Shown here: positions 1 through 49,056 of the stretch, piece by piece
Position numbering within the stretch: position 1 is the first letter of the stretch
Layout: each line of letters begins with the position of its first letter
From: Minisyncoccota bacterium
Lineage (GTDB): Bacteria > Patescibacteriota > Minisyncoccia > Phycocordibacterales > UBA9973
Assembly (NCBI GenBank): GCA_035438585.1
Contig: DAORIO010000001.1
Coordinates: forward strand, 1-49,056
Direction: 5' to 3'
DNA length: 49,056 nt
The notes under the pieces: generated by a model
What the model was told of the DNA's origin: nothing
Databases searched by the model: none
What the model saw: only the letters and a program-made list of their open reading frames with translations
Position numbers and translations under genes: made by a program

Positions 1-841
1 CTAGATATTCTTTTATATAAAAAACAAAATGAGGGGCTTTTATTTTTATATTGTCTTGCTCTTTCCAGATTACTTTTTCAGCAAGTGCTGTTAAATATTC
101 TTCTTCTGTTATAAAGCCAAGCTCTTTCATTCTTTTTAAAACAAAATTTTTTCTATTTTCTAGATCTTCTAAATGGCTTCCATAAGGAGAATAGTATGTT
201 GGAGCTTGGGGGATAGCTGCTAAATATGCTGATTCTGCCAGAGTTAAATCAGCTGGTTCTTTTCCAAAAAAAGATTTTGAAGCTTCTTGTATTCCGTATA
301 TATTTCCATAAGGAAGTTCATTAAGATAGGTTTCAAGAATTTGGTCTTTTGTCATCTCTTTTTCTATTTTATACGCAAGCATCCATTCTTTTATTTTTCT
401 GGAAATTTTTTTTTCACTTGTTAGAACACTGTTTTTTATTAGTTGTTGGGTTATTGTAGATCCCCCTTGAGTGCTTCCTCCTGTAATATTGTTAAAAATA
501 GCCTTAAGTGTTCTATCTATTCTAACTCCGTTGTGGTTGTAAAATTCTGAATCCTCTACAGCAACAACTGCGTTTTTAATATTTGTACCCATTTGTGTAA
601 AAGGTATAACTGTTCTTTTAAGTGATTCGTGGATATCAAAAAGAACAATTTCTCCTGTTCTGTCGTATATTTTTGTAGATTTAACAATTTTCCTCTCTTC
701 AAAAGATTTTAAATCTGGTATTTTTATTGTTGCTATTGTTATAAAAATAAAACCAGCAAAAATTAACCCTCCCCCAAGTATAAAAAATATAGTATTTCTA
801 ACCCAGTGCTTTTCTAAATGACGCTTTAAATGGTTTTTCAT
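1..841 (-). CDS. Class A penicillin-binding protein, N-terminal TM anchor plus GT51 transglycosylase domain (partial; the rest lies beyond the window start)
   Basis: Not in the ORF track because it is open at the window edge. Own translation of the minus strand from the ATG (complement of 839-841): MKNHLKRHLEKHWVRNTIFFILGGGLIFAGFIFITIATIKIP... GT51 signatures follow: AVVAVEDSEFYNHNGV, GGSTITQQLIKN, RKIKEWMLAYKIE, LNELPYGN. Confidence 0.8.
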   Translation of the reverse strand, partial: MKNHLKRHLEKHWVRNTIFFILGGGLIFAGFIFITIATIKIPDLKSFEERKIVKSTKIYDRTGEIVLFDIHESLKRTVIPFTQMGTNIKNAVVAVEDSEFYNHNGVRIDRTLKAIFNNITGGSTQGGSTITQQLIKNSVLTSEKKISRKIKEWMLAYKIEKEMTKDQILETYLNELPYGNIYGIQEASKSFFGKEPADLTLAESAYLAAIPQAPTYYSPYGSHLEDLENRKNFVLKRMKELGFITEEEYLTALAEKVIWKEQDNIKIKAPHFVFYIKEYL

Positions 842-905
842 AATGTTTATTAATGATATCACGGACTATTATCAAATTTAACTAAAAAATGATAAAGTAT
901 TACAT

Positions 906-2078
906 ATGTCAGACAACAACTTAGACGAAATATTAACAAGGGGTGTGACAGGGGTAACTGTAAAAGAGAGTCTTTTTAAAAAACTTCAGTCTGGTAAAAA
1001 ATTAAGAATAAAACTCGGTATTGACCCAACAGGGCCATCTATTCACTTAGGTAGAGCAATTCCTCTTAGAAAACTAAGAGATTTCCAAAAAATGGGACAT
1101 AAGGCGGTGTTGGTTGTAGGAGATTTTACCGCCCTTATAGGAGACCCGTCAGATAAGCTAGAAAAGAGGCCAATGCTTACAAAGGAGTCTGTGAAAGAAA
1201 ACATGAAAGCCTATAAAAAAATAATAGGTAAAATTTTAGATATTAAAAAAACAGAATTTGTATATAACTCAAAATGGTTAGCTAAATTAAAATTTGGGGA
1301 AATTGTTGAACTTGCAGAAGCTTTTTCTGTTTCACAAATGATAGAAAGAAGAAATTTTAAAGACAGAATTGAAAAAGGGTTAGAAATTTCACTGCGTGAA
1401 TTTATGTATCCACTCATGCAGGGCTATGATAGCGTTGCTATAAATTCAGACGTAGAGCTTGGTGGATTTGATCAACTTTTTAATTTACACGCCGGACGTA
1501 CAATTCAAAAACATTTTAAAAAGGAAGAGCAGGACATTATGACAACCGAAATGCTTTTAGGAACTGATGGTAGAAAAATGTCTACAAGTTGGGGAAATGT
1601 TATTTTTATAACAGATGAACCAAAAGATATGTTTGGTAAAATTATGAGCATAAGAGACGAAATGATTGTAGATTATTTTAGACTTACGACAGATGAAAAG
1701 TTAGAAGAAATAGAAAATATAAAATCTGCTTTAGAAAAAGGAGCGAACCCAAAAGATTATAAGATTAGGCTTGCATATGAAATTGTAAAACTTTATCACA
1801 CGGATGAAGATGCGAAGGAAGCAAGAGAAAGTTTCACTAGTGTTTTTTCTGGTGGAGGTATTCCAAAAGATGCACCGACGTATAAATTGAGAGAAGGGGA
1901 GACTATTATAGAGAGTCTGTTTAATGCAGGAATAGAATCTAAAACTGAGCTAAAGCGCTTGATTGGAGCGGGTTCAATTAAAAATCTCGATACAGAAGAA
2001 ATGGTAAAAGATTGGAATGAGCCTACTAAAAAGGGAACTTATAAAATAGGAAAACATAGATTTCTTAAGATAATATAA
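906..2078 (+). CDS. tyrS: Tyrosine--tRNA ligase
   Basis: Class I aaRS motifs: GIDPTGPSIHLGRA (HIGH-like), GDFTALIGDPSDK, KMSTS (KMSKS). C-terminal S4-like tail. Extended -10 TGaTAAAGT (890-898) lies 7 nt before the ATG. Confidence 0.9.
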   Translation: MSDNNLDEILTRGVTGVTVKESLFKKLQSGKKLRIKLGIDPTGPSIHLGRAIPLRKLRDFQKMGHKAVLVVGDFTALIGDPSDKLEKRPMLTKESVKENMKAYKKIIGKILDIKKTEFVYNSKWLAKLKFGEIVELAEAFSVSQMIERRNFKDRIEKGLEISLREFMYPLMQGYDSVAINSDVELGGFDQLFNLHAGRTIQKHFKKEEQDIMTTEMLLGTDGRKMSTSWGNVIFITDEPKDMFGKIMSIRDEMIVDYFRLTTDEKLEEIENIKSALEKGANPKDYKIRLAYEIVKLYHTDEDAKEARESFTSVFSGGGIPKDAPTYKLREGETIIESLFNAGIESKTELKRLIGAGSIKNLDTEEMVKDWNEPTKKGTYKIGKHRFLKII

Positions 2079-2106
2079 AAAAAAACCAGCATTGCTGGTT
2101 TTTTGT
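2079..2106. terminator. Bidirectional rho-independent terminator between convergent genes
   Basis: A-run, stem AACCAGC/GCTGGTT (2084-2100), T-run 2101-2105. Confidence 0.75.
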
Positions 2107-2144
2107 TTATCTAAAATCTATATTCTAATTATCTAAATTCTAGC

Positions 2145-2390
2145 CTAGCTTTCTTCTTCTTCGTTTTCAAAATCAAAATCTTTGCCACCAAAATCGCCAA
2201 CAGATTCTTCTGATTCTTCCAAGAGTGGGTCATCTTCAATCCCTGCTTCTACTGCCAAAACCTCATCTAGCGCCCCTTCTGTTTCTTCCTCTTCTTCGTC
2301 GTCATCATCGCTTACAATATGAAAACCAGAAGGTATAACTTCCTCTATATCTTTTTCGAAAAACTCATCTTCTTGATCTGCTCGTGCCAT
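2145..2390 (-). CDS. Hyper-acidic small protein (81 aa), function unknown
   Basis: ORF track. Long D/E runs (DDDDEEEEETEG, ENEEEES). Terminator directly downstream. Confidence 0.5.
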   Translation of the reverse strand: MARADQEDEFFEKDIEEVIPSGFHIVSDDDDEEEEETEGALDEVLAVEAGIEDDPLLEESEESVGDFGGKDFDFENEEEES

Positions 2391-2480
2391 ATTTTTTAAA
2401 AATAAATTTATTTGCTATTAAGATAATAGTTTTATACAAAATAAATAAAAAAGATGCAACTTTTTTAACAAGGGGAAAAA

Positions 2481-2972
2481 CTAAATTTTTTTAAATCCAC
2501 CAGCAACGGCGATGGCGATAGCGTCTATTTCGTCGTCTAGTATTTTTTTATCAGGCAAAATAAATATTTTAGAAACCATTTTATAAATTGCTTCTTTTGA
2601 AGCGTGTCCGTACCCTGTAATAGAGAGTTTTATTTCTGGTGGAGTCATTTCGACAATTTCTATATTATTTTTCCTAGCTAAATATTTTATAACTCCACGT
2701 ACTTCAGACACCGCCATCGCTGTTTTTTGGTTTTTTACGATAAAAAGATTTTCAATAGAAATTAATTCTGGTTTAAATTTTTCGATTATTTTTTCAAGAC
2801 CCGTTGCAATACTAAAAAGTCTGTCAGAAAATTCTTCTTTTTTGTCACTTCGAAGACAATCTGAAAAAAGTAGCCTTGGTTTGTTTGCGTTTTCGATTAC
2901 AGCTACGCCGAGTCTTTCATAACCAGGATCAATCCCTAGAATAATTTTAGGAGAATGTTTAGATATTTTCAT
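2481..2972 (-). CDS. ruvC: Crossover junction endodeoxyribonuclease RuvC
   Basis: N-terminus ILGIDPGYERLGVAVIE and C-terminal DDEIDAIAIAV are typical of RuvC. Overlaps ruvB by 14 nt. Confidence 0.85.
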   Translation of the reverse strand: MKISKHSPKIILGIDPGYERLGVAVIENANKPRLLFSDCLRSDKKEEFSDRLFSIATGLEKIIEKFKPELISIENLFIVKNQKTAMAVSEVRGVIKYLARKNNIEIVEMTPPEIKLSITGYGHASKEAIYKMVSKIFILPDKKILDDEIDAIAIAVAGGFKKI

Positions 2973-3954
2973 CTTCTAGATATTTTTTTCCACTGGCGGT
3001 TATTGTTCTGCCTCGAGGGGTTCTTTCAATAAAACCAATTTGCATTAAGTACGGTTCCACAACGTCTTCAAGAGTTTCGTCTTCTTCTTGCAGAGAGGCT
3101 GAAAGAGTTTTTAATCCGACAGGGCCACCATTAAATTTATTTTGAAGAGTTTTTAAAAATTCTCTTTCAGTTTTTCCAAGCCCACGATTGTCTATTCCCA
3201 AGAGACGCATTGCGTCATCAATAGTACCTTTGTCCATCTTGGTTTTTTTTACTTGAGCAAAGTCGCGAACTCTTTTTAGTAGATGGTTTGCTATACGTGG
3301 AGTAAAACGACTTCTTTTGGCGATTTCTTCAATTTCTTCGTTTTTTATTTCCACCCCGAGAAGTTGGCTTGAGCGATTTAATATTTTTTTTATTTCTTGA
3401 TTTGTATAAAAATCTAGCCTAAAAACTCCACCTGAAAATCTTGATCGAAGAGGGGATGACAAAAGGGCGACTCTTGTTGTTGCTGCAATCAAAGTGAAGC
3501 TTGGTAGTTCGAGTTGAATTGTTCTAGCAGACGCGCCTTTTCCTATTACAATGTCAAGACTGCCGGCTTCCATGGCAGGGTAGAGAACTTCTTCTATTTG
3601 TTTATTTAAACGATGTATTTCATCTATAAAGAAAATATCTCCTTCAGATAGATTTGTAAGAATTGCGGCCAAGTCTCCAACTTTTAATAGTGCAGCCCCA
3701 GAAGTTATTTTTATATTTCTTCCTGTTTCTTTTGCAATAACATGAGCAAGAGTTGTTTTTCCAAGTCCAGGAGGTCCATAAAATAAAATATGCTCAGGTG
3801 TGTGGCCGCGCTCAGTCGCCGCTTGTATTAAAATTTTTACATTTTCTTTTATTAGGTCTTGCCCAACATACTCCTCCCAGTTGTGCGGGCGGAGAGTCTT
3901 GTCCAAAACCTCATCGTCATTTAGTTTTTTATAGTTTTCTTCAGCGCTTGACAT
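2959..3954 (-). CDS. ruvB: Holliday junction branch migration ATPase RuvB
   Basis: LRPHNWEEYVGQ, Walker A GPPGLGKTT, Walker B FIDEIHRL, and a C-terminal winged helix (PYLMQIGFIERTPRGR). Confidence 0.95.
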   Translation of the reverse strand: MSSAEENYKKLNDDEVLDKTLRPHNWEEYVGQDLIKENVKILIQAATERGHTPEHILFYGPPGLGKTTLAHVIAKETGRNIKITSGAALLKVGDLAAILTNLSEGDIFFIDEIHRLNKQIEEVLYPAMEAGSLDIVIGKGASARTIQLELPSFTLIAATTRVALLSSPLRSRFSGGVFRLDFYTNQEIKKILNRSSQLLGVEIKNEEIEEIAKRSRFTPRIANHLLKRVRDFAQVKKTKMDKGTIDDAMRLLGIDNRGLGKTEREFLKTLQNKFNGGPVGLKTLSASLQEEDETLEDVVEPYLMQIGFIERTPRGRTITASGKKYLEDENI

Positions 3955-4118
3955 AAAAATTTTTATATGCTAGAATCCTGTCAGAATTTAAATTTATCTA
4001 ATTTAAGGTCAAAAATAATAATTTTTTAAGTAATACACACCTTGTTAACAGGGTTGTCTACATATTTTTAAAAATATTACTTGACCTCATCTTATAATAG
4101 CAGAAAGAGATTAAAAAG

Positions 4119-4271
4119 GCTTAAATCTCTAAGCAATCGGGCACTTGTCAATAGGTTTTTTGGAAAGGACGTTCTGGTTTCACTTCGGTGGGCCACTGGG
4201 GCTATCCTTACCGTCGACCTTACTTCTGTCGGAAGCGATGGAAGGATTGTTTAGAGGTTTAAGCTTTTTTT
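4119..4271 (+). ncRNA. Structured small RNA candidate of unknown class, closed by a 20-bp terminal helix and ending in a T-run
   Basis: GCTTAAATCTCTAAGCAATC (4119-4138) pairs with GATTGTTTAGAGGTTTAAGC (4245-4264). The two G-U pairs are valid only on the + strand. Internal C(UUCG)G-capped hairpin at 4176-4194. T7 run at 4265-4271. TATAAT at 4093-4098 upstream. No ORF. Confidence 0.45.
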
Positions 4272-4276
4272 GTTTA

Positions 4277-4300
4277 GTATTTTAGTAATTAGTATATTAG
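4277..4300. repeat. AT-rich TAGTA-type repeat, left arm of an inverted pair
   Basis: GTATTTTAG + TAATTAGTATATTAG. The reverse complement recurs at 4607-4638. Confidence 0.7.
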
Positions 4301-4311
4301 TATTTAGAATT

Positions 4312-4347
4312 AAAAACACATCTAAGCTATGACGCAGGTGTGTTTTT
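4312..4347. terminator. 12-bp hairpin flanked by A-run and T-run (bidirectional terminator-like)
   Basis: AAAAACACATCT (4312-4323) pairs with AGGTGTGTTTTT (4336-4347). The loop is 12 nt. Confidence 0.5.
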
Positions 4348-4420
4348 AATTTACTTTCAAGATTAAAACTTTATAAGGCGAATTGATGATAGTGATGTAT
4401 TGATGTAAATTCATTCTAAA

Positions 4421-4522
4421 TCAAAAGTGTTCTAACTTAATAATTAAAAAAGTGAAAGTTAACAAAAAGAACGTACTTCCCCCTATTAGTATATGTTGTA
4501 GTGTCATTTCTGCGCTCGACAT
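4421..4522 (-). CDS. Possible 33-aa hydrophobic peptide (speculative)
   Basis: Own translation: MSSAEMTLQHILIGGSTFFLLTFTFLIIKLEHF. AAGGA lies 7 nt upstream of the ATG. The ORF sits between two terminator hairpins in an otherwise non-coding island. Below the ORF-track size cut-off. Confidence 0.2.
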   Translation of the reverse strand: MSSAEMTLQHILIGGSTFFLLTFTFLIIKLEHF

Positions 4523-4572
4523 ACTTAAGTCCTTTATGTTTGTGGAATTGGTGTCGTGTAAGGCTTAAATTT

Positions 4573-4600
4573 AAAAACCGGAGAATATTCTCCGGTTTTT
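4573..4600. terminator. Bidirectional terminator downstream of pilB
   Basis: A5, stem CCGGAGAA/TTCTCCGG (4578-4595), T5. Confidence 0.8.
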
Positions 4601-4606
4601 CTTTAT

Positions 4607-4638
4607 CTAATATACTAATTACTAACTTGCTAAAATAC
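4607..4638. repeat. AT-rich repeat, right (inverted) arm
   Basis: CTAATATACTAATTA (4607-4621) is the exact reverse complement of 4286-4300. CTAAAATAC (4630-4638) is the reverse complement of 4277-4285. The 15-mer ATACTAATTACTAAC (4612-4626) is identical to 11978-11992. Confidence 0.7.
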
Positions 4639-4645
4639 TCAACTT

Positions 4646-6343
4646 TTATTCTTCCTCTAGATCCACAACGCTTTTTACTTCTTCAAGTGATGTTGTTCCA
4701 TTTAGTATTTTCAAAACCCCATCTTCTTTCATATCCAAGATTCCTTGTTTTTCGGAAACTTTTTTTATTTCATGTTCAGATGGATTTTGAGGTATAAGCG
4801 CCTCCATTGCATCGTCTGTTAGTATGGCTTCAAATATTCCAATTCGCCCCCTGTATCCAGTTTTATTACATTTATCACATCCAACTGGTGCATAAATTTC
4901 ATAAGGAGGTTGCGTGTTTATTCCATATTCTGTCATGTCTTTTCCTTCGGCCTTGGCGTCATCAATAATTTTTTTCAAAAGAGTTTCTTCTTCGGGTGTG
5001 GCTCCAACTTTTTTTCGGCACTCTGTACACAACTTTCTAACTAGTCTTTGGGCGATAGACATTTTCAAAGCAGAAACTAAAATTTTTGGATTTACCTCAA
5101 GGTCTATTAGGCGGGGAACAACACCTCCGGCATTGTTTGTGTGTAGTGTTGAGAAGACAAGGTGTCCAGTAAGGGCTGATTCAACGGCTGTTTTTGCTGT
5201 GTCTGGGTCTCGTATTTCACCAACCATTATTACGTCAGGGTCCTGTCTAAGAGCACTTTTTAGTCCTTCAAAAAAAGTATAACCCTTGTCTGGTTCGACT
5301 TGAGTCTGACTTAGTCCAGGCAAATGATATTCAACAGGATCTTCAATTGTGATTATTTTTATTTCCGGAGAATAAATTTTTTGCATGAAAGCATAAAGTG
5401 TTGTTGTTTTACCAGAACCCGTTGGTCCAGTAATCAAAATCAAACCATTCGGTTTTTGAATTTCTAGCAACGTTTGTTTGTAGAGTTTTTCTGTCATTCC
5501 AAGTTCTTCAACTTGAACACGAATTGATTTTGGGTTTAGTATTCGCATTACGATTGATTCACCGTACGCTCCAGGCATTGCAGAAACACGAAGAGAAATT
5601 TCATCTTTGTCTAGCCAAATAGAAAATCTTCCATCTTGAGAAGATTGAGTCGTTGTAAGCTTCATTCCTGCTAAAAGTTTTATGCGAGAATTTAAAAATT
5701 TAAATGTCGGGTAATCTATTCTAAGAATTTCTTGGAGTATTCCGTCTATTCTCATTCGAAAACGAACATTAGTTTCTTCTGGTTCTAAATGTATATCAGA
5801 GGCACCGATACCAATAGATCCACCAATCATAATCTCAAGCATTCGAGACACTTTGTGAGTGTTGTCGTTTTGTTTTACTTCTTCAATTGCTTTCAAAACA
5901 TCCTCAACTGATTTTATTTCATCTGCTAGTTTTTTTAGGCTCTCTTCTGAGACATCAAGACTTCCTGATTTTACTTTTGCTGCATAAGAAATTTCTTCAT
6001 AGCGCGCCCAGGCTTTTTCAAGTGACGCGCGCGATGCCATAAACCATTTAATAACATAACCCTTTTTTTCTATTTCTTCTTCAAAAATTCTTATGTCATC
6101 TCTTGCTGGGGCACGAACGGCAATAGAAACAATCTTTCCAGAAAGGTTAAACGGGGCAACTTCGAGCTCTCGAGCCCTTTTTTCATCAATTAGCTTTAGG
6201 GCTTCATTTTCAATACCAACACCTGTGAGGTTTATCGAGGGAATTTCATACTTGTCTCTGGCCAGTGTCTCCACAAGCTCCTCTTCTTCTTTGAGGTGTA
6301 GGTCGTCAACGAACTTTTTGTTCTTTTCGTCTGTGTCGCTCAT
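4646..6343 (-). CDS. pilB: Type IV pilus assembly / type II secretion ATPase (PilB/GspE family)
   Basis: Walker A GPTGSGKTT, GEIRD, His box TGHLVFSTLHTN, tetracysteine CTEC...CDKC, and an N-terminal GSPII_E_N-like domain. Extended -10 TGcTATAAT lies 6 nt before the ATG. Confidence 0.9.
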   Translation of the reverse strand: MSDTDEKNKKFVDDLHLKEEEELVETLARDKYEIPSINLTGVGIENEALKLIDEKRARELEVAPFNLSGKIVSIAVRAPARDDIRIFEEEIEKKGYVIKWFMASRASLEKAWARYEEISYAAKVKSGSLDVSEESLKKLADEIKSVEDVLKAIEEVKQNDNTHKVSRMLEIMIGGSIGIGASDIHLEPEETNVRFRMRIDGILQEILRIDYPTFKFLNSRIKLLAGMKLTTTQSSQDGRFSIWLDKDEISLRVSAMPGAYGESIVMRILNPKSIRVQVEELGMTEKLYKQTLLEIQKPNGLILITGPTGSGKTTTLYAFMQKIYSPEIKIITIEDPVEYHLPGLSQTQVEPDKGYTFFEGLKSALRQDPDVIMVGEIRDPDTAKTAVESALTGHLVFSTLHTNNAGGVVPRLIDLEVNPKILVSALKMSIAQRLVRKLCTECRKKVGATPEEETLLKKIIDDAKAEGKDMTEYGINTQPPYEIYAPVGCDKCNKTGYRGRIGIFEAILTDDAMEALIPQNPSEHEIKKVSEKQGILDMKEDGVLKILNGTTSLEEVKSVVDLEEE

Positions 6344-6401
6344 ATGATTATTATAGCAATTTAACCTTTAAAAATAAGGGTAAAAAGGGGGAGAAAGGCT
6401 A

Positions 6402-6430
6402 TTGACAATAGGTTGTTTTTGTGATAAACT
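6402..6430 (+). promoter_or_regulatory. Sigma70-type promoter TTGACA-N17-TAAACT
   Basis: TTGACA 6402-6407, 17-nt spacer, TAAACT 6425-6430. Lies 28 nt before the ATG at 6458. Confidence 0.6.
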
Positions 6431-6457
6431 AATACCAAACTAAAAAAACTTCAGACT

Positions 6458-8071
6458 ATGAAAAAAATGATCTTTGTAATATTAATGTGTGTTGCCAAAA
6501 TGGCAACTGCTCAAGAAATTAGCCCGCTTGTCCCGTATAAAACGGGAAAAGCTAACCACTCGATAATCGAGATGGAGCAAAAGCTAAGAGACAACCCTTC
6601 AATTGTAAAAAATTGGGGATCTGTAATAGAACGCGCAGCTTGGAGAGATGGATGGGCTCATGAAGTGAGTCCTGAATTTTTTCAAGAAAAAAAGTATATC
6701 TTGTTTTGTTTAAGAAAAAGTTATCAGGTTAAAAAGAATTTCAAAAAAGGTGATTTTGCCACTTTTGGAACTAAATCTGACGGAGAACTTGCTTCAACAG
6801 AAAGAGACCCTTATTCAGGTGAACTTTTTTTAGAACTGGATCCTAACGATTTAGAAACTGAAAGCTTTCGCCTTTCCCAAGACTATCCTCCGTTTGTTTA
6901 CGCAAGCTCTGTTTGTATGAACGGCGTGGATGTTTATGCAAGGCAGGTTAGTTCTGATGTATCCCCGACGCCGAGGTTGAATCGCAACAACGACGGGTAT
7001 ACACAAGCTTCACCAAGTGAAGGAAATGTGAGATACGCAGAGCCTGAATTTAGGCAAACAGAACCGAGTACTGGAAATACCTATATTACCAATAATTATT
7101 TTCCCGATGAGGGAGAAATTAATTATGAGCAAGATGAGTACGGCGAGTATCAAGACTCAAGGTTGAGTTTTTGGTTTGCGTTGAATATATCTGCTGGTCC
7201 AATATATGTAAATCCGTATTCTAATTATGCCTATGTTGGTAATCAGCCTGGTTGTAACAATGGTAACTATTCACAGCCTTATGTTTGTATTGGCCATCAG
7301 GGTAACAACGGTGTTCCTAGTATTAGTAATGTAAGTTATTTTAACCAAACGGTTAATAATATTTATAACTATAACTATAATTACAATTACAACAGTACTA
7401 CCATTGTAACTAACCCACCGCCAGTTCCACCGGTTGTCGGTAACCCTATTGATCCGTCTACTGGAGATGTTGCCTATGATCCCATAGAACCCTCAAATAG
7501 AACTCATGCCGGTTTTGCAAAAAACAAAGGAATTGCACCTATTAAAGGTATTAAGCAAGTTCCAGCAAATCAAAATGATGGACTTGCAAGTAATTCTATT
7601 CCTCGCCCTATGAAGCCAGGTGCAACAGTTGACTCTCGTCCAAAGACGAACTTGGATCAGGGTACATCAGTTGCTGGCGCTAGACCTGGTTCTAGGCCAA
7701 ACCCAAGTGCTGGTTCGGTAAAGCCTGAATCTCGACCTAGTCAAAAATCTCCAAATTATTTTATGCGAGACCCGCGACAAGATCAGCCTCAGGCTAGCCA
7801 AACTCCACAATCTAGGCCGACGACAAAGCAAAACCAAACTCAAACGAACGGTTATTCGCAAAGTCGACCACAAGAAAGGAGTAATTACAATCAAAATCCT
7901 CGTGGTTCGAATCCTCAACAGGCAAGAACTTCACAGCCGTCTTCAAGGCCAAGTTATGGCAACAGTAGTCCCGCAAGACAAACTGCCTATAATGCTCCTT
8001 CAAGAGGAAGTGCTCCAAGTGGAGGACGCGGAAACTCTGGCGGAGGAAATTCTGGTGGACGTAGTAGGTAA
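6458..8071 (+). CDS. Secreted low-complexity protein (537 aa): N/Y-rich centre and P/S/Q/R/G-rich tail
   Basis: Signal peptide MKKMIFVILMCVAKMATAQE, NIYNYNYNYNYNS run, PPPVPPVV, C-terminal GGRGNSGGGNSGGRSR. Confidence 0.6.
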   Translation: MKKMIFVILMCVAKMATAQEISPLVPYKTGKANHSIIEMEQKLRDNPSIVKNWGSVIERAAWRDGWAHEVSPEFFQEKKYILFCLRKSYQVKKNFKKGDFATFGTKSDGELASTERDPYSGELFLELDPNDLETESFRLSQDYPPFVYASSVCMNGVDVYARQVSSDVSPTPRLNRNNDGYTQASPSEGNVRYAEPEFRQTEPSTGNTYITNNYFPDEGEINYEQDEYGEYQDSRLSFWFALNISAGPIYVNPYSNYAYVGNQPGCNNGNYSQPYVCIGHQGNNGVPSISNVSYFNQTVNNIYNYNYNYNYNSTTIVTNPPPVPPVVGNPIDPSTGDVAYDPIEPSNRTHAGFAKNKGIAPIKGIKQVPANQNDGLASNSIPRPMKPGATVDSRPKTNLDQGTSVAGARPGSRPNPSAGSVKPESRPSQKSPNYFMRDPRQDQPQASQTPQSRPTTKQNQTQTNGYSQSRPQERSNYNQNPRGSNPQQARTSQPSSRPSYGNSSPARQTAYNAPSRGSAPSGGRGNSGGGNSGGRSR

Positions 8072-8097
8072 CAAATTAATTAACACACATTTTTAGC

Positions 8098-8127
8098 AAA
8101 GCCCTCACTTAGGTGAGGGCTTTTTTT
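8098..8127 (+). terminator. Rho-independent terminator
   Basis: GCCCTCAC (8101-8108) / GTGAGGGC (8113-8120), then T7. Confidence 0.8.
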
Positions 8128-8133
8128 ATTCCC

Positions 8134-8162
8134 TTGACAATAATGCCTATATATGATACTAT
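8134..8162 (+). promoter_or_regulatory. Sigma70-type promoter TTGACA-N17-TACTAT
   Basis: TTGACA 8134-8139, TACTAT 8157-8162. Confidence 0.6.
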
Positions 8163-8193
8163 GTACATGTTAAAAGAATTATTAGATTTATAT

Positions 8194-10974
8194 ATGAAAA
8201 CACAGATTTCAAAATTATTTTTTGTTTTTGCTGTCACAATCATTTCATTGGGGCTTTTTTCTCCGTCAAATGCAAGTGCTCAGCAAACACAATTCAATAC
8301 ATTAGGTAACGACAGACCTACAATTCAGGTTTCTAATCATACAAATAATCCGGGTTGTACAAATTGTTGGTCAACAAGCGTATCCGCTGATCCAGGGGAT
8401 ATTATTTCTGTTTATATTTATTACCATAACACAGGAACAGTTGCGGCTAACAATACAAAAGTAAAATTAAACGTTAATCAAGGGGTTGAATCTCAGTATC
8501 ACAATATTTCAGGATTTGTTTCTGCAAGTAACGCGAATACTTCAAATGGTTCAGCTTCTATAAACATTAGCCAATCAGAATCTTTGGTTTTTGATAATTA
8601 TGTTAAGTGGTATCCAAATCATCAAATTACAAATCCAGCTACTTTACTTTCTGGTCAAAATGGAAGCGAGGTTTTGAGTGGAAGTGGTTTGAGTATTGGA
8701 AACATTTCACCAGATGCACCGCTCGGAAGTTTTTCAACTCAGGGTTCTGTGGTTGTTAGATTTAGAGTAACCAATACTCAAACTCCGCCACCTCAAGTAA
8801 ATTGTTCTATCGATTCATTTACCGCAAGTCCTCAAACTGTAAACTACGGATATTACTCAACTCTAAACTGGAATACAACAAATTGTAACAATCTAACAAT
8901 TGTTGGAGGTGGACTTAGTTTGTCTAATATAAATCCAGACGGCTCAGTTTCAACCGGCGCGCTTTATAATCCAAGTAATATTTATACTCTAACTGGTTAC
9001 GGAGACAATGGAATGATTCAGAGAACCGTAGCGGTTAATGTAACAGGTCAGCCTGCAAACAACTGTGTTATCGATTCTTTCTATCCAGATCAGTACAATC
9101 TTTCATATGGAGGATCAACAACTCTATATTGGACAACCACAAACTGTAACAATGTTTCAATTGTGGGTGGAAATATAAATCAATACAATCTTTCTGCTGA
9201 TGGAAACATAAGCACAAATTCTCTTTACTCAAATACAACATTTACAATAAACGCTACTGGTCAAAACGGAAGTGATTCTGATCAAGTAACTGTAAGCGTA
9301 AATGGGCAATCTCAAAACAATTGTTTTATCAATTCATTTTCAGCAAATCCAAGTTCTGTAAATTCAGGAGGGTATTCATCTCTAAACTGGAATACAACAA
9401 ATTGTAATTACGTAAGAATTGTTGGTGGAAACATAAATCAAAGCAACCTTAATGCGGACGGATCAAAATCTACTGGCGCTTTGTATAACGATACAACATT
9501 CACGTTAACTGCTTACGGAAACAATGGTTCTGTAGCAAGTACTGTAACTGTTGATGTAAACGGAAACAATAATGATGATTGTGAAATTGATTCTTTCTAT
9601 GCATCTCCTGATGAAATAGAAGAAGGTGAAGATACAACTCTATATTGGCAAACTACTGATTGTGACGATGTGTATATTTCAAATGGTATTGGAAATGTAA
9701 ATGATGATGGACATGAAGATACTGATGACCTATATGAGGATGAAACTTATACAATCACCGCAACTGGAAACAATTCATCTGACTCAAGAACTATTACAGT
9801 ACGAGTAGACGAGGATAATAACAATGATGATGATTGTGAAATCGATGATTTTTACGCAAGTCCATCTTCTGTATCTTATGGTGACGATACAAAACTTTAT
9901 TGGGAAACAACAGATTGTGATGATGTGTATATTTCAAATGGAGTTGGAAATGTAGATGACGACGGAGATGAAAGAGTGGATAATATTTACTCAACTACAA
10001 CTTTCACAATTACCGCTCATGGCGATAATGGAAGTGATAGTGATTCTGTAACAGTTTATGTAAACCAAGCACCTGTTTATGAAAATACTTCGGTTACAAC
10101 ACTGGGTGTTCAAAATGTTACAAAAACAACAGCTGATTTAGCTGGAGTGCTTGTTTATACAGGAAATCAAACAACTAATGTTTGGTTCGAATACGGAACA
10201 ACTCCAAACCTTGGAAATGTAACAACACAAACCGCTTTCTATTCATCAGTTAATACTCCGTTTACTAAAAGTATAACTGGTCTTACTCCTGATACGCTTT
10301 ATTATTTTAAAGCGATTGCAAACAATCAAAATGGAAGAACAGAAGGTATTGTTAGAAATTTCAGAACAGCAGGAGCAACTTCAACAAACACAAACACTGT
10401 GGTTTATGTAAACTCAGGAACAGGAGAATCTCTTCTAAATCTAGACATAACTTCAGCTTTTGAAAATGTTGGTGTTGGCGAGCAATATGATATTGATATT
10501 GCTTATGAAAATACTTCATCTACTGTTACAGCAAAAAATACAACTCTAAACATTGTTCTGCCAAAGAATTTGGTATTTCAAAGAATTTCTCGCGGTGAAT
10601 ACAATCTTCGTGATCATACAATTTTTGTTGATCTAGAAGATGTGTCTCCAAAGGAATCTGGAGAAATTACGCTACAAGTTGTAGTTGGTAATAAAGCACA
10701 AAGTGGAGAATTATTGGTTACTATTGGAACTTTAAACTATGAAAAAAATAGTAAGAAAGAAGAAGTAATCGATATTCTTACAAATAAAGTTACAGAAGGT
10801 TCTAGTCTTGGGGCATTTGCTCTAGGAACAGGTTTTTGGCCAAACACTCTTATCGGATGGCTAATTCTTCTAATCATATTCTTGATGATCATTTATATTG
10901 CAAATAGAATGTTCAGAAGAAAAAATGTAGCGCAGCCGATGACAGTACCAGTTCCACCACAAACATATCGATAA
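8194..10974 (+). CDS. Large cell-surface protein: signal peptide, beta-sandwich N-domain, five tandem Cys-pair modules, Fn3-like domain, DUF11-like domain and C-terminal TM anchor
   Basis: The track ORF starts at a GTG at 8113, inside the upstream terminator and promoter. The ATG at 8194 gives MKTQISKLFFVFAVTIISLGLFSPSNASAQ. C-terminal anchor GWLILLIIFLMIIYIANRMFRRK. Confidence 0.75.
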   Translation: MKTQISKLFFVFAVTIISLGLFSPSNASAQQTQFNTLGNDRPTIQVSNHTNNPGCTNCWSTSVSADPGDIISVYIYYHNTGTVAANNTKVKLNVNQGVESQYHNISGFVSASNANTSNGSASINISQSESLVFDNYVKWYPNHQITNPATLLSGQNGSEVLSGSGLSIGNISPDAPLGSFSTQGSVVVRFRVTNTQTPPPQVNCSIDSFTASPQTVNYGYYSTLNWNTTNCNNLTIVGGGLSLSNINPDGSVSTGALYNPSNIYTLTGYGDNGMIQRTVAVNVTGQPANNCVIDSFYPDQYNLSYGGSTTLYWTTTNCNNVSIVGGNINQYNLSADGNISTNSLYSNTTFTINATGQNGSDSDQVTVSVNGQSQNNCFINSFSANPSSVNSGGYSSLNWNTTNCNYVRIVGGNINQSNLNADGSKSTGALYNDTTFTLTAYGNNGSVASTVTVDVNGNNNDDCEIDSFYASPDEIEEGEDTTLYWQTTDCDDVYISNGIGNVNDDGHEDTDDLYEDETYTITATGNNSSDSRTITVRVDEDNNNDDDCEIDDFYASPSSVSYGDDTKLYWETTDCDDVYISNGVGNVDDDGDERVDNIYSTTTFTITAHGDNGSDSDSVTVYVNQAPVYENTSVTTLGVQNVTKTTADLAGVLVYTGNQTTNVWFEYGTTPNLGNVTTQTAFYSSVNTPFTKSITGLTPDTLYYFKAIANNQNGRTEGIVRNFRTAGATSTNTNTVVYVNSGTGESLLNLDITSAFENVGVGEQYDIDIAYENTSSTVTAKNTTLNIVLPKNLVFQRISRGEYNLRDHTIFVDLEDVSPKESGEITLQVVVGNKAQSGELLVTIGTLNYEKNSKKEEVIDILTNKVTEGSSLGAFALGTGFWPNTLIGWLILLIIFLMIIYIANRMFRRKNVAQPMTVPVPPQTYR
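8803..10062 (+). repeat. Five in-frame tandem modules of about 85 aa inside the surface protein
   Basis: Modules start at C231, C318, C404, C490 and C575 of the track ORF. Each has the pattern C-x-I-D/N-SF...L-Y/N-W-x-TT-N/D-C-N/D...G-x-N/D-G-S. The last two are strongly Asp/Glu-enriched. Confidence 0.75.
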
Positions 10975-10987
10975 TTATATCGAAACA

Positions 10988-11015
10988 AAAAGCCCTGGAT
11001 TTCCAGGGCTTTTTG
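10988..11015 (+). terminator. Rho-independent terminator
   Basis: AGCCCTGGA/TCCAGGGCT (10991-11010), then T-run. Confidence 0.8.
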
Positions 11016-11030
11016 TTATAGATTTACAAA

Positions 11031-11474
11031 GTGCTAATAAAAACTAAAAGTTTAAAAGAGTTCGAAGGTGTGGCCCTTGGGTTCGCTAAGAAATTAAGAC
11101 CAAACACACAAGGTGCGACAGTTGTATTGTTGTCTGGTGATTTGGGGGCAGGGAAGACGACTATGACGCAAGTGATTGGTAAGAATTTTGGAGTTGAGAA
11201 AGTAATGCAGTCTCCAACATTTATGATAATTAGGAATTATGAATTAAAAATTAATAATTTCGAACAACTCTTTCATATTGATGCTTATAGATTAGAGTCC
11301 GAAAAAGAAATTGAAAAACTTGGATTTCAAGAGATAATTTCTAATCCTAAAAATCTTGTACTTATAGAATGGCCGGAGAAAATAAAAAAGATTTTACCGA
11401 GAAAGGTGTTTAAAATTTCTATAGAACATATTAATGAGAAGGAGAGGTTGGTTGAGATAGATAGATCTTTTTAA
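11031..11474 (+). CDS. tsaE: tRNA t6A37 threonylcarbamoyl-transfer complex ATPase TsaE
   Basis: GDLGAGKTT P-loop, SPTF, HIDAYR. About 147 aa. GTG start. Confidence 0.8.
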   Translation: MLIKTKSLKEFEGVALGFAKKLRPNTQGATVVLLSGDLGAGKTTMTQVIGKNFGVEKVMQSPTFMIIRNYELKINNFEQLFHIDAYRLESEKEIEKLGFQEIISNPKNLVLIEWPEKIKKILPRKVFKISIEHINEKERLVEIDRSF

Positions 11475-11476
11475 AA

Positions 11477-11505
11477 TTGACATTCCGAGCTCGTAAGAGT
11501 AAGTT
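11477..11505 (+). promoter_or_regulatory. Promoter TTGACA-N17-TAAGTT
   Basis: TTGACA 11477-11482, TAAGTT 11500-11505. Confidence 0.5.
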
Positions 11506-11532
11506 AATAAAAATCTTTAAAACTTATTCAAA

Positions 11533-11874
11533 ATGAAAGCAAAAAATCAGTTAGTTCTATTTTATCTTCATGAAGATTATATAGAAGCTCAAGGGGTAGT
11601 TAAAAAGTCAAAAAAAGAACTTTTAAAGTACAACTTATCCGTTTTTTCAATGGTACCATTGATGTTAACTCCGCTTGTAATACTTTTTGACATACATCTC
11701 GGCATACCAAAAGTAGCTTTGAGTGCCATAGGCATATTTCTGCACCTCGATATGTTATTTTTTGTAATCTTTACTATCATTGCGAAAACGTACAAAACAG
11801 ATCGATTGAAAGCTAAGGGGCTAATTAATAAATCCATCAAAATAATAAACGACTACGAAGCAATGCCTGTGTAA
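11533..11874 (+). CDS. Small membrane protein, unknown function
   Basis: ORF track. Two hydrophobic helices. Own promoter and terminator. Confidence 0.5.
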   Translation: MKAKNQLVLFYLHEDYIEAQGVVKKSKKELLKYNLSVFSMVPLMLTPLVILFDIHLGIPKVALSAIGIFLHLDMLFFVIFTIIAKTYKTDRLKAKGLINKSIKIINDYEAMPV

Positions 11875-11888
11875 AGCAAAGAGAGATT

Positions 11889-11918
11889 AAACCGCCTCAG
11901 TTTTGAGGCGGTTTTTTG
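11889..11918 (+). terminator. Rho-independent terminator
   Basis: AACCGCCTCA/TGAGGCGGTT, then T6. Confidence 0.8.
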
Positions 11919-11977
11919 TTTCTTACGTAATAATTCCACAGAACCATTCGTACAAATAGTTCCATCGAGGTTTTAAG

Positions 11978-12010
11978 ATACTAATTACTAACATACTAAG
12001 ATACTTGCTA
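11978..12010. repeat. Third copy of the AT-rich ATACTAATTACTAAC element, merged with the polA promoter
   Basis: The 15-mer at 11978-11992 is identical to 4612-4626. ACTTGCTA follows, as at 4624-4632. Confidence 0.6.
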
Positions 12011-12014
12011 TAAT
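12006..12014 (+). promoter_or_regulatory. Extended -10 box TGcTATAAT, 7 nt before the polA ATG (leaderless-type)
   Basis: TG 12006-12007, TATAAT 12009-12014, ATG 12022. Confidence 0.55.
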
Positions 12015-12021
12015 CTCTCTA

Positions 12022-14445
12022 ATGGCAACCAAAAAGGACAGACTTATACTCTTCGATTCTCATGCGATTATTCATCGCGCTTATCATGCAGTCCCTGACT
12101 TCAAGAGTAGTGACGGAACACCTACGGGGGCACTATACGGCCTGTCTAACATGCTGATGAAGATAATAGCCGATCTAAAACCAGATTATATGGTGGCGGC
12201 TTACGACCTTCCTAAAAAGACATTTAGACACGAGGCCTATGACGGCTACAAAGCGGGACGAAGAAAGACTGATGACGAACTTATAACTCAGATAATAAAA
12301 TCTCGTGAGATTTTTGAAGCATTTCACATTCCAATATTAGAAGCTGAAGGATTTGAGGCTGATGATATTTTGGGCACAATCGTACATCAAGTTTTGGGCC
12401 ACAAAAAAATGAATGATGTTGAAATAATTATCGCCTCGGGTGATATGGATACTTTTCAGCTTGTGGTCAAAAACAGGGTAAAAGTTTTTACTTTCAAAAA
12501 AGGGTTAGGCGAGATTGCCATGTATGGGGAAGAAGAAGTTGTGAATCGATACGGTTTTTTACCAAAATATGTTCCAGATTACAAAGGACTTGCTGGTGAT
12601 TCGTCGGACAATATTCCTGGGATTCGGGGGATTGGAGAAAAAACTGCTACAAATTTGATTCAAGTTTTTGGAACACTTGAAGAAATGTATAAAAAAATAA
12701 AAAAAGACCCAGAGGTACTCGATAAGGCGGGGTTAACTTCGCGCGTTAAAAATCTAATTATTGAAGGTGAAGACGATGCAATTTTTTCAAAAACACTTGC
12801 AACTATTAGGCGCGACGCCCCTATAGATTTTGTATTACCAGAAAGATTTCCGGCAGGAGCAGCTCAAGAAAAAATTGAAAAACTTTTCTCAGAACTTGAA
12901 TTTCGAAGTCTTGTTGGTAAAGTTCGAGAAGTCATTCACAATGGAGAGCAAATAAAAAATGGAAAAAATGGCACAGAAAAAAAAGAGACCGCAGAAGAGA
13001 TAGCCCTTCAAGGAACACAAGAATATAAAAGAGAGGAAATTTTACGAACTGCAATTATGGCTTGGGTTATTGATTCAGAAAGAACAAATTCCACCGGAGA
13101 TGATTTACTATTTTGGTCAAAGAAAAAAACAATTGAAGAGGCACAAAAATATTTTGAAGAAGAAATAAAGAAAGATAAGAAAAACGAAATTGTTTTCAAG
13201 GAAATTGAAGAGCCTATAATAGAAGATATTTTCAAGATGACGGAAAATGGCATCAAGGTAAATACTAAATATCTAGAAGAACTTTCAGTTGAATATACAA
13301 AAGAATTAAATGATCTTAAGTCTAGAATTTATAAATTGGCAGGGCGAGAATTTAATGTTGATTCTCCAAAGCAATTAGCAGAAGTTTTGTTTAAAGATTT
13401 AGGCCTTAAACCAAAAGGCTCTGTTGGTAAATCAGGAAGTTTTTCAACAAAACAAGAGGTATTAGAAGGATTAGCTGAAGAAAATCCAATAATAGACGAC
13501 ATTTTGAAACATAGAGAACTGGCAAAATTGCTTTCTACCTATGTCGACACAATTCCAAAATTAGTTTCATCTGATGGCAGACTTCATGCAGAATTTTTGC
13601 AACATGGAACAACTACCGGAAGATTTTCTGCGCAAAATCCAAATTTACAAAATCTACCAATAAAAGGTGAAAGAGGGATGGCTATTAGGCGCGCTTTTAT
13701 ATCAGAGAAAAATACATCACTCGTTAGTTTTGATTATAGTCAGATTGATTTACGATCGCTCGCCATACTTTCAAACGAAGAAGTTTTGGTCTCTATTTTC
13801 AAAAACAGAGAAGACATTCACGAAATAGTGGCTATGAAAATTTTTGGTATTCCCAAAGAAGATGTAACCAAAGATATGCGACGCAAGGCAAAAACTATAA
13901 ATTTCGGAATTATTTATGGTATGGGGGTTTCAGCGCTTCGAAAAAATATTGGATGCACCACAGCCGAGGCAAAAGAATTTTATGAGAATTATTTCAAACA
14001 ACTTCCCGGAGTAAAAAACTTCTTGGAAAATATAAAAGTAGAAGCAAGTAAAAATGGTTTCACAGAGACTTTGTTTGGAAGAAAGCGGTTCTTCAAGGAC
14101 ATAAAATCGCGCATTCCATTCCTCCGAGCTTTTGCGGAAAGAATGGCAACAAATGCTCCGATCCAAGGAACTTCTGCGGACATTATGAAACTCTCTATTC
14201 GGTTTGCCATGGAAGATATAAGAAGTGCGGGAATTAAAAGTGCAAAGCTAATACTTCAAATTCACGATGAAATAGTTTTCGAAGTTGAAGACAGAGAAGT
14301 AAACAATCTAGTGTCGGTGGTAAAGAAGGCGATGGAAGAAGTGCTACCAAGGTCATATCTTAAGCTCAAAACAGATGTCCCTTTGGTTGTGAATGCCTAT
14401 GCGGGCAAAAGCTTGGGCGAGCTAAAAGAGATTGTGATAAAATAA
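12022..14445 (+). CDS. polA: DNA polymerase I
   Basis: 5' nuclease domain (LILFDSHAIIHRAYHA, GIRGIGEKTA). Polymerase motif A SFDYSQIDLRSLA, motif B RRKAKTINFGIIYGMG, motif C QIHDEIVFE. The middle region is short and I see no clear Exo I DxE motif. Confidence 0.95.
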   Translation: MATKKDRLILFDSHAIIHRAYHAVPDFKSSDGTPTGALYGLSNMLMKIIADLKPDYMVAAYDLPKKTFRHEAYDGYKAGRRKTDDELITQIIKSREIFEAFHIPILEAEGFEADDILGTIVHQVLGHKKMNDVEIIIASGDMDTFQLVVKNRVKVFTFKKGLGEIAMYGEEEVVNRYGFLPKYVPDYKGLAGDSSDNIPGIRGIGEKTATNLIQVFGTLEEMYKKIKKDPEVLDKAGLTSRVKNLIIEGEDDAIFSKTLATIRRDAPIDFVLPERFPAGAAQEKIEKLFSELEFRSLVGKVREVIHNGEQIKNGKNGTEKKETAEEIALQGTQEYKREEILRTAIMAWVIDSERTNSTGDDLLFWSKKKTIEEAQKYFEEEIKKDKKNEIVFKEIEEPIIEDIFKMTENGIKVNTKYLEELSVEYTKELNDLKSRIYKLAGREFNVDSPKQLAEVLFKDLGLKPKGSVGKSGSFSTKQEVLEGLAEENPIIDDILKHRELAKLLSTYVDTIPKLVSSDGRLHAEFLQHGTTTGRFSAQNPNLQNLPIKGERGMAIRRAFISEKNTSLVSFDYSQIDLRSLAILSNEEVLVSIFKNREDIHEIVAMKIFGIPKEDVTKDMRRKAKTINFGIIYGMGVSALRKNIGCTTAEAKEFYENYFKQLPGVKNFLENIKVEASKNGFTETLFGRKRFFKDIKSRIPFLRAFAERMATNAPIQGTSADIMKLSIRFAMEDIRSAGIKSAKLILQIHDEIVFEVEDREVNNLVSVVKKAMEEVLPRSYLKLKTDVPLVVNAYAGKSLGELKEIVIK

Positions 14446-14449
14446 CGAA

Positions 14450-14920
14450 ATGGAGGAAAAACTATTTAAAAGCATACACGAAGTGTTGGCGAGGTCATAT
14501 TTTGTCTTTTTTCTTTTTATTTTAATCGGACTACTAATTTCTTTTTTCTGGGATATAAGCCTGTTTCCAGAAGTTAAAAATGATCTTGGTTTTACTGTTT
14601 TGGTTTTAGGGACTGTTTTGGTTTTTTGGGCACAACAATCATCTCGAAAAACAAAACACAAAAGAGGGCATAGTGATTTAGAGATTTCTAAGGAGGGTTT
14701 TGTAAAAGGTCCGTATAAATTTTATAGATCACCAACTCATTTAGGCGTATTTTTACTTTGCGCGGGAATGGCGATTTTGGATAACTCTTTTATCGTTGCG
14801 CTTACTTCTGTTATTGCGTTTATTTTCACAAGAATTGTTTTTATAAAAAGAGAAGAAAAAATGCTTGAAGAAAAATACGGAGAAGTTTATCGGCACTATA
14901 AAAACAAAGTAAAAATATGA
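14450..14920 (+). CDS. Membrane methyltransferase-like protein (ICMT / phospholipid methyltransferase family)
   Basis: Four hydrophobic helices. GPYKFYRSPTHLG resembles the ICMT Y-x-x-x-R-H-P motif region. Confidence 0.5.
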   Translation: MEEKLFKSIHEVLARSYFVFFLFILIGLLISFFWDISLFPEVKNDLGFTVLVLGTVLVFWAQQSSRKTKHKRGHSDLEISKEGFVKGPYKFYRSPTHLGVFLLCAGMAILDNSFIVALTSVIAFIFTRIVFIKREEKMLEEKYGEVYRHYKNKVKI

Positions 14921-15612
14921 TAAAGATTTATCTTTCAAAAAACTTAGATCAAGCACGAAACGAACTTTTAAAAGAAATTGGCAAAAGTAAAACACTGCCA
15001 ATTTCTTTTTCGATAGATGATTTAAGCTGGAGAACTTATTTAGATTCAAGTAGTTTGTTTGGCGATAAAACACAAATAGTTTTTTCAAGTGATGACGCTG
15101 CGGAGTTTGAAAAAGATATTTTAGAAGAGTGCGCAAAAAGTTCAAATCATTTTTTTCTTTTTGGAAAAGAAACAGTTGTGTTTACAAAGATTTTAGAAAA
15201 ATTAAAAGCAGAAATTGTTTCTGTAAAAGAAAATGTAAAATTTGAAAAAAAGGAAACACCGCCAGTTTTTAAAATAACAAATGCAATTTCAGCCGGCGAC
15301 AAGAAAAATGTTTGGTTGAATTTTTTGGGAAGTTTGGAAGCGGGGGAGCCAGCCGAAAGTATTCACGGAGGTTTGCTTTGGTTTTTTAAAAATTTATATT
15401 TGTATGAAAAAAGTCAAAAAGAAAAATTTAATCACGGTATTAATCCGTATGTTTTAAGTGGTCTTAAAAATGCACAAGAAAAAATTGGTCCAAATAGATC
15501 AAAAGAAATATACAAAGAGTTAACTTTTCTTTTAAGCGATTCAAGATTTCGCGGAACTGACACAAATATTGCTCTTGAAGATTTTTTACTTAAAAAAATA
15601 TTTCTAAAATAA
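14917..15612 (+). CDS. Possible DNA polymerase III delta subunit (HolA-like, short)
   Basis: AISAGDKKNVWLNFLGSLEAGEPAESIHGGLLWFFKNL resembles HolA domain III. ATGA overlap with the upstream gene. Confidence 0.35.
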   Translation: MIKIYLSKNLDQARNELLKEIGKSKTLPISFSIDDLSWRTYLDSSSLFGDKTQIVFSSDDAAEFEKDILEECAKSSNHFFLFGKETVVFTKILEKLKAEIVSVKENVKFEKKETPPVFKITNAISAGDKKNVWLNFLGSLEAGEPAESIHGGLLWFFKNLYLYEKSQKEKFNHGINPYVLSGLKNAQEKIGPNRSKEIYKELTFLLSDSRFRGTDTNIALEDFLLKKIFLK

Positions 15613-15635
15613 AAAAATAATCAAAAGACAAAAAG

Positions 15636-15666
15636 AAAAGCCCTTTTAAAAAATAAGGGCTTTTTA
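15636..15666 (+). terminator. Rho-independent terminator
   Basis: GCCCTT (15640-15645) / AAGGGC (15655-15660), then T5. Confidence 0.7.
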
Positions 15667-15862
15667 TAGATTGTGTCTATTTAAATAGACGGTTATTAAG
15701 TTGTAAATAAAGTGCAACGAGGGCAGATTCTTTTGAAGGAACAAATACAGATGAAGGGAATCAACGAAATTTTAATAGTCCTATTATTCTGGACAAAGAA
15801 TTTTCGAGTTCGCTTTAAATGTGGCTCCTAATCATTATACAAAGAATTTTTCTTGTTGCGTG

Positions 15863-16402
15863 TTATTTAGTTGGGGAAAACCTTTTGTGTGCTAAAAAGG
15901 CAAGTAAAATAAAGACAAAACCAGCAAATGCCATCATTGGAATTGAAATATAGCCAAACTCAAAAACGTATCTCTCGGCACATGATGGTCCGTTTGCTCC
16001 ACAGATGAGTGAGCTAGAAAAAATCCCAAGCTCTACTAAGTAGTGAAATGTTGAAACAAAAACACCAACAATAGAAAGAGCTATTGGAATTTTTATAAAA
16101 ATATTTTTTGGATTATATTTTGTAGTTATAAAAAATAGAAGCTGGGGATACATTAGTATTCTTTGTACAACACAAAGTTTGCACGGAGGAAATCCAATCA
16201 CTTCTGAATAATACAAAGATAACGCCATCGACATTAGAGAAATAATTATTCCAACTTCTTTAAAATATTTTCCAACTAAAGCAGATATTCCGATCGGATC
16301 TTTTTTGATGAGTAAAGAAAAAATTATATACAAAGAAATAAACTGCAAGAATAAAACTCCGCTCGCCATTATTTTATTTGAGATTAAAATCCATTCAGGC
16401 AT
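15863..16402 (-). CDS. Disulfide bond formation protein, DsbB/BdbC family
   Basis: SLYYSEVIGFPPCKLCVVQRILMYP (CxxC plus QR), HYL, second Cys pair CGANGPSC, GYISIPMMAF. Collinear with Bacillus BdbC. Carries an extra N-terminal helix. Confidence 0.75.
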   Translation of the reverse strand: MPEWILISNKIMASGVLFLQFISLYIIFSLLIKKDPIGISALVGKYFKEVGIIISLMSMALSLYYSEVIGFPPCKLCVVQRILMYPQLLFFITTKYNPKNIFIKIPIALSIVGVFVSTFHYLVELGIFSSSLICGANGPSCAERYVFEFGYISIPMMAFAGFVFILLAFLAHKRFSPTK

Positions 16403-16405
16403 TTT

Positions 16406-16789
16406 TTATTCTTGTGTTGGAAGAGAGCATTGTGTAAGCTCGGCTAACTTTTCTGGTTCGATTGTTTCTACTCTTCGTGTTCCATCAGAAAACTCCCAAG
16501 TTGGATATCCTGTAATTTTCGCATCAACACATGTTTGGTTTTGAGATCGATCAGGATTTGAACATTCTATATAAGGAAGTAGTTTTGCAGATTGACCAAA
16601 AAGTCTTTTTTGATCAGCGCAATGAGGGCACCAAAAAGCTCCATAAAATTTTGCACCACTATCTTTTACACATTGAGCGAGCTCATCGTATTTTCCTGCT
16701 CCTTTATTTTGATATGTGCTCAAAAAAACTGCTAACCCAATACCTATTATTATAAAAATTATTGTATAAATTATTTTCTTTTTTTCCAT
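16406..16789 (-). CDS. Membrane-anchored thioredoxin-like oxidoreductase of the type normally fused to bacterial VKOR
   Basis: N-terminal TM. KFYGAFWCPHCADQKRLFG...YIECS...ITGYPTWEF matches the Trx-like domain of cyanobacterial VKOR-Trx fusions as I recall them. Confidence 0.7.
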   Translation of the reverse strand: MEKKKIIYTIIFIIIGIGLAVFLSTYQNKGAGKYDELAQCVKDSGAKFYGAFWCPHCADQKRLFGQSAKLLPYIECSNPDRSQNQTCVDAKITGYPTWEFSDGTRRVETIEPEKLAELTQCSLPTQE

Positions 16790-16828
16790 AGTTGCATTAT
16801 ATCAACTTTAAAAAGTTTGTCTTATTTG

Positions 16829-17254
16829 TTATTTTTTTGTGCAATCCTCGCAGACTCCAAAGAATTCTAAAGAATGATTGGTTATGTCTTTAAAATATTT
16901 TGATTTTTTTAAGATACTGTTTTGTAATTCTTTTATATTGCAGCTATGAACATCTTCTATTTTTTCGCAAATTTTACACAAAATATGGTGGTGGTGATTT
17001 TGTGGGTCATTTAGTTCGTACAGTGTTTGACCTTTTTTAAGTTGGATTGAATTTAGTATATTTGCTCGCACCATCTGGTCTATAGATCTATAAATAGTCG
17101 ATTCTTCTATTTTAATTTCTATTTTTTCTAAAATATTTTTTACAGAAAGAGGTTTATGGTTTTTAAGAAAAATATCCAAAATAGCTACTTTTTGGGCGGT
17201 AGCCTTTAGTCCAGATTTTCTTATTTTTTCTTGTAAACCAAGATTTGACTTCAT
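16829..17254 (-). CDS. Fur-family metalloregulator (Fur/Zur)
   Basis: Winged-helix N-domain. HHHHILCKICEKIEDVH and C-terminal CEDC metal sites. Confidence 0.85.
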   Translation of the reverse strand: MKSNLGLQEKIRKSGLKATAQKVAILDIFLKNHKPLSVKNILEKIEIKIEESTIYRSIDQMVRANILNSIQLKKGQTLYELNDPQNHHHHILCKICEKIEDVHSCNIKELQNSILKKSKYFKDITNHSLEFFGVCEDCTKK

Positions 17255-17283
17255 TTGGTTATTTTAGGGTAGGGGGGCCTTTT

Positions 17284-17310
17284 TTGCAAATGCAATTGAC
17301 TTGCAATTAG
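17284..17310. promoter_or_regulatory. Candidate Fur/Zur operator overlapping the -35 of the divergent transporter promoter
   Basis: Three TGCAA motifs: the palindrome TTGCA-AA-TGCAA (17284-17295), then TTGAC-TTGCAATTAG. Overlaps TTGACT at 17296-17301. Confidence 0.35.
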
Positions 17311-17324
17311 ATAAATGATAGTCT
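17296..17324 (+). promoter_or_regulatory. Promoter TTGACT-N17-TAGTCT
   Basis: TTGACT 17296-17301, TAGTCT 17319-17324, ATG 17345. Confidence 0.5.
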
Positions 17325-17344
17325 TTTAAAAAATATTTAAAAAT

Positions 17345-18019
17345 ATGGAAAATAAAGAACAAAAAACAAAAAATTTTAAATTCTTAAACATGACCTCTGT
17401 TGGTTTGGGTTTTTTGGCTACTATTTCTATTGCTGGTTTTTGGCATGAAATAAAAGAATCCGCATTTTCTGTTGATTCAATTTTAATTTCATTAGTTCTT
17501 ATCCTTTTCGGTTTTCTGGTTGGTAGGTCTTTAGCAAAGCATTTGTCTGTTTGCTCTCATGACCACTCAGATCACCCAAAAGATTATTGGTTTATTGGCA
17601 TTGTTGTTTTGGGTAGCTTGGTTCATACATTTTTTGATGGATCAATTGTTCACGAGGGCTTTTCTGAATCAATTGTCGAAGGGTTCATTTTATTACTCGC
17701 TATTTTGGGCCATGAAATAATAAGAACAATTGTTTTGTATAAAGTACTAAGAGTAATGTCTTTTCCTAAAAAAGTTGCAATATTATCGGTCTTCGGTGTT
17801 TCTTTGCTTGGTATCTTTTTAGGATTTGCCTTTTCTTCAATCATATCTCTTGGAAAATATGAAGGATTTGGTCACTTAATATCCGGAACTCTTTTTGTGG
17901 CTGTTGCAACAGATTTGTTTTATTACCTAAGGTCTCACGGAGGTAAGATAAAAAAAGAATTTCTATTCTTGGGTGTGTTACTTGTATTTGTTCTTCATTT
18001 TCTGCACATTGGTCACTAA
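17345..18019 (+). CDS. ZIP-family-like divalent metal transporter
   Basis: Multi-TM protein. HDHSDHPKD loop, HTFFDGSIVHEGF and LGHEIIRT resemble the ZIP TM4/TM5 motifs. Divergent from the fur-family gene. Confidence 0.5.
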   Translation: MENKEQKTKNFKFLNMTSVGLGFLATISIAGFWHEIKESAFSVDSILISLVLILFGFLVGRSLAKHLSVCSHDHSDHPKDYWFIGIVVLGSLVHTFFDGSIVHEGFSESIVEGFILLLAILGHEIIRTIVLYKVLRVMSFPKKVAILSVFGVSLLGIFLGFAFSSIISLGKYEGFGHLISGTLFVAVATDLFYYLRSHGGKIKKEFLFLGVLLVFVLHFLHIGH

Positions 18020-18043
18020 GCGCTCAAATTGAGCGCTTTTTTA
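18019..18043 (+). terminator. Rho-independent terminator
   Basis: AGCGCTCA/TGAGCGCT, then T6. Confidence 0.75.
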
Positions 18044-18079
18044 TTAGACTTTATTTTTTATAACTTATAAGATTAGACT

Positions 18080-19213
18080 ATGAATATTTTAAAGAAAGTT
18101 TTTGTTCCAATTATTTTTTTGATTTTTCTTTTTTCTGTAAATAATGTATTCGCCCAAGAAGCTTATGATGAGTATCAGGCAACTTGGAAGGGAAAGGTGG
18201 TAGAAGTTTTGTCTACAGAGTCTGTCGAAATAGAAGGAACTGGAACAAGGGAAAAACTTCAATCCATAAGGGTGGAAATTTTAGATGGACCAAGGGCTGG
18301 AGAAGAAATTTTAATTAAAGATGATTATTTAAAACTTGAAAAAGGAGATAAATTATTTTTTGATTATTTTTTAACTCTAGAAGGAAGGGAGTTTTTTCAA
18401 GTAAAGGATATATATAGAATTAATACTTTGATTGTTTTTATTGCGCTGTTTATCTTTGTTGTAATAATTTTTGGTGGATTTCAGGGGGCGAGGTCTCTGA
18501 TGGCTCTAGCGGGAAGTTTTTTTGCTTTGTTTTATGTTTTAATGCCGGGCCTTCTAGCTGGATGGTCTCCCGTAATTTCTAGTATATTAGTTGCTGGAAT
18601 TATACTTTTTGTCGCAATTTTTTTTACTCATGGCTTTAATAGAGAGTCAGCTGTTTCTTATTTTGGAACAATGTTTGCAGTAGCTTTAACTGGTGTTTTG
18701 GCTTATCTAGCAGTTGATCTAAATAATCTTTCTGGTTTCGCTACAGAAGAATCTGTTTATTTAAACTTTAACACACAAGGAGTCCTTGATTTTAGGGGGC
18801 TTCTTTTGGGTGCCATAATAATTGGAGTCTTGGGTGTTTTGGATGATATTGCAATTACTCAATCAGCTGTTGTTACAGAATTATTTAATGTAAATCCCAA
18901 TTTAACCAGAGCGGAAGTTTACAAAAGGGCTATACGAGTGGGTAGGGAGCACGTTAGCGCATTGGTGAATACATTGGTTTTGGCATATACAGGTTCTGCT
19001 CTGCCGGTGCTTTTGTATTTTTATGCATCACCTTCGACAATATTAATGTCGGTAAATTCTGAAATATTTGCAACTGAAATAATAAGAGCAATAGTCGGTA
19101 GTGTTGGGCTTATTTTAACTGTTCCAATTGTAACATTCTTGGCTGTTATTTATTTAAAGGGTCAAAAAAGTAAGGTTGGTAGTCATCACCACCATCATGG
19201 ACATGTGCATTAA
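18080..19213 (+). CDS. YibE/F-family membrane protein with a natural C-terminal His-rich tail
   Basis: Signal/TM, soluble N-domain, then about 7 TM helices. Ends GSHHHHHGHVH. Confidence 0.6.
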   Translation: MNILKKVFVPIIFLIFLFSVNNVFAQEAYDEYQATWKGKVVEVLSTESVEIEGTGTREKLQSIRVEILDGPRAGEEILIKDDYLKLEKGDKLFFDYFLTLEGREFFQVKDIYRINTLIVFIALFIFVVIIFGGFQGARSLMALAGSFFALFYVLMPGLLAGWSPVISSILVAGIILFVAIFFTHGFNRESAVSYFGTMFAVALTGVLAYLAVDLNNLSGFATEESVYLNFNTQGVLDFRGLLLGAIIIGVLGVLDDIAITQSAVVTELFNVNPNLTRAEVYKRAIRVGREHVSALVNTLVLAYTGSALPVLLYFYASPSTILMSVNSEIFATEIIRAIVGSVGLILTVPIVTFLAVIYLKGQKSKVGSHHHHHGHVH

Positions 19214-19308
19214 TTTGCGCAGGACTTGTAATTTCTTAATTTTGTATTAATATACAAGGGTTATTAATAATTATTAATTTCAAATTTTTAATTGTTGATT
19301 TTTTATAT

Positions 19309-19381
19309 CCGCCCATAGCTCAGCCGGTAGAGCAGCTCCCTTTTAAGGAGAAGGTCCTAGGTTCGATTCCTAGTGGGCGGA
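19309..19381 (+). tRNA. tRNA-Lys (anticodon UUU), no encoded CCA
   Basis: Manual cloverleaf: acceptor CCGCCCA/TGGGCGG, D arm GCTC/GAGC, anticodon loop CTTTTAA, T arm CTAGG-TTCGATT-CCTAG. Confidence 0.9.
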
Positions 19382-19531
19382 CAAATTTGGACGATAGGAC
19401 AATTTGTCCGCCCAAGCGAGACATCTGCTTGTCTCGCGCCTAGGAATCGAAAAGCTTTTCATTATTTTCGAAGAGCTTTGCTCTCCGAAAATTGAAAAGG
19501 TATACTGTTCGCGTAGCGAAAGATTCCTAGT
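19382..19531 (+). ncRNA. tRNA-trailing structured element, copy 1 (host tRNA-Lys)
   Basis: AATTTGTCCGCCCA (19401-19414) is the exact reverse complement of the tRNA 3' end plus trailer at 19374-19387. Hairpin GCGAGACA/TGTCTCGC has a CTGC-containing loop (19416-19437). CTAGGAATCGAA (19440-19451) is the exact reverse complement of the T-arm at 19362-19373. The conserved core hairpin spans 19452-19500. GGTATACTG follows, then P4 TTCGC-GTA-GCGAA (19508-19520). The sense copy GATTCCTAGT (19522-19531) is identical to 19365-19374. Confidence 0.75.
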
Positions 19532-19590
19532 ATTTCGGCTCGCGAGATTTTTTCGTCAGAAAAAATACTTGTGAGGATAAACTTATTTTT

Positions 19591-20058
19591 ATGAAAATCA
19601 CCATAATTTTAGACAACATCCGTAGCTCCGAAAATGTCGGGTCTATTTTTCGAACCTCTGACGCAGTTGGGGTAGATAAAATATATCTTATTGGAATAAC
19701 TCCAAATCCACTTGATCGTTTTGGTAGACCAAATCCAAAAATAGAAAAAGCATCTTTAGGCGCAGAGAAAACTATTCCATGGGAGCATTTTGAAAATATA
19801 ACGGAAGTTATAGAAAGCCTTAAGAAAGAAGGTTATAAAATTGTTTCACTCGAGCAAAATGAGAAATCGATTGATTATCGAGATTTGAAAATAAAAGAAA
19901 AAATTGCTCTTATTGTAGGTAATGAGGTTAGCGGTGTTTCAATAGATGCGCAAAATGAAAGTGATGAAATAATAGAAATACCAATGGCGGGGAATAAAGA
20001 ATCTCTCAACGTTTCAGTTGCTACGGGTGTTGCTTTATTTTCACTCCTTAAGAAATAG
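19591..20058 (+). CDS. SpoU/TrmH-family RNA 2'-O-methyltransferase (short form)
   Basis: ENVGSIFRTSDAVG, GNEVSGVS, IPMAGNKESLNVSVATGVALF. Confidence 0.8.
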   Translation: MKITIILDNIRSSENVGSIFRTSDAVGVDKIYLIGITPNPLDRFGRPNPKIEKASLGAEKTIPWEHFENITEVIESLKKEGYKIVSLEQNEKSIDYRDLKIKEKIALIVGNEVSGVSIDAQNESDEIIEIPMAGNKESLNVSVATGVALFSLLKK

Positions 20059-20212
20059 AAGAGGTGTTGCTTAAATTAAGATATGGGCTCTTTAGGTCTT
20101 GCGCTCTTTCGTATCCTCCAGTCATGTACCACAAGAAAAATATACCAATTAAAATTAGTAAAAGATTTTTTAAATCTTTCATTGCATCTGGTGCTTTTGG
20201 TTTATCTGCCAT
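20048..20212 (-). CDS. Possible 54-aa single-TM peptide
   Basis: Own translation: MADKPKAPDAMKDLKNLLLILIGIFFLWYMTGGYERAQDLKSPYLNLSNTSSIS. TATAAT lies a few nt upstream of the ATG. Below the track cut-off. Confidence 0.3.
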   Translation of the reverse strand: MADKPKAPDAMKDLKNLLLILIGIFFLWYMTGGYERAQDLKSPYLNLSNTSSIS

Positions 20213-20264
20213 AAATATATTATAAGTTATAAAGTAGAAAGTTTATAAAGTTATAAAGTGGATA

Positions 20265-21191
20265 TTATTTGAAAAGCTTTTGGTGTACAGGGCAAAAATG
20301 CGAACTTCGTCCACCAACAACCAGTCTTTCGATTGTTCCACTACAGTTTTTCTTTTTACATTTTTTTCCTTTTAATCTGTAGACATTGTGTGCGTGATGA
20401 AATTTCCCGTGTTCGCCGTGAATGTTTCTATAATCACTTGTCGAATCTCCACCAAAATCAATTCCTTTTTCTAATACTTTAACTGTTGCTTTGTAGAGTT
20501 CCGAAATAGATTTTTCAGGCATTTTTGAAACAATCGAAAGTGGATGAATATTCGCAAGCCAGAGTGCTTCGTCGGAATATATATTTCCAATACCAGCGAT
20601 TATGGTTTGATCAAGTAAAATACTTTTTATTTTTCCATTTGGTTTTGTATTTAATAATTCTCCAAACTTTTTCGAATTTAGATTTTTAGATAGAGCGTCA
20701 ATTCCTAGGGTATTTAAATGTTTAGAATTTTCAATATCGTCTGAATTTAAAATTGTAATTTTGCCGAATTTTCTAGTATCACAAAAAACTAAGTGCATGG
20801 CATTGTCTAAGATAAAAACAACTCTCACAAATCTGTTGTATGGGTCGCGAAGTTTTTCATTCTTTTCGTTTTGGTGGGGAATCCAGGAATTATTTTTTTT
20901 ATCATATTCATATTGTCCGTACATCAAATGCCCAGTCATTTTCATGTGAATTAAAATTGTCCTGCCTTCAGTTAGGTGGATTAAAATATTTTTACCAACA
21001 CGTTCTGCTTTTAAAAATTTTTTACCTTTTATTTCTTTTTGTAGATGTTTAAAAAAGAGGGGATTTTTTATTGTGTCAGATTGTCTTTTGTCTTTGGAAT
21101 TTAGGCTCGTCCAAACATCTACAAAAGCGCGCCCTTTTAGGACTTTGTTTACGCCCAATGTTGTTGTGTGAACTTCGGGTAATTCCGGCAT
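20265..21191 (-). CDS. mutM: Formamidopyrimidine-DNA glycosylase
   Basis: MPELPEVHT N-terminus, H2TH region, C-terminal zinc finger CKKKNC...CPVHQ. Extended -10 TGcTAATAT lies 6 nt before the ATG. Confidence 0.9.
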   Translation of the reverse strand: MPELPEVHTTTLGVNKVLKGRAFVDVWTSLNSKDKRQSDTIKNPLFFKHLQKEIKGKKFLKAERVGKNILIHLTEGRTILIHMKMTGHLMYGQYEYDKKNNSWIPHQNEKNEKLRDPYNRFVRVVFILDNAMHLVFCDTRKFGKITILNSDDIENSKHLNTLGIDALSKNLNSKKFGELLNTKPNGKIKSILLDQTIIAGIGNIYSDEALWLANIHPLSIVSKMPEKSISELYKATVKVLEKGIDFGGDSTSDYRNIHGEHGKFHHAHNVYRLKGKKCKKKNCSGTIERLVVGGRSSHFCPVHQKLFK

Positions 21192-21270
21192 AGAATGATA
21201 TTAGCATAATTTGACAAAGCTAATAAATAAGGTAGTTTTAGAATTAGAAAACTCTAAAAATAAATATCGT

Positions 21271-21846
21271 ATGAAAAAAATGATTCTTGTAATTCTCGGC
21301 TACTTTGTGGTCGGGTTGAACTATGTATTTGCACAAGAGTGTGAGTACGTAAGGTGTGTACAGGTTTTTGAAGCAAGAGACCCTAAAAAGTTTTTTGAAG
21401 AAGTATCCTTGGACACAATTAGTTTTGTTCCCTTTAAAGACTCAGACAGAAAATCTTGGGGATTGGAGTATCCAGTTTCGCGAGCAGAGTTCAAAGTAGA
21501 AGCTCTGTCTTCAGAAGGAGACACCGTAGAAGTTTCTATCTATGGGATTTATTATCCAACAAGTTTTGAATTTTTTTGGAATTTTCCAGATACCGCAAAT
21601 GATTTGAAAACAATCGCTTTTGATAGGAAAGGATTTATGACAAATTTTTTTTGGTACAAGATGAATAAAAATAATAACAGGACGGTTAATTTAAGCTACT
21701 CTGTTGATGATTCAGCAGATCGGGATCTTGAAAAAATAGTAAATTATGTAGAAGAAGGTAAAAATTTTCTTTTTTTATTTGATGCAAAACTAAAAATAAA
21801 ACGCGAATTGTTTAAGTTAGATTACGCATTTCCTCTAATGAGGTAG
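21271..21846 (+). CDS. Secreted hypothetical protein
   Basis: The ATG at 21271 gives signal peptide MKKMILVILGYFVVGLNYVFAQE. The track's TTG start at 21211 is itself a TTGACA -35 box. Confidence 0.55.
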   Translation: MKKMILVILGYFVVGLNYVFAQECEYVRCVQVFEARDPKKFFEEVSLDTISFVPFKDSDRKSWGLEYPVSRAEFKVEALSSEGDTVEVSIYGIYYPTSFEFFWNFPDTANDLKTIAFDRKGFMTNFFWYKMNKNNNRTVNLSYSVDDSADRDLEKIVNYVEEGKNFLFLFDAKLKIKRELFKLDYAFPLMR

Positions 21847-21847
21847 A

Positions 21848-21880
21848 CTAATCCCGCATTTTTAGTGCGGGATTTTTATT
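21848..21880. terminator. Bidirectional terminator
   Basis: AATCCCGCA/TGCGGGATT (21850-21874), then T-run. Abuts the ruvA stop. Confidence 0.75.
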
Positions 21881-22454
21881 TTTTAGTATTTAAATTTTTT
21901 AGCGCTAAAGTTATTTTTGCTCCAACATCTGTAATATTTTCAGGAATATTTTTTAGAGCTTCCCGTGCGTCTTCTCGAGAATAGCCCAAAGATTCAAGCG
22001 CAAGTATTGCATCAGCTTCGCGTCCAAGTTCGCCGTCAATAGACTGATGCCCAAGAGAGAGTAATTTGTCGCGAAGTTCGATAACTATTTTTTCCGCAGT
22101 CTTCTTTCCAATACCAGAAACTTTTTTCAAATATTCCACGTCACCAGAGCCAATTGCTTTTTTCAAACTCTCAGTTGATCCAATGGAAATAATAGAAACG
22201 GCGCTTTTTGGGCCAACACCCGAGACTTGAAGAAGGTTTTCAAAAAAGACCAAATCATCCTTTTTAGTAAACCCATAAAGTTCATGAGCATCTTCGCGGA
22301 TTACGAGTTTTGTTCGAAAAACTTCTTCATTTCCGGGTTTTGTTCTTATAAGGTCGTCCGTTGTGCAAAATATTTCATAGCCGATACCGCCAGTTTCCAA
22401 AATAAGAGATTTTTCATTTATTTCTAGGACTTTTCCTTTTATTAGTCTGATCAT
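21876..22454 (-). CDS. ruvA: Holliday junction DNA helicase subunit RuvA
   Basis: MIRLIKGKVLE...GGIGYEI, two HhH motifs (GVGPKSA, GIGKKTAEKI), C-terminal domain III. Extended -10 TGaTAGCAT lies 7 nt before the ATG. Confidence 0.9.
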   Translation of the reverse strand: MIRLIKGKVLEINEKSLILETGGIGYEIFCTTDDLIRTKPGNEEVFRTKLVIREDAHELYGFTKKDDLVFFENLLQVSGVGPKSAVSIISIGSTESLKKAIGSGDVEYLKKVSGIGKKTAEKIVIELRDKLLSLGHQSIDGELGREADAILALESLGYSREDAREALKNIPENITDVGAKITLALKNLNTKK

Positions 22455-22604
22455 ACTCCTTATGCTATCAAATCTTGCTAGTATTGGGAATTTCTGGTAA
22501 ATTCAAGTTATTCAGGTGGCCTTGTGGCACTGAAGGCGCCGTGTCAAAGGTTCAAAATTATCTATCAAATTTATTACAAATTATTATTTAATTCATAAAG
22601 TATT

Positions 22605-22859
22605 ATGCCAATTACAAAATCAGCTAAAAAAGCATTAAGACAATCTGGCCGAAAAAGAGCGGTTAATGATCGACGAAGAAAGGCGATGAGAGAAGCTATC
22701 AAGACAGTTGAAAAACTAGTTAAGGGTGGAAAAGGGGACGAAGCAAAAAAGACTCTTTCAACTGCATTCCAAGCAATCGATAAGGCAGGAAAGGCTGGAG
22801 TTATTAAAAAAGGGAACGCCTCAAGAAAGAAATCTCGACTAGCAAAAATAGTTAAATAA
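22605..22859 (+). CDS. rpsT: 30S ribosomal protein bS20
   Basis: MPITKSAKKALRQSGRKRAVNDRRRKAMREAIK. Basic, 84 aa. Confidence 0.9.
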   Translation: MPITKSAKKALRQSGRKRAVNDRRRKAMREAIKTVEKLVKGGKGDEAKKTLSTAFQAIDKAGKAGVIKKGNASRKKSRLAKIVK

Positions 22860-22860
22860 T

Positions 22861-23121
22861 ATGTCTTTGTTTTTTTACTACGGAGACGAATGTCCGCACT
22901 GTGAAAAAATGATGCCATTGATTGATCAGCTTGAAAAAGAAACAGATGTGAAAGTGGAGAGGGTGGAAGTCTGGCACAATGACGAAAATATGCATGAACT
23001 AGAATCTATCCCAGAACAGAAAGATTGCGGAGGAGTTCCATATCTTTGGAATGATGTCTCTCGAAAAGGAATTTGCGGAGAAGCGACAATTGAGGAGCTA
23101 AAATCGTGGGCAGGTGCCTAA
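22861..23121 (+). CDS. Small thioredoxin-fold protein (CPHC)
   Basis: FFYYGDECPHCEKMMP. 86 aa. Starts 2 nt after rpsT. Confidence 0.6.
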   Translation: MSLFFYYGDECPHCEKMMPLIDQLEKETDVKVERVEVWHNDENMHELESIPEQKDCGGVPYLWNDVSRKGICGEATIEELKSWAGA

Positions 23122-23147
23122 GATGTGAGTTCGTCGAATAGGTAAAA

Positions 23148-23178
23148 TAAAAAGGCGGGATAATTCCCGCCTTTTTTA
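23148..23178. terminator. Bidirectional terminator
   Basis: AGGCGGGA-TAAT-TCCCGCCT (23153-23172), flanked by an A-run and a T-run. Confidence 0.8.
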
Positions 23179-23823
23179 ATAATCTGCCATTTCAACTATC
23201 GGCTCAAAACCAGTAGCTTTCATTTTTAATCTTGTAGCTGCCATATCTGAATCTGTAACTTTAATATGGTCGAACCATTCAGAAAAAGTTCCCAAAATCC
23301 AATGTTGTTCTATTGGAGTATAAGAAGACAATTTTTGCTTTAAATGAACAACAGTTTCAAAATATTCACCTTCAGTATTGTATTCCATGCCAATTTTTAA
23401 AATTTGGCTATTTAAGAAATCCATACCTTTAACATAATACTTATTTTCAACAATTAATTTTGCGTATTCTTTATCTTGCTGCTTAATCTTGTTAATTGTT
23501 TCAGTAAGTTTTTTTGAGTAAATACTTCCATCACTCATTTTGCTCCATGTGTGTATGCCACATTTGTCCATTACGGCAAGAAAGTCGATATCACTATTCA
23601 CATTTTTCATTGCCAGAAGTGCTTGTGTGTTCATCTTTTCATACAAATACACAATAGCTGTGTCATAGCTTGAATAACGATTCGGCAACTTAGCGTAGAG
23701 GTCTGCGTAAGTATTCATGTGCTCCCTTACTTTAGGAGAAACTTTGTACTGTGTCTGTGTTTGAGCTACAAGAGGTAAGCTTAAAATAATTAGGCAAAAT
23801 AAGTAAGTGCTTAATTTTTTCAT
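23176..23823 (-). CDS. Secreted hypothetical protein
   Basis: Signal peptide MKKLSTYLFCLIILSLPLVAQTQ. Confidence 0.55.
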   Translation of the reverse strand: MKKLSTYLFCLIILSLPLVAQTQTQYKVSPKVREHMNTYADLYAKLPNRYSSYDTAIVYLYEKMNTQALLAMKNVNSDIDFLAVMDKCGIHTWSKMSDGSIYSKKLTETINKIKQQDKEYAKLIVENKYYVKGMDFLNSQILKIGMEYNTEGEYFETVVHLKQKLSSYTPIEQHWILGTFSEWFDHIKVTDSDMAATRLKMKATGFEPIVEMADY

Positions 23824-23859
23824 TTTCTTAGGGTTTTAAATTGTTTATGAATTTTCTAT

Positions 23860-23887
23860 ATAGTATCATTAATTATCTTTTTGTCAA
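23860..23887 (-). promoter_or_regulatory. Promoter TTGACA-N16-TACTAT for the gene starting at 23823
   Basis: Complement of 23882-23887 = TTGACA. Complement of 23860-23865 = TACTAT. Confidence 0.5.
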
Positions 23888-23896
23888 ATAGAATAA

Positions 23897-23925
23897 AAAA
23901 CACCCCACGCGGGGTGTTTTTTTGA
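23897..23925. terminator. Symmetric terminator-like hairpin between two divergent promoters
   Basis: A6-ACACCCC-ACGC-GGGGTGT-T7 (stem 23900-23917). Confidence 0.4.
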
Positions 23926-23950
23926 CAGTAATACTGTTAGCCTGTAGTGT
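23922..23950 (+). promoter_or_regulatory. Promoter TTGACA-N17-TAGTGT
   Basis: TTGACA 23922-23927, TAGTGT 23945-23950, ATG 23981. Confidence 0.5.
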
Positions 23951-23980
23951 ACTTAAAAACATTCTTAAAAACTAAAAAAT

Positions 23981-25039
23981 ATGAAAAAAATTGATGGACA
24001 CGGACACATACTTCCGCAGGCAAACGAAATTCCAAAAAGTATAAAAGATGCGGGGTATTTTAACATTGTAAATCACCCCGGCAAGCTAATAATGACTCAA
24101 GATTTTATAAAGTGGAGTCGGCCAATATCGGACGAAACATTTTTTGTAGAACCAAGGCTTGAATGGATGGAGAGACATAATATCTCTCAAACAGTGCTAA
24201 TAACCCTTTCTCAGTTGTATTGTAATGGTGTAAAAAGTAATCAGGCGGCGTTTGATATTATGAAGTTTCAAAATGATTTTCATTTGGGTCTACAAACAAA
24301 GTATCCAAAAAAATTTTTTTGTGGTTTTGTGGGGATGCCGAGAATGCTCGAAGCAACACTTAGAGAAATGGAGATTCGTCAAAAAGAGGGCTTGCAATTT
24401 CTTTGTTTGCCAACTCATTACAAGCTTGAAAATGGAAAGTATGTTTCATCAACAGATAAAAATTGCAACGAAATATTTTCTTTGGCAAATGAGCTTGGTT
24501 TACCAATTCAGTTTCATCCGTATGATTATGAAGAAATTTTTAACCTTGAGGATATTGATTCGGATTGGGCGGGACACAAATCTCCGATGCCGGCACTTAC
24601 GGCTCATTTTTATGATCGGTTAATTAGCCAAGGTTTGCACGAAAAATATCCAAATGTAAGATTTTATCTTTCTCATGGTAATTCAGTTGGAGTTTCAACC
24701 ATTGGAAGACAAAATCAGGCATGGCTTGGAAGGCCGGATTTGCGGGGAGCAGGAAGTAAAAGTCCACTCGAAGCCTTGAAAGCTGAAAATATTTTTGTGG
24801 ATTCAATTGTTCATGATCCAGATTTAATTTGGCTTTTAAAAAGAAAAATTGGAGTTGGTCAGATTATTCACGGCATTGATTCGCCGTATCCATTAGGGGA
24901 TGGGATAGATTATCTTGATGATGGTATGTACCCCGGCGCAACACTTGATCGTGCTGAAAAAGAAGGTTTTATAACTGATATTGAAAAACAAAAAATACTC
25001 AGTGAGAATGTCTTCAATTGGCTGTATGGTAAAAAGTAA
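23981..25039 (+). CDS. Amidohydrolase-2 (ACMSD-like) family metal-dependent hydrolase
   Basis: MKKIDGHGHILP N-terminal His pair, internal FHPYD and SHGNS, and DSPYP near the C-terminus. TIM-barrel amidohydrolase pattern. Confidence 0.65.
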   Translation: MKKIDGHGHILPQANEIPKSIKDAGYFNIVNHPGKLIMTQDFIKWSRPISDETFFVEPRLEWMERHNISQTVLITLSQLYCNGVKSNQAAFDIMKFQNDFHLGLQTKYPKKFFCGFVGMPRMLEATLREMEIRQKEGLQFLCLPTHYKLENGKYVSSTDKNCNEIFSLANELGLPIQFHPYDYEEIFNLEDIDSDWAGHKSPMPALTAHFYDRLISQGLHEKYPNVRFYLSHGNSVGVSTIGRQNQAWLGRPDLRGAGSKSPLEALKAENIFVDSIVHDPDLIWLLKRKIGVGQIIHGIDSPYPLGDGIDYLDDGMYPGATLDRAEKEGFITDIEKQKILSENVFNWLYGKK

Positions 25040-25042
25040 ATT

Positions 25043-25070
25043 AAAACACCTCGAAAGAGGTGTTTTTTTA
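25043..25070 (+). terminator. Rho-independent terminator
   Basis: ACACCTC-GAAA-GAGGTGT, then T7. Confidence 0.8.
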
Positions 25071-25074
25071 TTTT

Positions 25075-25103
25075 TTGACATTAAATATTTACAGGAGTAC
25101 TAT
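25075..25103 (+). promoter_or_regulatory. Promoter TTGACA-N17-TACTAT with no protein gene downstream
   Basis: TTGACA 25075-25080, TACTAT 25098-25103. Confidence 0.55.
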
Positions 25104-25109
25104 TGTTAA

Positions 25110-25343
25110 AAATAAATAAATTTAAAAGTCATGGAAACTGAAGTTTAAAAAAGTATCCTTAAAATCTTAAACAACAAATTATTCTCTGGGTTGTCTATAG
25201 GCAACCAACTTGTGTCTGAAAATTTCAGACTGGACAAACACAAACAGATTGATAATTTGGCTTGGCGGAGTAGCACTAAGTTGGGTCGTGGACTCAAGGC
25301 GTTTGAGATTTTAGTAGAGCCGGAGGTGTACTCCGGCTTTTTG
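25110..25343 (+). ncRNA. Candidate orphan transcript of about 235 nt (promoter to terminator), class unknown
   Basis: Bounded by the promoter above and the terminator AGCCGGAG-GTGTA-CTCCGGCT plus T5 (25318-25343). Internal palindromic hairpins GTCTGAAA/TTTCAGAC (25214-25229) and CTCAA-GGCG-TTGAG. It contains only a TTG-initiated ORF that runs through the terminator. Confidence 0.35.
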
Positions 25344-25347
25344 TTTT

Positions 25348-25522
25348 GTGATCCCGGTAGGGTAATCTTTCGTTACACGAACAGTATACCTTTTTGGCAA
25401 ACTCAGAACGAGTTCTTCGTTTACATCGAAAAGCTTTTCGATTCCTACACAGACGACGAGCAGTCGTCGTCCTCGGGATCACCAAATAAAAATGGCCACC
25501 AAATGGTGACTCATTTTTAAAC
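25348..25522 (-). ncRNA. tRNA-trailing structured element, copy 2 (host tRNA-Arg GCG)
   Basis: Read on the minus strand, the parts in order are as follows. TGGTGATCCCG is antisense to the acceptor 3' strand including CCA. Hairpin GACGACGA-CTGC-TCGTCGTC (25452-25471). GTAGGAATCGAA is the exact antisense of the T-arm (25437-25448). The core is AAGCTTTTCGATGTAAACGAAGAACTCGTTCTGAGTTTGCCAAAAAGG. GGTATACTG follows, then P4 TTCGT-GTA-ACGAA. The sense decoy is GATTACCCTACCGGGATCAC (25348-25368). Confidence 0.75.
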
Positions 25523-25597
25523 TGGTGATCCCGGTAGGAATCGAACCTACATTTTAACTTCCGCAAAGTCATGTCCTATCCATTGAACGACGGGACC
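25523..25597 (-). tRNA. tRNA-Arg (anticodon GCG), CCA encoded
   Basis: Manual cloverleaf on the minus strand: GGTCCCG/CGGGATC acceptor, loop TTGCGGA, T arm GTAGG-TTCGATT-CCTAC, ACCA end. Confidence 0.85.
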
Positions 25598-25636
25598 AAT
25601 AGATAGGTAGACATTATCAATTTTTGAGTTAAAAAG

Positions 25637-26095
25637 CTAGAACCCCAATCTCTCCATCACCATTCTGTGTTTCGGTTCTTGAATAGCTTTTTCTTTTATT
25701 TTTGTTTTTAGATAGTTCGCTATGTTATCAACATCGTCTTCTTCTACATAGATACTTACAATAGGGTCGACAAGCCGAGAGGACATAAATAACAGTCTCG
25801 GTTCATCATCTGAATGGTCGATACAAAAATGTTTTATAGAATCATAAGGGTAAAGGTATTCATTCATTCGAATGCCTTTCTTGTTTATTGTGACTTCTAT
25901 TTCTCCAGGCTTTCTTTTTGAAAAATAAAAAACCATAGCTACAGACAGGAGTATAAAAATCGCAAACAAAAAGTTTTTTATCAGAATAGAGCCAACAGTA
26001 AGAGCGAAAGCAGTTATTCCAACTGCCCAATACCAATCATTAGACCGATGAACTTCTCGGTATTCCAATGCAAACCATTTTATTTCGTCTCTCAT
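25637..26095 (-). CDS. Membrane protein with two N-terminal TM helices and a small soluble domain, unknown function
   Basis: ORF track. WYWAVGITAFALTVGSILIKNFLFAIFILLSVAMVFYF. Confidence 0.5.
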   Translation of the reverse strand: MRDEIKWFALEYREVHRSNDWYWAVGITAFALTVGSILIKNFLFAIFILLSVAMVFYFSKRKPGEIEVTINKKGIRMNEYLYPYDSIKHFCIDHSDDEPRLLFMSSRLVDPIVSIYVEEDDVDNIANYLKTKIKEKAIQEPKHRMVMERLGF

Positions 26096-26140
26096 TATTC
26101 TAATTGTATAAAACTTATACTATTTTTGCACGCGTGCTTT

Positions 26141-26875
26141 TTATTTTCTCAAGTTTTCAGGCAATGCATTGTATGCTTCAGTTATCTTTTGAGATAATTC
26201 TTTTTTGATCGCATCAATTTCTTTGTTTCTAGTAGCTGTAAGTTGGGCAATTTCAAGCTTTGATCTTCTTAGGAAAGAAGATTTTGCCATTCCGCGGTCT
26301 TTCATTTTTTTGATTGTATCGAGTTCGTCTTTTATTTTTTCTTCAAACAATCCAGTGCACAAAACTTTAAGCGTTCCAAGGCGGTTTTTTGATTCAGTTT
26401 CTATATCTTTGAAATATGTTTCACTAGAAGAATCTTGTTTTGAAAGAGAAAGGAGTGTGTCGCGTTCGTATTTTTCCCAAGCAATATCTGTTTTGTTTCT
26501 TGCATTAGACAGGAGATCAAAAAGAGTTTTTTCAAAATTTTCTACTGCTTTTTTGTCGGCGTCGGTTTGCGCTTTTGTCATAAGATGAATGACAAATTTT
26601 TTATATATTGAGTCGACACGATTTCTTTCTTGGGTAAATTGCTCGCTTCTTTTTGACCATTCTTGTTTTATATCTTCGGTTCTTTTTTCTCGAGATTTTA
26701 GAACTTCTTCTCTGATTTTACTTTGTTCTTTTTTTATATCAGATTCAATTTTTGAAATTTTCTGGCACACAGATGAAGACCCGCCGTTTGAGGCGAAAGT
26801 TTGAATAGGCGTAAAAAGCACTGAAACAAGCACAAGAAAAACGATTATTGATTTTTTGTTAGAAATTTTCTCCAT
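26141..26875 (-). CDS. Secreted coiled-coil protein
   Basis: Signal peptide. K/E-rich heptad-like sequence. 17-nt overlap with the upstream gene. Confidence 0.5.
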   Translation of the reverse strand: MEKISNKKSIIVFLVLVSVLFTPIQTFASNGGSSSVCQKISKIESDIKKEQSKIREEVLKSREKRTEDIKQEWSKRSEQFTQERNRVDSIYKKFVIHLMTKAQTDADKKAVENFEKTLFDLLSNARNKTDIAWEKYERDTLLSLSKQDSSSETYFKDIETESKNRLGTLKVLCTGLFEEKIKDELDTIKKMKDRGMAKSSFLRRSKLEIAQLTATRNKEIDAIKKELSQKITEAYNALPENLRK

Positions 26876-27392
26876 AGTAATTTACAAAATTATTAACTCC
26901 TGTTTCATCGTAAGTCGCAAATTTTTCATCGGACGAATTTGAATAAGTTGAAAATTCTTCTTCTGTAATTGTTTGGAAATCTTCTTGTTGAAAATTTTCA
27001 TTTGCAGGTGCGGACATTTTCATTAAAGAATTTTCTTGCACTGAATTGTCGGCTACTTCATTTTGAACCAACGCAAAAGAACTCGCACTATCTGTCGTAG
27101 GTTCTAAAATAGGGTCAGCGTTTGGTTGTAAATTATTTTTTACAGAAAGTCCGACGATTAATATCACAGCCAAAGCAGGGACAGAGATTTTGAAAAACAT
27201 TGGAATGTAAAACGGAGACTTGGTTGGGTTAGAGTTTTGAGGTAGTGTTTCTTCTCCTAGCATTTTCATTGCCTTCAAAAAAGATTCATGCGGAGCTTTT
27301 ATTTCTTTTCTTAGATTTTGGAGTTGAGAAATAACCTGCAAGTCTTTTGCATCAAATTCTTCATTATTTTGTTGTGGTATTTCTTTATTCAT
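26859..27392 (-). CDS. Putative anti-sigma factor (single-pass membrane protein)
   Basis: Overlaps the stop of the ECF sigma gene by 8 nt. Central TM helix ISVPALAVILIVGLSV. Confidence 0.4.
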   Translation of the reverse strand: MNKEIPQQNNEEFDAKDLQVISQLQNLRKEIKAPHESFLKAMKMLGEETLPQNSNPTKSPFYIPMFFKISVPALAVILIVGLSVKNNLQPNADPILEPTTDSASSFALVQNEVADNSVQENSLMKMSAPANENFQQEDFQTITEEEFSTYSNSSDEKFATYDETGVNNFVNYYGENF

Positions 27393-27933
27393 AGTCTTTT
27401 ATATTTTCTCTTAAAGCTTTTATTCCACGCGAGAGTAGTTGCCGAACTGCTTCTTCGCTTTTTCCCATAATTTCCGATATGTCTTTGGCGGGAAGGTCTT
27501 CGACATATCTGAGCGTCAGGGCTTCTCTTTGTTCTTCGGACAGTTTTTCGATCATATCCTTAAAGTCGAGTCCCAGTTCTTTTTTGTCTTCAGCTTGATT
27601 TTCGCTTTCGATCATTACCACTTCGTCGCTTACTATCGTGTTTCTGGTGCCACGTTTCCGCCAGTAGTCGATAAGGGTGTTTCGGGCGATGGTGAATATG
27701 AAGCTTGGCAGGGAAATGGTTTGGGTTATTTTTGTGAGGTTTGCGTAAAACTTTACAAAGGAGGTTTGGGTCAAATCTACCGCCTCGTCGTCATTTTGGG
27801 TTCGCATAAAAAAGTAGCGATAGAGCGGGGAGTAGAAATACTTGTATATTTCGTCCTGCGCCGTAACAGAGCCATCTCTGGCCTCATCAAACAGCTTCTT
27901 TAGTTTTTCGTGGTCATTAGCTCTTTCAGACAT
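27385..27933 (-). CDS. ECF-type RNA polymerase sigma factor
   Basis: Region 2 (YRYFFMRTQNDDEAVDLTQTSFVKFY). Region 4 HTH (REALTLRYVEDLPAKDISEIMGKSEEAVRQLLSRG). I take the start at ATG 27933, because the track's TTG extension runs into the terminator at 27996-28025. Confidence 0.8.
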   Translation of the reverse strand: MSERANDHEKLKKLFDEARDGSVTAQDEIYKYFYSPLYRYFFMRTQNDDEAVDLTQTSFVKFYANLTKITQTISLPSFIFTIARNTLIDYWRKRGTRNTIVSDEVVMIESENQAEDKKELGLDFKDMIEKLSEEQREALTLRYVEDLPAKDISEIMGKSEEAVRQLLSRGIKALRENIKDYE

Positions 27934-27993
27934 AATAACGCATATTATACTGTATTTGTGATGGGTGGAAACAGGAAATATGCTCCAAAACAA

Positions 27994-28026
27994 AAACAAC
28001 CACTATTCCAGGTAGTGGTTGTTTTC
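27994..28026 (-). terminator. Terminator after the DUF1801-like gene
   Basis: ACAACCACTA/TAGTGGTTGT stem (27996-28022), flanked by A and T runs. Confidence 0.7.
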
Positions 28027-28065
28027 AGTTATTTATTTAAATTTAAACAAGATTTTTGTTAGTGG

Positions 28066-28497
28066 TTAAGTCTTAGTTTTATATTTTTTCTTCATATCCG
28101 CAACAGATTTTTTGATGAGTATTTTTAGGGTAGGGATATGAACATTTTCTAGTTTTTTAATATATAAGCAAGATCCACCACTTGTTTTGTGCGGACCGAT
28201 TTTTTCAAGTAAATCCCCGTATCCTTTAAATCCCGGCATTATGTAAATTGTTATTCCTGTTGCTCTTGGGGAAAATGCGATAAGTGGCCAATCTCCCTCT
28301 TGGGAAGAACGATCAGATTTGTAATGATACTCACCAAAACCAACAATGCTTTCGCCCCACATTGTAGGTTTTAGTTTTGTCGTTTCTTCAAAAATACTAA
28401 GTAGTTTTAAAGAATCATTTCTTTTTTGTTCGTCTTTTATAGTTTTAATAAATTTTTTTGGTGGAACTTTGGTTGGTTTTGTTTTTACTTCTGCCAT
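28066..28497 (-). CDS. DUF1801 (YdhG-like) domain protein
   Basis: 143 aa. Pattern ...MWGESIVGFGEYHYKS...LIAFSPRATGITIY... is typical of this family. Confidence 0.55.
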   Translation of the reverse strand: MAEVKTKPTKVPPKKFIKTIKDEQKRNDSLKLLSIFEETTKLKPTMWGESIVGFGEYHYKSDRSSQEGDWPLIAFSPRATGITIYIMPGFKGYGDLLEKIGPHKTSGGSCLYIKKLENVHIPTLKILIKKSVADMKKKYKTKT

Positions 28498-28537
28498 ATG
28501 GATTTAATATAACATACCGAAAAAGAAGAGGAGAAAA

Positions 28538-28570
28538 ATAAAAGACCGTCCAATCGGACAGTCTTTGTTT
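28538..28570 (-). terminator. Rho-independent terminator
   Basis: AGACCGTCC/GGACAGTCT stem with a T-run on the minus strand. Confidence 0.65.
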
Positions 28571-28586
28571 TAGGTTCAGTCTTAAT

Positions 28587-29273
28587 TTATACATGCGGTA
28601 TTCCCATATAATGTTCAATGAACATTATATTCGCAGGATTTTTTATTACCGCTGAGGTAACGTCAAAAATATAAGCTATTGTTTCGCCATATTCACGAAA
28701 CGTTTTTTGATGTTCTTTTGATAATGCATCGTAATGCTTTTTAAGTTTTTCATAAAATACTTCACCTTCAGTATTCCAAGCTGGAATATTAATTACATCT
28801 TTTTCCAATTCCATGGCTACTTTTTCTAACCCTTCAGTTTCTTTAGATATATTCATAATAAAACGAAATATTTTTTTAATGAAAGCGTTTAGTTTTTCAG
28901 AATTCATAAAAAGATTAATAATAAAGAGTGGTAATAAGCAAAGAAGTAGGGCAATCCAAATTAGAAAAATAGTAATAACTGGAATTACACCAAAAACTGA
29001 TACCATGAAAGCTTTGTCAGATGATGAAAAGTGGTTAACCAGCAGAACGATAATAGTAAGCCCGATTACATAGATTCCAAAATATTTTAATAGGCGGAAG
29101 TTATCCCTCGCTTCTTGGGTTTTGTACTTTGTATATGCTTCAATGTAAGCAGATGTTTTTTGAAGTGCAATCTGGAAATACTCAATTTTGTTGTCGGGAA
29201 TAATTCCCAAGCTGAGCAAATAGGTAAGTGCTATTTGTTCACGTTCGCTTAGTGATTTTTTATCTTTTTTCAT
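28587..29273 (-). CDS. Membrane protein, unknown function
   Basis: ORF track. Three central TM helices. Confidence 0.5.
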   Translation of the reverse strand: MKKDKKSLSEREQIALTYLLSLGIIPDNKIEYFQIALQKTSAYIEAYTKYKTQEARDNFRLLKYFGIYVIGLTIIVLLVNHFSSSDKAFMVSVFGVIPVITIFLIWIALLLCLLPLFIINLFMNSEKLNAFIKKIFRFIMNISKETEGLEKVAMELEKDVINIPAWNTEGEVFYEKLKKHYDALSKEHQKTFREYGETIAYIFDVTSAVIKNPANIMFIEHYMGIPHV

Positions 29274-29345
29274 TTTTTAAAGAGTTTAGATTATTTGTGT
29301 AAATTGTACGTTATATAGCTAAATATGTAAATGTGTCGTCAAAAG

Positions 29346-29374
29346 TTGACAAATAAACTCGTTTGGCGTAGCAT
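29346..29374 (+). promoter_or_regulatory. Promoter TTGACA-N17-TAGCAT, 6 nt before the ATG (leaderless-type)
   Basis: TTGACA 29346-29351, TAGCAT 29369-29374, ATG 29381. Confidence 0.55.
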
Positions 29375-29380
29375 TAAAAC

Positions 29381-30160
29381 ATGAGTCAAAATATACAGGA
29401 TATAGTAATTAATATTGGATTAAACAAAGCCGAAGCCACTACTTTTTCGGTCCTTATGCAATATCCTGATGGTATGTCTGTTCTAGAATTGAGTCGAGAA
29501 TTAAATTTACCTCGTCCAACAATATACTCACACCTCGAGGAGCTTTTTAAGATTGGAATTGCTAAAAAGGGGTTACATGAAAATACCTCCGTCGTATATC
29601 CTGAGTCAAAAGAAATTATTGAAAGTATATTTGAAGAAAAAATTGCTTCATTAAAAAAATCAAAAGAACATCTTTCGTTGAGTTTTGATAATAAAAAAAG
29701 TATTACAAAATTTAAGCCGAAGTTTTTTGTATATGAAGGGCAAAATGCTTACGAACAAGTGTGGCGAGATATCCTTAGAACAAGAGAAGATTCTTATTGG
29801 GTTTGGCCTGTTAAGGGAATGCTTGAGAAGGGGATTTCAGTAGAAAAAATAAAAGAATTTCACGAGGAAAGAATAAAGAGAAATATTGTTATGAATGTTT
29901 TGTGGCCTGAAAGAATGAAATTAGATATTGAAAAATCTCCGTTCCTTATTTCTTCTGATGAAAAAATTTCTTTACGAAAAATCCGTATCTTACCTAAGGA
30001 GCTCGATCAAGATGTTGGATATGGTATTTATGGAAACAGGGTTGCTTTTATTTCAGCTGGATCGGAGAACTATGCTTTTGTGGTAGAAAGTAAAGAGTTG
30101 ACAAAAACTCTTAAAAATCAATTTGATTTCTTTTGGGGAATTTCTAAGAAGTATTTGTAG
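29381..30160 (+). CDS. TrmB-family transcriptional regulator
   Basis: N-terminal wHTH: GLNKAEATTFSVLMQYPDGMSVLELSRELNLPRPTIYSHLEELFKIGIAKK. Confidence 0.7.
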   Translation: MSQNIQDIVINIGLNKAEATTFSVLMQYPDGMSVLELSRELNLPRPTIYSHLEELFKIGIAKKGLHENTSVVYPESKEIIESIFEEKIASLKKSKEHLSLSFDNKKSITKFKPKFFVYEGQNAYEQVWRDILRTREDSYWVWPVKGMLEKGISVEKIKEFHEERIKRNIVMNVLWPERMKLDIEKSPFLISSDEKISLRKIRILPKELDQDVGYGIYGNRVAFISAGSENYAFVVESKELTKTLKNQFDFFWGISKKYL

Positions 30161-30186
30161 TTGGTTGTGTGTTTGATTGTTGTAGT

Positions 30187-30355
30187 GCGGCGAGAGTTTC
30201 GAACCTTACAGGTTCAGTACACCTTTTCAATTTACTTAGAGCAAAGCTCCTCGTAAATAATGAAAAGCTTTTCGAATCTCGCACGTACGGCACGCAGGTG
30301 TCGTACTCGCCTCCGCATATAAAAAAGACCCGAAATATCGGGTCTTTTTTATATG
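30187..30355 (-). ncRNA. tRNA-trailing structured element, copy 3 (host tRNA-Ser)
   Basis: Read on the minus strand, the parts in order are as follows. A terminator hairpin is extended into a perfect 25-bp palindrome (30308-30332 / 30339-30363) that includes the acceptor 3' strand. Hairpin GTACGACAC-CTGC-GTGCCGTAC. GCGAGATTCGAA is the exact antisense of the T-arm (30271-30282). The core is AAGCTTTTCATTATTTACGAGGAGCTTTGCTCTAAGTAAATTGAAAAGG. GGTGTACTG follows, then P4 AACCT-GTA-AGGTT. The sense decoy is GTTCGAAACTCTCGCCGC. Confidence 0.75.
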
Positions 30356-30442
30356 CGGAGGCGGCGAGATTCGAACTCGCGGTACGGTTTCCCATACAAC
30401 AGTTTTCAAGACTGTCGCCTTCAACCACTCAGCCACACCTCC
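30356..30442 (-). tRNA. tRNA-Ser (anticodon UGA), type II with long variable arm, no encoded CCA
   Basis: GGAGGTG/CGCCTCC acceptor, loop CTTGAAA, long extra arm, T arm GCGAG-TTCGAAT-CTCGC. Confidence 0.85.
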
Positions 30443-30449
30443 GAGATTT

Positions 30450-30478
30450 AGATTACTGTATTTTCGTTTTTTTCTCAA
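30450..30478 (-). promoter_or_regulatory. Promoter TTGAGA-N17-TAATCT placing the start site at or next to the tRNA-Ser 5' end
   Basis: Complement of 30473-30478 = TTGAGA. Complement of 30450-30455 = TAATCT. 7 nt remain to the G at position +1 of the tRNA (30442). Confidence 0.5.
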
Positions 30479-30492
30479 GTTTTTGTAAATAA

Positions 30493-30521
30493 TAAAAACC
30501 ACCCAAAGCAGGGCGGTTTTT
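30493..30521 (-). terminator. Rho-independent terminator
   Basis: AACCACCC/GGGCGGTT stem (one mismatch) with a T-run on the minus strand. Confidence 0.6.
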
Positions 30522-30822
30522 AGATTTTGAAGTCAATATGTTCTTCTTCTTTTTGATTTTCGCTTCTTGTGGTTGCGACAGATTTTTCAAAAAGTTTTTT
30601 TATTGGACGTTTAAATACTTGAGAAACTCTTTCTTTTGAAACTTTGGCAACTTTGAAAAGATACCAGATATCCAATATAGAAAGAGTGTTTAAAAGAAGT
30701 AGGGCAACAAACCATCCACGGTCTCCGTTTCTGGCGGCTGTCCAGACAGAAAAGATTTTCCAAATCAATGTCCAGAAGCTTAAAAGAAAAATGACTATAA
30801 ATATAATTGTTTCGTCGTGCAC
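30520..30822 (-). CDS. Small two-TM membrane protein
   Basis: ORF track, GTG start. IIFIVIFLLSFWTLIW and WFVALLLLNTLSILDIWYLF helices. Confidence 0.5.
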   Translation of the reverse strand: MHDETIIFIVIFLLSFWTLIWKIFSVWTAARNGDRGWFVALLLLNTLSILDIWYLFKVAKVSKERVSQVFKRPIKKLFEKSVATTRSENQKEEEHIDFKI

Positions 30823-30879
30823 GAAAGAATTATACCAAGCGTTTATTTAAAAGGCTATATTTATGGTATATTCCAAGTT

Positions 30880-31266
30880 ATGAAATACTTGGGAATTGAT
30901 TTTGGGGGTAAAAATATTGGAGTTGCTGTTTCAGATGATGGTGGCCAGATTGCTTTTCCGTTCAAGACACTAAAAAATGAAGGAGGGCTTATAACTTCAA
31001 TAAAACAAATTTGTCTTTCTGAAAATATAGAAACAATAGTTTTGGGAAAATCGATTAATGACCAAGGAGAGCCAAATCAAATTCAAAAACAAATTGAAAA
31101 TTTTAGAGAAGTGCTTATTGCAGAAGTTAAGTTGCCGGTTAAATGGCAAAATGAAAGTTTTTCGTCTGTGCATGTTTTAGATGATGCCAAAGGTCGAGAT
31201 GGGGGAGATCATGCTCAGGCGGCCGCGCTAATACTTCAGAGATTTTTAGAGAGAGTAAATTCTTGA
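30880..31266 (+). CDS. ruvX: Putative pre-16S rRNA nuclease / Holliday junction resolvase-like YqgF
   Basis: MKYLGIDFGGKNIGVAVSD. I take the start at ATG 30880, with extended -10 TGgTATATT 7 nt upstream. Ends with TGA. Confidence 0.8.
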   Translation: MKYLGIDFGGKNIGVAVSDDGGQIAFPFKTLKNEGGLITSIKQICLSENIETIVLGKSINDQGEPNQIQKQIENFREVLIAEVKLPVKWQNESFSSVHVLDDAKGRDGGDHAQAAALILQRFLERVNS

Positions 31267-31278
31267 TAAACTATATAT

Positions 31279-31611
31279 ATGGAAAACATAAACATTGATG
31301 ATTTTGCAAAAATAGAAATAAAGTTTGGAAAAATTCTTTCAGCTGAAACAGTTGAAGGTGCAGATAAGCTTATAAAATTTATGGTAGATCTTGGTGAAGA
31401 ACAACCTCGTCAAATTCTTTCAGGAATAAGAGAGCGATATGAAGCTTGGGAGAGTTTGGTTGGTAAAATGGTACCAGTTGTTGCGAATCTTCCAGCTCGA
31501 AAACTGAAAGGCCTAGATAGTCAGGGGATGATAATGTACGCAGTTGGCGAGACAGAATTTGCACCGATTCATCCAGAGTTTAATGTTGCCCCAGGCACAA
31601 GAGCTTCTTAG
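31279..31611 (+). CDS. tRNA-binding domain protein (CsaA/Trbp111-like)
   Basis: GKILSAETVEGADKLIKFMVDLGEE...QILSGI...VVANLPARKLKGLDSQGMIM. Confidence 0.8.
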   Translation: MENINIDDFAKIEIKFGKILSAETVEGADKLIKFMVDLGEEQPRQILSGIRERYEAWESLVGKMVPVVANLPARKLKGLDSQGMIMYAVGETEFAPIHPEFNVAPGTRAS

Positions 31612-31612
31612 T

Positions 31613-32245
31613 GTGGAAATATTTTTACCAGAAAACATAATCGGTACATTTGGCCTACTTGGGGCTGGTATTGTTATTTTTGCTGAAACAGGTCTATTTT
31701 TCGGATTTTTTTTACCGGGTGATACTCTTATTTTGACTGCCGGTGTTTTTGCTTCACAGGGCTATTATTCTTTTGCTGCCATGTTTGCTGTTTTGGCAAT
31801 ATCAGCAATTGCTGGAGACATACTCGGTTATTTTAGTGGACAAAAGATGGGAACTTATTGGTTTTCTAAAAAAGAATCTTTTTTCTTTAAAAAGGGTTAT
31901 ATTGAAAAAGCAGAGTATTTTTATAATAAATATGGAATTGCGACTATAGTTGTTGCTCGTTTTGTGCCAATAGTTCGCACATTCGCTCCGATTATTGCCG
32001 GAGTTATAAAAATGAAATATTCAACTTTTCTTTTTTATAATATTTTCGGCGCACTTTTGTGGGTTTTAGGTATTGGAGGACTTGGGTATTTTTTGGGAGG
32101 AATTTTACCTCAAAATACTATTTTACATGGCGCTCTGGTTGGTTTTATTTTTATATCTATTCTCACACCACTTGTGCCAAGAATATTTAATAAATTTTTT
32201 AATAAAAAATTAGAAACAACTGAAAGTACTGAAGAAAAAAAATAA
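31613..32245 (+). CDS. DedA-family membrane protein
   Basis: GLFFGFFLPGDTLILTAGVFASQG, VARFVPIVRTFAPIIAG. A GTG at 31613 lies 1 nt after the upstream stop. The track ATG at 31544 would overlap 68 nt. Confidence 0.7.
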   Translation: MEIFLPENIIGTFGLLGAGIVIFAETGLFFGFFLPGDTLILTAGVFASQGYYSFAAMFAVLAISAIAGDILGYFSGQKMGTYWFSKKESFFFKKGYIEKAEYFYNKYGIATIVVARFVPIVRTFAPIIAGVIKMKYSTFLFYNIFGALLWVLGIGGLGYFLGGILPQNTILHGALVGFIFISILTPLVPRIFNKFFNKKLETTESTEEKK

Positions 32246-32268
32246 AATATTGCTGTATAATAAGCAGT

Positions 32269-33321
32269 ATGAAAATTCTATCTAAGTTTTTTCCGTCTCC
32301 AAATTATTTAAATATTCCTTGCTTTGGTGTCTACATATCAGACGCTTCTATAAAATATGTGCAAATAGATTCAAATGGTTTTTTTGATAATCTAGGAAAG
32401 TTTGGAGTAATAAATCTAGAGGAAGGATTGGTGGTAAACGGAGAAATAAAAAACCCTATAAAAATAATTGAAATTCTTAGAGAATTAAAAAACAGAGAAA
32501 AAATAAATTTTGCCAGAATTGGAATTCAAGATAATAAAGTATTTCAATATACAATCGATGTGTCTATTGAGAAAATAAAAAATATACAGCAAATAGTCGA
32601 AGCAAGTGTTGAAGAATATGCCAAAAGTTCTTTTAAAAACTTCGAAATGGATTACGAGATTGTTGAAAGCAATATTAAAAATATTACAGTTTTGGTTTTT
32701 GTTTCTAAAAAATCAACAATAAATAATTTTGTGTCTGTTTTTGACAAGGCAAAAATTAAATTAGTTTCTATTGAGCCAATTGGAAATGCTCTTGTTAGGG
32801 CGCTTGTAAGGGATAGTAAAAATTATTTAATAGTAGATATTGGAAAAAAGAAAACATATTTGCATTTTGTGAAAAATAGTAAAAAAGTTTTTTCTGATGA
32901 AATAAATTTTGGGGGAGATGCTATAACAAATAGTTTGAAAAAAGAGCTTGGCGTGCCTTTTTTGGAGGCTGAGAATAGTAAAATAAAAATTGGTCTCAAA
33001 AAATCAACAGAAAGCAAGGAAATTTTTGATGTTTTGACTAATAGCATTTCAGCACTAAAAGAAAAAATAAATAATACCTATGTAGATTGGGCAACTAGTA
33101 ATAGTGAGTCTGGTTTTAAAATAGAAAATATAATAATCTCTGGTGGTACAGCAAATATGTTTGGGTTAAGGGATTATTTGGCAATAACACTTAGGATTCC
33201 GGTTAAAATTGCAAATCCCTGGGTAAATCTAAAAACAAAAGATTCTTTTGTTCCGACAATGTCTTACGAAGAATCTTTATCATTTGCTCAGGTTATTGGT
33301 CTTTCTATGGCTGAAAAATAA
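32269..33321 (+). CDS. pilM: Type IV pilus assembly protein PilM (actin-like ATPase fold)
   Basis: 350 aa. IISGGTANMFGLRDYL. Followed by PilN- and PilO-like genes. Confidence 0.7.
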   Translation: MKILSKFFPSPNYLNIPCFGVYISDASIKYVQIDSNGFFDNLGKFGVINLEEGLVVNGEIKNPIKIIEILRELKNREKINFARIGIQDNKVFQYTIDVSIEKIKNIQQIVEASVEEYAKSSFKNFEMDYEIVESNIKNITVLVFVSKKSTINNFVSVFDKAKIKLVSIEPIGNALVRALVRDSKNYLIVDIGKKKTYLHFVKNSKKVFSDEINFGGDAITNSLKKELGVPFLEAENSKIKIGLKKSTESKEIFDVLTNSISALKEKINNTYVDWATSNSESGFKIENIIISGGTANMFGLRDYLAITLRIPVKIANPWVNLKTKDSFVPTMSYEESLSFAQVIGLSMAEK

Positions 33322-33322
33322 A

Positions 33323-33856
33323 ATGATAAATTTTTTACCACAAAATAAGAAAAGAGAAATTGATCGTCTTTTAAATAGGCGAGCTTATATAATTTTGTTT
33401 TTTTGTATTGGAATTATTTTCTTTATTTTTTCTTTATTTTTGACACCTTCTGTTTATTTTTTGAATATGAAAAAGGAGAATTTGAATAATGTCTTGGCGT
33501 TATCTATAGAGCAAAGAAATAGAATTCTTCAGGATACAAAAAATGAAGTTGTGGAATCTAACAATGTTGCCTCTCTTTACCTTAGGGGAAAAGAAAGAGT
33601 TAGTGTTACCGATGTCTACTTCTCTCAAATTATAAAAAATAAACCAGATAGTATTAGTTTGAATAGTTTTTCTTTTAAAGACGGGGATGAAGTCTCGGTA
33701 GACGTTTCTGGAATTTCACCGAGAGTTGAAGCAATTTCTCTTTTTGTTGAAAGTTTGAAATTGGTTCCAAAAGTAGAAGAAGTTGTTGTGACGGATTCAA
33801 AAGAAATCACGGGAGGATTTTTTGATTTTGATATTAGAATTATTTATGAAAAATAG
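33323..33856 (+). CDS. pilN: PilN-like pilus assembly protein
   Basis: MINFLPQNKKREIDRLLNRR, then one TM helix. The ATG at 33323 lies 2 nt after the pilM stop. Confidence 0.6.
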   Translation: MINFLPQNKKREIDRLLNRRAYIILFFCIGIIFFIFSLFLTPSVYFLNMKKENLNNVLALSIEQRNRILQDTKNEVVESNNVASLYLRGKERVSVTDVYFSQIIKNKPDSISLNSFSFKDGDEVSVDVSGISPRVEAISLFVESLKLVPKVEEVVVTDSKEITGGFFDFDIRIIYEK

Positions 33857-34373
33857 TAATAAAAACATTTTATTTGTGACCGCTTTTCTAATTGCCACAT
33901 TGGGTGTTTTTTCAACCACTTTTTTTATCCGAGAAATTATTTTAGGAATAAAATCCTCTTCTGATTTGAAAAGAGATGTTGGAATGTCAGAAGTAATTGA
34001 TCTTTCGATAGAGAATGCACAGAAAGATCTGATTGGATCAAAAGAAAGTATCAATACGTTGGGTGCACTTTTTGCAAATAAAGAAACACTTAAAGATAAA
34101 TTTTCTAAAATAGAAAATGATTTGAATTCGGTTCGAGATACATTTGAGTTTGTGCCTATGGAAAGTAAAGACTCTGAAAATATTGTATTTTCTGGAAAAT
34201 CTACAGGAAAGTTTTCTGAAGTCACAAGGCAATTGCAGATTATTGAAAATCATATTTACCCAATTAAAATTTCAAAAGTAAGTTTAATCAAGACAAATAA
34301 AAATTCGCCTGATTCATGGATTTTGTTTTTTGAGGCAGAGTTTTTAACAAATGAAAAATATGAACAAGAATAA
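33846..34373 (+). CDS. PilO-like bitopic membrane protein
   Basis: The ATG at 33846 overlaps the pilN stop. One N-terminal TM helix plus a coiled segment. Confidence 0.4.
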   Translation: MKNSNKNILFVTAFLIATLGVFSTTFFIREIILGIKSSSDLKRDVGMSEVIDLSIENAQKDLIGSKESINTLGALFANKETLKDKFSKIENDLNSVRDTFEFVPMESKDSENIVFSGKSTGKFSEVTRQLQIIENHIYPIKISKVSLIKTNKNSPDSWILFFEAEFLTNEKYEQE

Positions 34374-34680
34374 AGTTTTTATAAAAAAAGAAATGTCAGA
34401 AGTTTTGACATATAGATGGGGGAGAATACTAAAAATCTCTTTTTGGCTTCTTGTTTTTGGATTTTTGGCATCAGTAGTCTTATTTGTATATTTATACAAA
34501 ACATTTGAAAGACCGGTGCTTGTGGAAGAATCTGAAAAAACACTATTTTTGGACAAGGTTAAAATAAAAGAAGCTGAAAACTTTTATAAAGAGAACGACA
34601 ATTTGATCGAAGTCTTGAAACAGAATAAATCAGAAGCCATTGACCCGAGCGTCGTAAACAGTTATAGTTTGGTTCAGTAA
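34351..34680 (+). CDS. Small bitopic membrane protein, last gene of the pilM-N-O operon
   Basis: ORF track. An alternative ATG at 34393 avoids the overlap. TM helix ISFWLLVFGFLASVVLFVYLY. Confidence 0.4.
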   Translation: MKNMNKNKVFIKKEMSEVLTYRWGRILKISFWLLVFGFLASVVLFVYLYKTFERPVLVEESEKTLFLDKVKIKEAENFYKENDNLIEVLKQNKSEAIDPSVVNSYSLVQ

Positions 34681-34689
34681 AAGATAGTT

Positions 34690-34761
34690 GCCTCCGTAGT
34701 TCAATGGATAAAACGACTCCCTTCTAAGGAGTAGCTCTAGGTTCGATTCCTGGCGGGGGCA
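34690..34761 (+). tRNA. tRNA-Arg (anticodon UCU), no encoded CCA
   Basis: GCCTCCG/CGGGGGC acceptor, loop CTTCTAA, T arm CTAGG-TTCGATT-CCTGG. Confidence 0.9.
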
Positions 34762-34763
34762 CA

Positions 34764-34806
34764 AAACAAAAAACACTACTTAGATTATGAGTAGTGTTTT
34801 TTGTTT
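34764..34806 (+). terminator. 17-bp terminator hairpin after tRNA-Arg(UCU)
   Basis: AAACAAAAAACACTACT (34764-34780) / AGTAGTGTTTTTTGTTT (34790-34806). Confidence 0.7.
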
Positions 34807-34810
34807 ACTA

Positions 34811-34990
34811 TTTTGTCCCTGCCAGGAATCGAACCGAAGGCGCTAATTTTTAAGGAGCGAAGCGACTATAAAAATTAAGCGTTTCGACCGCAGGGAGAGG
34901 CGATTCCTGTACTGACCCTGTAAGGGTCGATATCCTGGCGGGGAAATTAAGCGTTTCGACCGTAGGGGGAAGCGATTCCTGGCCGGCAAT
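34811..34990 (+). ncRNA. tRNA-trailing structured element, variant copy (host tRNA-Arg UCU) with an internal 37-nt duplication
   Basis: TGTCCCTGCCAGGAATCGAACC (34814-34835) is a near reverse complement of the tRNA 3' end. A different long hairpin spans 34839-34881. The shared module is GTACTG + ACCCT-GTA-AGGGT + CGATATCCTGGCGGGG (34909-34943). A 37-nt direct repeat lies at 34873-34909 and 34945-34981 (3 mismatches). Each repeat unit ends in GCGATTCCTG. Confidence 0.65.
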
Positions 34991-35053
34991 CGTGACAAAA
35001 TAACACTTTATGATATAGTTCTTTGGTAATTACAGGTTGTAATTATATTGTGC

Positions 35054-35126
35054 GCGCGGTTAGCTCAGTTGGTAGAGCAGCGCTTTTACACAGCGAAGGT
35101 CAGGGGTTCAAATCCCTTACCGCGCA
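35054..35126 (+). tRNA. tRNA-Val (anticodon UAC), no encoded CCA
   Basis: GCGCGGT/ACCGCGC acceptor, loop TTTACAC, T arm AGGGG-TTCAAAT-CCCTT. Confidence 0.9.
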
Positions 35127-35265
35127 CATGAGCCATGCGAATGGCCGGTAGTGAGTGAACTGCTTCACTCACGTAGGATTTGAAGAGCTTTTCATTATTT
35201 ACGAAGAGCTCTGCTCTGAGAAAATTGAAAAGGTGTACTGAAGCTGTAAGCTTCTAATCCCTTAC
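35127..35265 (+). ncRNA. tRNA-trailing structured element, copy 4 (host tRNA-Val)
   Basis: Hairpin GCCAT-GCGA-ATGGC. Degenerate anti-acceptor CCGGTA. Hairpin GTGAGTGAA-CTGC-TTCACTCAC (35151-35172). GTAGGATTTGAA (35173-35184) is antisense to the T-arm with a 2-nt deletion. The core is GAGCTTTTCATTATTTACGAAGAGCTCTGCTCTGAGAAAATTGAAAAGG. GGTGTACTG follows, then P4 AAGCT-GTA-AGCTT. The sense copy AATCCCTTAC (35256-35265) is identical to 35111-35120. Confidence 0.75.
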
Positions 35266-35310
35266 AAATATTTGTGACCTAATCCCCATAAAACCTATTA
35301 AATAATAAGC

Positions 35311-35342
35311 AACAAAAAGACGCCTTAGGCGTCTTTTTGTTG
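35311..35342. terminator. Bidirectional terminator
   Basis: AGACGCC-TTA-GGCGTCT, flanked by A5 and T5. Confidence 0.8.
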
Positions 35343-35504
35343 CTAGCTATTTTTGTATGATTCTAACATTTCTCTTTTTTCTTCTGGAGTTTTTCCGGTA
35401 ACATCAGCAACTGTTCCGTCAGGCATATTCATCATTTCTCTTGGGCCTGAATCCTGTTCAACTGTATTTGTTGCAGAATCATTATTTTTTGGTTCTTGTT
35501 CCAT
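35343..35504 (-). CDS. Possible 53-aa hydrophilic acidic protein
   Basis: Own translation: MEQEPKNNDSATNTVEQDSGPREMMNMPDGTVADVTGKTPEEKREMLESYKNS. The stop abuts the terminator. Below the track cut-off. Confidence 0.4.
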   Translation of the reverse strand: MEQEPKNNDSATNTVEQDSGPREMMNMPDGTVADVTGKTPEEKREMLESYKNS

Positions 35505-35519
35505 AATATTTCTTGTCTA

Positions 35520-35548
35520 TTGACTAATAATATTTACCATGGTATCAT
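35520..35548 (+). promoter_or_regulatory. Promoter TTGACT-N17-TATCAT
   Basis: TTGACT 35520-35525, TATCAT 35543-35548, ATG 35568. Confidence 0.55.
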
Positions 35549-35567
35549 AAAACAAAAATAAAGTCAA

Positions 35568-36107
35568 ATGGAAAAAGCCCTAAGAATTGTGATTTCTGGG
35601 GAGATTTCCCAGAGGCACTTAGATGTACTTACTAAAGAATCGCAAAATCTTCCTCTTGATGTTAATGTAATTAAAATCGTTATTAAATCCAGGGGTGGTA
35701 ACGCAAACGTTGCAGCTAAAATAGTAAATTTAATTGAAAAATTAAAGTCCAATGGGATGGAAGTTCACACTATTGGGTCTATGTTTGTTTGTTCGGCTGC
35801 ATTTATTGTATTCATACATGGGAGTAAAAGAACTCATATTACCGGTACAATATTTAAAATCGATTTACCCCACAAGGTTGAAAATATTGAACTTTTGTTG
35901 GGTTATTCAGAGACAAGGGATAAGTTGATTGAATTATTAAAACAAAATGAAAGAATAATAAACGCTCGGCAGGAATGGATATCACGGATTGTTCAAAATA
36001 CTAATTTTTCCGCTGAAGATGTTGTAAAATTTGATGCAGAAGGTTTTGAAATTTCAAAAGACGAAATATTCAGATTGGGAATTTGCACTAAAGAGCCAGC
36101 AGTTTAA
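35568..36107 (+). CDS. ClpP/S14-like fold protein, possibly non-catalytic
   Basis: IKIVIKSRGGNANVAAKIVNLIEKLK...VHTIGSMFVCSAAFIVFIHG parallels the ClpP pattern INSPGGS...AASMG. A Ser is present, but the position of the ClpP His (IHQP) reads KIDLP. Confidence 0.4.
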   Translation: MEKALRIVISGEISQRHLDVLTKESQNLPLDVNVIKIVIKSRGGNANVAAKIVNLIEKLKSNGMEVHTIGSMFVCSAAFIVFIHGSKRTHITGTIFKIDLPHKVENIELLLGYSETRDKLIELLKQNERIINARQEWISRIVQNTNFSAEDVVKFDAEGFEISKDEIFRLGICTKEPAV

Positions 36108-36125
36108 TTGCTGGCTTTTCTTGTT
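36088..36125 (+). terminator. Terminator overlapping the stop codon
   Basis: GCCAGCA-GTTTAAT-TGCTGGC, then TTTTCTTGTTTT. Confidence 0.65.
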
Positions 36126-36190
36126 TTATAATGGTTTTCGTGTAATAGTGAAGTAAGTCGCACGATTATTCGAAATAACTTAACTATATT

Positions 36191-36346
36191 ATGGACGAAA
36201 ACAATACAGTAGCTCCAGTAGATGAAAATAATAACGTAGTAACCCCAGTAGGTGAAGAAAGCAATATGGGTGCTGAAATGCCAACAGAAGGATCAGAAAT
36301 GACAGAAACAGAAGAAAAGAAGGAAGAAGAGGAAGCTGAAATGTAG
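36191..36346 (+). CDS. Possible 51-aa hyper-acidic peptide
   Basis: Own translation: MDENNTVAPVDENNNVVTPVGEESNMGAEMPTEGSEMTETEEKKEEEEAEM. TATAAT at 36127-36132 upstream. Terminator ACGCACCC/GGGTGCGT (36355-36373) directly downstream. Confidence 0.35.
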   Translation: MDENNTVAPVDENNNVVTPVGEESNMGAEMPTEGSEMTETEEKKEEEEAEM

Positions 36347-36382
36347 TCGCACAAACGCACCCCTCGGGTGCGTTTTGAAATT

Positions 36383-37156
36383 ATGGAAATTATAAAAGAA
36401 ACAAAAGATTATATTATTTTGAACAAACCGGCTGGTTTGGTTGTTCATGGCGACGGAAGAAGTTGCGATGAAACTCTGTCTGATATTTTAATAAAGAAGA
36501 AAATGGTTCCTATAAATGTAGGGGAGCAGATTTCTGTAGATCGAATTGAAGGTGCTTCTATTTGCAAATTGCCTTCGCACAAATACTTAAAAACTATTTT
36601 GAAAATTTATCGCCCTGGTATTGTGCACCGGCTTGATAAAGATACATCTGGAATTATGATTGTCGCCAAAAACCCAAAATCATTTTTATACTTCAAAACA
36701 CAATTCAAAAAAAGACGAGTTATAAAAAATTACAAGGCAATTGTTTGGGGTAAGATAAATCGCCCAACTTTTGCTATTTCAGCTCCAATTGCTCGAAGTA
36801 TGATGGATTTTAGAAAATACAAAACTGGCAAAAATACTCGAGGAGAAAAAAGAGATGCACTAACAAATTTTAGAGTAATTAAGAGTTTTGAATACAATGG
36901 TGAATGGTTTACATATCTAGAAGCGAGTCCAAAAACCGGAAGAACCCATCAGATTCGAGTTCATTTGGCTCATATTGGAAATCCAATTGTTTCAGATTCT
37001 TTGTATGCTGAGGGCAAGCCTCAAATGCTTGGCTTCAAGCGTCCGGCTTTGCATGCTCACAAGATATATTTTAAAGAAATGGAAGGTGAACAGGTCTCCT
37101 ACGAAGCACAAATGCCAGATGACTTCAAAAAGGCACTAGCACTTGTAAATCTTTGA
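36383..37156 (+). CDS. RluA-family pseudouridine synthase
   Basis: HRLDKDTSG catalytic motif and KTGRTHQIRVHLAHIGNPI. I take the start at ATG 36383, because the track GTG at 36368 lies inside the preceding terminator. Ends with TGA. Confidence 0.85.
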   Translation: MEIIKETKDYIILNKPAGLVVHGDGRSCDETLSDILIKKKMVPINVGEQISVDRIEGASICKLPSHKYLKTILKIYRPGIVHRLDKDTSGIMIVAKNPKSFLYFKTQFKKRRVIKNYKAIVWGKINRPTFAISAPIARSMMDFRKYKTGKNTRGEKRDALTNFRVIKSFEYNGEWFTYLEASPKTGRTHQIRVHLAHIGNPIVSDSLYAEGKPQMLGFKRPALHAHKIYFKEMEGEQVSYEAQMPDDFKKALALVNL

Positions 37157-37211
37157 CACCAAAGCATAAGTGTGATTTAATTCAATAAATTTAAATTAAA
37201 ACTCTGCACTT

Positions 37212-37847
37212 ATGAAAAAAATTGATAAAGAAAGTACGTATAACTTCCTTAGAGCATCACTTATCTTGGTTCAATCATTTGCCGTAACCTTAATCATAGT
37301 ATTTGCCTGGTTAAATTTGAGGCATAAAATTTATTATTTTTTTGGGCTAGATGCAAGTGGTTCTCTGGCGACTGAGCTAGGATCGGATCTTGTTGTGTTT
37401 ATGCCGGCAATGCTTTATGGAGCGCTTCAGGCATTTGTCATCAACAGAATAATGGGCCAGAATAGTAGAATAAAATCAGCAATTGATACTAAAAATGCCC
37501 GGTTATTTTTAGAGGAGAGAGATCGTCGTACTCCAGGAATAGTGCATGTAATGATGTTTACAATTTCTTTCCTAACAATAGGCATGGCTTCTCTTTATCA
37601 GTATTGTTCAGAAGAAGTTGCAATCTTTGCTATAGGGACGTGTACATTTATTGCATCACTTGGGTTTTTTGTGGCAATTGAGCTCGATAATCCATTTAAT
37701 GGTGTTTCTCGAATTCCACCTAGTTGTATCCCAAAAGGTTGGAGTACTATGACAATAGAAGATATTGTTTTTAAAAAAGTTCCAAACTTTGAAAATGGAT
37801 TTCTTTCTGATGGTGGAAGTTATTGTGAATTAGATCAATTTGAATGA
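37212..37847 (+). CDS. Membrane protein, unknown function
   Basis: ORF track. Four hydrophobic helices. IELDNPFNG motif. Confidence 0.5.
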   Translation: MKKIDKESTYNFLRASLILVQSFAVTLIIVFAWLNLRHKIYYFFGLDASGSLATELGSDLVVFMPAMLYGALQAFVINRIMGQNSRIKSAIDTKNARLFLEERDRRTPGIVHVMMFTISFLTIGMASLYQYCSEEVAIFAIGTCTFIASLGFFVAIELDNPFNGVSRIPPSCIPKGWSTMTIEDIVFKKVPNFENGFLSDGGSYCELDQFE

Positions 37848-37878
37848 AAAAAGGGCTGTAAAACAGCCCTTTTTTTTG
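37847..37878 (+). terminator. Rho-independent terminator
   Basis: GGGCTGT-AAA-ACAGCCC, then T8. Confidence 0.8.
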
Positions 37879-37914
37879 CGAGTAATTTAGGAGATTATCA
37901 TTAGTGGAACACTA

Positions 37915-37941
37915 TTGACATTTTGTCTAGTTTGTTATAAT
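37915..37941 (+). promoter_or_regulatory. Promoter TTGACA-N15-(TGt)TATAAT
   Basis: TTGACA 37915-37920, extended -10 TGTTATAAT 37933-37941. Confidence 0.5.
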
Positions 37942-38000
37942 CTGGCAAAAATTGATTAATAAAAATTAACTCAAAAATCGAACATTAAAAACAAAATAAA

Positions 38001-38717
38001 ATGATAAATGAACCACAATCACCACAAAACCAAGGATTCGGGGGTATTTTTACCAAGCTTAAACAAGTAGTCTTCACTGAAGAATATCTCGAAGCCACAG
38101 GTCAAAAAACCCAAAAAACAGAAATTAATCCAAACTCCACAGTATTAAAACCAACAACTTCTCTTAAAACAGAAAATGTTACAGTTTCCAATGGAAATGA
38201 AAATTACGTTAAGGAAATGGTAGAAAAGGTTTACTCGTTTCTTGAAAAAGTTAATAAGCCAGGGATTGATTTTATGGAGCTTTGGAATGCAGCTGAAAAG
38301 ATGGGCGGTGTAACCGAACAGAACTTACAGAATGCTTTCACTGCTCTTAAAATTGCAACCGGTGACACTTTAACAACGGACGAATTGATTCGGTCTGGTA
38401 AATCGTACAAGACTGAAATTAATAAGTTGATTGAATCGAACATCAAAGAAAAGCAAAACGAGCGTTTAAAAATTTTATCTAATCAGGAAAGTGAAAAAAG
38501 TAATCTGGAAACAGAAATTACTGATACTGCAGAGCAAATTGAAATTTTGCAGAAGTCGTTGAATGAAAAGAGAGAAAAACTTGCGTCAATTGACGCAAGG
38601 TATAAGCCGGAGGTATTAAATCTTGAAAATAAAATCTCCGCCGGCTCGAGCGCCCTTAATTTTGTGAATACTGAAATGCAATCTGTGATTGATCTTATCT
38701 CTAAAATTAAATTTTAA
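38001..38717 (+). CDS. Coiled-coil protein, unknown function (cluster gene 1)
   Basis: ORF track. The C-terminal half is heptad-like (KEKQNERLKILSNQESEKSNLETEITDTAEQIEILQKSLNEKREKL). Confidence 0.5.
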   Translation: MINEPQSPQNQGFGGIFTKLKQVVFTEEYLEATGQKTQKTEINPNSTVLKPTTSLKTENVTVSNGNENYVKEMVEKVYSFLEKVNKPGIDFMELWNAAEKMGGVTEQNLQNAFTALKIATGDTLTTDELIRSGKSYKTEINKLIESNIKEKQNERLKILSNQESEKSNLETEITDTAEQIEILQKSLNEKREKLASIDARYKPEVLNLENKISAGSSALNFVNTEMQSVIDLISKIKF

Positions 38718-38742
38718 ACTGAACCTAAAATCAAAAATTGAA

Positions 38743-39849
38743 ATGACACAAAATTCTCAATCAATGACATTGTCTAAGGACGTGTCTACGAAACTCCCAA
38801 TCTTTCAAGTTTTGGGAAACCAGTTACCGGAAAGTTTTAAAACACCGGAAGCAAAGAAAACAGGGTCTAAACTTATGTTTTGGCTGTTGTTTGCAGGTAT
38901 GATTTATGGATTTGTAAAAATCCTTCCAATCATACTGGCTTCAACGTGGATGGCCGTCAAGATTGCCCTCTGTATAGCCGTGTTAACCATTTTTGTTATT
39001 GCTTATCCTCATGTTGTGAATTTACTTCACCGTTTAGGGAGAGTGTTAAACAAAAAAGGTGAAATCGGAATTGCGAAAAAGTTTCACATGGAAACTCTAC
39101 GTAATTTAGAGGAGGACGCAGATGACACTTACAAAAAAGTGCGCACAAGAATTACTCAAGTGGAAGGTGTACGTACTGACATGATTACAAGCGCTGAAGC
39201 GGATAATAAATCTGCCGAAGAAAAGTTTGAACATGTTAGGAAGCTTACAGAAGATGCCGGGAAAGAGGATCAGAAAGCGATAAACTTTCAAAAAGAATTA
39301 AATCATGAGAAATCACGACAGGCTGAACGTAGGGCAAATGAGCTTCGGCAAAATGCAAGTATTCTAAAACTCGAAGGAGAATCCACTATGGAAACAGCTC
39401 GCTCGTATGCTCAGTATGCGAATGAATTTGGTAAGGCTATCGAAATCCTTCGGGATAATGAATCAGCTGCCAAAATATTCAAAAACGCACTTTCTTCAAG
39501 TATTCGTATTATTGAAAAGAAACTTGAAGCAACCGACAAGATGAAGGCAGCTACCGATGGTATTGCTGACATCTTTGGGTTCAAAAACAAGTGGGAATTT
39601 CAGGTAGCGATGGATGCTGCACAATCTAAAATCTCTAACAACATTGCAAGCATCAAGAGAAATCTTGAATTTGTAAATGAAAATAACCTTACTTCACTTA
39701 AAACAGCTTCTCAGTCAGAACTTGAAACATTTGTTCAGAAAATTGATTCCGGACATATGAAAAAACTTAATGTGGCAGAAATTACTGATCCACATTATGA
39801 ATTAAGCAAAGAAGAGAAACCTGATTCTTCATTCAACATTCTTAACTAA
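38743..39849 (+). CDS. Membrane-anchored coiled-coil protein, unknown function (cluster gene 2)
   Basis: I take the start at ATG 38743, because the track start at 38689 overlaps gene 1. Two TM helices (LMFWLLFAGMIYGFVKILPIIL, AVKIALCIAVLTIFVIAY), then about 270 aa of helical sequence. Confidence 0.5.
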   Translation: MTQNSQSMTLSKDVSTKLPIFQVLGNQLPESFKTPEAKKTGSKLMFWLLFAGMIYGFVKILPIILASTWMAVKIALCIAVLTIFVIAYPHVVNLLHRLGRVLNKKGEIGIAKKFHMETLRNLEEDADDTYKKVRTRITQVEGVRTDMITSAEADNKSAEEKFEHVRKLTEDAGKEDQKAINFQKELNHEKSRQAERRANELRQNASILKLEGESTMETARSYAQYANEFGKAIEILRDNESAAKIFKNALSSSIRIIEKKLEATDKMKAATDGIADIFGFKNKWEFQVAMDAAQSKISNNIASIKRNLEFVNENNLTSLKTASQSELETFVQKIDSGHMKKLNVAEITDPHYELSKEEKPDSSFNILN

Positions 39850-39886
39850 ACTAACAATTTCAAAATCTTAAAAACTCAGTATCGAA

Positions 39887-41734
39887 ATGGAAAATAAAAA
39901 TCCTAGTATGTGGAACGGCCTTGCGTGGCCTGTTAAAGCTATCTTAATAGTAATAATAATATGCGCAGTTGGATGGGGTGCGTATTCGCTCAATCTTATT
40001 CCAGGTCTTTCGACCGAAGAATCAAAAGTTGTTGCAAAAGCAGAAATGTCTAAGGAGTCGGTTAACACCACTTCTAAAACAGACATGCTGCCGGTACCAA
40101 ACATTGATGAAATGGATTACGCTGAAGTCGATAACCGTCCTTTAATTAAACTCATGAATTGGGTTTGGTTTGGGAATGCTGGTATCTTCTCTGCAAATGG
40201 TGGTCTCGTTACAATGAAAGGAACACTGATGGATGAATACGGATTAAATGTTCGTATGATTACTAACAATAGTGTTGCTGACATGAAGCGAGAACAACTT
40301 GCGTTTGTTAATGCATTTGCCGCGGGAGAAAAAAATCCAGAAGTCGGAGTAGCCTTCGTTACTGTAATGGGTGATGGTTACCCGGCATACGTTTCTGCGA
40401 TGAATCAGCAGATTGTAAAAGCGTTTGGTCCCGAATATAAATTAAAAGTTATTGGGATAGCCGGATTTAGTCTTGGTGAAGATTGTATTATGGGTCCTAT
40501 TGAGTGGAAAGAAAATCCACAATCAATGAAGGGATGTGTAATATCTGCGGTTATTGGTGATGGTGATTGGGGTCTGGGCGTACGTTTTGGGGGCGGGGAT
40601 AATGGTTTAAAAATCAACCCTGATCCTGATACTTATGATCCGGAAGCTATGAATTTCGTGCCTGCACCTGATGATGATTTTATGAAAGCTGCTGAAGATG
40701 TAATTGCTGGACGTGTCGTTGAGCTTAAAGTCAAAGACTCGAACGGTAAACTTACAGGCAAAACTATTAAGAAAAAAATCGAAGGTGCTGGAACTTGGTT
40801 TCCTGGTGATCGTCTTGTGGCGAAAAAGACAGGATTAGAAAAGGTGGTCTCTACTTCTCAATATCCAAATCAAATGGCAACAGTCATTGTTGGATGCGAT
40901 AAGTGGATGAAACAAAACAGCGATTTAGTTGTTAAGTTTCTAAGTGCTACTCTTACTGCAACAAACCAAATTAAGCAACACGAAGAGTGGTTCAAATATG
41001 CAACGGAACTCGCACCAAAAGTTTTCTGTGTTGACGCCAATGAATGTTCGGAAACAGCAGAAGATTGGTATAACTACGGAAAGCCAAATGGCGGGTTTGT
41101 GAAAAACCAAGATGATGTTTCAGTGTCGGTAGGAGGAACCCAAATGGCGAATCTTGCAGATAACAAAAAATATTTTGGTTTACGTGGTGGAAATGATTAC
41201 TACCGATCTGTTTATGAATATTTCAGTAACGTGATCAGGGAACTCAATCCAGCCGGATTCATGGATAACGTTGATGAGCTGACTCCGTACGAAGACGCCA
41301 TTGATCTTAGTTATCTTAAAAAAGTTAACATTGAAGCTGGTAAAACAGTGCCGGTAGATTACTCGAAAAATAAAGGAGAAGCGTTTGCAAGTCGTTCATG
41401 GAAGATCGAATTTCATAACGGTAAGGCAACAATAACTCCTGAGGGTGAAAAAGTTCTTGAAGAGCTTTTCAATGCCTTAAATATTGCCGAGAATGCCAGA
41501 GTAAAAATCGTCGGATACACTGACGATGTTGGAGCAGATGAGGAGAACGAAAAATTGTCTCTTAGTCGCGCCAAAGCTGTTAAGGCATGGTTGCTTCAAA
41601 GATCTGATAACGCTTTCCCAACAGAAAGATTCGTTCCTGTTGAAGGAAAAGGTGAAAAAGATCCTATCGCTTCAAACTCAAACGAAGCAGGTAGAGCACA
41701 AAACAGAAGGGTAGCAATTACTCTTTTGCAGTAA
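39887..41734 (+). CDS. Membrane-anchored ABC substrate-binding-like domain (NMT1/NitT-TauT type) fused to a C-terminal OmpA-like peptidoglycan-binding domain
   Basis: N-terminal TM helix AILIVIIICAVGWGAY. About 430-aa periplasmic-binding-like region. OmpA signature VKIVGYTDDVGADEENEKLSLSRAKAVKAWL...GRAQNRRVAITL. Confidence 0.65.
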   Translation: MENKNPSMWNGLAWPVKAILIVIIICAVGWGAYSLNLIPGLSTEESKVVAKAEMSKESVNTTSKTDMLPVPNIDEMDYAEVDNRPLIKLMNWVWFGNAGIFSANGGLVTMKGTLMDEYGLNVRMITNNSVADMKREQLAFVNAFAAGEKNPEVGVAFVTVMGDGYPAYVSAMNQQIVKAFGPEYKLKVIGIAGFSLGEDCIMGPIEWKENPQSMKGCVISAVIGDGDWGLGVRFGGGDNGLKINPDPDTYDPEAMNFVPAPDDDFMKAAEDVIAGRVVELKVKDSNGKLTGKTIKKKIEGAGTWFPGDRLVAKKTGLEKVVSTSQYPNQMATVIVGCDKWMKQNSDLVVKFLSATLTATNQIKQHEEWFKYATELAPKVFCVDANECSETAEDWYNYGKPNGGFVKNQDDVSVSVGGTQMANLADNKKYFGLRGGNDYYRSVYEYFSNVIRELNPAGFMDNVDELTPYEDAIDLSYLKKVNIEAGKTVPVDYSKNKGEAFASRSWKIEFHNGKATITPEGEKVLEELFNALNIAENARVKIVGYTDDVGADEENEKLSLSRAKAVKAWLLQRSDNAFPTERFVPVEGKGEKDPIASNSNEAGRAQNRRVAITLLQ

Positions 41735-41749
41735 CTTGTTTGAGGTAAC

Positions 41750-41781
41750 AAAAGGCGTCCAATTTAGGGCGCCTTTTTTAA
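41750..41781 (+). terminator. Terminator-like hairpin inside the cluster
   Basis: AAGGCGTCC-AATTTA-GGGCGCCTT, then T6. Confidence 0.6.
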
Positions 41782-41794
41782 AACTAAATAAAAA

Positions 41795-42574
41795 ATGGCA
41801 ACACTTCAAAAAATCTTTACCCCACTTGAGATAGTGGGGGATGGCGTTAAGCGTTCATTAATATTGTTTCATGTGGCTATCCTTGTGTTGGCCTGGACAT
41901 TTCTTGTTCCGGACAAAACATTGTTTCCTAGTCTTGGAGAAGTTTTGGTTGCTTGGAAAGATTTATGGATGAAAGGATTATTCTTTCATATCTTAAAGAC
42001 TCTACAGCTCTGCGGTACTGCAACACTTATAAGTATTATTGTTTCTTGTATTGTTGCTTATGCCTCAACCATTCCATTCTTTACTCCGATTAGTTTATTC
42101 TTCACAAAGCTTAGGTATAACCCCATTCAGGGATTTACGCTCTTTCTGACTATTATGTCAGGTGGGGGCAGAAATCTTCAGATCACTCTCCTCGTTGTCT
42201 TTATGTCTTTTTATTTTATTACCAGTTTAATTTCGGTAATAAATGACATACCACCAGAGGATTTTATCCGAAGAAAAACTCAAAAAATGGGTAACTGGAA
42301 AATTCTTTGGAAGGTGGTAATACTTGATCGCAAAGATTACTTAGTAGAAGTGATCAGGGTTAACCTTGGTATTGTTCTTATGATGATTGTTTCAGTTGAA
42401 GCTATGGATAAAAACCAAGGTGGATTAGGGTCTCTACTGGTTGATACCGGGCGCGGTCTTAATTTCCCTAAGATATTTGCTCTTCAGCTGAACATTTTGT
42501 TGATAGGAATAGGTTTAGACATGTTGCTTCAGTTGATATTTAATTCTTTCCCAGCACAAAAAAAACATAGATAA
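41795..42574 (+). CDS. ABC transporter permease (NitT/TauT SsuC-like)
   Basis: Six TM helices. C-terminal GLGSLLVDTGRGLNFPKIFALQLNILLIGIGLDMLL resembles the permease family loop. Confidence 0.7.
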   Translation: MATLQKIFTPLEIVGDGVKRSLILFHVAILVLAWTFLVPDKTLFPSLGEVLVAWKDLWMKGLFFHILKTLQLCGTATLISIIVSCIVAYASTIPFFTPISLFFTKLRYNPIQGFTLFLTIMSGGGRNLQITLLVVFMSFYFITSLISVINDIPPEDFIRRKTQKMGNWKILWKVVILDRKDYLVEVIRVNLGIVLMMIVSVEAMDKNQGGLGSLLVDTGRGLNFPKIFALQLNILLIGIGLDMLLQLIFNSFPAQKKHR

Positions 42575-42575
42575 C

Positions 42576-43415
42576 ATGAGCGATTATAAAATAGGAAAAC
42601 CGATAGTAACACTCAAAGATGTTTCAAAGTCTTTTGGGAATAAGTTAATCCTCCGCGATGTTGGTACAGAAAAAATACCATTCGTGATATACGATATTAA
42701 TCGAGCAGATTTATCACAAGGTCAAACCATTGCGATTGTTGGGGAGTCTGGTTCAGGAAAATCAACTTTGTTTAAATTGTTAGCCGGTATTTATCCAGCA
42801 ACAAAAGGTAGCATTGAAATTCTTGATTGGGAAGACAATTCTAAATATCAGACTGTGCGTGGGGGAGATGTGGGGTTTGTGCAACAAACATACCCGCTTT
42901 CACGTAACCAGAATGTATACGAAATGCTTACCGATGCTGCAATACAAGGAAATGTGCCAAAAAATGACCGAAAAAGCATAATAGAATCTTATTTAGAAAA
43001 ATGGAATTTAATAAATCAAAAATTTCTAGCTAAGAATCAGTTGTCTGGAGGTCAAAAGCAAAGGGTTGCCATTATTGAACAACTTCTTTGTTCGCACTAC
43101 CTTGTGATCTTCGACGAACCATTCTCCGGTCTTGATGTTCGAAACATTGAGGACGTGAAAAATAGTTTTCGTAAGATATCTTCAACCAGTGAAATTAACA
43201 CAATAGTATTTTCAGCTCACGATATTAATCTAGCTGTTGAACTTGCTGACGTAGTTTATGTAATTGGTTATGAGCGAGGAAGGGACGGCTTGATATTGCC
43301 CGGAGGCACAATTGTTAAAAAGTTTGACCTTATGGAAATGGGGTTGGCTTGGAAAGAATTGACCGCTGGACACCTTGAGGTTGCGTCCGAAATAAAAAAT
43401 ATAATAAAAACATAG
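42576..43415 (+). CDS. ABC transporter ATP-binding protein
   Basis: Walker A GESGSGKST, signature LSGGQKQRVAI, Walker B IFDEPFSGLD, H-loop SAHD. Confidence 0.85.
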   Translation: MSDYKIGKPIVTLKDVSKSFGNKLILRDVGTEKIPFVIYDINRADLSQGQTIAIVGESGSGKSTLFKLLAGIYPATKGSIEILDWEDNSKYQTVRGGDVGFVQQTYPLSRNQNVYEMLTDAAIQGNVPKNDRKSIIESYLEKWNLINQKFLAKNQLSGGQKQRVAIIEQLLCSHYLVIFDEPFSGLDVRNIEDVKNSFRKISSTSEINTIVFSAHDINLAVELADVVYVIGYERGRDGLILPGGTIVKKFDLMEMGLAWKELTAGHLEVASEIKNIIKT

Positions 43416-43425
43416 TTCTTTTTAA

Positions 43426-43455
43426 AGGCTTGGTTGTAAAACCAGGCTTTTTTTA
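43426..43455 (+). terminator. Rho-independent terminator
   Basis: GCTTGGTT-GTAA-AACCAGGC, then T7. Confidence 0.7.
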
Positions 43456-43510
43456 TTTGGCAAATTCAGACTTGTAAAATTCTATTTACTGTGATAAAGT
43501 CCTATTCTAT

Positions 43511-43921
43511 ATGGCAATAACGCTTACACCGGTAAACATAGACGAAAGAAAGAAACTTGAGTTCAACTCAGGGGATACAGTTCGTGTATGGGTAAAAATT
43601 GAAGAAAAAGGAAAGACTCGAACTCAGGCTTTTGAAGGTCTTGTTCTTTCACGAAAGCATGGGTCTGAAATCGGAGCTACTTTTACAGTCCGAAAGGTTT
43701 CAAACTCTGTTGGAGTAGAAAGAATTTTCCCACTATATTCAACAATAATCGATAAAATCGAAGTTGTTAAAAAATCTCGCGCCCGAAGAAGTAAACTTTA
43801 TTACATTCGAGACAAGGCTGCTCGAGAAGTAAAGAGAAAAATGAAAGCTGTAACTATCGGAGCAAGTAAAATGGAAGGAGTAGAAGAATCAGCTGAAGAA
43901 GTGGTAAATACTGAAGAATAA
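43511..43921 (+). CDS. rplS: 50S ribosomal protein bL19
   Basis: GDTVRVWVKIEEKGKTRTQAFEGLVLSRKHG...FTVRKVSNSVGVERIFPLYS. Acidic C-terminal extension. Confidence 0.9.
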   Translation: MAITLTPVNIDERKKLEFNSGDTVRVWVKIEEKGKTRTQAFEGLVLSRKHGSEIGATFTVRKVSNSVGVERIFPLYSTIIDKIEVVKKSRARRSKLYYIRDKAAREVKRKMKAVTIGASKMEGVEESAEEVVNTEE

Positions 43922-43950
43922 AAAATCCCGCATAATGCGGGATTTTTTGT
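43919..43950 (+). terminator. Rho-independent terminator
   Basis: ATCCCGCA-TAA-TGCGGGAT, then T6. Confidence 0.8.
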
Positions 43951-43990
43951 ATCGACAAAATAAATAATTCGGTTAGTATATAAGGGCAAT

Positions 43991-44040
43991 GCTCAGGTGG
44001 CGAAACTCATAAGGACTACAGCACGCACTATGGTGGTGTG
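43991..44040 (+). pseudogene. Degenerate 5' portion of a tRNA-Leu gene
   Basis: GCTCAGGTGGCGAAACT matches the first 17 nt of the intact tRNA-Leu (GCGCAGGTGGCGAAACT) at 16/17. ...CACGCACTA..GGTGGTG then echoes the D and anticodon stems. No T-arm or acceptor 3' strand follows. Confidence 0.55.
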
Positions 44041-44083
44041 ATTATGATTGGATTATGTATTTTATACCGGCATTTAGTAATTT

Positions 44084-44167
44084 GCGCAGGTGGCGAAACT
44101 GGTAGACGCACTACCTTGAGGTGGTAGCGGGAGCAATCTTGTGGGAGTTCAAATCTCCCTCTGCGCA
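44084..44167 (+). tRNA. tRNA-Leu (anticodon GAG), type II, no encoded CCA
   Basis: GCGCAGG/TCTGCGC acceptor, loop TTGAGGT, extra arm, T arm GGGAG-TTCAAAT-CTCCC. Confidence 0.85.
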
Positions 44168-44171
44168 CAAA

Positions 44172-44200
44172 TAAAAAATCCTATTTTGTAGGATTTTTTA
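44172..44200 (+). terminator. Terminator after tRNA-Leu
   Basis: AATCCTA-TTTTG-TAGGATT, then T6. Confidence 0.75.
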
Positions 44201-44367
44201 TTTTAAGCGAAGATTTGAACGGGAAAGGGGTCGGGAAAACGGTAGTTTTCCTGTGGAGGAGGCAGTGACATTGAGCTTGTCGAAGTGGAGCGTTGGAACC
44301 GCCTGGTTCCAAAACACAGCGAGTTTACGAGCGAGTAGTGAAATTCTCCCCCTGCGCACAAATAAAA
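44201..44367 (+). ncRNA. tRNA-trailing element, divergent-core variant (host tRNA-Leu)
   Basis: AGATTTGAAC (44211-44220) is the reverse complement of the T-loop/stem. Three unrelated hairpins follow: GGAAAAC/GTTTTCC, GACA/TGTC and GGAACC/GGTTCC. The element ends in GTGAAATTCTCCCCCTGCGCACAAATAAAAAAT (44337-44369). That stretch is a 29/33 copy of the tRNA 3' end plus trailer. Confidence 0.6.
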
Positions 44368-44400
44368 AATACCCAAAATATTTTGGGTATTTTTTATTTT
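44364..44400 (+). terminator. Second terminator, following the decoy tRNA-Leu 3' end
   Basis: ATACCCAAAA-TA-TTTTGGGTAT, then T-run. Confidence 0.7.
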
Positions 44401-44424
44401 TTACGTGTATAATTTACATTACAA

Positions 44425-44829
44425 ATGAATTCAAAAAGAAAACTTTTAATATTCGTACTTACGGTTTTAGTTTTAGTAATTTTTGCTTATGTTTTAAAAC
44501 AAGGTAAGAAAATATCACCAACAGAAGGGTTAACTTCTACCTGGGAAACTTTTAAATATAACGATAAGGATTTTCCATATCCACCAAATTGGACATTTGA
44601 AGAAGTGCTTGGTGGAAAAAATGGAAAAGAAGTTGTAGGTGTTTTGGTTTATAAAAAAAATTTAGAAAACAAAGAAACAAATGTCATGGTTGGAGGAGGG
44701 AAAGAGTGTGAGGAATTGAGAGATCAGAAGCTTTGTCTTGGTAAAAATCCTGTTTACACAGACAGCCAGGACCCAGAAGCAATGCAATTGTTTGAACTTT
44801 ATGTTCGAATTAATGAAAATCCACAATAA
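44425..44829 (+). CDS. Membrane-anchored small exported protein
   Basis: MNSKRKLLIFVLTVLVLVIFAYVL anchor. Confidence 0.5.
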   Translation: MNSKRKLLIFVLTVLVLVIFAYVLKQGKKISPTEGLTSTWETFKYNDKDFPYPPNWTFEEVLGGKNGKEVVGVLVYKKNLENKETNVMVGGGKECEELRDQKLCLGKNPVYTDSQDPEAMQLFELYVRINENPQ

Positions 44830-44860
44830 AAAAAGTGAAAATCGTTTATACTATATATAG

Positions 44861-47506
44861 ATGATTACAGAAGAACTTCTATCATATATTAAAAAGCAGT
44901 TAGAATTGGGACACTCAGAAGAAACTGTTAAGAAAATTTTAATTGATCATAAGTGGAAACAAGCTGATGTTGATCAGGCTTTTTCCGCTGTATTAGGTGC
45001 AAAGCCTCAAAATACACAAGGAGAGGTTGCCTCAATTATGCGACCTGGATTTTCAGGAAACCAAGCGCAACCTGTTGCTCAATTTTCTCAACCGCAAGCG
45101 CAAGTTCAGCCACAGATTCAAATGGCACAGCCTCAAGTTCAGCCGATTCAGGTAACACAGCCCGTACAACAAGCACAACCGACTTTCCGGCCACAATACA
45201 CTCAACCAGCTCAAGTTGCACAAGTTCTTTCTCGTCCAGAGATAATGGCACAGCCTGTCGTAGAGAAAGCTCCGGCTCAACAAGCAGAAACAGCATTTCA
45301 AATAAATCCAAAGTTACAGCAACAATTTCAAACTGACACTCAAAATCCAATTCAACCACAACCTCAGTCAGTTGTTGCTGAGAAAAATATTGCGCGACCA
45401 GTTGAGGTAAAATCAGAAAGTCCTGTTTTTATGCCAAAGACTTTTAACGCAAAACCACTTAGTGAAATACAGACAGACAAAAAAGTTCAATTTGGTGCAG
45501 TTATTCAACCAAATGAAGTTAGACAGCCTGAAATAAAATTGGAGCCAGAGATTGTCGCAGATGCAAATAATGATTTTTATAAATCATTAACTACAAACAC
45601 AACAGAGGTTTCTAAAAATGAATCTGGGTTTACATCTTTGGCTTCCAAAAAACCAGAAACAATAACGGAGGCGGGAAGGGTTATTGGTCAGCCTATGTTG
45701 AAACCAAAAACTTTTGGACCGAAAGTTTTTGGTAATAATCTGCAATCTCAGTTTAATAAAATGGAACCATCAAGTTATGGAAAATTTGCAACTCCCCAAG
45801 CAGAAGGAAAAATCTCTTCGTCTAGCGAGGAAGCAATGCCACCGCTCGGAGCTCAGTCTGCGGATTTGTATCAAAAAAATAAACCAGATGATGTTGCACA
45901 AAAAGAAGCTCAAAACAAAATGCCCATACAGATGGCAAATCAAAGCAATCCAAATATTTCAAGTATAAACATTCCTGAGTCAAAAACTACAAAGAGTCGT
46001 TTTTTGAAAAAAGTTTTTTTCCTACTAATTTTTATTATTGTTATAGGTTTAATGGTTTATGGTTATCTTGTTTTTTTCAGTAGAGGTATATATCAAGATT
46101 CTAAATTTATGGAAAAATTTCAAAATGTTTCTTCTGCTAATTTTGAAATTACCGCAAGTGGACCAATTTTAAGTACTATTTTCCCAACATCAGAAGATCC
46201 GAATTTACTAACAGCAAAGATAAATTCTTTTATTGATGTTTCTGATTCTAGTAACAAGATTTCAAATTTTGAGGTTGGTCTTAAAAACGGAAAAGAATTA
46301 AATTTTAATGTAATAAGTACAAATACTGCTTCTTACGCGTATACAACTTATGAAGATTTTTCTTTTAAAAATCAGTGGATTCAATTAAACGGTCCATTTT
46401 TCCAATCATTTTTGCCTAGTATGCTTTCTGGGACTTTACCAAACGGCTTAATTTCAGACAGTGGTTTTGTTTTGGATGAAAAAACCTCTTTGAGTATAAG
46501 GCAGCTTTTTAGTAAGTTTCCGATTTTAGCGCTAACTTATGAAAAAAAAGGTGAAGATGTTGGTGATAAAAAAGCAAAAATATATTCTTTTGAATTAAAT
46601 AAGGAGGCAATAAATTTGTATTTAGAACAACTTTCTGTTTTATCAAAGGGTTCTTCTGGTTATGAAAAATCTATAGAAAAAATTAAAAACCTGTTAAGTA
46701 TTTTAGAGTTAAAAGAGGGGACAATATGGATAGATCAAGATGGGTTGCCTGTTAGAATTATGGCAACAATGAATACAATAGGTAATACATCTACTAGTTC
46801 AATAAATATCGAAATAAATTCTTATAATGAAAAACAAAACATTTCTTTACCTAATAATTTTATAAAACCAGAAAGTTCTAACGGTGATGTTTCTTTTGCA
46901 GAAACTGAATTGAAAGATTCTATTAGAACGGTTTTTGTTGATTTGCAAAGTATTTCAAATTCTTATAAAGCTTCAAAAAATGGAAATTTTACAGGTATTT
47001 GTCAGGACATGCCTTCTGGTTTTTCAAGTAGATTTAAGGATCTTGAGGTTGTATCACCTAACACTAATCCAATTTGTAAAGATGGCGTTTCTGGATTTTT
47101 AGTTGGTGCAAAATATGCAAATAATAAATATTTATGCGTTGATAAGCTAAAAATAGCAGACTCTGATGAATCTGGAATTTTAGGAGCATCTCTTTCTTGT
47201 GTTAATTCAAAAGAATCGATATCAGAAGATTTATATATAAAAGAGACAATTATAGCTTTTGCTAATATCGCCAAATCTTACAAAGCTGAAAATCAAAATT
47301 CTTTTTCGGGACTTTGTGCTAGCGAGAGTTATTTGATGTTTAGTAGAGGGCTTCAGTCTGCGGTTAGTAAGCCTTCTCAGTGTTTAAGTACTGGCACAAC
47401 TTATGCAGTATTTAGCCCTCTTTCTACTGGAGAGTACGCTTGTATTGATACCACTTCAAAATATACTGTTTCTTCAAGTCCACTAACCACAACAAGTTGT
47501 AAATAG
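44861..47506 (+). CDS. Large bitopic envelope protein: small helical N-domain, Q/P-rich repeat region, TM helix, and an extracytoplasmic domain with duplicated Cys-containing C-terminal modules
   Basis: PQAQVQPQIQMAQPQVQPIQVTQPVQQAQP region. TM helix FFLLIFIIVIGLMVYGYLVFF. Two related modules: SNSYKASKNGNFTGICQD... and AKSYKAENQNSFSGLCAS... Confidence 0.65.
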   Translation: MITEELLSYIKKQLELGHSEETVKKILIDHKWKQADVDQAFSAVLGAKPQNTQGEVASIMRPGFSGNQAQPVAQFSQPQAQVQPQIQMAQPQVQPIQVTQPVQQAQPTFRPQYTQPAQVAQVLSRPEIMAQPVVEKAPAQQAETAFQINPKLQQQFQTDTQNPIQPQPQSVVAEKNIARPVEVKSESPVFMPKTFNAKPLSEIQTDKKVQFGAVIQPNEVRQPEIKLEPEIVADANNDFYKSLTTNTTEVSKNESGFTSLASKKPETITEAGRVIGQPMLKPKTFGPKVFGNNLQSQFNKMEPSSYGKFATPQAEGKISSSSEEAMPPLGAQSADLYQKNKPDDVAQKEAQNKMPIQMANQSNPNISSINIPESKTTKSRFLKKVFFLLIFIIVIGLMVYGYLVFFSRGIYQDSKFMEKFQNVSSANFEITASGPILSTIFPTSEDPNLLTAKINSFIDVSDSSNKISNFEVGLKNGKELNFNVISTNTASYAYTTYEDFSFKNQWIQLNGPFFQSFLPSMLSGTLPNGLISDSGFVLDEKTSLSIRQLFSKFPILALTYEKKGEDVGDKKAKIYSFELNKEAINLYLEQLSVLSKGSSGYEKSIEKIKNLLSILELKEGTIWIDQDGLPVRIMATMNTIGNTSTSSINIEINSYNEKQNISLPNNFIKPESSNGDVSFAETELKDSIRTVFVDLQSISNSYKASKNGNFTGICQDMPSGFSSRFKDLEVVSPNTNPICKDGVSGFLVGAKYANNKYLCVDKLKIADSDESGILGASLSCVNSKESISEDLYIKETIIAFANIAKSYKAENQNSFSGLCASESYLMFSRGLQSAVSKPSQCLSTGTTYAVFSPLSTGEYACIDTTSKYTVSSSPLTTTSCK

Positions 47507-47509
47507 AAA

Positions 47510-47854
47510 ATGGATTTACTATCAAAAAAATGCAAACCGTGTGAGGGAGGAGTTGACCCATTTGATGCTGATACAGCACATGTTTATCTTCTTGATACTC
47601 CAAATTGGCAAATGGATGATCAGGCTAAAAAAATAGAGAGAGAATTTAAATTTAAAAAATTTATAAATTCCATTGATTTTGTAAATTCTGTTGCGGATTT
47701 GGCTGAGAATGAAGGGCATCACCCAGATATTTTTATAAGTTTCAATCTTGTTAAATTAATGCTTACAACACATGCTATAAAGGGTCTTTCAGAAAATGAT
47801 TTTATAATGGCTGCAAAAATTAATAATATTTATAACCACTTTTTAAATGGATAG
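47510..47854 (+). CDS. phhB: Pterin-4-alpha-carbinolamine dehydratase (PCD/DCoH)
   Basis: CKPC...W, F-x-F-x-x-F, and the LAENEGHHPD motif. Confidence 0.8.
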   Translation: MDLLSKKCKPCEGGVDPFDADTAHVYLLDTPNWQMDDQAKKIEREFKFKKFINSIDFVNSVADLAENEGHHPDIFISFNLVKLMLTTHAIKGLSENDFIMAAKINNIYNHFLNG

Positions 47855-48839
47855 CCAATTTTTTCATCTTTTAGCAATTGGGGCTGCAATTTTCGGTATA
47901 TCAATTGCGTGTCATATTTTTATAAAAAAGACAAAGAAAAAACCTTTGGTTTGTCCAATGCGTGCAAATTGCGACAGTGTTATTCATAGCGCGTATTCAA
48001 AAACTCTAGGTATACGAAATGAAATAGTTGGAATAATTTATTATTTGGGAGTTATTTTGTTTCATTTACTATTTTTAATTTTTCCAATTCCTTACGATAG
48101 TCAGGTATATTTTTCTATTTACAGTGTTTCTTTGGGGGCATTTATGTTTTCAATGTATTTAGTTGGAGTTCAGGGGTTTGTTCTAAAAGAATGGTGTACT
48201 TGGTGTGTATTTTCAGCTATTGCATCAACAATTATTTTTATAGCAACCGCTTTTTCTATAGATGTTCCAATGTCTAGCGTCTTTTTGGTAAATAAAAATT
48301 CTTTAGTTATTTTTCATATTTTAGGAGTTTCTCTGGGGTTAGGGGGTGCAATTATAACAGATCTTTTTTTCTTTAAGTTTTTAAAAGATTTAAGAATTTC
48401 AAATGAAGAAGCAGATACTCTTAGAACTTTATCAAATATAATATGGTCGGCGATTATTGTTTTAATTGTTACCGGGATTGGTTTGTTTTGGCCACAATCA
48501 GAAAGATTGCTTGATTCTGGAAAATTTCTCACAAAAATTATCGCTGTAATAGTTTTGGTTATAAATGGTTTTATGTTGAATTTTTTAATTGCACCAAGAC
48601 TTGTTGAAATAAGTTTTGATGAGGATTACAAAGATGACCAAAAAGAGTTGAAACACTTGAAACATCTTGCTTTCTTTTCTGGGGCAATCTCGATAACTTC
48701 TTGGGTTTTTATATTTATTTTAGGTTCAGTTCAAAATATTCTTTGGCCATTTGAAACCCTAATTTCTATTTATGTCGGACTTTTGGCGCTGGCTTATTTG
48801 TTAAGTAGGATTATGGAAAAAAGACTGCTCAAGGGGTAG
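47847..48839 (+). CDS. VKOR-family thiol oxidoreductase fused to an additional 4-5 TM C-terminal domain
   Basis: Loop Cys pair CPMRANC followed by SAYSKTLGI. TM CxxC motif WCTWC. Residues from about 150 to 330 form a further polytopic domain of unknown family. Confidence 0.6.
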   Translation: MDSQFFHLLAIGAAIFGISIACHIFIKKTKKKPLVCPMRANCDSVIHSAYSKTLGIRNEIVGIIYYLGVILFHLLFLIFPIPYDSQVYFSIYSVSLGAFMFSMYLVGVQGFVLKEWCTWCVFSAIASTIIFIATAFSIDVPMSSVFLVNKNSLVIFHILGVSLGLGGAIITDLFFFKFLKDLRISNEEADTLRTLSNIIWSAIIVLIVTGIGLFWPQSERLLDSGKFLTKIIAVIVLVINGFMLNFLIAPRLVEISFDEDYKDDQKELKHLKHLAFFSGAISITSWVFIFILGSVQNILWPFETLISIYVGLLALAYLLSRIMEKRLLKG

Positions 48840-48882
48840 GGGGTTTTCCTTGTGTTAGTTTTGTGGTAAAAATGAGTTTCAT

Positions 48883-48957
48883 GGTGACTATAGTTTAGTG
48901 GTAAAACTCCGGTTTGTGGAACCGGTATCGAGAGTTCAATTCTCTCTAGTCACCCCA
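48883..48957 (+). tRNA. tRNA-His (anticodon GUG) with encoded G-1 and CCA
   Basis: G-1 plus GTGACTA/TAGTCAC acceptor, loop TTGTGGA, T arm GAGAG-TTCAATT-CTCTC, C73 then CCA. Confidence 0.85.
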
Positions 48958-48961
48958 TAAA

Positions 48962-48988
48962 AAAAGACCGGACAAGCGGCTTTTTTAT
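48962..48988 (+). terminator. Weak terminator-like hairpin after tRNA-His
   Basis: AGACCG...CGGCT (5 bp with one bulge), then T6. Confidence 0.35.
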
Positions 48989-49056
48989 TTGGGTTACTAA
49001 GCGAGCAAAATCTGTATCTTTATGGGATAATTTTTAGGTTAAGACTAAAAAGACAT

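Follow-up and report, generated by a model that had tools for sequence, protein, structure and literature searches.

Behind tRNA genes of Patescibacteria sit elements of 100-200 bases that are non-coding and have an RNA-like fold. The explanation that we prefer, with a probability of roughly 55%, is that they form a family of small, promoter-less and non-autonomous insertion elements in Paceibacteria-type Patescibacteria, with arms that copy the target instead of programming it.

The window, i.e. the whole stretch of 49,056 nt that was analysed, contains seven tRNA genes, which ARAGORN and Rfam found where the original prediction had placed them. All seven carry an element, counting the variant behind tRNA-Arg-UCU, the type B copy behind tRNA-Leu and a degenerate copy behind tRNA-His that is cut off (Table 1). 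The tail of the gene (R) is followed by a hairpin tip, by an inverted copy of the tail (anti-R) that is often split by a hairpin (Pa), by the core and by a direct repeat (R'). R' follows the core, and anti-R precedes it in most tRNA copies and in some others. Behind tRNA-Lys, Val, Ser and Arg-GCG, four near-identical cores score 78-90 bits (E-values of 1e-15 to 1e-17) with a covariance model built from 120 copies. The seven modules predicted behind these four genes were all located, in the order announced: (i) the acceptor 3' strand and trailer in reverse complement, (ii) a hairpin with CUGC inside its loop, (iii) 12 nt that are the reverse complement of T-loop and T-stem 3' strand, with a 2-nt deletion that makes the Val copy imperfect, (iv) a hairpin AAGCTTTTC...GAAAAGG, (v) GGTRTACTG, (vi) a 5-bp hairpin with a GTA loop and (vii) the T-loop and T-stem 3' strand repeated in sense orientation. 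Four occurrences of the motif AAAAGGTRTACTG-N5-GTA lie in the window, where 0.05 would be expected. In the Lys copy, the AATTT immediately 5' of GTCCGCCCA, inside 19383-19405, mirrors the tRNA trailer AAATT. At the Lys locus of the relative L144, the long R' is retained, acceptor copy included. Two variants had also been proposed. The one behind tRNA-Arg-UCU has a variant core that the same model recognises, while the Leu copy has the layout alone in common with the main family: a 10-nt anti-T-loop and a 30-nt direct repeat enclose an unrelated core (type B), seen again in the same layout behind tRNA-His in L130. A marginal match of the covariance model at 6382-6443 was discarded as a promoter-like AT-rich spacer.

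Table 1. Positions of the tRNA-trailing elements and of their parts in the window.
Feature	Position	Strand	Support
tRNA-Lys(UUU), host gene; R is its 3' segment from the T-loop on	19309-19382	+	ARAGORN, Rfam
Lys: trailer and tip, centre of the R/anti-R palindrome	19383-19405	+	
Lys: exact reverse complement of acceptor 3' strand and discriminator (GTCCGCCCA)	19406-19414	+	
Lys: Pa, CTGC in loop, exactly at the acceptor/T-stem junction of the antisense	19415-19438	+	
Lys: anti-T arm, reverse-complementary to T-loop and T-stem 3' strand; forms the 5' side of closing stem P1	19439-19451	+	
Lys: conserved core	19452-19520	+	covariance model, 84.8 bits
Lys core: P2/P3 hairpin	19452-19500	+	
Lys core: GGTATACTG	19499-19507	+	
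Lys core: P4 with GTA loop	19508-19520	+	
Lys: R', short form, direct repeat of T-loop 3' part and T-stem 3' strand, P1 3' strand	19521-19531	+	
Val copy, whole	35128-35265	+	78.4 bits
Val: degenerate anti-acceptor	35128-35149	+	
Val: Pa	35150-35172	+	
Val: anti-T	35173-35184	+	
Val: core	35185-35253	+	
Val: R'	35254-35265	+	
Ser copy, whole	30187-30354	-	90 bits
Ser: palindromic trailer/hairpin	30317-30354	-	
Ser: anti-acceptor	30308-30316	-	
Ser: Pa	30283-30307	-	
Ser: anti-T	30271-30282	-	
Ser: core	30202-30270	-	
Ser: R'	30187-30201	-	
Arg-GCG copy, whole	25348-25522	-	80.2 bits
Arg-GCG: trailer/hairpin	25485-25522	-	
Arg-GCG: anti-acceptor including CCA	25474-25484	-	
Arg-GCG: Pa	25449-25473	-	
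Arg-GCG: anti-T	25437-25448	-	
Arg-GCG: core	25369-25436	-	
Arg-GCG: long R' (T-stem and acceptor 3' strand)	25348-25368	-	
Arg-UCU variant, whole	34763-34982	+	27 bits
Arg-UCU: terminator-like hairpin	34763-34806	+	
Arg-UCU: contiguous anti-R, without Pa	34814-34835	+	
Arg-UCU: variant core (TGTACTG and GTA hairpin retained)	34836-34927	+	
Arg-UCU: variant core as matched by the covariance model (120 copies)	34858-34942	+	27 bits, E=4e-4
Arg-UCU: R'	34928-34943	+	
Arg-UCU: partial second copy of a core segment, directly after R'	34944-34982	+	
Leu copy, type B core, whole	44169-44400	+	
Leu: hairpin	44169-44203	+	
Leu: anti-T-loop	44211-44220	+	
Leu: core B	44221-44340	+	
Leu: 30-nt R' reaching into the trailer	44341-44370	+	
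Leu: second terminator-like hairpin	44371-44400	+	
tRNA-His trail: hairpin, degenerate anti-acceptor (TGGGTTACTA), beginning of a Pa-like segment, truncated at the window end	48958-49056	+	

The family is widespread in Paceibacteria-type Patescibacteria, where it occupies about 118 loci and 29 anticodons. The motif matches 137 times in these loci; 78 matches have a same-strand tRNA 80-300 nt upstream, and for two others the nearest upstream gene is an opposite-strand tRNA. A scan with the covariance model, as had been recommended, gave 124 matches with E<0.01. The element is not tRNA-specific. The same core is found at the 3' ends of rplK and of lepA-like genes, with a direct repeat of the gene tail and an inverted copy too, at those of topA-like genes, with a direct repeat of the gene tail, and about 125 nt downstream of a 5S rRNA gene. 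At protein genes, the arms are arbitrary coding sequence. Furthermore, no element follows some 40% of the tRNAs from the fetched loci, among them tRNA-Val, Arg-UCU, Leu and His in related genomes.

The arms differ in every copy and are the host gene's own tail. Among the related loci, 70 of 144 tRNAs have an antisense 12-mer of their own 3' half (one mismatch at most) within 260 nt downstream and none has one upstream, which bears out the antisense image described in the original prediction. The left and right arms span one and the same target segment, pair together and are able to close a stem (P1) around the core; the pairing reaches -10.3 kcal/mol for a copy's own arms vs -6.3 with arms swapped between copies. 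R' varies from about 10 to 40 nt, with one end fixed in the T-loop and the other variable. In many copies the arms are limited to the T-stem part. Long forms of R' rebuild the full acceptor and T-stem helix, with the discriminator and, where the gene has one, the encoded CCA. R' tracks the genomic trailer, not a CCA end, and gains CCA in just 2 of 29 cases; an origin from mature tRNA, in the manner of a primer-binding site, was therefore rejected. In L084, R' holds only the left arm of the 'terminator', the right arm being therefore part of the inverted copy. Since the core is trailed by a direct repeat of the gene's 3' segment, the host gene is left intact.

In L055, the copies behind topA and tRNA-Leu-CAA have interiors that are 86% identical. 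Because copies with the same interior match whichever gene precedes them, protein gene included, and because the repeats reach into the non-conserved trailer, the arms appear to have been taken from the target when the copy inserted or later. A miniature tRNA-homing element with its specificity written in its flanks had been envisaged: the mobility is supported by our data and the direction of the specificity is probably the reverse.

Copies are gained, lost, decayed, tandemly duplicated and nested. The suggested comparison of orthologous loci revealed presence or absence as well as decay: at the Lys locus, L144 has lost the core by deletion, L142/143 are devoid of it and have the segment inverted, and the Arg-GCG copy of L144 has decayed through substitutions. 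L104, L094 and L145 have element-free tRNAs, L027 a truncated copy, L079 and L048 tandem identical units, and L040, L086 and L110 nested arrays. An interior identity above 0.8 was found for 33% of the pairs from the same genome and different tRNAs, vs 3.8% of those from different genomes and the same tRNA and 1.4% of those from different genomes and different tRNAs. The presence/absence, the tandem and nested copies, the flanking direct repeats and the near-identical cores behind different genes of one genome support a mobile-element nature. Gene conversion, instead of movement, could also yield the similarity within genomes. In relatives at 77-96% identity, the Lys site is filled or decayed in all; no clean pair of empty and filled sites was found at strain level, and the empty tRNAs belong to relatives whose distance does not allow base-exact boundaries. 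Rearrangement affects the RluA neighbourhood. Assembly contigs of relatives terminate inside the tRNA-Lys gene next to the element.

The compensatory substitutions that had been read in the core hold in the larger set: the covariation score is 0.558 vs 0.128 in shuffles (reached by none of 500), paired cells amount to 96.2% vs 72.6%, and P2 and P4 covary strongly, the positions fixed by the search pattern being invariant by ascertainment. The preference for the tRNA-sense strand is also borne out, the P2/P3 hairpin being more stable on the gene-sense strand in 122 of 124 copies. A covarying structure conserved at class level, together with the occupancy of 7/7 in the contig, would suit a host function too.

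Such a function could be that of a host cis-acting RNA module at gene 3' ends, whose antisense would pair either with the real tail or with the downstream repeat and thereby tune termination, 3' processing or tRNA/mRNA stability. It extends the cis-acting anti-tRNA or decoy switch of the original prediction, for which two mutually exclusive pairings do exist: in the minimum-free-energy fold of a tRNA-Lys and element co-transcript, the tRNA 3' half is paired with the antisense (-101.6 kcal/mol vs about -77 kcal/mol for folded tRNA-Lys plus folded element). The strong covariation, the sense-strand bias, the strict co-orientation with the host gene, the seven occupied tRNAs of the contig and R/anti-R hairpins that look like bidirectional terminators also argue for it. 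However, the tRNA would be unfolded if its 3' half were paired, the same layout serves an unrelated core, and copies decay without visible consequence while about 40% of the fetched-locus tRNAs have none. Moreover, terminator-like hairpins often lie between tRNA and element, which may therefore be poorly transcribed. With the same core at rplK, lepA-like, topA-like and 5S rRNA genes, a tRNA-specific function is hard to hold, and these observations do not support the switch as a general function. We therefore regard a host module as improbable.

A passive product of replication errors seems unlikely as well. Hairpin-prone DNA beside highly transcribed genes would undergo serial template switching, the core being carried along by T-loop microhomology and gene conversion with no dedicated machinery. 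Rearrangements of this kind (DUP-TRP/INV-DUP) and quasipalindrome correction by template switching are known, and they give a short segment in direct-inverted-direct order with junctions at a hairpin and microhomology. The element has the same order, palindrome centres, junctions at a hairpin, and the TTCGA T-loop microhomology (TCGA) at both core junctions. In contrast to these rearrangements, it is recurrent, family-like and always endowed with a conserved structured payload. Since the core is conserved with compensatory changes over a class-level clade, its structure must be under selection, which a passive product does not explain; nor does it explain the sense-strand bias or the conservation of Pa at one exact position, between anti-acceptor and anti-T.

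No integrase, reverse transcriptase or transposase is encoded by the 30 ORFs of the window, in agreement with the absence of a nearby recombinase noted before, and no IS110, TnpB or IscB-type gene by the contig regions tested. DGR-type reverse transcriptases occur in three loci (L070, L119 and L003) and none adjoins a copy; a DGR logic of variable and template repeats was rejected, since adenines are not singled out by the R/R' differences, and tRNA and rRNA genes serve as hosts. Serine recombinases lie in a neighbouring island of L003, a single case. This locus also gave the sole true match in a scan of viral contigs, the other 18 of 19 being chance matches, and, instead of a phage, it seems to be an island-bearing piece of chromosome. 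At the gathering threshold, Rfam 15, with its riboswitches, ribozymes, T-boxes, group I/II intron parts and any curated omega or bridge-type RNAs, matched only the tRNAs of the window, and a permissive scan of 19250-19600 gave just chance-level microRNA and snoRNA matches. Likewise, blastn against phage and plasmid collections gave no match and a full-text literature search gave no description of the element. The earlier impression that it belongs to no described family thus stands for all sources searched.

It is doubtful that the arms guide a trans-acting RNA- or DNA-guided enzyme to a matching gene, which would put the specificity in the flanks. Arms of 12-25 nt, complementary and identical to the target, do flank a conserved scaffold-like core, and this two-strand logic loosely recalls bridge RNAs and TIGR guides. 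However, both arms lie on the same target segment and pair mutually instead of recognising two target halves, and the repeats enter non-conserved trailers and vary from 10 to 40 nt. For near-identical interiors to bear different arms within a genome, many guide changes would have to be coordinated before each jump. IS110 bridge RNAs and TnpB-IscB omega RNAs, the guides of which span either two distinct target halves or a single flank, differ further by the recombinase or nuclease gene that adjoins them, of which there is none in the contig regions tested.

Least probable is a small stable RNA on a tRNA-like minihelix, in which the anti-R:R' stem would mimic the acceptor/T-stem stack, so that the core RNA would be freed and stabilised by RNase P, RNase Z and the CCA-adding enzyme: long R' forms rebuild that helix, with discriminator and encoded CCA where present, and Pa is located where the tRNA body would emerge, but many copies retain the T-stem part alone, protein-gene copies have arbitrary coding sequence as arms, and the antisense also covers the T-loop and trailer, superfluous for a mimic. 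An opposite-strand tRNA, a split or permuted tRNA and an intron in a second tRNA copy were also rejected for want of a partner half and because the tRNA upstream is complete; moreover, the antisense does not copy the tRNA 5' strand but is an exact complement. T-boxes and attenuators, which occupy the 5' leader of the gene that they regulate and bind the anticodon and acceptor end of a tRNA, differ too: the element is situated on the 3' side of the tRNA, its pairing is with the T-arm and acceptor 3' strand, and it has no specifier and gives no Rfam T-box match. It also matches no Rfam class of small self-cleaving ribozymes.

The insertion elements that we propose share features with several known systems. 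Like MITEs and other small bacterial repeats (Correia/NEMIS, REPIN, RPE, PATE), they are 100-200 nt long, non-coding, multi-copy and hairpin-forming, occupy intergenic or gene-end sites, have inverted arms and flanking direct repeats, and are polymorphic in insertion among relatives. In contrast to MITEs, their arms are the host tail and differ per copy with no conserved family signature, so that conserved terminal inverted repeats are lacking; the direct repeat is long and variable (10-40 nt) instead of a fixed duplication of 2-10 bp; they keep a set position and orientation with respect to the host gene; and no related autonomous insertion sequence was found, nor a transposase among the window ORFs. 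Integrative elements that target tRNA genes, and their CIME remnants, have att direct repeats of the tRNA 3' part from the T-loop on, leave the tRNA intact and undergo tandem accretion. The R/R' repeats likewise begin in the T-loop and derive from the tRNA 3' part. However, our elements have just 100-200 nt and no integrase in reach, bear an inverted copy of the target, have repeats that extend into the local trailer, and lie behind dozens of tRNAs as well as 5S rRNA and protein genes. Since 29 different tRNAs and non-tRNA hosts are concerned, islands mobilised by integrases would need many such enzymes.

R2-type retroelements are co-transcribed with the host rRNA, with the upstream part of which their 5' ribozyme pairs. 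As for R2 and SINEs, our elements are promoter-less, co-oriented with a highly expressed RNA gene, complementary to upstream host sequence and flanked by target repeats of variable length; as for SINEs, they have no ORF. They differ in being bacterial, in giving no ribozyme match in Rfam and in having both inverted and direct target copies, and R' derives from genomic or primary-transcript sequence, not from CCA-matured tRNA. In IMEX such as the CTX phage, single-stranded attachment sites form hairpins, two inverted copies folding into a mimic of the duplex target. The inverted target copies of our elements can fold in the same way, but there is no dif/Xer site logic or phage genome, and the stem sequence varies per host gene.

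In the explanation that we prefer, the insertion elements settle at extreme gene 3' ends, above all in the T-loop region of tRNA genes. In the mechanism that we infer, the target would supply the template of the arms while the element inserts or shortly afterwards, most likely by fold-back or template-switching synthesis that starts from the TTCGA microhomology at both core junctions. The intermediate could be sense single-stranded DNA or a sense-strand RNA, the latter arising by read-through from the host gene, which is strongly expressed, and the work would be done by a putative enzyme supplied in trans. The element would be mainly selfish, any effects on termination or tRNA 3' processing being presumably secondary. 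Simple fold-back copying does not account for a Pa located exactly between anti-acceptor and anti-T.

More tentatively, it is possible, with the odds somewhat against it, that this is a new kind of mobile element in bacteria, able to re-target itself by writing the tail of the target gene into itself each time it inserts, once inverted and once direct, via an RNA or single-stranded DNA intermediate and T-loop microhomology. With self-written target tails, one payload could therefore colonise any tRNA, 5S rRNA or gene end and leave it undestroyed. We know of no mechanism that produces direct-inverted-direct target copies around a payload and, to our knowledge, no SINE-like or fold-back retroposition of this kind has yet been described in bacteria.

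The R/anti-R inverted repeats may favour local inversions, and the reverse-complement and direct copies of tRNA tails could confuse gene callers. The well-covarying RNA-like structure is a candidate for Rfam and the element a possible marker for Paceibacteria lineages. Genomes of Patescibacteria are tiny and streamlined; nonetheless, an element lies behind every tRNA gene of the contig and the family is found in many lineages. If its arms are target-templated, a non-coding element could colonise essential genes safely and switch targets with no guide mutation, which would be relevant to mobile-DNA research and genome engineering.

The element predicted behind the tRNA genes of the window is borne out: every module expected downstream of tRNA-Lys, tRNA-Val, tRNA-Ser and tRNA-Arg-GCG is present in its predicted place. 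The window, one entire contig of 49,056 nt from a metagenome-assembled Candidatus Paceibacterota genome, has a G+C content of about 35% and carries housekeeping genes (aminoacyl-tRNA synthetase, RuvB, PolA, Fpg, RuvX, pilus genes, RluA) and seven tRNA genes called identically by ARAGORN and Rfam. It contains four occurrences of the core motif AAAAGGTRTACTG-N5-GTA, for 0.05 expected, and these four cores score 78-90 bits with a covariance model trained on 120 copies outside the window. The variant announced behind tRNA-Arg-UCU was also recovered (27 bits, E=4e-4, covariance-model E-values being rough) and keeps TGTACTG and the GTA hairpin; part of its core recurs nearby, as if a partial second copy had been added. 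Behind tRNA-Leu, the predicted layout was found but the core is a different one, called type B. Furthermore, a degenerate copy begins behind tRNA-His and is interrupted by the end of the window.

Positions of features in the window and in fetched loci of other genomes (L followed by a number)
Sequence	Positions	Feature
Window	19214-19590	tRNA-Lys and element region, compared with L142/L143
L142/L143	2739-3000	tRNA-Lys and element-remnant intergenic segment, inverted between YibE/F and SpoU
Window	19451-19458	Conserved self-complementary core stretch AAAGCUUU
Window	19500-19505	Conserved self-complementary core stretch GURUAC
Window	34872-34909	38-nt segment of the Arg-UCU variant core (AAATTAAGCGTTTCGACCG.AGGG.GA.GCGATTCCTG)
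Window	34944-34981	Repeat of this segment, directly 3' of the Arg-UCU R'
Window	44204-44340	Type B copy behind tRNA-Leu, R / anti-R / core / R' layout; core GGAAAGGGGTCGGGAAAAC... with two hairpins
L130	1887-2075	Type B copy behind tRNA-His, R / anti-R / core / R' layout
L003	228-10370	Type III restriction-modification, two large serine recombinases, RelA/SpoT-like gene and ParB, adjoining two tRNA-Ser
L003	1-192	Reverse transcriptase gene with YADD motif
L070	1-744	Reverse transcriptase gene with YADD motif
L119	174-893	Reverse transcriptase gene with YADD motif
L140	1736-1954	Group I intron above Rfam threshold, inside 23S rRNA gene
L035	6211-6447	Group I intron above Rfam threshold
L141	1-256	Contig start inside tRNA-Lys
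L144	1-250	Contig start inside tRNA-Lys

Segmenting and tabulating 73 tRNA-linked copies established the order of the parts: (i) R, the host gene tail, which starts near T54 in the T-loop and ends 0-20 nt beyond the tRNA; (ii) a tip, often a hairpin resembling a bidirectional terminator; (iii) the anti-acceptor, antisense to the trailer and the acceptor strand; (iv) an optional hairpin, Pa, stable in 68 of the 73 copies and most commonly with a CTGC loop; (v) the anti-T, 12 nt antisense to the T-loop and the 3' strand of the T-stem, ending in TCGA; (vi) the core; and (vii) R', a direct repeat of R starting at about C56. The position of Pa is exactly the acceptor/T-stem junction. The length of R' is bimodal: it stops with the T-stem or reaches the tRNA end and further, and matches the genomic trailer, not the matured CCA end (CCA gained in 2 of 29 cases). 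R' of locus L084 holds the left arm alone of an apparent terminator, and the right arm is therefore part of the inverted copy. Arms pair better with their own partner (-10.3 kcal/mol) than when swapped among copies (-6.3), and an antisense 12-mer of the tRNA's own 3' half is found downstream of 70 tRNAs out of 144 and upstream of none. One subfamily (L023, L054, L062, L075, L107, L132 and L137) has an extra small hairpin in its right arm, after CGA and ahead of the T-stem copy in R' (e.g. GCG-TACT-CGC, then GGT). Most tRNA genes of the fetched loci lack an encoded CCA and show CA after the discriminator (CAA, CAT, CAG). Some copies without a detectable tRNA upstream (L083, L105, L120) share the motif AAA(A)GTTC(C/G)AAC(A/G)TCGT(C/A)CCA on their upstream side, which may be what is left of a tRNA tail or may terminate another element.

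Three core stems are supported by RNAalifold and direct pair counting: the basal CUUUUS/SAAAAG, the upper P2 and the 5-bp P4. The compensatory substitutions claimed for the core hold up, with 96.2% of cells paired versus 72.6% in shuffles and a covariation score of 0.558 versus 0.128; no shuffle out of 500 did as well, and the signal collapses in slid registers. In 122 of 124 copies the P2/P3 hairpin is stabler on the tRNA-sense strand (mean 3.2 kcal/mol), which places the selected structure in sense-strand RNA or in sense single-stranded DNA; no strand bias was found for P4 or Pa. Two conserved core stretches are self-complementary, and GURUAC remains so through G-U pairs in the sense RNA alone; this hints at dimerisation or a symmetric protein site.

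In line with the original observation, the element could be assigned to no described family: nothing matched it in Rfam 15 families or in phage and plasmid records, and full-text literature searches found no description. The single genuine viral-contig match (L003) is to a fragment that encodes restriction-modification functions together with two serine recombinases, ParB and malic enzyme; it looks like a chromosomal island, not a phage. Two group I introns also lie near element-carrying loci.

The family was sampled by an exact-pattern scan of assembled metagenome genomes in 8-kb blocks, one genome per species; at least 118 stretches matched, a sample ascertained by the pattern, whose fixed core positions are invariant by construction. 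The covariance model gives at least 124 copies with a (rough) E<0.01 in 100 loci, divergent ones included. Among the matches listed, all but one chance match carry Patescibacteria labels (as given: Nomurabacteria, Paceibacterota/Paceibacteria, Kaiserbacteria, Taylorbacteria, Azambacteria, Minisyncoccia), many assembled genomes being labelled 'uncultured Candidatus Saccharibacteria'; two listed contigs come from one bin labelled Acidimicrobiales, suspected to be mis-binned. Also among the matches listed, 78 of 137 have a same-strand tRNA 80-300 nt upstream, and for two the nearest upstream gene is an opposite-strand tRNA. Host tRNAs represent at least 29 anticodons.

Moreover, the element is not tRNA-specific. 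The core closes the gene for ribosomal protein L11 in two genomes and that for a LepA-like protein of 603 residues, where R consists of the final 12-15 coding nt, stop codon included, followed by inverted copy, core and R'. It also closes a TopA-like gene, and one copy lies about 125 nt 3' of 5S rRNA, past its terminator-like hairpin; in this subfamily a perfect hairpin abuts the core in place of the antisense arm. Across hosts, three things stay constant: the core, the directly repeated host tail and an orientation matching that of the host gene.

Turnover was assessed on loci of relatives. Nothing is found behind 60 of 144 tRNAs. In the window every tRNA of the Val/Arg-UCU/Leu/His group is occupied, whereas L104 and L094 have this group empty and L027 has it empty or truncated; behind the tRNA-Leu of L145, the next gene begins 21 nt later. 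At the orthologous tRNA-Lys/SpoU locus, the copy is intact, with another Pa, in a relative of 88% protein identity; an 83% relative (L142/L143) has the whole segment inverted with no core; and a 77% relative has lost most of the core, its R' remaining long and including the acceptor copy. Inversions of this kind may be promoted by the R/anti-R inverted repeats. In the 77% relative, the copy behind tRNA-Arg-GCG has decayed, with substitutions at otherwise invariant positions. Tandem identical units (L079, L048) and nested or serial copies (L040, L086, L088, L110) also occur. Two contigs of close relatives start just 5' of the element, suggesting that its repeats break short-read assemblies.

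Identity across the variable interior of the core exceeds 80% in 33% of same-genome, different-tRNA pairs, versus 3.8% of different-genome same-tRNA and 1.4% of different-genome different-tRNA pairs. The topA-like and tRNA-Leu-CAA copies of L055 share 86% interior identity and their arms fit each own host. Hence, cores spread or become homogenised within genomes, with arms re-matched each time. Gene conversion could mimic spread.

We consider, with a probability of about 0.55, that the element is a non-autonomous insertion element with target-derived arms; any particular enzymology is far less certain. Like interiors bear host-exact arms extending into non-conserved trailers, so that the arms are best regarded as copies made from the target and not as a guide that existed beforehand. 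Both core junctions fall within the T-loop palindrome TCGA (left antisense ...TCGA|AAAGC; right ...|CGA), with similar sites in non-tRNA hosts (CATTGAAG, CATTAAAG). One end of the repeat is fixed in the T-loop and the other is variable at the palindrome centre, as expected from fold-back synthesis with T-loop switches. Such synthesis, primed from a 3' end near the end of the gene, would switch into and then out of a donor core by T-loop microhomology; its substrate could be DNA or a read-through transcript copied by a putative reverse transcriptase, and later correction between inverted arms could preserve the match. Pa, within the antisense, is unexplained by simple fold-back copying. Elements lie on both strands of the contig, whose GC skew is uniform, and are co-oriented with strongly expressed genes, so that coupling to transcription or target fits better than replication direction. 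No partner enzyme was identified: the 30 window ORFs scanned include no integrase, transposase or reverse transcriptase, and the reverse transcriptases of three element-bearing loci, presumably those of diversity-generating retroelements, do not adjoin elements.

Guide-programmed homing, a less likely reading, would make the arms a pre-existing guide. Of the miniature tRNA-homing element suggested in the original prediction, mobility is supported, but specificity is probably not written in the flanks. Less probably, the copies could be passive template-switch products, or small RNAs displayed on a tRNA-like minihelix. The host cis-acting switch first proposed as an anti-tRNA/decoy device is unlikely as primary explanation: it is thermodynamically possible, a tRNA-Lys and element co-transcript being predicted to prefer tRNA:antisense pairing (-101.6 kcal/mol versus about -77 for tRNA plus folded element), but is opposed by the absences, the decayed copies, the hosts other than tRNA genes and the existence of a second core family.

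The element resembles MITEs and SINEs in size, copy number and turnover, but differs from MITEs in having neither conserved terminal repeats nor a fixed duplication. It shares with tRNA-targeting islands a tRNA tail repeated from the T-loop, but has no cognate integrase; an adjacent nuclease or recombinase and an Rfam model are likewise absent. We know of no counterpart to a direct-inverted-direct target copy around a conserved payload. The mechanism has a substantial, though less than even, chance of being categorically new, and the element is filed as a new variant among small non-autonomous insertion elements.

Follow-up and report, generated by a model that had tools for sequence, protein, structure and literature searches.

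The DNA that follows the tRNA-Arg(GCG) gene of a Minisyncoccota bacterium has, by our estimate, about a one in two probability of being a copy of a non-autonomous mobile or integrative element that is old and has been inherited vertically, a member of a Patescibacteria family that would insert at tRNA 3' ends. The window, by which we mean the whole stretch analyzed, comprises positions 1 to 49,056 of contig DAORIO010000001.1 (assembly GCA_035438585.1, genome labeled G000). The anatomy of the element, the family to which it belongs, the covariation of its stems, its presence or absence at orthologous sites, its modular turnover and the better conservation of its mirror arms can be read directly from the sequences. 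The mobile-element reading is favored because orthologous sites are patchily occupied, because tandem arrays, truncated copies and tRNA-less copies exist, and because of the sharp boundaries at T54 and G57 and the spread of cores. What is new in the present analysis is the matching of the arms to the tRNA as opposed to decay of the second tail copy, the rule that the arms follow the genomic flank rather than CCA, the presence and absence of the element at Arg(GCG), and the swapping of cores together with their spread within genomes.

All parts of the Arg(GCG) copy are on the minus strand and are described here in the order in which they follow the tRNA. The tRNA-Arg(GCG) gene (25523-25597; ARAGORN, Rfam tRNA 57.6 bits) encodes its CCA, and its last ~23 nt, consisting of the T-loop, the T-stem 3' strand, the acceptor 3' strand and ACCA, are the segment that the element mirrors and copies. 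A terminator-like hairpin, term1 (AAAAATGAGTCACCATTTGGTGGCCATTTTT, 25488-25518), recognized by its fold and by an alignment across six genera (64-88% identity), forms the apex of a long quasi-palindrome built by the tRNA tail and the antisense arm. As term1 is homologous to the hairpin found at occupied Arg(GCG) sites of other genera, it would be part of the inserted unit. The antisense-acceptor arm TTGGTGATCCCG (25474-25485) is a perfect complement of CGGGATCACCA(A), that is, of the acceptor 3' strand plus CCA. It is followed by the P2 hairpin GACGACGA-CTGC-TCGTCGTC (25452-25471), which is defined by both fold and covariation and reads GACGACGA-CUGC-UCGUCGUC as RNA. P2 is located at the exact meeting point of the acceptor and T-stem complements, resulting in a tRNA-like three-way junction. 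Its loop is conserved and its stem covaries freely, with compensatory changes in nine of nine pairs; by inspection, the stem sequences are unrelated to both the body and the identity of the tRNA. The antisense-T arm GTAGGAATCGAA (25437-25448) complements tRNA TTCGATTCCTAC at 12 of 12 positions, covers the whole T-loop and T-stem 3' strand, and ends exactly at T54. As the chance expectation for a 12-mer in a 300-nt stretch is ~2e-5, the arm matches at Arg(GCG) are not due to chance.

The remainder of the copy is a folded, conserved core of ~70 nt overall (25369-25436) plus a second tRNA tail. The core is of the type we call type-I and consists of a long irregular hairpin, P4-P6, with a nearly invariant single-stranded AAAAGGTATACUG (25382-25436; 116 bits, E 4e-24), followed by the P7 hairpin UUCGU-GUA-ACGAA (25369-25381), in which the loop is conserved and the stem covaries. 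The second, or 'decoy', tail copy GATTACCCTACCGGGATCAC can be written GATT-AC-CCTACCGGGATCAC (25348-25367). Its 14 nt of CCTACCGGGATCAC are an exact direct repeat of the tRNA tail (25348-25361 and 25525-25538), and it has a 2-nt insertion relative to GATTCCTAC. Such a repeat is present in most copies of the family. The original prediction, made from the sequence alone, had given coordinates and parts for this element that are all present with the exception of the start. It had the element begin with TTGGTGATCCCG; the arm is there and is complementary to the tRNA including the encoded CCA, although the true start is earlier because a 36-nt terminator hairpin between the tRNA and the arm had been passed over. 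The predicted end, a second copy of the T-stem and acceptor 3' strands with a 2-nt insertion, is where it had been placed.

After the second tail copy there is an A-tract plus a hairpin, GCCGGAG-UACACC-UCCGGC (25319-25347, minus strand), delimited by comparison with the flanks of empty sites. This segment (CAC AAAACAAAAA plus hairpin) resembles the 'CAC AAAAYAAAAA hairpin' flank seen at unoccupied sites and may be the original flank of the tRNA; on the plus strand, it reads as a terminator. The neighbors of the locus encode an Amidohydro_2 protein (plus strand) and a DUF5673 protein (minus strand). No ORF with a family match is found inside the element. The ORFs 25191-25520 (plus strand) and 25294-25572 (minus strand) lack any Pfam match and share sequence with both the tRNA and the folded element; as had been proposed, they are in all likelihood artefacts. 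A separate observation concerns 25075-25347 (plus strand), where a consensus-like promoter, TTGACA-17-TACTAT (25076-25104), and a hairpin/T-run (25319-25347) flank ~235 nt in which there is no credible ORF. A 13-nt closing inverted repeat (25160-25172 and 25301-25313) is found within this region, which has no counterpart in the syntenic region of the sister species G001 and is single-copy in G000. The possibility that 25105-25347 is a degenerate second module was rejected, the sequence being single-copy in G000 by both blastn and nhmmer.

The Arg(GCG) copy is one of many. The G000 assembly (551 kb in 48 contigs, 35% GC, 82% complete) has 31 tRNAs, and the same architecture is found behind ~20 of these, with several alternative cores and each copy matched to its own tRNA. 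Within the window, five further tRNAs share the arrangement, and here too each copy corresponds to the tRNA that it follows. A covariance model of the type-I core (P2, the long hairpin P4-P6, and P7) was built from ten copies, in which 25 of 32 pairs have compensatory changes. Of 151 genomes in the same taxonomic family, 103 contain matches to the model, >650 in all, counts that come from a sample of related and thus not independent genomes. Copy number ranges from 0 to 20 per genome, with 13 matches in G000. Among 44 distinct type-I sequences, 98.2% of the cells are paired and 30 of the 32 pairs have double-sided changes. None of 500 shuffled controls reached the observed covariation and slid controls gave ~47% paired cells. 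The CUGC loop, GAAAAGC, AAAAGGURUACUG, and the GUA loop are nearly invariant unpaired motifs. In the tRNA-sense strand, there are 15 G-U against 6 A-C among 1152 cells, a weak excess and hence only a weak hint that this is the strand that folds. In Rfam 15 there is no matching family (only tRNA reaches the gathering threshold and nothing meaningful appears at E values up to 10), and full-text literature searches gave no description of such elements, only the CTXphi/Xer papers that serve below as an analogy. The family thus appears to be an undescribed group of small, gene-less elements that are very common in Patescibacteria.

Copies vary in their details. A terminator usually precedes the arm, whereas in the trailers of some copies (tRNA-Lys and tRNA-Val) there is none between the tRNA and the arm. 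Within the window, the tRNA-Arg(UCU) trailer (34763-35000, plus strand) has another core type, a contiguous antisense arm that lacks the CUGC hairpin, and a 72-nt tandem duplication; the tRNA-Leu(GAG) trailer (44169-44365, plus strand) also has another core type. Among the tRNAs themselves, ARAGORN made unusual calls of tRNA-Ile(UAU) and tRNA-Ser(ACU) in G000, and called an unusual tRNA with a 4-base anticodon loop (gtca) adjoining 5S rRNA on contig C8 of that genome.

The arms and the second tail copy differ in how well they match the tRNA. These segments were scored in 21 type-I copies located directly behind a tRNA. The antisense-T arm is perfect in 14 of the 21 (0.38 edits per 12 nt) and the antisense-acceptor arm in 11 (0.71 edits per 8 nt). 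In contrast, the T part of the second copy matches the tRNA perfectly in only five copies (1.24 edits per 9 nt) and the acceptor part in six (1.62 edits per 8 nt). Complementarity between the antisense arms and the second copy is the worst of all (1.38 and 1.86 edits). The asymmetry of the Arg(GCG) copy, in which the antisense-T arm had been reported as a perfect match to the real tRNA and an imperfect match to the second copy, is therefore a rule of the family. The suggestion that the arms are kept matched to the functional gene is upheld by these scores and by the two comparisons that had been proposed as checks. For the Arg(GCG) copy, the predicted gain from pairing of the antisense with the tRNA tail is -24.0 kcal/mol versus -14.0 kcal/mol for pairing with the decoy. 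Among orthologues, the arms follow the T-stem of their own genome (GTAGG, CCAGG, or GCAGG) and independent drift was not seen. The idea of a decoy maintained as a competitor was not supported, the second copy being the least conserved part of the element. By its pattern of decay, the second tail behaves like a displaced or duplicated copy of the target (attR-like) rather than a maintained competitor.

The original prediction also attached special meaning to coverage of the encoded CCA, and this was not borne out. Behind 23 tRNA genes that lack CCA, the arm matches the post-transcriptionally added CCA in 0 of 23 cases; in 19 of the 23, complementarity instead continues at least 3 nt, and usually 6 or more, into the genomic flank. 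Since the arms follow the flank and never CCA, its coverage in the Arg(GCG) copy is incidental, the quasi-palindrome simply running past the discriminator. The same finding rules out mature tRNA as the partner of the arms, either as an antisense target or as a primer, and primer-binding-site and mature-tRNA antisense readings were rejected on these grounds. The sequence matches thus point to the gene (DNA) or its primary transcript as the pairing partner. The limits at the other end are sharply defined. In 24 of 28 copies the end of the mirror arm falls at T54, and in none does the arm reach into the T-stem 5' strand; direct-repeat identity begins, modally, at G57 of the T-loop.

The orthologous tRNA-Arg(GCG) site is occupied in seven relatives, empty in ten, and cut by contig ends in two. 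Every empty site has an intact tRNA followed directly by a terminator or a gene. At the occupied sites, which span six genera, the post-tRNA flank, first hairpin, and antisense arms can be aligned at the 64-88% identity given above and the cores are of different types. Retention of the element at this site is patchy, yet its left arm remains alignable across the six genera. Groundwater metagenomes commonly contain the DUF5673-tRNA-Arg(GCG) synteny, with sites that are mostly empty or occupied by other element types. When metagenomes were searched for strains in which this locus is empty, none was found; the search gave only a strain that belongs to the sister species and is arranged as in G001. 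In G001 itself the Leu(GAG) and Val(TAC) sites are empty with the tRNA intact, and at Leu(GAG) a single terminator and downstream flank are orthologous to those behind the second copy in G000. In G001, tRNA-Arg is separated from the type-I unit by an additional module. The cores of the Arg(GCG) copy and its G001 orthologue are 81% identical, close to the ~80% DNA identity of the syntenic region, and the copy is therefore old and vertically inherited. The G001 gene and the second copy both read CAC-A, and thus the CCA of the tRNA-Arg(GCG) gene very likely arrived with the element. Comparison of filled and empty sites suggests an inserted unit composed of tail, hairpin, mirror arm, and core or, equivalently, of hairpin, mirror arm, core, and tail copy.

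Other copies show signs of mobility. A tandem array in another genome (L027, G097:C26:1-1714) has at least three units arranged head-to-tail, two of which have 100% identical cores; the second tail copy plus terminator that separates the units acts as the tail of the next unit. Six of 37 copies have no upstream tRNA and still have T-arm-like arms, and in copy L024 the arms look tRNA-derived and have no match to the local upstream sequence. An orphan type-I copy in G000 (C2:33250-33650, minus strand) has perfect arms to a 3' fragment of tRNA-Ser that consists of the T-arm and tail and has no 5' part. Past its second copy, the sequence of this orphan is similar to that flanking tRNA-Ser(GCU) and tRNA-Ser(ACU), both located on the same contig. 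Behind Ser(UGA) of G001 (L080/L081) there is a truncated copy of which the left arm alone is left (antisense-acceptor, CUGC hairpin, and antisense-T). This arm is followed by a 282-aa ORF having an HExxH motif and then by a P7-like hairpin and tRNA-tail-like sequence, an arrangement that may be a gene-carrying version of the element frame.

The cores have their own history. Twenty of 38 cores are most closely related to a core that follows another tRNA of their own genome, whereas essentially one case, the Arg(GCG) copy and its G001 orthologue, has its nearest relative behind the same tRNA in another genome. Two copies in genome G022 have 100% identical cores and different arms. From these comparisons, cores appear to be swapped and spread within genomes, and the finding of one core lineage behind many tRNAs with matched arms may reflect either core exchange between resident copies or re-targeting. 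In the 82% complete G000 genome, there is a single tyrosine recombinase (C22:793-1296), located away from the element, which would be the first candidate for a mobilizing enzyme; searches for a serine recombinase, a reverse transcriptase, and a Y1 transposase found none. These findings count against mobility, as does the fact that no excised form, circle, or strain-level polymorphism of the Arg(GCG) copy was seen.

If the element is mobile, the inserted unit would comprise a tRNA tail that runs from about G57 to the discriminator and on into a few bases of the flank, followed by a terminator-like hairpin, the mirror image split by P2, and an exchangeable folded core. Joining would occur in the T-loop or the tail; a site inside the T-loop fits the sequence as well as one immediately past the tail. 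The functional tRNA would then end in an element-borne tail and terminator, and the original tail would be displaced downstream as the 'decoy' and subsequently decay. When viewed as excision, the empty site would be the tRNA joined directly to AAAACAAAAAGCCGG, and the excised unit would be a circle of ~175 nt in which the tail of the second copy adjoins the base that follows the tRNA discriminator. In a single strand (ssDNA or RNA) the tail and mirror image could fold back to form a duplex copy of the target that has a tRNA-like three-way junction; the helices predicted around P2 for the antisense arms with the tail (or the second copy) are 9 bp and 5-12 bp. Such a fold-back would presumably be required by a mobilizing enzyme or by homology-dependent joining, and we propose that this need keeps the mirror arms in agreement with the tRNA sequence. 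Note that we infer integration in the T-loop, the single-stranded intermediate, and the direction of displacement. It is unlikely that the mirror arms act as a built-in nucleic-acid guide that pairs, in a single strand, with the tRNA-gene tail or transcript and forms with P2 a tRNA-shaped three-way junction, which a host enzyme of tRNA handling or recombination would recognize and so join the element at T54-G57. If true, this would be programmable DNA insertion at tRNA genes with a guide re-specified for ~20 different tRNAs. A bridge-RNA-like (IS110) reading was rejected because both arms cover one target segment rather than adjacent half-sites and no recombinase gene is attached.

The serious rival to the mobile-element reading, which we rate well below even odds, is a cis-acting trailer RNA useful to the host. 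In read-through transcripts, the antisense arms would bind either the nascent tRNA, in its 3' half, or the second copy (as a tRNA-like minihelix), and the outcome, included in the same estimate, would be a control or check of 3'-end maturation or a tRNA-like small RNA processed by RNase P or RNase Z. In favor of such an RNA, every copy is co-oriented with its tRNA, and conservation keeps the antisense arms matched to the real tRNA. Moreover, the whole cis transcript is predicted to prefer the tail:antisense pairing (-105.2 kcal/mol), the alternative, in which the cloverleaf contributes -22.3 and the terminator together with the self-folded element -66.0, amounting to about -88 kcal/mol. The strong covariation, the invariant single-stranded motifs, and the weak G-U excess would equally fit a functional RNA, and the Lys and Val copies that have no terminator between the tRNA and arm also favor this reading. 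However, a terminator usually lies upstream of the arm, and the same tRNA is patchily occupied among close genera (7 filled versus 10 empty), with copy numbers that fall to zero in some genomes and reach 20 in others. A trailer RNA also sits poorly with the tandem, truncated, and tRNA-less copies, with an orphan having perfect arms to a mere tRNA 3' fragment, and with unrelated core types within the same frame. Finally, the second copy, which a minihelix would need, decays.

An antisense RNA that acts in trans on mature tRNA, buffered by competition for its arm from an internal decoy, seems hardly credible. Both pairings are possible on paper, that with the tRNA being 10 kcal/mol the stronger, and the arm does cover CCA in the Arg(GCG) copy, but across the family the arms match the genomic flank and never the added CCA (0/23). 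In addition, no other segment is as poorly conserved as the decoy, and its pairing with the arm is often poor; the interval from the terminator to the arm has no evident promoter; and a mature, modified, and folded tRNA is a poor antisense target. It is very unlikely that the copies have neither function nor dedicated mobility and that replication template switching (quasi-palindrome correction) around tRNA terminators makes the palindromes while the rest drifts. This would account for palindromes that extend through non-functional flank bases (26+26 nt perfect at Ser(UGA), for example) and for a mirror arm that is perfect even beside a non-functional tRNA fragment. Left unexplained would be the sharp T54/G57 boundaries and a conserved, covarying core with the CUGC hairpin at the same junction in >650 matches from 103 genomes. 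Template switching may nevertheless contribute to keeping the arms matched.

Patescibacteria genomes are tiny, yet a large share of their tRNA genes bear these elements, and thus the family accounts for a major part of their intergenic DNA, lacks annotation, and gives rise to false ORF calls. Were the fold-back arms to direct insertion, tRNA genes would be targeted in a new, sequence-programmable way in which no integrase is linked to the element. Were the trailer to act on the tRNA transcript instead, the maturation of tRNAs would be subject to an additional layer of control throughout the lineage. Either reading provides a concrete, testable system with T54/G57 boundaries, a covariance model, and orthologous sites both empty and filled.

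Parts of this architecture recall known systems. The primer-binding site of retroviruses and LTR elements is complementary to ~20 nt of the tRNA 3' end, and the Arg(GCG) copy is similar even to the TGG opposite CCA. It differs in that the arms of the family match the gene flank and not CCA, that the complement is interrupted by a hairpin, and that no reverse transcriptase was found in G000. The 3'ETS-leuZ of E. coli is a tRNA 3' external transcribed spacer RNA that pairs with other sRNAs. The family resembles it in its tRNA-trailer position and possible release by tRNA processing enzymes, whereas the predicted pairing is with its own tRNA rather than other sRNAs, and the copies are mobile-like, patchy, and modular. 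MITE-like repeats (REPIN, Correia/NEMIS, RPE, and the IS200/IS605-derived PATE) are likewise small, non-coding, hairpin-rich, and multicopy and form near-identical clusters within genomes. In contrast to those repeats, the ends of the present elements are specific to the target tRNA rather than common to all copies. The arms differ with each tRNA, and shared terminal inverted repeats or hairpins, by which MITEs are recognized, are absent; the conserved part is internal (core plus P2 loop). Moreover, a 17-20 nt target is duplicated together with an inverted copy in place of a short target-site duplication.

The resemblance to integrase-type integrative elements at tRNA genes (genomic islands, prophages, and their non-autonomous cis-mobilisable derivatives) extends to several features. 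Both are located at tRNA 3' ends, have a direct repeat of the tail that starts in the T-loop, leave the tRNA intact and place the second copy at the far end. Both also undergo tandem accretion, have empty orthologous sites with an intact tRNA in relatives, and have the repeat/crossover region within a symmetric tRNA arm (here the T-arm). The unit of the present family is, however, just ~140-190 nt long and gene-less; it encodes no recombinase and has no linked integrase. It also adds an inverted target copy split by a hairpin and a covarying folded core, and it has versions for ~20 different tRNAs within one genome. The attP(+) site of CTXphi is a hairpin folded in one strand and used by XerCD (PMC3442271, PMC4246890). 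Both it and integron attC sites are similar to the present elements in that inverted copies ~90 nt apart can fold into a target-like duplex in one strand, in the extra-helical or bulged features of the stem, and in an integrated form that is not simply reversible. The target of the present family is a tRNA tail rather than dif or attI, and we regard CTXphi attP(+) and attC as the closest working analogy, in principle only.

Follow-up and report, generated by a model that had tools for sequence, protein, structure and literature searches.

A small folded element trailing tRNA genes in Patescibacteria, tentatively read as a tRNA-3'-end insertion module

The window, as we call the whole stretch of DNA that was analyzed, comprises 49,056 nucleotides of a Minisyncoccota bacterium (assembly GCA_035438585.1, contig DAORIO010000001.1, positions 1 to 49,056), and all seven of its tRNA genes are trailed by the element described here, as four canonical copies and two or three variants. 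Behind the tRNA-Ser(UGA) gene, the element is a non-coding segment of about 170 nt on the minus strand (30186-30354), with a mirror copy of the acceptor end as its 5' edge (Table 1). Its parts follow each other in a fixed order: an antisense of the acceptor strand (anti-acceptor), a CUGC hairpin (P1a), an antisense of the T-loop and T-stem (anti-T), a conserved three-way core, and a direct but decayed copy of the tRNA 3' end (X2). The segment of the tRNA gene that the element copies in both orientations, X1, consists of the T-loop UUCGAAU, the T-stem 3' strand CUCGC, the acceptor 3' strand CGCCUCC, and the discriminator G. In the Ser copy X1 and X2 differ, X2 having a decoy score of 9/16. An earlier note, made from the sequence of this stretch, had named the CUGC hairpin, the T-arm antisense, the conserved core (30202-30270), and the degenerate 3'-end copy CGAAACTCTCGCCGCA (30186-30201), all of which are present. 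It had also placed three open reading frames on this non-coding structure (30144-30428, 30169-30492, and 30236-30502); these overlap one another, lie over the tRNA gene and the repeat, have no Pfam match, and are spurious.

Table 1. Features of the tRNA-Ser(UGA) locus and other copies of the element in the window
Feature	Position	Strand	Basis or remark
tRNA-Ser(UGA), CCA not encoded	30356-30442	minus	ARAGORN (30355-30442); Rfam RF00005, 58.4 bits
X1, tRNA positions 54-73	30356-30375	minus	complementary to 30271-30282 and 30308-30316
Palindrome	30308-30363	both	repeat search; arms 30308-30333 and 30338-30363, 26 nt, 100% complementary, loop 4 nt
Bidirectional intrinsic terminator (predicted)	30321-30350	both, same reading	sequence: A6, GACCCGA, AAUA loop, UCGGGUC, U6
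Anti-acceptor GCGGAGGCG	30308-30316	minus	exact reverse complement of acceptor 3' strand, discriminator, and next base
P1a hairpin, 9 bp, CUGC loop	30285-30306	minus	one A.C mismatch; copy matches covariance model at 109 bits
Anti-T GCGAGAUUCGAA	30271-30282	minus	12/12 antisense of tRNA-Ser T-loop and T-stem 3' strand (30364-30375)
P3, CUUUUC/GAAAAG base under variable covarying hairpin	30223-30267	minus	covariation
Joiner GURUACUG, here GUGUACUG	30215-30222	minus	invariant alignment columns
P4 hairpin, 5 bp, invariant GUA triloop	30202-30214	minus	5/5 pairs compensatory, 98% paired
X2 ("decoy") CGAAACUCUCGCCGCA	30186-30201	minus	degenerate direct copy of tRNA positions ~56-73, acceptor part internally deleted
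Sister copy, tRNA-Lys(UUU)	19416-19524	plus	106.4 bits
Sister copy, tRNA-Arg(GCG)	25365-25472	minus	107.4 bits; anti-acceptor and X2 both intact
Sister copy, tRNA-Val(UAC)	35151-35257	plus	96.9 bits; acceptor-derived parts lost
Divergent relative, tRNA-Arg(UCU)	34842-34931	plus	18.7 bits, E = 0.009

The palindrome behind tRNA-Ser is the longest perfect hairpin of the window, and in 30 simulated windows (first-order Markov) the longest perfect stem reached only 8 to 14 nt, compared with the 26 observed. Previously described with 25-nt arms and a 6-nt loop, it is real and slightly longer by one pair. Its right arm takes in 8 nt of tRNA-Ser, as had been claimed, namely the seven of the acceptor 3' strand (30357-30363) and the discriminator G (30356), and continues through C and AUAU into one half of the terminator. 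The outer palindrome is formed by these last 8 nt of the tRNA and the trailer, paired with an exact mirror copy; the link that the palindrome makes between the acceptor 3' strand, a terminator, and the recurrent element behind them is borne out. Judged by its sequence, the inner palindrome is predicted to be a canonical bidirectional intrinsic terminator, with a GC-rich 7-bp stem, a short loop, A6 before, and U6 after. A simple terminator scan of the window did not list it, probably as its U-tract forms part of the longer palindromic stem. The symmetric arrangement of A- and T-tracts is shared by further terminators of the window, which are perfectly symmetric over 16 to 20 nt. The inner 30 nt, with A6, the 7-bp GC-rich stem, and U6, resemble a textbook bidirectional terminator directly behind a tRNA gene; unlike such terminators, the palindrome extends by 13 further perfect pairs into the acceptor strand, which no terminator needs.

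The earlier note proposed that, in a read-through transcript, this helix would lock the acceptor 3' strand away from the acceptor stem. The predicted minimum-free-energy fold of such a transcript (-135 kcal/mol, z = -12.5) does place the T-loop, the T-stem 3' strand, and the acceptor 3' strand in a long helix with the element, from which the CUGC hairpin branches. However, the canonical terminator lies within the palindrome, so most transcripts should stop before the anti-acceptor is made, and the locked form would be a minor RNA species at best. The condition under which the palindrome was to be abandoned, a loss of pairing in relatives with substituted acceptor stems, was not what we found: the anti-acceptor varies with the tRNA and complementarity is kept. 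For example, acceptor and anti-acceptor read CGCCUCC/GGAGGCG, UCUCUCC/GGAGAGA, CUCCUCC/GGAGGAG, and AUCCUCC/GGAGGAU among Ser isoacceptors. The anti-acceptor matches its own tRNA at all eight positions in 16 of 53 tRNA-linked copies. Matches of at least 7/8 occur at 26 of 52 tRNAs with the core, compared with 4 in controls, and the corresponding palindrome is found at only 9 of 75 tRNAs without the core, which ties it to the element and not to Patescibacteria terminators generally.

Comparison of strains bears on how the palindrome is maintained. Its arms are strictly Watson-Crick, including across the functionless trailer, and the trailer is likewise so paired at many loci. In the near-identical strain contig L127 (such L numbers label the compared sequences), a double substitution, mirrored between the two arms, has turned AUAU into AAAU/AUUU, and the loop is inverted; the strain contigs compared are short metagenomic assemblies that are possibly chimeric beyond the palindrome. 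The terminator inside the palindrome, strictly Watson-Crick arms, the mirrored substitution, the flipped loop, and the existence of copies lacking an adjacent tRNA point to templating or recombination at the level of DNA and not to selection for an RNA helix.

Searching 94 sequences (the window and 93 contigs) with a covariance model of the element identified 123 copies. The contigs carrying them are, as labelled, nearly all Patescibacteria MAGs, and relatives of the element are found in Saccharibacteria, Paceibacteria/Parcubacteria, and Nomurabacteria. None of 2.9 million viral contigs in IMG/VR contains a copy. Against Rfam 15, only the seven tRNAs of the window pass the gathering threshold, nothing credible appears in 29800-30900 at E up to 10, and a full-text literature search returned no description of the element. 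It apparently constitutes a widespread family of small, folded, and undescribed elements in Patescibacteria, and its distribution and insertion-like behavior go beyond anything in the earlier note. Canonical copies in the window score 97 to 109 bits and each lies directly behind a tRNA. The Lys, Ser, and Val copies have a common P3 sequence that is absent from the Ser elements of compared genomes (e.g., L001 and L027), and a near-identical P3 was found in L021. In the tRNA-Arg(UCU) relative the tRNA 3'-end antisense is contiguous and the middle is different, and the same GUACUG-P4-X2 end is present.

The fold is supported by covariation, with 95.8% of cells paired compared with 66% in shuffles and double changes in 25 of 27 pairs. 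All nine P1a pairs have compensatory changes across the 123 copies, and the register of the P3 base is backed by CUUUAC:GUAAAG (L079) and CUUUUG:CAAAAG (L108); these same pairs favor an all-Watson-Crick register over the conserved G.U wobbles that an RNAalifold register had suggested. In the best 80 copies G.U and A.C stand at 37:13, so the folding strand is the tRNA-sense strand. An RNA from the opposite strand, first suggested by the A.C mismatch in P1a of the Ser copy, is refuted by this excess and by the perfect, mismatch-free P1a stem of L127. Overall, G.U makes up 2.2% of pairs in element stems compared with 4.7% in tRNA stems of these loci, and A.C mismatches are not uncommon.

Each copy is matched to its own tRNA. 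The anti-T is complementary at 12/12 positions in 23 of 53 copies and at 10/12 or better in 39 of 53, with 566 of 612 pairs Watson-Crick. The direct repeat formed by X1 and X2 begins at about position 57 and extends 1 to 7 nt beyond N73, and the acceptor part of X2 is intact (8/8) in 27 of 53 copies. Complementarity of the anti-T is better to X1 than to X2 in 29 copies and the reverse holds in 5; X2 decays, and the anti-T:X2 helix has no G.U bias (GT 10, AC 16). In a short form of the element at tRNA-Thr, X2 is perfect in six of eight copies and scores 14/16 and 11/16 in the other two, while in long-form copies, including that of Ser, it is mostly degenerate. A derivation of X2 from mature, CCA-tailed tRNA left no signal, as CCA occurs in X2 only in three copies and in X1 only in three. 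Elements always have the orientation of their tRNA. In Saccharibacteria tRNA-Thr operons, they lie between co-oriented tRNAs with both 3'-end copies perfectly kept, and compensatory upkeep of the structure is seen at syntenic loci, both in a tRNA-Thr(GGU) series and between the window Ser copy and L001.

Equivalent tRNA genes may or may not carry the element. The canonical core is absent from 75 of 127 tRNAs of the same loci, about 60 of which also lack the anti-T, and from one genome to another a given tRNA species may have the element or lack it. Every tRNA of L108 carries one. Tandem arrays are found in L079, L102, L108, and L115. In L004, L048, L113, L114, and L010, accessory genes separate the tRNA from the antisense segment, and in L004 a 95-nt duplicated block surrounds the cargo; enclosed genes include DUF4238, copper export, and a zeta-toxin-like kinase. 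Where no tRNA lies directly upstream, the upstream gene is co-oriented in 11 copies and opposite in 7. Integrases, transposases, and reverse transcriptases are not enriched within 3.5 kb of the elements and none is found in enclosed cargo. Close relatives yielded no excised form or unambiguous pair of empty and filled sites.

We tentatively favor the reading that the element is a miniature integrative module of tRNA 3' ends that folds as a single strand, and that the palindrome could be the junction of tRNA-Ser with one such small, non-autonomous, site-specific insertion. The linear plan is constant: X1 closes the tRNA and is followed by a body, then by the antisense of X1, which P1a interrupts, the core (P3, joiner, P4), and X2. 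The body is minimally a predicted bidirectional terminator and sometimes 0.5 to 5 kb of accessory genes. DNA from X1 to P4 would have been inserted, supplying a replacement tRNA 3' end and a terminator, and X2 would be the original 3' end, displaced and then decaying. Through the inverted copy, the tRNA-sense single strand could fold as a duplex mimicking the 3' end of the tRNA gene, in which P1a would be a bulge and P3/P4 would form the terminal structure. On the model of CTX-phage attP(+) and integron attC, a recombinase acting in trans would use this fold as its attachment site. The 26-bp palindrome would then be the stem of the attachment fold, its inner 17 bp doubling as the tRNA terminator, and hairpin-templated DNA repair or arm-to-arm recombination may keep it perfect. 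The sequence comparisons establish the architecture, the family and its covariation, the matching to individual tRNAs, presence and absence, arrays, enclosed cargo, and the palindrome changes between strains; the direction of insertion, the single-stranded DNA intermediate, and the recombinase are what we infer here. Several points count against the insertion module, besides the negative results on nearby recombinases, excised forms, and pairs of empty and filled sites. It is not obvious how a single-stranded circle of 170 nt would replicate. For a single core family to match over 20 different tRNAs, with a P3 shared by the Lys, Ser, and Val copies of the window, copies would have to recombine or be retargeted. 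The compensatory changes at syntenic loci would also suit an RNA that benefits the host, and elements in the tRNA-Thr operons are necessarily cotranscribed with the tRNAs.

Integrative elements, genomic islands, and non-autonomous cis-mobilizable elements (CIMEs) that target tRNA genes insert at the 3' part of the gene. Direct 3'-end repeats around inserted DNA, X1 and X2, with an intact tRNA are, by analogy, the classic geometry of such elements, and the decaying far-boundary repeat, arrays at one tRNA, and accessory genes between repeats are further likenesses. Unlike them, the present element has no integrase beside any copy, within 3.5 kb or in cargo, and its minimal unit is about 150 to 200 nt; it has an extra, hairpin-split inverted copy of the tRNA end and a core kept by base-pair covariation, which is foreign to double-stranded att arms. 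In integron attC sites structure is conserved rather than sequence, and only one strand folds. The element shares structural conservation, one-strand folding, and imperfect inverted repeats around a variable terminal structure, and the arrays of genes and folded sites beside a fixed attachment point in L079 resemble integron cassettes; however, it lacks IntI, attI, and R/L core boxes, its stems copy the neighboring tRNA, and most units are gene-less.

Inverted repeats, a target-like duplex in the predicted fold, and covariation fit a folded single-strand site, for which there is a phage precedent. In CTX-phage attP(+), single-stranded phage DNA forms a forked hairpin that mimics dif, and the XerC/D of the host integrate this DNA through a single strand exchange (PMC3442271, PMC4246890). 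The element has the same order of site, body, inverted site, spacer, and site, a bulge or unpaired region in the stem, and no recombinase of its own, and its folded strand would likewise imitate a chromosomal duplex target. In contrast, the putative targets are many different tRNA 3' ends instead of dif, there is no phage genome or replication module, and the recombination is putative. Correia elements and REP/BIMEs, reviewed among miniature inverted-repeat and REP-type intergenic repeats (PMC3184786), are similarly small, non-coding, multicopy, hairpin-forming, intergenic, assembly-breaking, and a possible source of terminators. Their terminal repeats are fixed element sequence, whereas those of the present family copy the target tRNA, and strict site and orientation specificity and a three-way-junction core with invariant joiners also set it apart. 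A MITE, which would have fixed terminal inverted repeats and a short target-site duplication characteristic of a transposase family, is rejected on the same grounds, as both inverted and direct repeats differ among copies and equal the sequence of each copy's own tRNA.

The strongest competitor of the insertion module, which we nevertheless hold to be rather unlikely, is a cis-acting RNA that is transcribed together with the tRNA from one strand and controls that transcript. P1a, P3, and P4 would fold, and the antisense would pair with the tRNA 3' half or with the downstream spare copy, and so influence how that tRNA transcript folds, is processed at its 3' end, persists, or terminates. It could, for instance, tag read-through precursors for degradation or form a tRNA-like processing site; the palindrome would be the RNA helix of the earlier note. 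Such a role would agree with a tRNA-sense folding strand that is always co-oriented with the tRNA, with the very stable read-through fold, with perfect 3'-end copies between tRNA-Thr genes, and with presence on all seven window tRNAs and every L108 tRNA; the strong compensatory evolution of syntenic copies speaks for selection in situ, and anti-T:tRNA complementarity is kept while X2 decays. It is hard to reconcile with a good terminator upstream of the antisense in most copies, so that the RNA would rarely be made, with copies behind divergent genes that have no obvious promoter, and with the absence of the element from over half of the tRNAs of related genomes. Scarce G.U alongside A.C that is not rare, an anti-T:X2 helix without G.U bias, Watson-Crick arms even in the trailer, and a loop flipped between strains also count against an RNA, and arrays with enclosed cargo are unexpected for a processing signal. 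A guide-and-spare RNA for each tRNA gene, in which a structured transcript combines an antisense splint over the T-loop and acceptor with a spare 3' half for repair or replacement of tRNA 3' ends, as a decoy (e.g., against tRNA-cleaving toxins), or for gating maturation, seems to us improbable.

Still less probable is a tRNA mimic, in which anti-acceptor:X2 and anti-T:X2 would form an acceptor/T minihelix that is recognized, CCA-tailed, or charged as decoy or donor. The order of parts does mirror a tRNA, with an acceptor 5'-like strand, one hairpin, a T 5'-like strand, an insert replacing the T-loop, and finally the T 3' strand, acceptor 3' strand, and discriminator, and both closing helices are strong in about 20 copies (P1 at -14 to -20 kcal/mol). 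Yet the 5' strand is an exact Watson-Crick complement of the 3' strand and no copy of a tRNA 5' strand, X2 is the least conserved part, and the acceptor helix cannot form in three of the four window copies (Ser, Lys, and Val). The identity pair of tRNA-Ala is G3.U70; all tRNA-Ala elements read GGA.. and would have A3-U70, which contradicts a chargeable mimic. An intervening sequence in the T-loop, with positions 1 to 56 joined to X2 and the anti-T as internal guide aligning both exons, would explain an anti-T that spans the putative junction (complement of 54-65), though X2 begins at about position 57, as well as the perfect X2 of six of the eight short tRNA-Thr copies and a read-through fold with X1 in a rod and the tRNA 5' end paired with the X2 region. 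We consider this intron or split tRNA very improbable: every tRNA is already complete with X1, most long-form copies, that of Ser among them, have a degenerate X2, 265,032 trial joins at the 41 copies without a detectable tRNA gave no 5' part needing X2, and no Rfam intron or ribozyme family matches. A hammerhead was likewise discarded, since the core misfits the consensus by eye and CUGA..CGAAAC occurs in the Ser copy only and is not conserved. That the palindrome is just an ordinary bidirectional terminator, unconnected to the element and lengthened by chance or by neutral hairpin-templated mutation, is scarcely credible. Near-palindromes are known to mutate by templated correction, and other window terminators show similar symmetry, but the simulated stems fall far short of 26 perfect pairs, the extension is complementary to the acceptor strand, with a 12/12 T-arm antisense after it, and the arrangement recurs at many tRNAs in linkage with the core (26/52 compared with 9/75).

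Patescibacteria genomes are tiny and streamlined, yet about 170 nt of conserved, folded DNA lies behind every tRNA of this 49-kb stretch. If the elements are mobile attachment modules, they would represent a recombination system without an adjacent recombinase that inserts terminators and small gene cassettes behind tRNA genes, a route of gene flux in a group with poorly charted mobile elements and possibly a means of site-specific insertion where organisms are hard to manipulate genetically. If they act as RNAs, they would form a tRNA-specific regulatory or repair layer, and a true guide-and-spare RNA would be a tRNA-specific RNA-guided system without known counterpart. In practice, the elements break metagenome assemblies, create spurious open reading frames, and can mislead tRNA and terminator prediction, and the covariance model is worth adding to annotation pipelines. 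Many contigs in our genome scan start or end within about 300 nt of an element, and three contigs of near-identical strains, examined as candidate empty-site controls and possibly chimeric, end or rearrange inside it.

The perfect palindrome that the earlier note described at tRNA-Ser is genuine and far beyond chance. A repeat search returned it as the longest perfect hairpin of the window, whereas the longest stems in 30 Markov simulations of the window reached only 8-14 nt. On the minus strand, read 5' to 3', the tRNA ends in ...GCGAGUUCGAAUCUCGC CGCCUCC G and is followed directly by C AUAU AAAAAA GACCCGA UAUU UCGGGUC UUUUUU AUAU G CGGAGGCG; the right arm holds the 7-nt acceptor 3' strand and the discriminator, as previously claimed. 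The inner 30 nt (A6, a 7-bp GC-rich stem, a 4-nt loop, and U6) are predicted to be a textbook intrinsic terminator with an identical reading on either strand. A simple terminator scan of the window did not pick it up, probably because the U-tract sits within a longer stem. Symmetric designs with 16-20 perfect pairs also occur in other terminators of the window. The unusual feature is the outer 13 pairs, where the trailer CAUAU and CGCCUCCG face their exact mirror image. The three ORFs over this region lack a Pfam match and are spurious, since they overlap the tRNA gene and a structured repeat.

Features of the tRNA-Ser locus and related sites in the window
Feature	Position	Strand	Description
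tRNA-Ser(UGA)	30356-30442	-	
Palindrome arms	30308-30333 and 30338-30363		26 nt, 100% complementary, 4 nt apart (repeat search)
P1a	30285-30306		9-bp hairpin, CUGC loop; directly after the palindrome's mirror image
Anti-T	30271-30282		GCGAGAUUCGAA; exact 12/12 antisense of T-loop and T-stem 3' strand
Conserved core	30202-30270		AAG CUUUUC, variable hairpin, GAAAAG, GUGUACUG, 5-bp hairpin with GUA loop
X2	30186-30201		Degraded direct copy of tRNA 3' end
Flanking gene	30520-30822	-	DUF5652 protein
Flanking gene	29381-30160	+	TrmB-type HTH regulator, converging on the tRNA-Ser element
tRNA-Arg(UCU) unit	34763-34950	+	Own T-arm antisense first, direct 3'-end copy last
tRNA-Leu(GAG) unit	44169-44360	+	Own T-arm antisense first, direct 3'-end copy last
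tRNA-Leu(GAG) terminator	44360-44399		Perfect 20+20 palindrome in which the unit terminates
Start of tRNA-His unit	48958-49056	+	After tRNA and terminator: GGGTTACTA, 8/9 complementary to acceptor end, next to degenerate P1a AGCGAGCAAAATCTG..; window stops before the remainder
Second module	19545-19600	+	..GAAGACGSAGG, hairpin, CGAGCYGGGGTCGCGAG, A/T-rich hairpin, ACTTGTGACC..

The CUGC hairpin, the exact T-arm antisense, the conserved core, and the degenerate decoy (X2, a second copy of the tRNA's own 3' end, X1) all follow the palindrome in the order previously described. The converging regulator gene ends only ~25 nt from X2 and has the shared palindrome as its sole terminator. The same ~170-nt unit also lies 3' of tRNA-Lys, tRNA-Arg(GCG), and tRNA-Val, with flanking segments that in every case match the adjacent tRNA and not tRNA-Ser. 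A covariance model of the family scores these four window copies at 97-109 bits and also detects a divergent relative 3' of tRNA-Arg(UCU). tRNA-Leu has an 11/12 antisense of its own T-arm adjoining a different core, and behind tRNA-His the beginning of an anti-acceptor (the complement of the acceptor 3' strand) and a P1a-like hairpin are seen before the window ends; thus, all seven window tRNAs are trailed by such a unit. The middles of the Arg(UCU) and Leu(GAG) units differ, which points to several core families with one common flank design.

The element belongs to a widespread family for which we found no earlier description, either in Rfam, which holds no corresponding family, or in a full-text literature search. 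One genome per species was scanned for an exact pattern; the true matches among those listed were almost all in Patescibacteria MAGs (labelled Saccharibacteria, Nomurabacteria, Paceibacterota, Parcubacteria, or Azambacteria), and in 2.9 million viral contigs this pattern gave only chance matches, all within protein-coding sequence of one gene. Coding DNA of the window is 65-72% identical to several element-bearing loci, and the tRNA order is common to both, which places the window in the same group. Across the window and 93 contigs (94 sequences), the covariance model found 123 copies. In their alignment, 95.8% of cells are paired, compared with 66% in shuffles, and both-sided changes occur at 25 of 27 pairs. 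When the partners are shifted by one to three columns, pairing falls to 43-64%, and the covariation score drops from 0.68 to 0.07-0.12. Together, these results establish P1a, distal P3, and P4 as real helices. For the base of P3, the reading CUUUUC:GAAAAG is favoured by the Watson-Crick variants CUUUAC:GUAAAG and CUUUUG:CAAAAG, which leave the G.U register of RNAalifold unsupported. About a quarter of the family (e.g., the compared loci L030, L032, L050, L094, and L102) carries an optional 14-nt insert, AAGCGUACUCGCGG, within the T-loop part of X2, repeating the GUACU motif of the conserved joiner. A short form with neither terminator nor anti-acceptor (L009, L038, L074, L082, L104, L115, and L117) sits in a syntenic Saccharibacteria tRNA cluster, directly 3' of a tRNA-Thr(GGU) with the unusual T-loop UCCGAUU; both 3'-end copies are identical in six of eight tRNA-Thr copies.

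Matching to the tRNA was counted in the 53 copies directly 3' of a tRNA, which cover 20 different anticodons. Anti-T is complementary to its own tRNA at 12/12 positions in 23 copies and at 10 or more of 12 in 39; an 8/8 match is seen for the anti-acceptor in 16 copies and for the acceptor part of X2 in 27. Where acceptor sequences differ, so do the anti-acceptors, which match them; the observation thus withstands the refutation that the earlier note had set. The direct repeat starts near position 57 and extends 1-7 nt beyond the discriminator. Anti-T complements X1 better than X2 in 29 copies and X2 better than X1 in 5, and the anti-T:X2 helix has no G.U preference. Most tRNA genes on the compared contigs (L001-L117) and in the window lack an encoded CCA; about 40 of the 53 trailers start with CA (CAA, CAU, or CAG), and the C(A) following the discriminator is usually kept in X2 as well.

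In their distribution and arrangement, the copies resemble insertions. The canonical core is absent at 75 of the 127 tRNAs of the same loci, about 60 of which also lack anti-T. Approximately one-third of copies have no tRNA directly upstream, and the gene upstream of these is co-oriented in 11 and opposite in 7. Six copies without an adjacent tRNA match a co-oriented one located 0.65-5.2 kb upstream, and the intervening DNA carries accessory genes (DUF4238, a zeta-toxin-like P-loop kinase, DUF4037, a CopA/CsoR copper module, and an ACP-like ORF). The islets, in L114, L010, L113, L048, L004, and L079, also encode unknown coiled-coil proteins; they enclose no integrase or recognisable recombinase, and neither recombinases nor reverse transcriptases are enriched near elements. 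In L004, a 95-nt block (tRNA end, terminator, anti-acceptor, P1a, and anti-T) is duplicated on either side of a 1.3-kb cargo, L079 has the array tRNA, element, X, gene, element, X, and tandem units occur in L102, L108, and L115. In one MAG, a 99%-identical block is common to two tRNA-Glu loci; its limits are precisely the tRNA 5' end and the end of X2. Many contigs from the genome scan start or stop within ~300 nt of an element, and three contigs from strains nearly identical to the window organism end or rearrange inside it. Among strain contigs corresponding to 26381-30381, L124 and L126 stop inside the element, and L125 and L127 run into different sequence. L125 joins a different P1a, anti-acceptor, and terminator to a 27-nt tRNA 3' fragment beside smpB, which reflects either a recombination event at the element or a chimera of the assembly.

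The behaviour of the palindrome is that of DNA. Many loci have long palindromes of purely Watson-Crick pairs that take in the functionless trailer, and seven tRNA-linked loci (tRNA-Ser included) have 23-27 pairs. In copies without an upstream tRNA body (L113, L107, L095, L085, and L069), the left arm remains a mirror of the anti-acceptor, reaching the P1a foot or stopping within a few nucleotides of it. L127, which matches the window at 99.5% identity over 1 kb, shows a mirrored double change (AAAU...AUUU, as opposed to AUAU...AUAU in the window) and a 4-nt loop that is the window loop reverse-complemented. Two independent compensating mutations are unlikely in such close relatives, and arm-to-arm templating or recombination would account for both the mirrored change and the flipped loop.

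In the variable helices of the 80 best copies, the tRNA-sense strand has 37 G.U compared with 13 A.C mismatches, an excess that identifies it as the folding strand. G.U makes up only 2.2% of element pairs; in the tRNA stems of these loci it reaches 4.7%, and A.C 0.2%. This pattern is compatible with RNA under light constraint as well as with a folded single strand of DNA. A cis-acting RNA role, which we consider less likely than the reading given below, fits both the compensatory change that preserves structure at syntenic loci and the co-transcription of the element within tRNA operons. Alone, the element is predicted to fold into the terminator hairpin, P1a, P3, and P4. In the predicted read-through fold, the mirror image base-pairs with the T-loop, T 3' strand, acceptor 3' strand, trailer, and terminator, and P1a forms a branch (-135 kcal/mol, z = -12.5). 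The locking of the acceptor 3' strand proposed in the earlier note is therefore thermodynamically sound, but the RNA should be rare because the terminator comes before the anti-acceptor; the mechanism is possible but not the best explanation.

The best-supported reading, which we hold tentatively, is a miniature, non-autonomous integrative module specific for tRNA 3' ends. The segment from X1 to P4 would be inserted DNA supplying a replacement tRNA 3' end and terminator, and X2 would be the displaced original. Through the inverted copy, the tRNA-sense strand would fold into a target-imitating duplex, with the palindrome as its stem doubling as terminator. Such a fold would be analogous to CTX-phage attP(+) (PMC3442271, PMC4246890) and to integron attC. 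Three other readings are contradicted. The element's 5' strand complements its 3' strand by Watson-Crick pairing rather than copying the tRNA 5' strand, and tRNA-Ala elements read GGA.., with A3-U70 replacing the G3.U70 identity pair, contrary to a tRNA mimic. A T-loop intron conflicts with the split-tRNA test, which found none in 41 unlinked copies. A plain terminator conflicts with the link between palindrome and core: the acceptor-complement palindrome goes with the element, occurring at 26 of the 52 tRNAs that have the core (control, 4) and at 9 of the 75 that lack it (control, 3).

A second recurring module, marked by GAAGACGSAGG, adjoins the tRNA-trailing elements; it is also present in L086, L101, L110, and L114, between the tRNA and the element, and may be another repeat family.

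Follow-up and report, generated by a model that had tools for sequence, protein, structure and literature searches.

We observed that the stretch at 34811-34990 of the window (the whole 49,056-nt stretch of DNA that was analysed) belongs, as a composite copy, to a family of non-coding repeats that form hairpins and lie immediately after the tRNA and tmRNA genes of the ultra-small Patescibacteria. It lies directly 3' of a tRNA-Arg(UCU) gene on the same strand, carries antisense and sense copies of the tail of this gene, and has a covarying core that is shared with other copies. The family matches no Rfam model and no published description that we found, and the present copy is a composite variant of it. 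The build of the element is best explained as a type C element to which a type A 3' module and the sense copy of that module were added later, along with a duplicate of the 38 nt on the left; for this explanation as a whole, our confidence and our doubt are about evenly balanced.

The genome that holds the window (G000; 551 kb in 48 contigs, 34.7% G+C, 82% complete) has 31 tRNA genes, and about 20 of these, together with the tmRNA gene, carry trailers of the same design. First comes a tip hairpin, in most cases a bidirectional terminator; the host tail in antisense, a core, and one or more sense copies of the tail follow in this order. In the G000 trailers the antisense and sense parts match each host's own tail, and most sense copies extend to the discriminator and are then followed by a terminator. 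At least three core types could be told apart. The type A core reads AAGCTTTTC...GAAAAGG, followed by TRTACTG and then by a small GTA-loop hairpin, and the type B core reads ...CGAGNCGGGG...TTTCGTCAG...CTTGTGACC. The type C core was also seen in G000 behind tRNA-Cys and tRNA-Tyr. The antisense of the type A and type B frames is interrupted by a CUGC-loop hairpin, precisely at the complement of tRNA position 65/66 (where the acceptor and the T-stem meet), and this was the case for tRNA-Lys, Arg(GCG), Ser, Pro, Asp, Arg(CCU), Leu(CAA) and Ala, and for tmRNA.

The tmRNA gene of G000 (RF00023, 121.7 bits; no ARAGORN call) has a type A trailer at C2:33326-33480 (L171 250-500, minus strand), with an antisense acceptor, a CUGC hairpin and a sense copy. 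The trailer of tRNA-Val(UAC), at 35128-35290 of the window, has a type A element, after which come the remains of a 3' end of type B (AAATATTTGTGACC) and one more sense copy. We also considered the antisense as a copy of the 5' strands of the tRNA. This was ruled out, since the antisense has CCAGG (the complement of the 3' strand) and not CTAGG at the T-stem G·U, and since the discriminator and the trailer are covered as well.

The host gene, tRNA-Arg(UCU), is at 34690-34762 (ARAGORN; Rfam tRNA, 61.5 bits) and, like all features of the locus given here, on the + strand. What the element copies is the tail of this gene, from G57 to its last nucleotide (34745-34762, GATTCCTGGCGGGGGCAC). A bidirectional intrinsic terminator follows at 34764-34806, a perfect 17-bp inverted repeat found by the terminator scan on both strands, and it forms the tip hairpin of a large palindrome of tail, terminator and antisense. 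The inverted-repeat search placed the 22-nt antisense copy of the tRNA 3' end, TGTCCCTGCCAGGAATCGAACC, at 34814-34835. It covers the acceptor 3' strand, the T-stem 3' strand and the T-loop, is degenerate in its acceptor part, and is contiguous, without the CUGC-loop hairpin. Together with the flanks, the antisense gives 32-nt arms with 81% complementarity to the tRNA tail. Next to it is the 66-nt type C core at 34836-34901 (covariance model R1, 107.6 bits; RNAalifold and pair counts on 26 copies). It consists of hairpin 1 (34839-34882), with an A/T-rich stem, the putative GGAG/CGAC tandem G·A motif and a mini-stem with a triloop, and hairpin 2 (34883-34899), with a CGAC/GGAG motif as in hairpin 1.

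Downstream of the core, sequence repeats revealed sense copy 1 of the T-loop and T-stem 3' strand at 34902-34909 (GATTCCTG), which is shortened by the next module; its counterpart in the sister genome G001 is longer. This next module, found by a pattern scan at 34910-34927, is the 3' module of the type A core, TACTG followed by the 5-bp hairpin ACCCT-GTA-AGGGT with its GTA loop; a 27-mer identical to this region is present in genome G125. Sense copy 2 (CGATATCCTGGCGGGG, 34928-34943) holds the 3' part of the T-loop, the T-stem and the acceptor 3' strand with a 1-nt insertion, and it is the best partner of the antisense within the element. It is followed by a partial second C core at 34944-34973, made up of the 3' strand of hairpin 1 and hairpin 2 (the last 30 nt; nhmmer model positions 51-87, R3 positions 6-41). 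This partial core has three differences from the first copy, one of which breaks the tandem G·A motif. Sense copy 3 (GATTCCTGGCCGGC) is at 34974-34987. The right limit of the element is a promoter-like site of tRNA-Val, GTGACA-16-TATAGT, at 34992-35019 (promoter scan), which is kept in G001. The ORF listing had no ORF inside the element.

The 38-nt direct repeat (34872-34909 and 34944-34981, 72-nt spacing, 35/38 identical) flanks the GTACTG-hairpin module. The initial annotation had given this internal duplication as 37 nt; the duplication is real, but its length is 38 nt. The rest of the layout agreed with that annotation, which had described the 17-bp terminator followed by an antisense with a degenerate acceptor part, the absence of a CUGC hairpin from this copy, the retention of the GTACTG + ACCCT-GTA-AGGGT module and three T-arm-like sense copies. 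It had also raised the concern that the shared module might be coincidental, and this could be rejected: the pattern TACNG-N5-GTA-N5 had a perfect 5-bp stem in 31 of its 121 matches, as against about one expected, and 30 of these 31, with at least 16 different stem sequences among the perfect stems, were in tRNA trailers.

We further examined the type C core in other genomes. BLAST detected it in 36 of 121 genomes of the same family, and a covariance model in 54 of 151 genomes and 24 of 45 genera of that family. It was found behind at least 12 different tRNA species, which include tRNAs for Arg (four anticodons), Gln, Val, Leu, Lys, Asn, Ile, Tyr and Cys. In 41 Patescibacteria MAG contigs, wherever the fetched stretch holds a tRNA gene, the core is directly 3' of it and on the same strand. 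A pattern scan with one genome per species returned 47 stretches, and the module was present in 41, all of them from Patescibacteria MAGs (labelled as Nomurabacteria, Paceibacterota, Niyogibacteria, Wolfebacteria, Parcubacteria or 'Saccharibacteria'). The other six stretches were without the module, and five of these were in other phyla; by a rough estimate, six is about the number expected by chance.

The type C fold consists of two hairpins, both with the internal motif 5'-GGAG/5'-CGAC. We read this motif as a probable Watson-Crick pair, tandem G·A and Watson-Crick pair. A K-turn reading was ruled out, as a Watson-Crick pair lies between the tandem G·A and the asymmetric loop. In an alignment of 26 copies, 94.6% of the cells were paired, as compared with 84% in shuffles (0/500 reached this value), and 16 pairs had changed on both sides, with slid controls at 46-50%. 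The pair G19·U64 was kept in 25 of the 26 copies. The C cores of G000 and G001 are 95-96% identical, while the whole locus is 81% identical. The initial annotation had taken this hairpin for a different one replacing the core of this copy. The hairpin is indeed present, but as type C occurs in many genomes and covaries, it is a second widespread core type and not a one-off replacement.

In G001, which is of the same genus, the tRNA-Arg(UCU) gene is followed by an unrelated tip hairpin, an antisense, one C core and one sense copy, GATTCCTGGCGGGA. The 72-nt block 34910-34981 is absent there; it must therefore have been added or lost after the two species separated, and the locus has thus been rearranged since then. 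G001 also has a 1.2-kb two-ORF cassette between the sense copy of its C element and the tRNA-Val promoter (L002 368-1331, minus strand). Both ORFs of this cassette are of 139 aa; one is of unknown function, and the second has a signal-peptide-like start and a Lys/Glu-rich repetitive sequence. Among relatives, the spacer between tRNA-Arg(UCU) and tRNA-Val may be element-free (1, 12, 31 or 58 nt), or may hold a single C, a B-like core or A-like cores. These element-free spacers also contradict the idea of an ancient frame in which only the cores swap, an idea that we rejected as the whole story since the direct repeats include non-conserved trailer bases. As repeats can be mis-joined by short-read assemblers, the 38-nt duplication might have been an assembly artefact. 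This is extremely unlikely, since the repeat copies differ at 3/38 positions and bracket a unique module, and since the same architecture is present at tRNA-Tyr in G000 and in at least five independent assemblies; the comparison with G001 argues in the same direction.

The architecture "full C, sense, X, sense, C 3' part, sense" recurs at a minimum of six further loci. The combination of a complete C core with a C 3' part downstream was seen at tRNA-Tyr in G000, at tRNA-Arg(GCG) in G115, at tRNA-Tyr in G087, in G085, at tRNA-Lys(CUU) in L159 and at tRNA-Asn in G094. In the tRNA-Tyr trailer of G000 the order is C, sense, A 3' part, sense, C 3' part, sense. In G087, a complete A unit (CUGC hairpin, antisense T-arm, A core and sense) lies between two C 3' parts, and behind the tRNA-Asn of G094 about 640 nt with a 173-aa ORF lie between the C 3' parts.

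The trailers of G000 and G001 differ by discrete, module-sized indels in sequence that is otherwise about 97% identical. At tRNA-Gly, the B elements of the two genomes are about 97% identical except for a clean 96-nt nested insertion in G001 (L098 ~1640-1740), which places a hairpin, an A-like core and a small TATACAG hairpin inside the type B core and has a 12/13-nt direct repeat, GCGAAA(A)TTTTAT. At tRNA-Tyr the core has been swapped: in G001 the frame is of plain A type and its 27-nt CUGC hairpin is at 65/66, and in G000 the antisense is contiguous and is accompanied by a C core and by the A 3' part that is also present in G001 (36/37 identical). An additional B-like core is present at tRNA-Arg(GCG) in G001. 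At tRNA-Val and tRNA-Ala(GGC) the element is present in G000 only, and in G001 an ORF follows tRNA-Val. The terminators of tRNA-Pro have been exchanged, the second one of G000 being the first one of G001, directly after the tRNA. The post-sense terminator of tRNA-Pro reads …CAGCAGGAC…GTCCTGCTG… (G000 C6:21900-22190 versus L098), and the element around it is otherwise conserved. The G001 site and these other trailers of the two genomes support the initial proposal that the modules are shuffled and duplicated, as in a recombinationally active element rather than a static leader.

Separate models for the 5' and the 3' half of the C core were run on the same 151 genomes. The genomes compared are relatives, and the counts from them are therefore not independent. 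Full C cores numbered 53, lone 3' halves 23 (the right boundary being kept in 17), and lone 5' halves 12, of which seven were the tip hairpin alone, two were at contig ends and about three kept the left boundary. Inspection confirmed most of the lone 3' halves as terminal modules of composites. All C partials retain hairpin 2, and their start is in the 3' strand of hairpin 1 or close to it. The type A and type B partials are likewise 3' parts.

We also estimated the folding of the element. The + strand of the element folds with -72.4 kcal/mol (z = -4.1; 0/200 shuffles as good) and the - strand with -56 kcal/mol (z = -2.3). The duplex energies of the antisense were -44.3 kcal/mol with the tRNA tail, -32.4 with sense copy 2, -24.7 with sense copy 3 and -14.9 with sense copy 1. 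The tail, tip hairpin and antisense together form a near-symmetric palindrome that takes in non-conserved trailer bases. G·U pairs were absent from the stems of the CUGC hairpins (0/244 pairs in 26 distinct hairpins) and rare in the inner stems of type C (5/468 pairs), as compared with 38/667 pairs in the tRNA stems of this genome (Fisher p = 7e-6 and 2.5e-5, respectively); the A3' stems were left out of this comparison, as a loose regex took in unrelated sequences. Hairpin stems that are almost free of G·U point to DNA palindromes and not to RNA stems. Between congeneric copies we observed paired double substitutions, a G-C to A-T change in the tRNA-Pro hairpin and an A-T to G-C change in the tRNA-Cys mini-stem.

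Profile searches of G000 (82% complete) found no reverse transcriptase of PF00078 (RVT_1), no Y1 transposase of PF01797 (Y1_Tnp) and no serine recombinase (Resolvase), and no integron integrase scored above the cut-off. The search for a cognate transposase covered the Y1/RAYT family PF01797. The sole tyrosine recombinase of G000 is Xer-like and is encoded on another contig. As G000 is 82% complete, a mobilising enzyme could be missed, or could act in trans from a phage. The promoter scan gave no promoter-like site before the element, and between it and the tRNA there is a strong terminator. In the Rfam search only tRNAs reached the gathering score at the locus, and the matches of an E-value scan of 34680-35340 were weak, stayed well under the gathering scores and fell mostly on tRNAs or on the terminator palindrome. 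No ribozyme, intron or riboswitch of Rfam matched at the locus. By eye, we observed no hammerhead core conserved across the type A copies and no group II domain V in the type B cores. A search of the literature turned up no account of this family. In metagenomes, the 109-aa ORF that lies upstream was used as the query and gave no close strains.

Taken together, we consider it an even call that the family is a non-autonomous DNA repeat that is spread and reshuffled by copy-based template switching. Palindromic modules would be copied at the DNA level (and not cut and pasted) by polymerase template switching on a single-stranded, hairpin-forming template. In the steps that we infer, the nascent strand would fold back at the tip hairpin (the terminator or the ACGAAGT mini-hairpin) and produce the inverted tail copy; it would then switch into a donor core, and would return to the target via the near-universal T-loop sequence GGTTCGAWTCC, giving the direct tail copy. 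Incomplete copying would leave only 3' parts, and hairpin-templated correction would keep the stems perfectly Watson-Crick. The sister genome without the 72-nt block, the module-sized indels between G000 and G001, the recurrence of the architecture and the 3'-anchored partials are in favour of template switching, as are the G·U-poor stems, the paired double changes, the host-matched tails and the fact that no RVT_1, Y1_Tnp or Resolvase was found in the genome. However, the junction microhomologies at the locus are only 0-2 nt, the incompleteness of the genome allows for an unseen mobilising enzyme, and the tandem G·A and the near-invariant G·U at the base of hairpin 1 suggest one functional strand, perhaps with a binding partner. 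In addition, fold-back copying does not predict a CUGC hairpin exactly at 65/66, which selection for a tRNA-like shape would predict. In a single-stranded template the T-arm hairpin would have its base at 65/66, but the fold-back steps account neither for the siting of the CUGC hairpin there nor for the retention of the tandem G·A motifs in the cores. On a broader and tentative view, which we hold to be possible though not probable, the modules may be either enzyme-free mobile DNA, in which fold-back and T-loop switching rebuild the inverted and direct host tails and hairpins template the correction, or the attachment sites of an undescribed tRNA-anchored cassette system.

It is rather unlikely that the element acts as a functional structured RNA, in which the antisense and sense parts would pair into an acceptor/T-stem minihelix whose sequence is that of the tRNA next to it. 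Such an RNA might be processed by RNase P, RNase Z and the CCA-adding enzyme, its core hairpins might bind a partner, and the three sense copies might give alternative folds. The better folding of the + strand than of the - strand, the core covariation with G19·U64, the CUGC hairpin exactly at the acceptor/T-stem junction in at least eight frames, the fact that most sense copies reach the discriminator and have a terminator next to them, and the higher identity of the C cores than of the locus between G000 and G001 are all consistent with this. As the structure is conserved, the element may indeed have a function. Nevertheless, the lack of a promoter-like site ahead of it and the strong terminator after the tRNA speak against an RNA product, and an Rfam match is absent. 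The arms also decay differently in the sister genomes and are absent from many copies, and the stems are nearly G·U-free, unlike those of the tRNAs of the same genome.

Rivals that involve recombination or RNA intermediates were also weighed against template switching. We regard it as quite unlikely that the modules are att sites of a site-specific recombination, integron-like or exploiting Xer, with the core 3' part and the T-arm sense copy as an att arm and the 38-nt repeats as hybrid sites from the integration of a tiny circle. The bracketing of the ~640-nt cargo with its 173-aa ORF by C 3' part and sense behind the tRNA-Asn of G094, the 1.2-kb cassette right after the sense copy in G001, and the presence of a Xer-like recombinase would fit such sites, and a direct repeat that extends from the T-loop to the end of the tRNA is what T-loop integration classically leaves behind. 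But a fixed attP could not place one and the same core, with matching tails, behind 12 or more tRNA species, as is seen here, and the direct repeats range from 8 to 38 nt. The inverted tail copy is left unexplained, nested insertions occur where T-arm sequence is absent (as in the B core of the G001 tRNA-Gly), and an integron integrase and a serine recombinase were not found in G000. An RNA intermediate with target-primed reverse transcription and LINE-like 5' truncation is very improbable. It would account for the 3'-anchored partial cores that start inside a stable hairpin, and the sense copies could act as priming sites; however, no reverse transcriptase was found in G000, the elements are promoterless and lie behind terminators, and the G·U-free stems indicate DNA.

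We also compared the element with known systems. Like MITEs, REP/BIME and REPINs (the latter mobilised by the Y1 transposase RAYT), the elements are short, gene-less, multi-copy, hairpin-forming, near-perfect DNA palindromes that lie in intergenic positions after genes. Unlike MITEs and REPINs, their flanking repeats are copied from the target gene and so differ at each site, in place of constant terminal inverted repeats; they are tied to the 3' ends of tRNA and tmRNA genes in a fixed orientation, their direct repeats are of variable length, and no Y1 transposase was found in G000. In 2002, Williams reportedly defined sublocation classes of integrative elements in tRNA and tmRNA genes, among them insertion from the T-loop to the 3' end. 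With such tRNA-targeting elements and their integrase-less remnants the family shares a direct repeat from the T-loop to the tRNA end that flanks the insert, stacking, and occasional cargo genes, but it has no integrase, places one core behind many tRNAs with matched tails, carries an extra inverted tail copy, and has short inserts, of just 60-200 nt.

Integron attC sites and the folded single-stranded attP of the CTX phage also resemble the element, in that structure is conserved over sequence, one strand is seemingly folded, and non-Watson-Crick positions are conserved. The attC motifs RYYYAAC/GTTRRRY (R''/R') are, however, absent, the boundaries being ATCGAAC and GGC|GATTCC; IntI was not found, and the arms are tRNA-derived. 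Fold-back inversions, quasi-palindrome template switching and FoSTeS/MMBIR share with it a hairpin-centred inverted duplication, module-sized insertions with little or no microhomology, and paired 'compensatory' changes in both arms. Those are sporadic mutations, whereas the element is a recurrent, conserved design in many genomes, which points to drive or selection. Non-LTR retroelements that use target-primed reverse transcription likewise leave 5'-truncated copies with a common 3' end, but need a reverse transcriptase, which was not found in G000.

The host genomes are of about 0.55-0.8 Mb and have little spare DNA, yet about two-thirds of the tRNA genes of G000 are trailed by these elements. 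The locus and its sister counterpart demonstrate discrete, module-sized rearrangements between two species of one genus, and the 3'-anchored partials and G·U-free stems are new clues in favour of DNA copying over an RNA fold. If the template-switching mechanism is true, short DNA would spread by means of the replication machinery and the tRNA T-loop alone. The T-loop is, to our knowledge, the most conserved sequence in biology. The elements also confound the annotation of tRNA flanks, the prediction of terminators, and the detection of genomic islands by direct repeats of tRNA ends in CPR genomes.

Parts of the C element were also observed outside the usual frame. The tip of C hairpin 1, GATTTTTAAGGAGCGAAGCGACTATAAAAATC, is present alone at L035 1499-1534, L038 1499-1534 and L041 1501-1536, where it adjoins, on the opposite strand, the start codons of rpsT-like and pilC-like genes (by hand translation; other genomes). 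The covariance-model search gave 32-nt matches to this lone tip in many genomes. In L057 (G053:C26), three tandem 58-nt units at 318-480 have C-like hairpins 1 and 2 and are without T-arm-derived arms, and the 701-nt stretch that was fetched has no tRNA gene. The motif TGAACGAAGTGAA, with the mini-hairpin ACGAAGT, was seen at L129 ~2700-2750, in L018 and L053, and at G000 C26 ~330-345. In several C elements this motif is the tip of the palindrome in place of a terminator, and it is also inserted within the sense copy of the tRNA-Arg(CCU) element.

Follow-up and report, generated by a model that had tools for sequence, protein, structure and literature searches.

The DNA analyzed here (the window, a single stretch of 49,056 nt, in which the features of the locus described here lie on the plus strand) belongs to the metagenome-assembled genome (MAG) of an uncultured member of Candidatus Paceibacterota (CPR/Patescibacteria), and its ribosomal protein L19 is 100% identical to a Candidatus Paceibacterota MAG protein. 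The L19 gene, rplS (43511..43921; Pfam Ribosomal_L19, E=1.9e-34), serves as the upstream anchor of the locus, and orthologous loci (numbered below with the prefix L) were obtained as the rplS neighborhoods fetched via the L19 proteins of relatives. At the end of rplS lies a terminator hairpin formed by AAAAAATCCCGCAT and ATGCGGGATTTTTT (43920..43948), a perfect 14-nt inverted repeat that is followed by a T run and is conserved in relatives. Next comes a promoter-like site, TCGACA-16-TAGTAT (43952..43979; 9/12 in a consensus scan), at the ancestral position 5' of an older tRNA-Leu gene. The block GACAAAATAAATAATTCGGTTAGTATA is common to the window and to L158, where it precedes an intact tRNA, and the site is a putative promoter.

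The remains of the older gene, a decayed 5' half (43991..44040), align with the tRNA-Leu of L158 and are separated by a 43-nt spacer (44041..44083) from the working gene, an intact tRNA-Leu(GAG) (44084..44168). The spacer has no significant similarity to the cassettes of L160 and L006 (described below) or to the middle of the tRNA, and may contain the present promoter of tRNA-Leu. The working gene, which the first-pass annotation had already considered intact, is called by ARAGORN at 44084-44168 and matches the full Rfam tRNA model at 49.9 bits; CCA is not encoded, and the gene differs from that of L010 at one of 85 nt.

Downstream of this gene, the trailer CAAATAAAAAAT and a bidirectional terminator-like hairpin (hairpin 1, a perfect 15-nt inverted repeat; 44169..44203 for both) are followed by a decayed inverted copy of the tRNA 3' end (44205..44220, including AGATTTGAAC), a non-coding core without fold signal or family (44221..44336), a displaced copy of the tRNA 3' end (44337..44370) and a second hairpin (hairpin 2, ACCCAAAATATTTTGGGTA; 44360..44399), a perfect 20-nt inverted repeat and the putative ancestral terminator of tRNA-Leu. 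The next ORF 3' of the locus starts at 44425. Both hairpins are perfect A/T-rich inverted repeats with T runs after them, and neither was called by the consensus terminator scan because that scan requires at least three G-C pairs. Two different terminators had been described at the locus in the first pass; the two inverted repeats with their T runs are present and do differ, although the scan is blank at both, and termination is their probable role.

The 5' relic and the 3' insertion

The upstream piece had been reported to match the first 17 nt of tRNA-Leu at 16 positions, and formal alignment places the similarity above chance. Nucleotides 43990-44007 (TGCTCAGGTGGCGAAACT) agree with the first 18 nt of tRNA-Leu at 17 of 18 positions, and when tRNA positions 1-45 are aligned locally to the upstream spacer (162 nt) the score is 17, compared with 7.1 ± 1.3 in dinucleotide shuffles, none of which reaches 17 (0/2000; z=7.7). 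The relic begins with the acceptor 5' strand and the start of the D arm; 10-15 nt within the D loop are replaced, and ACGCACTA and an anticodon stem that has lost its loop come next. The echoes of the D and anticodon stems noted earlier correspond to ACGCACTA (8/8) and to this loopless stem, and are clearest in relatives, where the region reads GCACTACGGTAGTGC. The relic is also present in L001, L003, L004, L005, L010 and L011, at least partly without a 3' copy (L001/L003/L004/L005). In L158 (L19 83% identical), an intact tRNA-Leu sits at the position that the relic occupies in the window and in L001, at the same distance from rplS and 3' of a shared conserved block (GACAAA..ATTCGnTTAGTATA..AAT). 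The relic is therefore the 5' half of the original gene at its ancestral position, in agreement with the earlier reading of this piece as an older tRNA-Leu gene, and by alignment it adjoins the putative old promoter. Among the seven tRNAs in the window, Leu is the only one with a 5' relic; the first pass had proposed to look for half-gene relics at other tRNA loci, and five others carry copies of their 3' end in their trailers.

The downstream copy, previously counted at 29 of 33 positions, is the same repeat that we measure at 30/34 (88%) between 44337-44370 and 44146-44179, i.e., the last 22 nt of the tRNA plus trailer. Its score of 26 compares with 7.3 ± 1.1 in dinucleotide shuffles (0/2000; z=16.8). 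Within the copy, 44337-44344 is a decayed part of the T arm, while 44345-44370 is better kept and comprises the end of the T loop, the 3' strands of the T stem and acceptor stem, the discriminator, and a 12-nt trailer that follows both tRNA 3' copies. This 26-nt segment differs from the left copy by one base in the window (25/26), and ~25 nt are identical between the repeat copies in L010 and L011.

Relative to genomes with an empty site, the window contains an insertion of 191 nt (44180..44370, from blastn and alignment, 191 also being the repeat spacing), which is bounded by a direct repeat of 25-34 nt that begins at the end of the T loop and runs into the trailer; its boundaries slide by up to 34 nt within the repeat, and 44146-44336 is an equivalent description. 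By blastn, window 43470-44178 corresponds to L001 9954-10660, and window 44342-45057 to L001 10633-11350; the two segments overlap by 28 nt on the L001 side, and the window is exactly 191 nt longer. We read this overlap on the relatives' side as the signature of a duplicated target, and the attL/attR-like duplication that had been suggested for the locus is borne out on its 3' side by the direct repeat of 25-34 nt. The sequence of hairpin 1 (TCCTATTTTGTAGGA) occurs, in all data examined, only in the window, L010 and L011, and the hairpin is part of the inserted DNA, the extra sequence being hairpin 1 and the core.

The non-coding stretch of 133 nt after hairpin 1 (which ends at 44203) opens with AGATTTGAAC (44211-44220), which had been described as T-arm antisense and is an exact reverse complement of the T-loop region. 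Taken alone the match is not significant (266/2000 shuffles reach the same score), but it gains weight because the same feature occurs at the same position in five other tRNA trailers. L010 and L011 read GAGGATTTGAAC there, which is complementary to the T arm of the tRNA-Leu allele of L003 and L004. The three hairpins formerly assigned to this region are not supported by folding, since shuffled sequences fold as well as the 157-nt stretch 44204-44360 does (z=-0.98). No credible ORF is present in the insert. Searches of the Leu region against Rfam at permissive thresholds returned tRNAs only, with no match to the insertion core, and no relatives of the core were detected by nhmmer in Patescibacteria loci totaling ~0.9 Mb, nor in two scans of viral contigs. 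One metagenome 18-mer scan gave chance matches only, plus the box ATTGAGCTTGTCGAARTG, which was discarded as a relative of the core because it is found in unrelated low-GC contigs, unlinked to tRNAs. Between the window and L010, the core differs at 10 of 157 positions (6.4%, counted on the alignment) and the upstream spacer at 11 of 162 (6.8%), so that the core evolves like the flanking intergenic DNA. Given this rate of divergence, and the lack of an ORF and of relatives in these searches, we interpret the insert as probably inert, and as either non-autonomous or the remnant of a larger element.

Orthologous loci and a LAGLIDADG cassette

The arrangement in L010 and L011 (L19 99% identical) is that of the window, insertion included. 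In L001, L003, L004 and L005 (L19 94%), the 5' relic and the tRNA are followed directly by the trailer and one terminator, and these four supply the empty, single tRNA-Leu that the first-pass annotation had proposed to look for in relatives. The tRNA-Leu of L160 (L19 97%) and of L009 (78%) is also followed directly by a single terminator, and in L006 (87%) a 74-aa ORF lies between tRNA-Leu and a hairpin homologous to hairpin 2. Such homologous hairpins are found 3' of the tRNA in L001 and L003 as well, and the terminator of L160 is base-for-base hairpin 2 of the window, which places the right-hand copy of the tRNA 3' end with the ancestral terminator. The 191-nt insertion is thus present in the window, L010 and L011, and absent from L001/L003/L004/L005, L160, L006 and L009, of which L006 and L009 serve as outgroups and lack both the 3' element and the 3' copy. 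The direction of this indel is a matter of parsimony over nine sampled genome types; a deletion between the direct repeats would yield the same empty site as non-insertion.

A different kind of DNA occupies the 5' side in other strains. In L160, L006, L007 and L008, the space between the rplS terminator and tRNA-Leu holds a fragment of the old tRNA, an ORF, and a complete tRNA-Leu(GAG). The fragment (GTGGTAGACGCTATTACCTTGAGC), 24 nt long, extends from the D stem to one base beyond the GAG anticodon, and the ORF runs on directly from it (259-261 aa in L160 and L006). The encoded proteins of L160 and L006 match Pfam LAGLIDADG_3 (28.6 bits, against a cutoff of 22.5), are 71% identical to each other, and have two LAGLIDADG-type motifs visible in the alignment, LLVADGCLYNDG and LRGSFDGDGTF; the LAGLIDADG ORF is found at this same locus in all four strains. 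Although L19 is 97% identical between L160 and the window, their tRNA-Leu(GAG) genes are identical at only 66 of 89 positions, and the cassette-linked allele differs in the anticodon stem and the acceptor stem. From these features, L160 and L006 look like carriers of a free-standing homing-endonuclease cassette that targets tRNA-Leu and brings a divergent replacement, an allele that is presumably resistant to the endonuclease. A cassette with its own tRNA-Leu inside an older gene, as had been envisaged for the window, is seen in these relatives, at the anticodon loop. The broken target gene takes two forms, a 24-nt fragment fused to the ORF in the relatives and an old 5' half at the ancestral position in the window. 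The agent seen on the 5' side in relatives is, judging from its protein family, a LAGLIDADG homing endonuclease and not an integrase, IS110 or TnpB.

A group I intron in tRNA-Leu was considered and rejected: Rfam detects none in the window region or the L160 cassette, and the downstream tRNA is complete on its own. In the window, tblastn finds no LAGLIDADG ORF or remnant of one, and the spacer 44008-44083 has no significant similarity to the L160 and L006 cassettes, so that the case for a cassette in the making of the window relic is one of position. With a cassette or an uninterrupted site in sister strains, the tRNA-Leu gene emerges as a repeated target of mobile DNA.

Trailers behind other tRNA genes

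The tRNA genes for Lys, Arg(GCG), Ser, Arg(TCT) and Val are each trailed by a module with copies of their own 3' end, comprising inverted blocks, each an exact match of 9-15 nt, and a direct copy (9-14 nt) whose start lies within the T loop or beside it. In the Lys, Arg(GCG) and Ser modules there are two inverted blocks, one complementary to the acceptor 3' strand and discriminator, the other to the T loop and T stem. At the point where tRNA-Arg(GCG) and tRNA-Ser have a G-U pair, their inverted acceptor blocks carry the base that forms a Watson-Crick pair with the 3' strand, and hence these blocks are not copies of the tRNA 5' end. Four of the modules share a core, here termed type A (GAARAGCTTTTC ... 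AAAAGGTRTACTG), in which P2 (CUGC loop), GAARAGCUUUUC, P4, AAAAGGURUACUG, and P5 (UGUAA loop) follow one another, P2, P4 and P5 being covarying helices. The Leu trailer lacks this core and has in common with these modules only the arrangement, in which the tRNA 3' end recurs in inverted and in direct orientation.

When species-representative genomes were scanned for the pattern, ~60 type A copies came up, all in Patescibacteria MAGs. Across 60 aligned copies, 94.2% of cells are paired, compared with 68.7% in shuffles, and covariation is 0.622, against 0.150 in shuffles (0/500) and at most 0.136 with partners slid; the six invariant P4 pairs do not count here, since the search pattern prescribed them. 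On the tRNA-sense strand, G-U pairs outnumber A-C by ~3 to 1. Of 66 copies, 35 lie 35-110 nt (two at 231-261 nt) behind a tRNA on the same strand, with 17 anticodons represented, and the remaining copies have no recognizable tRNA upstream. The arms match their own tRNA at 9.97/12 and 9.46/12 and other tRNAs at 7.3/12 and 6.8/12. The evidence for the arms consists of this tRNA-based comparison, the exact blocks, and single-sequence folds, two crude ungapped measures of pairing between arm and 3' copy being uninformative owing to bulges and insertions. No protein family recurs beside more than four of 61 type A loci, and those that do recur are housekeeping genes. Rfam, searched with one type A element at permissive thresholds, returned tRNAs only, and the literature searches made found no description of these trailer elements. 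Type A is a conserved structured element, absent from Rfam, that occurs across Patescibacteria. Compared by eye, its consensus does not appear to fit hammerhead or other known small-ribozyme cores, IS200/IS605 ends, integron attC core sites, or the IS110 bridge RNA.

Close strains differ in the presence or absence of type A, in swapped P4/P5 alleles, in an inverted tRNA-Lys segment, and in a rearrangement breakpoint at a 3' arm. Since the same trailer grammar occurs with at least three unrelated cores, we suspect that it is a trace of DNA insertion or rearrangement rather than the function of one RNA, and that it reflects how DNA enters or rearranges at tRNA sites. A broader reading, which we regard as possible though somewhat unlikely, joins the Leu insertion with type A and type B as an undescribed class of protein-less elements in Patescibacteria, or takes type A as a new tRNA-specific partner RNA. 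The ends of such protein-less elements may be the inverted and the direct copy of the host tRNA segment from T loop to acceptor; folded as single-stranded DNA or RNA, they may rebuild the 3' duplex of the tRNA gene or the top half of the tRNA, and this mimic may be the substrate for insertion, exchange or inversion by a trans-acting enzyme.

Folded single-strand recombination sites are known from integrons (attC) and from CTX-phi, whose attP hairpin is used by XerCD. The resemblance would be one of working principle only: the trailers hold inverted and direct copies of their target, a fold of one strand could rebuild the tRNA 3' duplex, and the inverted arm would adjoin one junction after integration of a hairpin, as it does at Leu. 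The trailers differ in that they have no GTTRRRY/RYYYAAC core, and there is no integron integrase and no Xer gene at hand; unlike attC, the central sequence of type A is strongly conserved. Structures that resemble tRNA also occur in non-tRNA transcripts, e.g., mascRNA, viral TLS, and the tRNA-like domain of tmRNA. Like these, type A is predicted to form helices that resemble the acceptor and T stems, and their sequence is that of the neighboring tRNA, but the acceptor-like helix extends over the discriminator and a three-way junction replaces the T loop, and the Leu element does not fold in this way at all.

History of the tRNA-Leu gene

We consider it most likely, with moderate confidence, that the locus holds a functional tRNA-Leu(GAG) amid the scars of two separate insertions of selfish DNA. 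In the older event, on the 5' side, the original gene, which lay ~55 nt after the rplS terminator, would have been broken, leaving its first ~45-50 nt as the decaying relic at 43991-44040 and the working copy 93 nt further downstream. The LAGLIDADG cassette at the same spot in sister strains makes an endonuclease cassette the likely agent: the endonuclease would cut the resident tRNA-Leu, and the cassette with its replacement tRNA would be copied in during repair. By its position, such a cassette could have made the window relic and then lost its ORF. In the second event, on the 3' side and confined to the lineage of the window, L010 and L011, foreign DNA of ~165 nt without coding content, made up of the A/T-rich hairpin, the decayed inverted copy, and a core of ~115 nt, would have entered at the T loop/3' end, leaving the direct repeat that runs from the T loop through the acceptor end into the trailer. 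The left repeat would complete the working tRNA, and the right one would stay with the ancestral terminator. Recombination at a tRNA T loop would be expected to leave such a footprint (attL/attR), and the enzyme and mechanism would be of that kind. The insert encodes nothing, and would thus either depend on functions supplied in trans for its movement or be what is left of a larger element.

Pfam scans of ~45 ORFs in the 49-kb window detected no integrase, transposase, reverse transcriptase, TnpB/IscB or endonuclease, and no tyrosine or serine recombinase in or beside the insertion; the recombinase, IS110-like and TnpB/IscB genes for which the first-pass annotation had recommended a search are not among them. 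These ORFs are ordinary chromosomal genes, including those for TyrRS, RuvABC, PilB/PilM, Pol I, TsaE, Fur, Fpg and an ABC transporter, and no enzyme in the window can accordingly be tied to either event.

The locus had initially been read as one cassette (tRNA, terminator and element) nested in an older tRNA-Leu gene, and of that reading the two relics, the older gene, the mobile DNA, and the attL/attR-like repeats on the 3' side stand, while the single nested cassette is not supported. It would require that spacer, new tRNA-Leu, hairpin 1 and core entered the old gene together, between anticodon arm and T arm, and that sister clades later lost hairpin 1, core and 3' copy via the 25-34 nt repeats, a history that we judge unlikely. 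The 3' copy (tRNA positions ~49-85, plus trailer) complements the relic (~1-45), as would two pieces of one tRNA gene broken once, an observation that speaks against two events. In L160 and L006, the old gene has indeed received a cassette with a whole tRNA-Leu, deletion between direct repeats restores exactly the empty site observed, and one cassette with later deletions needs about as many steps as two events. A precedent exists in phages that break a host tRNA and bring a copy with them (PMC10865867). The distribution of the pieces argues the other way: the relic occurs without the 3' copy in L001/L003/L004/L005, so that losses are needed in that clade, and the cassette bearers L160 and L006 lack the 3' element too. 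The variable arm, the middle of the tRNA, would be expected at a junction and is matched beside either relic at chance level only, and the two outer junctions have no common core sequence. The large indels of the relic are common to both clades, whereas the 3' copy has kept a perfect stretch of 25-26 nt; and the identical 12-nt trailer on both copies, unexpected for an imported gene, better fits a local duplication or an att core.

Two further explanations dispense with a mobile 3' insert. The 3' module could be a functional structured RNA, the Leu version of the trailers that mimic the top half of a tRNA, its inverted T-loop segment and 3' copy pairing with each other or with the tRNA. Its grammar is indeed that of types A and B (hairpin, inverted tRNA 3' end, core, direct copy near the T loop), and type A is clearly under structural selection by the pairing and covariation given above, but the Leu core has no sequence in common with type A or B, its fold is no more stable than that of shuffles, its divergence is that of intergenic DNA, and close relatives do without it. 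Of the inverted arm only 10 nt remain, and these do not pair with the 3' copy of the same module. We therefore hold a functional RNA at this locus to be very doubtful. Little likelihood likewise attaches to an origin of both relics in local replication errors, with no mobile DNA involved, in which part of the gene was duplicated in tandem, or replication switched templates at the terminator palindrome and took up filler DNA, and decay followed. Long palindromes do extend from the tRNA 3' end through the hairpin into the inverted copy, the 56-nt perfect palindrome at the Ser locus is of the type that provokes fold-back priming and template switches, and the window has no mobility gene. Such errors leave ~115 nt of core and hairpin 1 without a source in the locus, however, and they sit poorly with an identifiable homing-endonuclease cassette at the same position in relatives and with the same grammar, on at least three unrelated cores, behind many different tRNAs.

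The two insertions favored here have counterparts among known systems. Recombination into tRNA genes classically leaves a direct repeat that extends from the T loop across the 3' end. Integration of islands and prophages into tRNA genes, with attL/attR repeats and a T-loop class of crossover sites, was reportedly described by Reiter in 1989 and Williams in 2002. Like such elements, the Leu insert lies in a tRNA gene, is flanked by a direct repeat from T loop through 3' end to trailer, regenerates one intact tRNA, and has an uninterrupted site in relatives; unlike them, it is ~165 nt long, codes for nothing, has no integrase in the element or the window, and carries an inverted tRNA 3' end beside its own hairpin. 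At ~165 bp, the insert would be a very short substrate for recombination as a double-stranded circle, which weighs against the two-event view.

Free-standing homing-endonuclease genes propagate by cleaving a conserved gene, after which they are copied into it along with flanking DNA; SegB in the tRNA gene region of phage T4 is one example. The LAGLIDADG family in this comparison is Pfam PF14528. In keeping with such genes, L160 and L006 have a double-motif LAGLIDADG ORF in tRNA-Leu at the anticodon loop, presence/absence is polymorphic among close strains, and the neighboring tRNA is a divergent allele, as would be expected of an immune target. The window differs in having no endonuclease ORF or remnant, and no intron was detected around the ORF of the relatives. 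In tRNA-dependent lysogeny, as described in PMC10865867, phages interrupt a host tRNA gene when they integrate and provide a copy of their own. The L160 and L006 cassettes resemble an element of this kind in that they destroy the resident tRNA and bring the same isotype, but the carrier is an endonuclease cassette of ~0.9 kb, or nothing in the window, rather than a prophage with an integrase. Two known kinds of event, a tRNA-gene integration scar and a homing-endonuclease replacement, are thus combined at this locus, while the family of tRNA-customized trailers around it may be new.

Because CPR/Patescibacteria genomes are small and their tRNA genes usually single-copy, DNA that breaks one of these genes must restore it. 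The tRNA-Leu locus shows two modes of restoration side by side: an endonuclease cassette with its own tRNA, seen in sister strains and marked here by the 5' relic, and a tiny, gene-less insert that duplicates the tRNA 3' end. It also offers the cleanest comparison of an empty and an occupied site for a larger phenomenon, the tRNA-customized modules behind nearly every tRNA in this DNA. If these modules are mobile or functional, they would represent a new kind of tRNA-linked element, and a marker for genome rearrangement in an uncultured phylum.

Type A elements at tRNA 3' ends

The window holds four copies of the type A trailer element, each ∼130–150 nt long and positioned 3' of its host tRNA gene: tRNA-Lys [19403–19531 (+)], tRNA-Arg(GCG) [25484–25348 (–)], tRNA-Ser [30319–30187 (–)], and tRNA-Val [35150–35265 (+)]. 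In each, a conserved core lies between an inverted and a direct copy of the T-loop-to-acceptor segment of its own tRNA, and the core hairpins show strong covariation. Around 60 more copies occur outside the window in Patescibacteria MAGs, and a comparison of type A with Rfam returned no match. Separately, two Patescibacteria loci that also bear type A contain matches to the LOOT RNA (RF03000) above the Rfam gathering score (L125, 6743–6867; L054, 2109–2233), a few kb from the type A copy.

At tRNA-Ser, the 3' strand of the acceptor, the trailer, the terminator, and the next anti-acceptor block together make up a perfect 56-nt palindrome [30363–30308 (–)]. After the tRNAs for Arg(GCG), Ser, and Leu come hairpins with A runs on the 5' side and T runs on the 3' side, which thus look bidirectional.

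Trailers of tRNA-Arg(TCT) and tRNA-His

A different trailer, type B, follows tRNA-Arg(TCT) in the window [34815–34990 (+)], in two relatives carrying the rplS locus (L001, 6324–6425; L010, 3493–3695), and in a further locus [L055, 4082–4175 (–)]. Its parts are 15–24 nt of the tRNA 3' end in inverted orientation, a core of ∼70 nt, and GATTCCTGGC. Nested within the trailer of the window and of L010 is a type-A-like 3' module (TACTG, a hairpin, and GATATCCTGGCGGG), bordered by an internal duplication of ∼39 nt; the stem of the module's hairpin differs wholly between these two close strains.

The region 3' of tRNA-His includes a terminator, a complement of the acceptor end, and a hairpin (window 48983–49056; L001 15294–15520; L010 11570–11625). 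In L001, the anti-acceptor-plus-hairpin unit is duplicated (∼34 nt) on the flanks of a complete type-A-like variant, and L010 has this unit once only, so the locus constitutes a second empty/occupied pair.

Rearrangement at and near the trailers

We compared the tRNA-Lys segment of the window (19214–19590) with those of related loci (L155 and L156, 2239–2500; L153, 2049–2500). The clade in which SpoU is 83% identical lacks a type A element here, and its tRNA-Lys segment, which lies between YibE_F and SpoU, runs in the reverse orientation. A strain with 96% SpoU identity carries a tRNA-Lys element with another P4/P5 allele, and the element and its adjoining ∼40-nt block are in swapped order. 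Inversion of strand is also seen in L009, in which tRNA-Arg(TCT) and tRNA-Val lie on the opposite strand.

Synteny between L011 (680–980) and the window (35256) ends exactly at the 3' arm of the Val trailer (AAATCCCTTAC). Left of this breakpoint, the L011 sequence comprises a GC-rich region of ∼250 nt followed by a diverged type-A-like element; the GC-rich region recurs 5' of type A copies that have no tRNA (L013, L055, L058, and L101) and terminates in degenerate tRNA-3'-like sequence.

In the window, rplS is separated from the pseudouridine synthase gene by a 6.3-kb block (37155–43469) with genes for a Bestrophin-like protein, a protein with an OmpA domain, an ABC ATPase, and uncharacterized products; no mobility gene was seen among its contents. 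The block is missing from L001, L010, L011, and L160, where the synthase gene adjoins rplS.

The tRNA-Leu element and tRNA-Leu alleles

Part of the core of the Leu element (window 44270–44296; ATTGAGCTTGTCGAAGTGGAGCGTTGG) is similar to a short box in metagenome contigs of low GC content (L133, at 8477; L140, L145, L146, L148, and L149), where it occurs in places as inverted pairs and has no tRNA nearby.

Among relatives with 94% L19 identity, the tRNA-Leu alleles of L003, L004, and L005 (e.g., L003 4219–4303) differ from that of L001 (10566–10650) by clustered compensatory changes in the T stem and first acceptor pair (GGAGG/CCTCT+C against GGGAG/CTCCC+T). In L010 and L011, the Leu element has an inverted arm (GAGGATTTGAAC) that complements the L003-type T arm and not that of its own tRNA; these sequences hint at allele exchange at the tRNA-Leu 3' end.
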